Positions 1 to 12,185 are shown, numbered from the stretch's first letter. The stretch is DNA of 12,185 nt from an uncultured Deinococcales bacterium (GCA_964247135.1 CAXTTL010000145.1:1-12185), one strand, 5' to 3'. Notes: generated from the sequence alone by a model not told the origin. Numbers and translations: made by a program.

Positions 1-528
1 TCCTTCAAACCCAATCCAACCGACGACCTGAGCTTTGAACGACTCGAGTCTTCACCAAAGCAGGGCGTGTTCTTTACAGGACAGTTTTTCAACCAAACCG
101 ATCAGAGCAATCATCCTCAAGAAATCACCATTCTGGCAGTCGAATACGCGCCCAGAGCCTTGTCCGGTCAGGTGCTGCTCGAGCCAAATTACAATCCGCG
201 TTGGTTTGATTGGCTTTTTGATTGGTCAAGTCGTCAGTTGGGTGGTAAAGACCCCGAATCAAGTCCTTTGCCCAGAGGGGTCAGGTTCGAGGATTCAAGG
301 GCGTTGAAGTTGAACATCAAACCTTCTTTTGGGGCTTCAATCGCCATACTGACCAGCTCAATCACACCAGGTTTTTTGTGCTCAGGAATTCTTTCAGCCC
401 AAATCTACTGGCAGATTTTAATCAAATACCGACTTGGCTCTGGTGAAGTGCGTTATTACCCAATTCCGACAATATCGCCAATGGCTGCCGATCAACCTCG
501 AGAGACCCCCTTTGGTTTGAGGTGCTAA
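1..528 (+). CDS. Hypothetical protein, 5'-partial (frame open from the window edge)
   Basis: Frame 1 is open from base 1 (SFKPNPTDDLSFERLESSPKQGVFFTGQ...) to TAA at 526-528. It is co-oriented with the lipoprotein genes that follow. No family motif recognised. Confidence 0.55.
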   Translation, partial: SFKPNPTDDLSFERLESSPKQGVFFTGQFFNQTDQSNHPQEITILAVEYAPRALSGQVLLEPNYNPRWFDWLFDWSSRQLGGKDPESSPLPRGVRFEDSRALKLNIKPSFGASIAILTSSITPGFLCSGILSAQIYWQILIKYRLGSGEVRYYPIPTISPMAADQPRETPFGLRC

Positions 529-575
529 ACAGTGAGCTTGGGATTTGTCCTGAAATAAAATCTGTATGAAAGCGG

Positions 576-1037
576 GTGAATGTCTTGAAATGGTTTTTAC
601 TGGTTTTGATTTTTTTGTTTTCCTCCTGCGTTCCAAATTCAAAAGCCTATCCCATGTCGGTCTTCGCGGGGTCTTTTCCTCAAGACCCTCAATCTGGGGA
701 TTTACCGATTTGGAAAGCCTCACTCGAGGATTTAGAACCCGTGGCTTTAAAAGCCGTGCAAGGTTTTGATGGTCGTTTTCCTGATGCGTTCACTGTGGAT
801 TTGACCGATGCTGCCGAGGCGGAGAAGGGTTTAAAAGTCCATGAGATTTTGGAGTTGAGCATCACGAAGCTTCAAGTCAAAATCACCTTGACCGAAATGG
901 CGGGGCATGTTGCCTTGGGTGTCTTTGACCTGAGACTTGAATCTTCAAACGTCCCAGGGTTTAACTCGTTGGGTGATAATCTTTACAAGACGTTGGTGAG
1001 AGCTTTGGACGCTCAATTTCCTCGAGATCGAATTTGA
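576..1037 (+). CDS. Putative lipoprotein, paralog 1 of tandem array
   Basis: Basic-hydrophobic signal peptide ending in lipobox-like FSS-C. Clear similarity to 1539..2000 (FPQDPQS, LPxWK, ALDAxFxRDR). Start may be GTG 576 or TTG 585. Confidence 0.8.
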   Translation: MNVLKWFLLVLIFLFSSCVPNSKAYPMSVFAGSFPQDPQSGDLPIWKASLEDLEPVALKAVQGFDGRFPDAFTVDLTDAAEAEKGLKVHEILELSITKLQVKITLTEMAGHVALGVFDLRLESSNVPGFNSLGDNLYKTLVRALDAQFPRDRI

Positions 1038-1062
1038 TATTTCATTTCCGAATTGGAGCACT

Positions 1063-1512
1063 GTGAATCGATTCTGTATTGTTGGTATTTTTCTTTTTCT
1101 CGTTTCCTGCGCTCCAGCTTCAATCTCGAGCTACGAATTTTCTCTGCCTTCAAACCCTCAACTGTTCTGGGCGGCAACACCTGCAAACCTCGAGTCATTT
1201 GTGGTGTCGTTCGCGCAACAGTTTGATCCAAAATTTGCCAATGCTTTCGTCTCGAGCGATCTGTCGGTCAAGGGGTACAACGTTCATGAAATCACGCTCA
1301 ACCGCAACGCGTACTTTGACACCGACGGCAAACCGTACCGTCTCACGATTTTTGTGGCTTGGGCAGCCAAATCAAGCGATGAAACGTCTTTTATTTTGAT
1401 GAACGAGGAGAACACCAGCAGTCTGGATTTTCCTGCGAACACGCTGGCTTTCAATTTAAACGAGGCTTTGACCAAAGCGCTCGATGCCAATTTTAAACGT
1501 CTATCAAATTGA
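1063..1512 (+). CDS. Putative lipoprotein, divergent paralog 2 of tandem array
   Basis: GGAG at 1055-1058 before GTG. Signal peptide with LVS-C lipobox. Shares FDxxF, VHE and C-terminal ALDAxFxR motifs with both neighbours. Confidence 0.8.
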   Translation: MNRFCIVGIFLFLVSCAPASISSYEFSLPSNPQLFWAATPANLESFVVSFAQQFDPKFANAFVSSDLSVKGYNVHEITLNRNAYFDTDGKPYRLTIFVAWAAKSSDETSFILMNEENTSSLDFPANTLAFNLNEALTKALDANFKRLSN

Positions 1513-1538
1513 GGCTGCTCGAGTTTTGGGGGGTGTAC

Positions 1539-2000
1539 ATGAAGTTTTTATTGATGCTGTTGATTGTTTTCTTGACCGCCTGCGTTCCAGGTGCCACTTT
1601 TTCTGGGAATGCCAAGGTCAATTTCGTTTCCGAATTCACCGGTTTTTTCCCCCAAGACCCGCAAAGCGAAAACCTACCCGTTTGGAAGGGTTCACTCGAG
1701 TTGCTCGAGCCTGTGGTGCTCGAGGCGATCAGGTCTTTTGACGTGCAGTTTCAGGGCGTGTTTTCGTTTGACATCACCACGCTGCGCAATGGTGTGCGGG
1801 TTCATGAATTGCGCGGTTCGGGTTTGGTCAAAAACAATTTGCAAATTGATGTTTCCGAAACACTCGAGCATGTGGCGGTTGGGGTTTTTGACATGGGCGT
1901 CCCGTATCCAAACATTGCGCCAGCCAATTCCGTCGGGGCAAAACTCGAGTCGGCGATAGCGGCGGCGCTCGATGCGAAATTCGAGCGTGATCGTTTTTAA
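1539..2000 (+). CDS. Putative lipoprotein, paralog 3 of tandem array
   Basis: ATG 1539 gives MKFLLMLLIVFLTA-C, a canonical LTAC lipobox, preferred over the track's TTG 1509. Paralogous to 576..1037. Confidence 0.82.
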   Translation: MKFLLMLLIVFLTACVPGATFSGNAKVNFVSEFTGFFPQDPQSENLPVWKGSLELLEPVVLEAIRSFDVQFQGVFSFDITTLRNGVRVHELRGSGLVKNNLQIDVSETLEHVAVGVFDMGVPYPNIAPANSVGAKLESAIAAALDAKFERDRF

Positions 2001-2023
2001 GTTGTTCAAAAACCAAAACGCGG

Positions 2024-2029
2024 TACACT
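2024..2029 (+). promoter_or_regulatory. Putative -10 box (TACACT) of a leaderless transcript for the MFS-tsaB unit
   Basis: TACACT lies 7 nt before GTG 2037 and there is no Shine-Dalgarno sequence. Confidence 0.55.
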
Positions 2030-2036
2030 TCAAACC

Positions 2037-3380
2037 GTGAGCCTCGAGCCAACAAACCACGACGTTCTGCTCGAGCGAAGCGAGGCATTGAGTTTAACGC
2101 TGCCCGAAGCTCGAGTGCGGCGCACCATGAACCTCTCGATCATCGAGGGGATGCCGTCGATGTTTTTTATCAATCTCACGCAAGGTAGCGTCTTGACGGG
2201 TTTCGCGCTGTTTTGCGGTGCAAATCCCTTCGAACTTGGCTTACTCTCGAGCGTGCCATTGTTCGGGCAAGTTTTATCGCCGTTTATCGCCTGGTGGGCT
2301 GGGCGGCTTGGGCGGCGCAAATTCTTGGCGTTCTGGTTGGCGTTTATCGGGCGCGGTTTGTGGATTCTGGCGGCGATGCTGCCGATGATTGCCCCCAAAG
2401 AATCTCGAGCGGGTTTATTGATTTTGATTGTTGCCCTCTCGAGCATTCTGATGGCGGGCAATGGCACGCTCTGGACGGCTTGGATGGGCGATATCGTGCC
2501 GCCCAAAGAACGCGGTCGCTATTTTGGTTTGCGCGGCGGCATTCTGGGCGTGGTTGGCACGGTGGCAAGCTTGCTGGCAGGTTTTTTCATTGATGCCACG
2601 CCCTCACCGCTCGATTTTGAGGTGGTGCTCGGCGTGGCAATCGGGGTGGGTTTGATCGCGGCAATATTGTTGTTGGCACACGATGAACCCAAAGTGACCA
2701 CGGTGCGACTGCGGTTAAAGGAGACCTTTACCGTGCCGTTTCAGAATGCCAATTTTCGGCAGTTCATGGTATTTGCCGTGTACTGGACGTTTTCGGTTTT
2801 AACGGCAGCGCCGTTTGTGATTCCGTATTTTATCAAGCAACTGGGCATGACCTACACCCAAATCGCCATCTGGACGACCATTGCCAGCATCAGCGGTTTG
2901 ATCTTCTCGCCGTGGTGGGGACGCATCGCCGACCGTGCGGGCAACAAACCCGTGCTGCAATTGGCAACCGTGTTTTGTGCGGTCTTGCTGCCTGGGTCTT
3001 GGATGCTGGCGCAACCTGGCATCATCTTTCCAATCTGGATTGCGGCGGTCTTTGACGCTTTCGTTTGGGGCGCAATCGGACCCGCGCAATTCAACCTCGC
3101 CCTCTCGAGCGCCCCGCAGAACAACCGCTCGAGTTTTATTGCCGTCATGAGCGCGGTCACGGGTTTGGCGGGTTTTGTTGGTGGGCTTTTTAGTGGCGTG
3201 TTGTTCGATTGGTTCTCGAGCTTGCCCTCTGGCGAGGCATACGGGTTTCACTGGACCAATTACCATTGGTTGTTTTTGTTCTCGGCGCTGCTGCGTTCCC
3301 AAGCCTGGCGTTTGTTGCAACCCATGCAAGAACCTGGCGCGTGGCGCGTCCGTGAGATGATCTCGAGGATGTGGTCGTGA
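2037..3380 (+). CDS. MFS transporter
   Basis: 447 aa with about 12 hydrophobic segments. MFS motif A variants AGRLGRRK and WGRIADRAGNK, plus WMGDIVPPKERGRYFG. Substrate unknown. Confidence 0.92.
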   Translation: MSLEPTNHDVLLERSEALSLTLPEARVRRTMNLSIIEGMPSMFFINLTQGSVLTGFALFCGANPFELGLLSSVPLFGQVLSPFIAWWAGRLGRRKFLAFWLAFIGRGLWILAAMLPMIAPKESRAGLLILIVALSSILMAGNGTLWTAWMGDIVPPKERGRYFGLRGGILGVVGTVASLLAGFFIDATPSPLDFEVVLGVAIGVGLIAAILLLAHDEPKVTTVRLRLKETFTVPFQNANFRQFMVFAVYWTFSVLTAAPFVIPYFIKQLGMTYTQIAIWTTIASISGLIFSPWWGRIADRAGNKPVLQLATVFCAVLLPGSWMLAQPGIIFPIWIAAVFDAFVWGAIGPAQFNLALSSAPQNNRSSFIAVMSAVTGLAGFVGGLFSGVLFDWFSSLPSGEAYGFHWTNYHWLFLFSALLRSQAWRLLQPMQEPGAWRVREMISRMWS

Positions 3381-3946
3381 GGATTTTGGCGCTCGAGACG
3401 AGCACCCCGTATTTTTGTGCAGGTTTGCTCGAGGTTGAGCATGATCTTGAAGTCTTCAAACTCGAGCAAATTGATTTTGTGGATCGCGCCCATGCGGAAC
3501 TCGGCATCGAAAAAATTCAAACCTTATTTCGAGCGGCAAACCTCGAGCCGAAAGCGGATTTGATTGTGGTTGGCACAGGTCCAGGTTCGTACACGGGCGT
3601 TCGCGTGGCAGCCAGTTTGGGGCTTGGGCTGGCGAGGGTTTGGAAAGCTAGTGTTGTGGGCGTGTCCACCCTCGAAGCGATTGCCGCCACTCGAGACGGT
3701 GTTGTCGCCGTCAGCTTGGATGCGCGACGCGGGAATGTTTACAGCGCGATTTATCAAGTTTTAAATGGCAAAATTCTCGAGGTTTTAAATGGTGTTGAAA
3801 AACGGACGCTCGAGGATTTTCGAGCTTTAATTCCAGAAAACGCCATCAAGCTCGAGGATGCTGCACCAAACCCACTGGTGCTGGCGAGGTTGGGTTTGGA
3901 ACGTTTCAAACGCGGCGAAACTGAATTGACGCTCGAGTATTTATGA
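3377..3946 (+). CDS. tsaB: tRNA threonylcarbamoyladenosine biosynthesis protein TsaB (YeaZ)
   Basis: Motifs ILALETST, HAE, VGTGPGSYTGVRV, GVSTLEAIA and LDARRGNVY. GTG 3377 overlaps the MFS stop (GTGA), with GAGGA at 3365-3369. Confidence 0.95.
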   Translation: MRILALETSTPYFCAGLLEVEHDLEVFKLEQIDFVDRAHAELGIEKIQTLFRAANLEPKADLIVVGTGPGSYTGVRVAASLGLGLARVWKASVVGVSTLEAIAATRDGVVAVSLDARRGNVYSAIYQVLNGKILEVLNGVEKRTLEDFRALIPENAIKLEDAAPNPLVLARLGLERFKRGETELTLEYL

Positions 3947-4753
3947 TTGCTCGAGGGCGGAAAGTTCTGGGGTTTTGGGATTCATGTTCTCCCAGGAATC
4001 CTCGTCGAAGAGTTGCACTTGCTTGCCAAAATCTTGATGGATGCCGCGCTGCACCAAGTAATATGCGAACCCCAGCGCGATAAACGTGGCGATCAAACTT
4101 GGGAGATATAACTTGATGTTGGCGTTGGCAATTTGACCGTTAAATTCTTCCGTGCCATATTTTCCAGTCACAATCCGAAAGTTCACCACAAAATTGACTG
4201 CACCAAAAATCAGTCCCTCGAGCATCATGACGATGGTGGCGTACTTTAAGCCTTTGACTGTATTTGGGGCGTTTAAAATTTGCTCGAGAAAACCTTGCTT
4301 TTCCGGTGGACTCGCTGCGCCCAAACCGACCTTGAGCATAAATTTAAAAAATGGCGTGCCGAGGATTAACGAGCCGCCCATCACGAGCGCGGTCAGAATA
4401 TGACGGTATGAATCTTTAAGTGCAAACGCTGCGCCATCAATTCTTAAGAATGCCAGCGCCCCACCTGCCAACGCGCCAGAACCCGCCAGCAGCGTGACGG
4501 GATTAAAAACTCGAGTTCTCAAAAGATCAATCGCAATGTAGATAACTGGAATCAAGGCAGCAATAATGTAGGTCGTGACCGGACCTAGAATATCCGAAAA
4601 ACCGATCCCGTGGTGTTTGATATCTCTGCCCAGCAAACTCGGGCTGAGTAGAGCAACTGGAATGGCAAGTGTGAAAATCAAATCCAAAATCAGTTTCTTC
4701 AACTGACCTTTTTGCGCGGCAATTTGCTTGGTGGTGGCTTGTGGTTCTGACAT
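3941..4753 (-). CDS. VC0807-like integral membrane protein
   Basis: 270 aa with several TM segments. The N-terminal LILDLIFTLAIPVALL and the later FALKDS...GGSLILGTPFFK pattern resemble the VC0807 family (from recall, not a search). Convergent 6-nt overlap with tsaB. Confidence 0.7.
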   Translation of the reverse strand: MSEPQATTKQIAAQKGQLKKLILDLIFTLAIPVALLSPSLLGRDIKHHGIGFSDILGPVTTYIIAALIPVIYIAIDLLRTRVFNPVTLLAGSGALAGGALAFLRIDGAAFALKDSYRHILTALVMGGSLILGTPFFKFMLKVGLGAASPPEKQGFLEQILNAPNTVKGLKYATIVMMLEGLIFGAVNFVVNFRIVTGKYGTEEFNGQIANANIKLYLPSLIATFIALGFAYYLVQRGIHQDFGKQVQLFDEDSWENMNPKTPELSALEQS

Positions 4754-4759
4754 GACCTT

Positions 4760-4765
4760 AGTTTA
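4760..4765 (-). promoter_or_regulatory. Putative -10 box (TAAACT) of a leaderless transcript
   Basis: TAAACT lies 6 nt upstream of ATG 4753 on the minus strand, with no strong SD. Confidence 0.5.
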
Positions 4766-4815
4766 CCGTGCTGGCTCGAGAAGCCCAAATTTAAGCAGAG
4801 GGCGAAAGGCAAAAG

Positions 4816-5739
4816 TTAAATTCGTGTTTCAATCTCAAGGTTCAACCACTGCACCTCGAGCGGCGTGAGTTCAAGCTCGAGCGCCTTGAACGAACTGGCG
4901 GTTTCACTGGTGTTACGCGGTCCGATCAATGGAATGGTCAGGAACGGCTGCCAGAGTACATATGCCAGTGCAATTTGAATCGGGTCACAGCCTTTTTCGC
5001 GTGCCAGTTCTTGCGCTCGAGCCAATCTTTGGAAGTTATCAGGACTGTACCAGCAGCGTACCAATTCTTCATCCTCGAGAAAATCTTGGTTGCCACGCAC
5101 AAAAAAACCTCGAGCTTGACTTGACCACGGCAGCAACGTGATTTGGTTTTCGGTCAACCAAGCTCGAGATTCCGCATCGGAAGCGCTGATGCAGCCCGCC
5201 CAGGGTGGATCGATCATTCTGGCGAGGGAAAAATTGTTGCTGACCACGCTAAAGCCTTGCAAGCCTTTGGCTTTTGCGTACTCATTCGCTTCCTGAACCC
5301 TGACGACACTCCAATTCGAGCCGCCGAAAGTTTTGATTCGCCCAGCCCTCAAATGAACATTCAGCACATCCACAAACGCGCTGACAGGCAACTCGAGGTT
5401 GTCGCGGTGCATCATGTAAATGTCCAGGTAATCGGTTTGCAACCGCTCGAGGCTGGTCATCAGTTGAGTCGTAATGTTTTCTGGATCGCAATACGGCGTG
5501 TGAGCACCCTTGCCGATAATGACCACGCTCTCGCGCAATTTTCGATCCATCAACCACTGCCCAAAAACGGTTTCGCAGACTCCAGAACCGTAAATAAACG
5601 CCGTGTCAAAACAATTTCCACCTCGAGCGATAAAATCATCGAACACCACACCCGCAGGCTCGAGTTCAGTTTGGTTGTCAACGCCCATCACCAATCTGGC
5701 AACGGGTTTGGCTAGGTGTGGGATGTTCGCGTGATTCAT
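4816..5739 (-). CDS. Aldo/keto reductase
   Basis: AKR catalytic tetrad contexts FDTAFIYG (D, Y), IGKG (K) and MHRD (H). Also SLERLQTDYLDIY, GGSNWS and PLIGPR. RBS AGGAG upstream and TATAAT at 5774-5779 on the minus strand. Confidence 0.93.
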   Translation of the reverse strand: MNHANIPHLAKPVARLVMGVDNQTELEPAGVVFDDFIARGGNCFDTAFIYGSGVCETVFGQWLMDRKLRESVVIIGKGAHTPYCDPENITTQLMTSLERLQTDYLDIYMMHRDNLELPVSAFVDVLNVHLRAGRIKTFGGSNWSVVRVQEANEYAKAKGLQGFSVVSNNFSLARMIDPPWAGCISASDAESRAWLTENQITLLPWSSQARGFFVRGNQDFLEDEELVRCWYSPDNFQRLARAQELAREKGCDPIQIALAYVLWQPFLTIPLIGPRNTSETASSFKALELELTPLEVQWLNLEIETRI

Positions 5740-5873
5740 GGGTTCTCCTGAACATTTTTTTGAGGTTCGAGAAATTATAACTCGAGGTGGGCGCGAACGA
5801 AGAGGGTTTGGGTTTTAAATACTCGAGCTTGAAGAAGAAAGTCGAAGTTGCAGCCTGATCATAAAATTGATTG

Positions 5874-5882
5874 TGGTATAAT
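5874..5882 (+). promoter_or_regulatory. Extended -10 promoter (TG-G-TATAAT) for the SnoaL-like gene
   Basis: Perfect TGnTATAAT about 57 nt upstream of ATG 5939. Confidence 0.6.
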
Positions 5883-5889
5883 CACGAAT

Positions 5890-5920
5890 AAACACTCACT
5901 CAATCAAAAAGTGAGTGTTT
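5890..5920. promoter_or_regulatory. Inverted repeat (operator or 5'-UTR hairpin)
   Basis: AAACACTCACT-N9-AGTGAGTGTTT has perfect 11-bp arms and lies between the extended -10 and the GAGGAG RBS. Confidence 0.55.
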
Positions 5921-5938
5921 TATTGATGAGGAGCATTC

Positions 5939-6283
5939 ATGACCAACGATCAAAATCAGAACGTGATAGACAACTTGATCATCGCCTACAACAACCACAA
6001 CGCTCGAGGCTTTGCGGATTTTTTCAGCGAGGATGCCATTCATGGCACACTTCACACAGAACAGTTACAACATGGGCGAGAAGAAATTTATCAGAGGTAT
6101 CTCGAGGTTTTTGCGACCTACCCAGAAAATAAAACTGAAGTCCTTCATCGGACTACTTTTGGTCCATTTGTCGTTGACCACGAACTTGTCACCCGAAGCC
6201 CGAGCACCGAACCTTTTCATGTTGTGGCAATTTATAAACTCGAGGCTGGATTGATTACACGCCTTGATTTTGTTCGAGAGTAA
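5939..6283 (+). CDS. SnoaL-like / NTF2-family protein
   Basis: 114 aa with the pattern AYNNHNARGFADFFSEDA...GREEI...VVDHE...VAIYKLEAGLITR. Strong GAGGAG RBS. Confidence 0.88.
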   Translation: MTNDQNQNVIDNLIIAYNNHNARGFADFFSEDAIHGTLHTEQLQHGREEIYQRYLEVFATYPENKTEVLHRTTFGPFVVDHELVTRSPSTEPFHVVAIYKLEAGLITRLDFVRE

Positions 6284-6314
6284 AACAAAACTCGAGAAAC
6301 CGAAGTCTCTCGAG
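6283..6314 (-). terminator. Intrinsic terminator of the yidC operon, possibly bidirectional
   Basis: Hairpin CTCGAGAAAC-CGAA-GTCTCTCGAG (6291-6314) is followed on the minus strand by TTTTGTTT. It lies between convergent stop codons. Confidence 0.6.
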
Positions 6315-6330
6315 CCTCAAAAATCTATTT

Positions 6331-7917
6331 TTACTTTGCGGCGACTTTAACGATTTTGCCTTTTAAAGCCATTTCCGCATTGATTTTGTTGGTAATAAAC
6401 CATTGTTGCCCAATCGCAATCGCGGTGGAAAGCACCCAGTACAGGGTCACACCGGCTGGGAACGACAGCACGATGTAAACAAAAATAAATTGCATGACGA
6501 TTTGTTGCTTGAACATTTCGGGCGTGTTGCGCGTCGAAACCCACAACTGCCCAACGTTGACGATCACGTACAAGACCGGCAGAATATAAAACGGATCGGG
6601 CAAGCTGAGATCGCGCAACCACAAGAAACCCTGGTTGAACTCGAGGTTTTGAAACACGCGCCACAAGACCACCAGCACCGGCATTTGCAACAGAATCGGC
6701 AGGCAGCCCGAGAGTGGGTTCGTGCCGTGTTCTTTGTAGAGTTTCATCAACTCTTCTTGTTGTTTTTGAGGGTTTTCTTTGTATTTGGCTTGCAGTTCTT
6801 TGACTTGCGGTTGAATGGCTTGCATTTCGGCGGTCGAACGGAACTGGGTTTGAAGGAGTGGCCACAACGCCAGACGCAACAACAAGGTAAAGGCAATGAT
6901 CGCCAAACCCCACGAGTGCGTGTAAGAATTCAAAAACTCGAGGATTTTGACCAGCACCAAGGAAATCTGTCCAAAAATATTGGGTTTGAACAGTCCTGGC
7001 AGGGCGTAATAACCTTCCTGGTTAAAGCGAATCAACTCGTCAAAACCACCATACAAATTCAGTTTGTTTTGCGTGCCAGTCAAGGCAACATTGATGGTGC
7101 TGACATCAAAATTTTCGGTACCCTTGTCGGTCTTGCGCGATTGGGTACGAAGCCCCATTTTAACAGGCAGGGTGCTTTTCAAATCTTGGTTACGCACAAT
7201 AAACGATTGCCCTTGACCACCCAAGAATGAACGGCAGCACTGCATACTGGCGTACACCGCATTTTTGACTTCGCCGCTGGAAGCCGTGTCGCCAACCTCG
7301 AGCGGCGCGGTTTGACCAGACTCGAGGGCTTTCATGACGGGTTTGCCATTGCCCAGACCCACAAATTCGATCTGGTAATTGCTAACGCCAGTCACATTCA
7401 AATCCAAACCAAGCGTCAGCGTGCTGGCGTTGAGCGTGTACAACTTCGTGACGCTCGAGCCGCCAGCCGTGTACTGAAAGGTTGCCGTTAAAATTCGGGC
7501 ATTCGGTTCGCCACTCACCTCGAGCTTGGGAGCTTGCGCAACAGGCGTTCCCAAAGATTTTCCATCCGCAGCCAGCACCACGCTCGAGAGCGCATCTTTC
7601 ATGACCAGGGTTTGTTGACGGTCATAATTGTCTTTGTTGTCCGTGCCTTTGACCATTTTGGGATACCAACCCAAAATCTCACCGGCATCGTTAAAAGCGA
7701 TATCCACCAAGTTGGTGATCGCCAGATAATCACCTTTGCCATCTTTGTTGATGTCGGGGTCGTTGACCTGGGTGGTCGCTTTGCTACCGTCGGGATTGGT
7801 GATTTCTTTGCTGATCTTGGTCGGCGTGACCCAATGCGGATCGAGTGCCGCAAACGCTCCACCCGAGAAAACCAGCGCCGCAACCGTCACCAGCGCAAAT
7901 TGAAAACCTTTTAACAT
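6331..7917 (-). CDS. yidC: Membrane protein insertase YidC
   Basis: Motifs SWGLAIIAFTLLLR, NPLSGCLPILLQMP, FLWLRDLSLPDP and PAGVTLYWVLS. ATG 7917 has an AGAGGAG RBS and gives 528 aa, preferred over 7995. Follows yidD. Confidence 0.97.
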   Translation of the reverse strand: MLKGFQFALVTVAALVFSGGAFAALDPHWVTPTKISKEITNPDGSKATTQVNDPDINKDGKGDYLAITNLVDIAFNDAGEILGWYPKMVKGTDNKDNYDRQQTLVMKDALSSVVLAADGKSLGTPVAQAPKLEVSGEPNARILTATFQYTAGGSSVTKLYTLNASTLTLGLDLNVTGVSNYQIEFVGLGNGKPVMKALESGQTAPLEVGDTASSGEVKNAVYASMQCCRSFLGGQGQSFIVRNQDLKSTLPVKMGLRTQSRKTDKGTENFDVSTINVALTGTQNKLNLYGGFDELIRFNQEGYYALPGLFKPNIFGQISLVLVKILEFLNSYTHSWGLAIIAFTLLLRLALWPLLQTQFRSTAEMQAIQPQVKELQAKYKENPQKQQEELMKLYKEHGTNPLSGCLPILLQMPVLVVLWRVFQNLEFNQGFLWLRDLSLPDPFYILPVLYVIVNVGQLWVSTRNTPEMFKQQIVMQFIFVYIVLSFPAGVTLYWVLSTAIAIGQQWFITNKINAEMALKGKIVKVAAK

Positions 7918-7942
7918 TCCTACTCCTCTAAAAACCCGAGCT

Positions 7943-8404
7943 TTACGACACTCGAGGCTTGTTCTTCCACATGCCAGGTTCTGGAACGGGATCAAACCCG
8001 CCAGGATGCAACGGTTGGCATTTTAAAACACGAATGGTCGCCAAAACTGTGCCTTTTGCCGCACCGTGCACCCGCACCGCTTCCAGGGCGTAACTCGAGC
8101 AACTTGGGACAAACCTGCAACTCGGTGCGCCCTTGAGGGGTGAAAGGTACTTTTGATAGCCGACAATGCCCAGCATCAAAGCTCGAGCGGCAATGTTGGG
8201 GCGTTTTGGGCGGCTCGAGAATGGGTCGGTGGGGTTCGGATTGGGTGTAGGGGATGGTCTCAGACCATCCCCTACGGATTGTGATTGTTCATTGAATGGG
8301 ATGTCTTGCGTGGGCGCAGCAAGCGACCCAAGCCTGTCAGGTGCTGTTTTAGGGTCAAGAAGCAGCGCCCCTACGGGAAGGTTTTTTGGTTCGCTCGAGG
8401 TCAT
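7943..8404 (-). CDS. yidD: Membrane protein insertion efficiency factor YidD with a REP-containing N-terminal extension
   Basis: Core YQKYLSP...[19 protein letters not shown]...[20 protein letters not shown] 8404 overlaps the rnpA stop (ATGA). Confidence 0.93.
8247..8275. repeat. GTAG-type REP-like perfect palindrome inside yidD
   Basis: GTAGGGGATGGTCT-C-AGACCATCCCCTAC has perfect 14-bp arms with GTAG/CTAC ends. Confidence 0.8.
8309..8375. repeat. Degenerate inverted REP pair (REPIN-like) inside yidD
   Basis: The minus strand reads CGTAGGGGCGCTGCTTCTTGACCC...GGGTCGCTTGCTGCGCCCACG. It has 15 nt identical to the REP at 11593. Confidence 0.65.
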
Positions 8405-8787
8405 GAGACCAACCCACTTTTACGGACAGCGACATGGATGGCTTTGACCAGTTGCGCGTAGGTGGCGCCGGCAGCTTCGGGCTGCGCCACGATCATGGCT
8501 TCCATCGCGGGTAAATCCATGCGGCGCACGGCTTCGCGGATGCGACGGCGGACTTTGTTGCGGACCACGGCTTTGCCCACTTTTTTAGACACGACGATTC
8601 CCACCACCACCTCGAGCCTTTTGGTTTTGATCCAGCGCAAACTCAGTAAATTGCTGCGTCCAGCTTTGCCTTTGGCACGAACCCGCCTGAAACGCCAGTC
8701 GCCACTTAAACTGGCGTAAGGCAGTGGTTTGAAAGGTCGAAGTGAATCAACACGAGCCTCGAGTGTGTGGTCTCGAGGCTCGGTCAT
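8401..8787 (-). CDS. rnpA: Ribonuclease P protein component
   Basis: [24 protein letters not shown] is an RNR-type motif. ATG 8787 has GGAG 6 nt upstream and gives 128 aa. Lies between rpmH and yidD. Confidence 0.95.
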
Positions 8788-8839
8788 GATGGTCTCCAAA
8801 TTCTGAACGAAATGGTTTACACCATCCCGTACAAGAGGC

Positions 8840-8992
8840 TTATTGGAAGTGTGGGCTGCTGACGGCAATGGTCTTGCGACCTTTTGCGCGGCGGCGCGAC
8901 AGCACGGCGCGACCCGTGGCGGTGCTCATACGAGCGCGGAATCCGTGGGTTTTGGCGCGTTTACGACGGTTTGGTTGCCAAGTACGTTTCAT
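8840..8992 (-). CDS. rpmH: 50S ribosomal protein L34
   Basis: Manual translation gives [50 protein letters not shown] (50 aa). GAGG RBS at 9001-9004. Too short for the ORF track. Confidence 0.98.
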
Positions 8993-9060
8993 AGTGTGAA
9001 CCTCAGAACGCTCAGTCTCGAGCCAGTCATTTCCTGCCTCGAGTTGAGGCTAGCCTTGGA

Positions 9061-9069
9061 AATATAGCA
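9061..9069 (-). promoter_or_regulatory. Putative extended -10 promoter (TG-C-TATATT) of the rpmH operon
   Basis: The minus strand reads TGCTATATT about 70 nt upstream of the rpmH ATG. Confidence 0.5.
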
Positions 9070-9074
9070 CAGCT

Positions 9075-10910
9075 TTAGATTGCTGGCAACAGCACCCGAA
9101 CACTGAACACGGGCAACTCGAGGATTCCGTCTGTTGCCGTGAATTGCTCGAGCGTCAGAACGTCTTGCCAGACACCTGTTTCGACGCCAGCCAGTTTGAG
9201 GTCGAGTTGCAAGGTGCTCGCAACCGAACCTCGGGTGGCGGCGACAATCGCCACATCGGCGCGTCCAGCGGCATCGGTGAAGGCTCGAGAGAAGGCGATG
9301 GTTTCATCCCCAGTCCCCAACCAGATCAGGTTTCCGGCTTGCAACGCGCGGCTCGAGCGTCGGGCGCGAATCAGTTTTTTGACATCCTCGCACAAGTTTT
9401 TGTTCCACCGCTTTTCATCCCAGATCATCGGGGCGCGGTTGAGTGGGTCGCCGCCGCCCATCATGCCGATCTCGTCGCCGTAATAAATGCCTGGGACGCC
9501 AGGGTACGCCAGCATCAGCGCCAGCGCGGTACGGTGCTTGGTCACGTCACCCTTCAAGCGCTCGAGCAACCTTGGGATGTCGTGCGAACCCACCAGGTTG
9601 TAATGGCTCATGCGCATGGGTGTCGGCACGACGCGGTAGCTCTCGAGGAGGACATGCTCGAGTTCACTGGTGGGAACTTGAACCGGACGATCAAAGATGC
9701 TCCAGCCGCTCAACCAGTCGGTGACGGGCAGCCCAAAGCCCTGGTAGTTCATCACGCCGTCCTCGCCGCCACCCGCAAAATTGGCGGCATCGTTCGCTCC
9801 TTGCAGCGCGGCTTCGGCATCCCAGAAACGCTCGCCGAAGACCCACGCCTCGGGGTTCTCGAGCCTGGCGGCGGCTTTCAGGCGTTTGTGAATCTCGAGG
9901 TTGCCATCGTCGCGCCCAGAAGCGCCCATCATGTGCGCGACATCAAGCCGCCAACCGTCCGCGCCAAACCGCAACCAGAACCGCACGGGCGCGGTTTCCT
10001 CCTCAAGAAAATGCTCGAACGTCATGGCTGAGGCGAAATCGAGCTTGGGCAAGGTCGGCACGCCGAAGAACGCCTCGTACTTGCCGCTCGCCAAGAAGGT
10101 GTACATCTGGCGGTGCAAGCCGTCTTTCAGGGCGCTTTGAAAGGCAGGCAGTTGATCGCCCGTGTGGTTGAACACACCGTCCAGAATAATCTTAAAGCCC
10201 CTGGCATGAGCCGCCTCGAGCAATTCTTTTAAAGCATTTTCGCCGCCCAAATGCGGGTCGATCTCGAGAAAATTTTGAATGTCGTAACGGTGGTTGCTGG
10301 GGCTGGTAAAAATCGGGTTGAGGTAAATGCCGTTGACACCCAGCTCCTCGAGGTAATCCAGGCGTTTGGTAATCCCCTGCAAATCGCCGCCAAAGTGCTC
10401 AAAAACGTTTCCGGCTCTGGTTGGCAGTTCGTTCCACGCTTTTTTGACCACCGGTTTTTTGCCGTAGATGTATTCCCCAGTTTGCACATCGTTGCTGGGG
10501 TCGCCGTTCTCAAATCGGTCTGGGAAAATCTGGTAAAACACCCTGTCCTCGAGCCAGTCGGGACGGTGATGGTCAGCCAAGAATTGAAAATAATCGCGGA
10601 ACGGCGGGTTGACCCTCGAGACGCCACGGTTGGAGAGTTGCACAGAATCGGTGTCTGTCAAAACGCTAAAAATGTATTTGGTGGTGAGGGCATGAAGCTC
10701 GAGCTTGCCCTCAAAATATTGAAACGCACCCTCGGTTTTGAAAAATTTCATGGGTTTGCGATTCATTTCGCCGTACTTCAGCACCACCAACGCCACCTCT
10801 TTGGGTTTGACATCCGCCGGCAACCGCAGCCGCACCGTCAGGGTATCGCCAAGTTTTGCCTCAGGGTGAGAGGTGTAAAACGGTGTCGCATCGTGATACA
10901 AATAATTCAT
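9075..10910 (-). CDS. GH13 alpha-amylase-family glycosidase (maltodextrin glucosidase MalZ / neopullulanase-like)
   Basis: Motifs FYQIFPDRF, GGDLQGI, DGVFNH, GWRLDVAH (nucleophile D), GERF (acid/base E), GSHD, YYGDEIG and DPLNRAPM. TGGAGGT RBS. No signal peptide. Confidence 0.93.
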   Translation of the reverse strand: MNYLYHDATPFYTSHPEAKLGDTLTVRLRLPADVKPKEVALVVLKYGEMNRKPMKFFKTEGAFQYFEGKLELHALTTKYIFSVLTDTDSVQLSNRGVSRVNPPFRDYFQFLADHHRPDWLEDRVFYQIFPDRFENGDPSNDVQTGEYIYGKKPVVKKAWNELPTRAGNVFEHFGGDLQGITKRLDYLEELGVNGIYLNPIFTSPSNHRYDIQNFLEIDPHLGGENALKELLEAAHARGFKIILDGVFNHTGDQLPAFQSALKDGLHRQMYTFLASGKYEAFFGVPTLPKLDFASAMTFEHFLEEETAPVRFWLRFGADGWRLDVAHMMGASGRDDGNLEIHKRLKAAARLENPEAWVFGERFWDAEAALQGANDAANFAGGGEDGVMNYQGFGLPVTDWLSGWSIFDRPVQVPTSELEHVLLESYRVVPTPMRMSHYNLVGSHDIPRLLERLKGDVTKHRTALALMLAYPGVPGIYYGDEIGMMGGGDPLNRAPMIWDEKRWNKNLCEDVKKLIRARRSSRALQAGNLIWLGTGDETIAFSRAFTDAAGRADVAIVAATRGSVASTLQLDLKLAGVETGVWQDVLTLEQFTATDGILELPVFSVRVLLPAI

Positions 10911-10936
10911 ACAACCTCCAAAAAAACTCGAGAAAC

Positions 10937-10979
10937 AAAAAAATCGGACACGCTCTTCGGTTGAAGAGGTCGTGCCCGA
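10937..10979 (-). terminator. Intrinsic terminator just upstream of the GH13 gene
   Basis: The minus-strand RNA reads UCGGGCACG-AC-CUCUUC-AACC-GAAGAG-CGUGUCCGA-UUUUUUU. One pair is G-U on the minus strand but A-C on the plus strand, which supports the minus orientation. Confidence 0.75.
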
Positions 10980-11084
10980 GTGGACAAGCGTTGCCTTTAA
11001 GCTGTGACCAGATTTTTCTTGAACCGAGTGTACAACAAAACCCCCAAGCTCGAGATGAGAACTGATTTTAAAACGCTAGCAATT

Positions 11085-11363
11085 TCATGATTTCAGCAAA
11101 CGCGCCAGGTCTTTGTACACTCGAGAACGATGACCGATCAGCCGCACTCGCATGACAGTATCAGCCTCAAAATCGTAAACAATCCGGTAATCACCAACCC
11201 GCAACTTGTAAAAACCCTCAAAATTCCCTTCGAGCGCTTCAGGGGCAACATCATTCTCGAGAAACCAACTGAGCTTCTCGACGATTCGTTGTTTTAAAGC
11301 TGCCTCGAGATTCGCAAAATCTTTTTCTGCCGCTGGTGAGAGCAGCAAACGAAATCTCACCAT
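11085..11363 (-). CDS. RelE/ParE-family type II toxin
   Basis: Reads RFRLLLSPAAEKDF...LEGNFEGFYKLRVGDYRIVY...IGHRSRVYK. The start (ATG 11363 or GTG 11360) overlaps the end of the upstream small gene. Confidence 0.9.
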   Translation of the reverse strand: MVRFRLLLSPAAEKDFANLEAALKQRIVEKLSWFLENDVAPEALEGNFEGFYKLRVGDYRIVYDFEADTVMRVRLIGHRSRVYKDLARLLKS

Positions 11364-11557
11364 TTGAAACCGTGTTTGAGAGCTAAATCTTCGATGCTGA
11401 TACAATCTTTGGTTTCAAGTGGTTGTGACAAAATCTCAATCACTTCATCACTGAGTTCAAGACCCGCATCGGGGTCTTTCTCGAGCATCGTTTCACGCAC
11501 GGTCTCCCGAATGATGGCACGAAATTCTTCAATGGTTAAATCGGCGACCCGTTGCAT
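11357..11557 (-). CDS. Putative cognate antitoxin
   Basis: 66-aa acidic protein directly upstream of and overlapping the RelE-like gene, ending in ISIEDLALKHG. Function inferred from context. Confidence 0.75.
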   Translation of the reverse strand: MQRVADLTIEEFRAIIRETVRETMLEKDPDAGLELSDEVIEILSQPLETKDCISIEDLALKHGFKW

Positions 11558-11563
11558 GAAAAA

Positions 11564-11569
11564 AGTTTA
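11564..11569 (-). promoter_or_regulatory. Putative -10 box (TAAACT) of a leaderless TA transcript
   Basis: TAAACT lies 6 nt upstream of ATG 11557 and there is no SD. Confidence 0.55.
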
Positions 11570-11592
11570 AACCCAACAAAGTCAAAAATCCA

Positions 11593-11620
11593 GTAGGGGC
11601 GCTGCTTGCCGCGCCCTTAC
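11593..11620. repeat. Intergenic GTAG-type REP-like palindrome
   Basis: GTAGGGGCGC-TGCTTGCC-GCGCCCTTAC has arms matching at 9 of 10 positions and lies just downstream of the metallophosphoesterase stop. Confidence 0.75.
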
Positions 11621-11632
11621 GCACATTTAAAA

Positions 11633-11941
11633 CTATTTCCCAACCTCAAGCCTTGCCGCCAGCATGTCCGGTAAACCCGCCGCCCTGATTTTTTGTTGGG
11701 TGACCTCGAGATCGTACTTGACGCGGTGAACTTCAAAAATACCTTTGGCGTAATCGTAAATGCCGTAACTGGCGTGCGGGTTGCCGTCCCTGGGTTGACC
11801 GACGCTGCCAGGGTTGGCAATCCACCTGGCTTTGGGCGGCATTGCCAGACGGTTGTGCGCGTCCTCCATGCCCTGCCAGCGCGTCCACTCGCCGTTCGGA
11901 GAGTTGATCGTGGCATACACCCCAGGTTTGTGGGTGTGACC
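11633..11941 (-). pseudogene. C-terminal half of a calcineurin-like metallophosphoesterase, 5'-truncated in this sequence
   Basis: Reads GHTHKPG...[17 protein letters not shown]...HRVKYD...[15 protein letters not shown]. The frame hits TGA at 12023-12025 upstream, and no DxH, GD, GNH or HGSP motif context is seen in any frame. May be an assembly artefact rather than a true pseudogene. Confidence 0.7.
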
Positions 11942-12059
11942 GCGAGGTTTGGCGGAATGGCCAAGTTTGACTCCCGCCTCACCTGAATCGCAGCTGAAAT
12001 CGGAGCTAGGGCTGCGCGGGGTTCAATTTGTTCAATTGGCCAAACGCGCCTGGCGGGAG

Positions 12060-12185
12060 TTACTTTTTGAAGTTGTCGAGCGTGGAACAGTCGCGCACGT
12101 AGATCGGCACATTGTTGGAGGCCGTGATGTAAGTGCTGCGACAATCCTGAACGAGAATGCCGGTCAGCTGTTGGAAATCGGTACC
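12060..12185 (-). CDS. Possible 3' end of an unrelated gene (partial)
   Basis: The frame is open from the window edge as GTDFQQLTGILVQDCRSTYITASNNVPIYVRDCSTLDNFKK* with mostly C/G-ending codons. Too short to assign. Confidence 0.35.
   Translation of the reverse strand, partial: GTDFQQLTGILVQDCRSTYITASNNVPIYVRDCSTLDNFKK

Follow-up and report, generated by a model that had tools for sequence, protein, structure and literature searches.

CTCGAG as a highly iterated, lineage-wide DNA word in an uncultured family of Deinococcales

The six-base palindrome CTCGAG recurs about once every 130 nt in a 12,185-nt stretch of DNA (the window) from an uncultured Deinococcales bacterium, which raises the question of what could keep one short word at such density. 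Exact matching finds 94 copies between positions 43 and 11710 (the last at 11705-11710), against a mean of 2.06 and a maximum of 6 in 200 dinucleotide-preserving shuffles, none of which reached 94. An initial annotation of the window had described strong over-representation with about 94 copies, one per 130 nt, and the exact count agrees with it. It had also placed the word in all three codon phases, and so it is found: 54 sites are read as CTC-GAG (Leu-Glu), 15 as nCT-CGA-Gnn and 16 as nnC-TCG-AGn, and 9 lie outside open reading frames (ORFs).

The genes that carry CTCGAG are located on both strands and belong to different functional categories. Core genes are represented by tsaB (3371..3946, plus strand, 9 sites; TIGR03725, 112.8 bits, above cut-off) and yidC (6331..7995, minus strand, 8 sites; yidC_oxa1_cterm, 194 bits), as well as by rnpA (8401..8868, minus strand, 3 sites; PF00825, 68.2 bits). 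A GH13 maltodextrin-glucosidase-like gene (9075..10910, minus strand; NF008051, 476.9 bits, below the 568-bit cut-off), which served as the query for fetching relatives, holds 15 sites, and an accessory parE-like toxin gene (11085..11405, minus strand; PF05016, 42.1 bits) with a small ORF upstream holds 3. The profiles thus uphold the names first given to tsaB, yidC, rnpA and the toxin of the toxin-antitoxin pair, and yidD was found as well. The nine sites outside ORFs are exactly those listed in the initial annotation (4775, 5781, 5822, 6291, 6309, 9017, 9038, 10927 and 11049), and some of them are paired within predicted RNA hairpins. After yidC, two sites form the stem of a terminator-like hairpin (6291..6314, minus strand) consisting of a 14 bp stem, a UUCG loop and then a U-run, with a predicted fold of -19.4 kcal/mol (z = -4.33; 0 of 200 shuffles as stable). 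The pair at 9017..9043 (minus strand) likewise pairs with itself in a predicted hairpin (-19.8 kcal/mol, z = -4.04), and the pair at 5781..5827 (plus strand) closes a longer predicted hairpin that is less well supported than the other two (-16.6 kcal/mol, z = -2.68; 2 of 200 shuffles fold equally well). Lone intergenic copies are found at 4775..4780, 10927..10932 (in an A-rich spacer) and 11049..11054.

The excess extends far beyond the window. In the genome assembly (386 contigs, longest 116 kb, 84% complete, GC content 52.7%, with ORF-based gene calls made without a trained gene finder) CTCGAG is the commonest of all hexamers, with 33,925 sites, or about one per 150 bp (6,660 per Mb), at an observed/expected ratio (O/E) of 24.8; the next palindromic hexamer has an O/E of 3.7. 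None of the three findings that the initial annotation would have taken as refutation is observed, since the excess is neither limited to the window nor, as shown below, to the Leu-Glu frame, and it is not an effect of the tetranucleotide TCGA: of 54,610 TCGA, 33,925 lie inside CTCGAG, and the other 15 NTCGAN words number 121 to 2,188 copies each. The maximal-order Markov ratio for CTCGAG is only 1.24, although this model is invalid as a control because it is saturated by the motif, CTCGA and TCGAG being almost exclusive to CTCGAG. All 18 one-off variants are 15 to 350 times rarer than the word itself, evidence in favour of something that reads the hexamer in full; they are rarest at the central CG positions, and beyond a strict six-base core the flanks are weak. 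The word is also retained in about 13% of predicted tRNA genes.

A survey of related genomes, as had been suggested at the outset, shows the excess to be family-wide. Within the uncultured Deinococcales family CTCGAG density is 4.3 to 6.8 per kb in 19 of 19 genomes, and at named loci of this uncultured Deinococcales/Deinococcota group its O/E is 16.7 to 35.9 in 23 of 23. Some other families have a weaker excess, the word is depleted in Deinococcus-like genomes, and in the genomes of one genus, g9 (2.1 to 2.5 Mb), it is no commoner than the reversed word. A literature search found no publication on CTCGAG hyper-abundance in Deinococcales.

Codon use does not account for the excess, as the initial annotation had argued for Leu-Glu codon bias. 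When coding sites were divided by frame and compared with a protein-preserving synonymous shuffle, the counts were 17,577, 4,211 and 6,374 against 3,120, 288 and 561, an excess of 5.6, 14.6 and 11.4 times. In strict spacers (30-300 bp) there are 2,261 copies in 242,219 nt, an O/E of 40 to 52, and it is here that the word is densest (9.3 per kb versus 6.6 per kb in coding DNA). These results support an excess that acts on DNA and not on translation. The expectation that the word shapes proteins is also borne out, as CTCGAG has raised the Leu-Glu content of the proteome: Leu-Glu has the highest O/E of all dipeptides (2.37, versus 1.02 for Glu-Leu), and 77% of Leu-Glu pairs are spelled CTCGAG. 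GAG follows 44% of all CTC codons, and CTC is not favoured as a Leu codon outside the word.

Comparison between species indicates that the intact hexamer is retained. In one same-genus genome pair (245 kb aligned at 85.8% identity), 1,386 of 1,733 CTCGAG sites are kept in the partner, and identical sites make up 77% of non-coding and 68 to 83% of coding CTCGAG versus 46 to 47% for all hexamers. Identity at synonymous positions within the word is 0.90 to 0.93 for two of the frames and 0.78 to 0.80 for the remaining one, versus about 0.70 at flanking third positions, and at non-coding positions of the word it is 0.87 to 0.92 versus about 0.77 in the flanks. All six positions thus resist substitution in this pair, and the flank profile shows the constraint to be specific to CTCGAG itself, suggesting that the hexamer is selected for, or preferentially transmitted, as a unit and that codon use is not the cause. 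One-off spellings of Leu-Glu are short-lived, CTTGAG being identical in the partner at 2 of 26 sites and CTGGAG at 2 of 10.

The reading preferred here, at a probability of roughly 40%, is that CTCGAG is a lineage-wide highly iterated DNA word, whose density of about one per 150 bp is upheld by selection for the intact hexamer or by a bias in its transmission, and not by codon usage, protein needs or one-step mutational bias. Its reader would recognise the whole word and would probably be a dimeric protein that binds or processes DNA sequence-specifically and that encounters whatever DNA enters or resides in these cells. The role of CTCGAG may be, as a best guess, to tag DNA as kin or "self" during exchange, whether in uptake, in recombination or in the survival of DNA that is incoming or broken. 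Either selection or uptake-biased drive could maintain such a role, in line with current proposals for the HIP1 word of cyanobacteria. Searches of the family genomes found no reader protein and, among the enzymes searched, no methyltransferase or restriction enzyme distributed with the word. Two points count against a role as uptake tag: established uptake sequences have a greater length, lack symmetry and occur about once per kb, and uptake of DNA by Deinococcus and Thermus is reported to be indifferent to sequence.

Incoming DNA can be sampled through CRISPR spacers. Ninety unique spacers from 5 genomes (3,127 nt) contain 22 CTCGAG versus 0.72 expected, and this density of 7.0 per kb equals that of the host. 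None of the 75 spacers from other genomes matches this genome at 70% identity or more, so they are not derived from a shared chromosome; of this genome's own 15 unique spacers, one matches its own chromosome (35 of 37 nt). DNA entering these cells therefore carries the motif too. Spacers rich in the motif are expected both from a motif-dependent uptake filter and from mobile elements that are themselves motif-rich, which is why the spacer result does not tell these sub-hypotheses apart. CTCGAG is present in a CRISPR repeat as well.

Among the alternatives, a methylation-linked origin after Elhai's model is possible but doubtful. Here an orphan CTCGAG or TCGA methyltransferase would mark the sites, and methylation-dependent repair or transformation would create or favour them. 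Cyanobacterial HIPs each co-occur with a methyltransferase of that specificity (PMC4390886), and HIP1 improves transformation in a way that depends on methylation (10.1101/2024.09.10.611283). The family is rich in methyltransferases, with 11 genes in this genome, itself only 84% complete, and C5 methyltransferase homologues in 16 of 18 other family genomes; their specificity is not readable from sequence, and the scarcity of variants at the central CG loosely recalls the HIP1 pattern. The distribution of the enzymes argues otherwise. A family-wide search with 7 of the 11 genes, all but the four large enzymes, found close homologues (at least 50% identity) of each in at most 6 of 18 other genomes, so that none of the seven is shared family-wide. 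No PF01555 enzyme was found in G030, a complete single-contig genome. In a panel of one genome per genus, searched with profiles other than PF02384, five PF07669 proteins of about 500 residues were matched; the two checked with Pfam are type I HsdM subunits, and where two of the five match each other, their identity is only 23 to 32%. The sole D12 enzyme found in more than one genus adjoins a SacI-family nuclease.

The initial annotation had suggested a search for a CTCGAG- or TCGA-specific methyltransferase of the XhoI, PaeR7I or TaqI kind and for a Vsr-like nuclease, and neither search succeeded. The XhoI-family nuclease (PF04555) is found in 0 of 19 family genomes, although elsewhere in the order the same profile detects it (6 of 121 genomes), accompanied there by PF01555 or TaqI-like methyltransferases; close homologues of these partner types were not found in the family (best matches 25 to 28% identical), and Vsr has no match in this genome. 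Depletion of single-mismatch variants, likewise proposed, is not observed for the transition variants expected from deamination (TTCGAG, O/E 1.77; CTTGAG, O/E 1.16). Of the genome-wide HIP-like system first envisaged, the iterated palindrome acting at the level of DNA stands, and methylation-directed repair as the creator of its sites is not supported by these same observations.

The word may instead be a functionless by-product of a context-specific mutational or repair bias, or of biased gene conversion toward CTCGAG, which is judged unlikely. Density does peak where constraint is lowest, in strict spacers, mobile DNA of the same cells shares the motif, and one-off Leu-Glu spellings are short-lived. 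However, such a bias would need to affect each of the three other bases at every one of the six positions, and at least 15-fold; known short-patch repair corrects a single mismatch in a single context, and Vsr has no match in this genome. The word is moreover kept at an amino-acid cost and in the tRNA genes mentioned above.

A further reading, quite unlikely, takes CTCGAG for a methylation-independent "self" word that a nuclease or recombination machine of the host would recognise directly, as would be the case if it attenuated an AddAB-like enzyme in the manner of an orientation-free Chi. If this were true, every replicon in these cells, phages and plasmids included, must carry CTCGAG densely, and a word avoided in the Deinococcus lineage and hyper-accumulated here would offer a tractable natural experiment on the birth of a genome-wide word. 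In its Chi-like form, which is very unlikely, the palindrome would attenuate an AddAB-type helicase-nuclease, so that after breaks any CTCGAG-rich DNA, whether of the host or of a mobile element, would escape degradation and be recombined. This genome has adjacent AddA-like and AddB-like genes (UvrD helicase plus PD-(D/E)XK nuclease; ADDB_N), yet their scores are far short of the NCBIfam equivalog cut-offs (174.5 versus 707.65 bits and 26.1 versus 903.7 bits). Large PD-(D/E)XK proteins occur in 4 of 5 genomes, the exception being a Deinococcus-like genome in which CTCGAG is depleted, a comparison of five related genomes that does not amount to a test; the same nuclease domain also matches in the Thermus thermophilus control, and the g9 genomes show no excess over the reversed word. 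The host-like density in CRISPR-targeted DNA is as expected if the motif protects any replicon. All Chi sequences known to us, however, are asymmetric, strand-skewed and enriched only few-fold.

There is likewise only a slim chance that CTCGAG serves as the binding site of an abundant protein, nucleoid-associated or chromosome-organising, with selection favouring coverage that is dense and even. At the nearest-neighbour scale at which spacing was examined, gaps shorter than 20 bp occur at 0.24 to 0.54 times, and those of 300 to 800 bp at 0.70 to 0.82 times, the expectation for random placement. The largest gap is 2,644 bp and every 5-kb window has at least 8 sites, in an assembly from which metagenome binning by composition may have discarded motif-poor islands. 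A six-base palindrome would suit a dimer, and the word is conserved in non-coding DNA. Against this, the number of sites per 5-kb window is over-dispersed, with a variance of 62.7 around a mean of 33.3, so the spacing is not simply regular. Inspection of the pair distances by eye shows no periodicity at the helical repeat (10 to 11 bp), no protein emerged as a candidate, and the host-level density in foreign DNA is not obviously explained. Finally, a codon-pair or dipeptide preference for Leu-Glu as CTC-GAG, as in GC-rich genomes, has next to no chance and is refuted by the frame shuffle, by codon and dipeptide use and by the intergenic excess at a GC content of only 52.7%, even though the Leu-Glu frame holds 62% of coding CTCGAG and, in GC-rich relatives and GC-rich viral contigs, much of the word lies in that frame or tracks high GC.

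The preferred reading of a word kept intact across a lineage can be set beside several known systems. XhoI/PaeR7I restriction-modification (PF04555) has the identical target hexamer and its nuclease family occurs in the order, but it is absent from all 19 family genomes searched, and genomes normally avoid restriction targets, as the Deinococcus-like ones do with this word, while here it is hyper-abundant. Very-short-patch repair in E. coli also enriches a methylase target word, shaping CCWGG/CTWGG counts; there the effect is few-fold, at one position and with one variant depleted, whereas the CTCGAG excess is 25-fold at all positions, with no variant depleted and no Vsr found. Chi is a short over-represented word as well, which marks DNA as "own" to a helicase-nuclease (RecBCD/AddAB), and a putative AddAB-like pair is encoded here; CTCGAG is its own reverse complement, without asymmetry or strand skew, and nothing here ties AddAB to it. 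The uptake sequences of Pasteurellaceae (USS) and Neisseriaceae (DUS) are asymmetric words of 9 to 12 nt that occur about once per kb and are scarce in phage and newly acquired DNA. CTCGAG shares with them a short genome-wide word in all frames, fairly evenly spread, common to related species and explicable by drive rather than per-site benefit, but it differs in being strictly palindromic and 6 nt long, in its weak flanks, in its frequency of one per 150 bp and in its host-level density in the foreign DNA sampled by CRISPR (22 in 3,127 nt).

The closest likeness is to HIP1 (GCGATCGC) and the alternate HIPs of cyanobacteria (Elhai 2015, PMC4390886; Xu, Lawrence and Durand 2018, PMC5861425; Rodriguez-Cruz et al. 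2026, PMC13756078). HIP1 is an octamer of cyanobacteria and CTCGAG a hexamer of Deinococcota that is several times denser (6,660 versus 300 to 2,700 per Mb; PMC4390886), and for CTCGAG a matching co-distributed methyltransferase, a HIP trait in Elhai (2015), was not found among the enzymes searched in the family, for a genome 84% complete. HIP1 has a long-range quasi-periodic distribution (periods of 18 to 94 kb; Xu et al. 2018, PMC5861425), is conserved between genomes (PMC5861425) and has been proposed as an uptake signal (PMC13756078). Like HIP1, CTCGAG is a GC-rich palindrome tens of times over expectation across a lineage (O/E 24.8, against the roughly 15 that marks such palindromes, and an outlier in its length class), present in all frames and in non-coding DNA, with sites better conserved than control words when genomes are compared, in a host that otherwise avoids many palindromes, and it too lies inside a CRISPR repeat (cf. 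PMC6604393). In these respects CTCGAG resembles the unexplained HIP1 word of cyanobacteria.

The window contains 94 copies of the palindromic hexamer CTCGAG, the number that the initial annotation had estimated, whereas 200 dinucleotide-preserving shuffles average 2.06 copies and never exceed 6. By phase, 54 sites read CTC-GAG (Leu-Glu), 15 nCT-CGA-Gnn and 16 nnC-TCG-AGn, and 9 lie outside open reading frames (ORFs), at all nine positions first listed as intergenic; the gene names assigned there were also correct (tsaB, yidC, yidD, rnpA and a ParE-like toxin gene preceded by a small ORF). Contig C145, to which the window corresponds, is part of an assembly, here called G000, of 5.09 Mb in 386 contigs (84% complete, 52.7% GC), in which CTCGAG is the top-ranked hexamer by frequency, with 33,925 copies, one per 150 bp, or 24.8 times the base-composition expectation. 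An excess of TCGA in general, which had been named as a possible source, does not account for these figures: CTCGAG makes up 62% of all TCGA, and copy numbers of the remaining 15 NTCGAN words range from 121 to 2,188. Flanking bias is weak, position -1 being G in 39% of sites and position +1 being C in 38%, and since GCTCGAGC is no more frequent than the product of these two frequencies predicts, the motif unit is the strict hexamer. A maximal-order Markov control (observed/expected ratio, O/E, of 1.24) was discarded; the motif saturates its own pentamers, and the ratio is meaningless because these occur almost solely within CTCGAG.

Sites are on average 148 bp apart, with a largest gap of 2,644 bp and at least 8 sites in every 5-kb interval; gaps below 20 bp and of 300 to 800 bp are scarcer than under random placement, and the 5-kb counts are over-dispersed (variance 62.7, mean 33.3). 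Directly adjacent copies (distance 6) number zero because they would create GAGCTC. Other palindromes are shunned by G000 to an extreme extent, with 0 copies of GAGCTC, 1 of GGGCCC, 3 of CGGCCG, 4 of AGGCCT, 5 of CGTACG and 7 of GGATCC; 36 of the 64 palindromic hexamers fall below 0.2 times expectation, the O/E of GGCC is 0.02, and GAGCTC is almost missing from most of the family. The 15.5-kb contig C112 has one of the lowest motif densities (3.55 sites per kb); it encodes a methyltransferase-SNF2 helicase fusion of 1,499 residues, has a series of small ORFs carrying between 0 and 2 sites apiece, and may be a mobile island.

The distribution over coding frames was assessed in 4,544 genes, called from ORFs scored by codon usage with a crude caller and covering 84% of the genome, against a codon-order shuffle and a synonymous shuffle (10 replicates) that preserves each protein and each gene's codon usage. 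The CTC-GAG frame holds 17,577 sites against 3,120 in the synonymous and 1,197 in the codon-order shuffle, the nCT-CGA-Gnn frame 4,211 against 288 and 164, and the nnC-TCG-AGn frame 6,374 against 561 and 301. Uncalled DNA carries 6.94 sites per kb (O/E 31.9), and strict intergenic spacers (30 to 300 bp between called genes) hold 2,261 sites in 242,219 nt (O/E 40 to 52), with a peak of 10.9 per kb between convergent genes. Spacer densities lie above coding ones, and CTCGAG is therefore densest where sequence constraint is lowest; a codon-pair preference is refuted by this intergenic excess together with that over the synonymous shuffle in all frames. Leu-Glu is the most over-represented dipeptide (O/E 2.37, that of Glu-Leu being 1.02), CTCGAG is the spelling of 77% of Leu-Glu pairs, GAG comes next after 44% of all CTC codons, and about 30% of CGA and TCG codons sit within the motif, which is strong enough to alter the proteome. 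The 66 tRNA genes predicted by ARAGORN, some of which may be false calls, contain 10 sites, against 34 at host density but still above chance; two predicted tRNA-Glu genes have CTCGAG at position 8.

Nearby copies pair with each other because the word is self-complementary. Such paired-copy hairpins occur in the window at 6291-6314, 9017-9043 and 5781-5827, the first of them, after yidC, having a terminator-like 14-bp stem closed by a UUCG loop and followed by a U-run; across the genome, non-coding pairs 10 to 30 nt apart number 680, of which 156 have a T-rich tail. Two further features of G000 are a 65-nt stretch within the yidD reading frame (window 8312-8376), which has a 97% identical copy at G000:C14:39452-39516 and may be a small dispersed repeat, and a YhcG/DUF1016 PD-(D/E)XK nuclease gene located between pheS and pheT (G000:C151:6616-7725; L291:2617-3726).

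The excess extends beyond the window to the whole family, in which all 19 genomes, from five genera, carry 4.3 to 6.8 sites per kb. Loci with a glucosidase gene have an O/E of 16.7 to 35.9 in 13 of 13 cases from Deinococcales or Deinococcota metagenome-assembled genomes (MAGs) and of 0 to 1.5 in 10 of 10 cases from other phyla, and ten further MAG loci with yidC, spanning 43 to 59% GC, reach 17.6 to 32.6. The nearest named genus shows the reverse: five Deinococcus or Deinococcaceae loci (L277, L278, L280-L282) together contain 2 CTCGAG in 82,011 nt, and likewise 2 GAGCTC, while the 26 genomes of a Deinococcus-like genus have 40 to 942 sites each; the neighbouring Deinococcus lineage avoids the word that the family hoards. 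Samples from other families of the order are more mildly enriched, in every frame and also in uncalled DNA (O/E 6 to 9 in G116, G029, G008 and G051), with G003 at about twice the shuffle and G096 depleted; these values are a lead only, because gene calls are rough in such GC-rich samples, but they may supply cultured relatives for experiments.

Conservation of the sites can be followed in 245 kb of a same-genus genome, G045, aligned to G000 at 85.8% identity. Of 1,733 aligned G000 sites, 1,386 are also sites in G045, 347 being unique to G000 and 213 to G045. The retained share is 83% for sites in the Leu-Glu frame, 82% and 68% for the remaining frames and 77% for non-coding sites, against 46 to 47% identity for all hexamers of the same classes. 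Identity at third-codon positions within the motif is 0.90 to 0.93 for two of the frames and 0.78 to 0.80 for the remaining one, with about 0.70 at third positions in the flanks, and in non-coding DNA the motif positions reach 0.87 to 0.92 with flanks at about 0.77, which places the constraint in the motif itself rather than in the surrounding sequence. Among aligned Leu-Glu codon pairs, 945 of 1,145 are CTCGAG; CTTGAG is unchanged in G045 in only 2 of 26 cases, one-off spellings being short-lived. Depletion of single-mismatch variants, for which a check had been proposed, was seen only in those containing CTAG, and genome-wide the transition variants outnumber the transversions. A lineage-wide iterated palindrome, kept by selection or transmission, is secure as a description.

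The motif is also present in CRISPR arrays and in the DNA that they target. Two arrays of G000 (G000:C221:7026-8137 and G000:C9:61-168) have a 37-nt repeat that contains CTCGAG, and this repeat (at most 3 mismatches) occurs in 7 of the 19 family genomes, G000 included. The 90 unique CRISPR spacers of five genomes hold 22 sites in 3,127 nt, or 7.0 per kb, where composition predicts 0.72 and host density 17.8, and palindromes avoided by the host are lacking in them too. At 70% identity or more, G000 has no match to any of the 75 spacers taken from other genomes, nor to shuffled ones, and these 75 are therefore not derived from shared chromosome. One of the 15 unique G000 spacers matches its own genome at C25:927-961 (35 of 37 nt), in a 172-residue gene with no family assigned and no phage hallmark, on a contig with no clear phage genes. 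Either the mobile elements of the family carry the motif at host density or DNA getting in is filtered for it. A search for HK97-capsid prophages gave no match over the cut-off in any of the 19 genomes, three motif-free spacers had no exact match in viral contigs, and among the matches listed for viral contigs with the three-site pattern high GC predominates in the densest contigs (58 to 71% in the top 25).

Of the readings considered, the first in rank, to which we give a probability of about 0.4 with its sub-variants included, is that CTCGAG acts as a kin or 'self' tag, which a putative dimeric protein would read in DNA exchange. Second comes a methylation-linked mechanism of the kind associated with highly iterated palindromes (HIPs), which we consider unlikely in view of the enzymes found. 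Pfam families PF07669, PF01555, PF00145, PF02384 and PF02086 were searched in G000 or in a panel with a single genome from each genus. G000 has 11 methyltransferase genes by Pfam, and seven were searched across the 18 other family genomes, a close homologue being one of at least 50% identity; the remaining four genes (contigs C112, C21, C192 and C169) encode two enzymes of MmeI type, an SNF2-fused one and an HsdM-like one. Close homologues were found in 3 of 18 genomes for each of two C5 enzymes, in 0, 2, 4 and 3 for four N6/N4 enzymes, and in 6 for a D12 enzyme, so that none of the seven is family-wide. No PF01555 enzyme is present in the complete single-contig genome G030, and the D12 hits in the panel form sporadic groups.

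Two candidates were set aside. The D12 enzyme, found in more than one genus and present in 7 of the 19 genomes with G000 included, overlaps the start of a SacI-family nuclease gene and belongs to a SacI-type pair (G000:C320:1061-2985; L122). The PF07669 proteins of about 500 residues, one per panel genome, had seemed a conserved enzyme; two that were checked against Pfam are type I HsdM subunits, and within the five panel hits identity is 23 to 32% in the pairs for which there is any match.

Vsr has no match in G000. An XhoI nuclease was absent from G000 in a first search, whose control also gave no match anywhere, and from all 19 family genomes in an order-wide search with a profile validated by matches elsewhere. 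Across the order, 6 of 121 genomes have a member of the XhoI nuclease family: five belong to one other family (f4) and the sixth, with a decayed copy, to another (f2). Its partners there are a PF01555 enzyme of 340 residues and a TaqI-like one, to either of which the best matches in the present family are 25 to 28% identical. At one locus, L289 (G016:C1:1094188-1097598), an XhoI-family nuclease gene with two stop codons adjoins an intact TaqI-like methyltransferase gene (PF07669 and TaqI_C), whose product, in a different family of the order, has the look of a CTCGAG-type orphan methylase. The cognate enzymes for which the initial annotation had proposed a search thus did not come to light, and with the methyltransferases searched sporadic and XhoI and Vsr not found, the link that defines cyanobacterial HIPs is not seen. 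It appears to be missing in the family, a judgement drawn from homology, from which specificity is not readable, from a family-wide search of seven of the 11 methyltransferases and from a G000 assembly 84% complete. The HIP-like genome-wide system first proposed stands as an iterated palindrome in all frames that shapes the proteome; its methyltransferase link found no support among the enzymes searched.

A neutral conversion bias is somewhat less probable again. At each of the six positions every alternative base is disfavoured, which fits a whole-hexamer reader better than a one-mismatch repair bias, and G000 lacks a detectable Vsr. Last in rank, and both improbable, are a Chi-like attenuation of an AddAB-like enzyme, such an enzyme being encoded in G000, and a binding site for a nucleoid protein.

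To our knowledge, cyanobacteria are the only group from which highly iterated palindromes have been described, and the function of these words has been uncertain for thirty years. The HIP papers found deal with cyanobacteria alone (PMC4390886, PMC5861425, PMC13756078), and CTCGAG methylation is reported from hot-spring communities (10.64898/2026.06.24.734251) and giant viruses (10.1101/2019.12.21.884833), in both cases with no claim of enrichment. No report of CTCGAG hyper-abundance was found in the literature covered, which did not extend to the supplementary methylated-motif tables of epigenome surveys. In the family the word shapes Leu-Glu use and spelling, builds terminator-like stems and is present in the CRISPR repeat and in array-targeted DNA, and it offers a compositional marker with which sequences can be binned, imported DNA flagged and mobile elements tied to uncultured hosts. 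Cyanobacterial HIPs are defined by their methyltransferase link (PMC4390886), and models of them are anchored by it, whereas in the Deinococcales family that link appears to be missing. A second case, independent, denser and in another phylum, makes a comparative test possible, since whatever these palindromes do should hold in both lineages.
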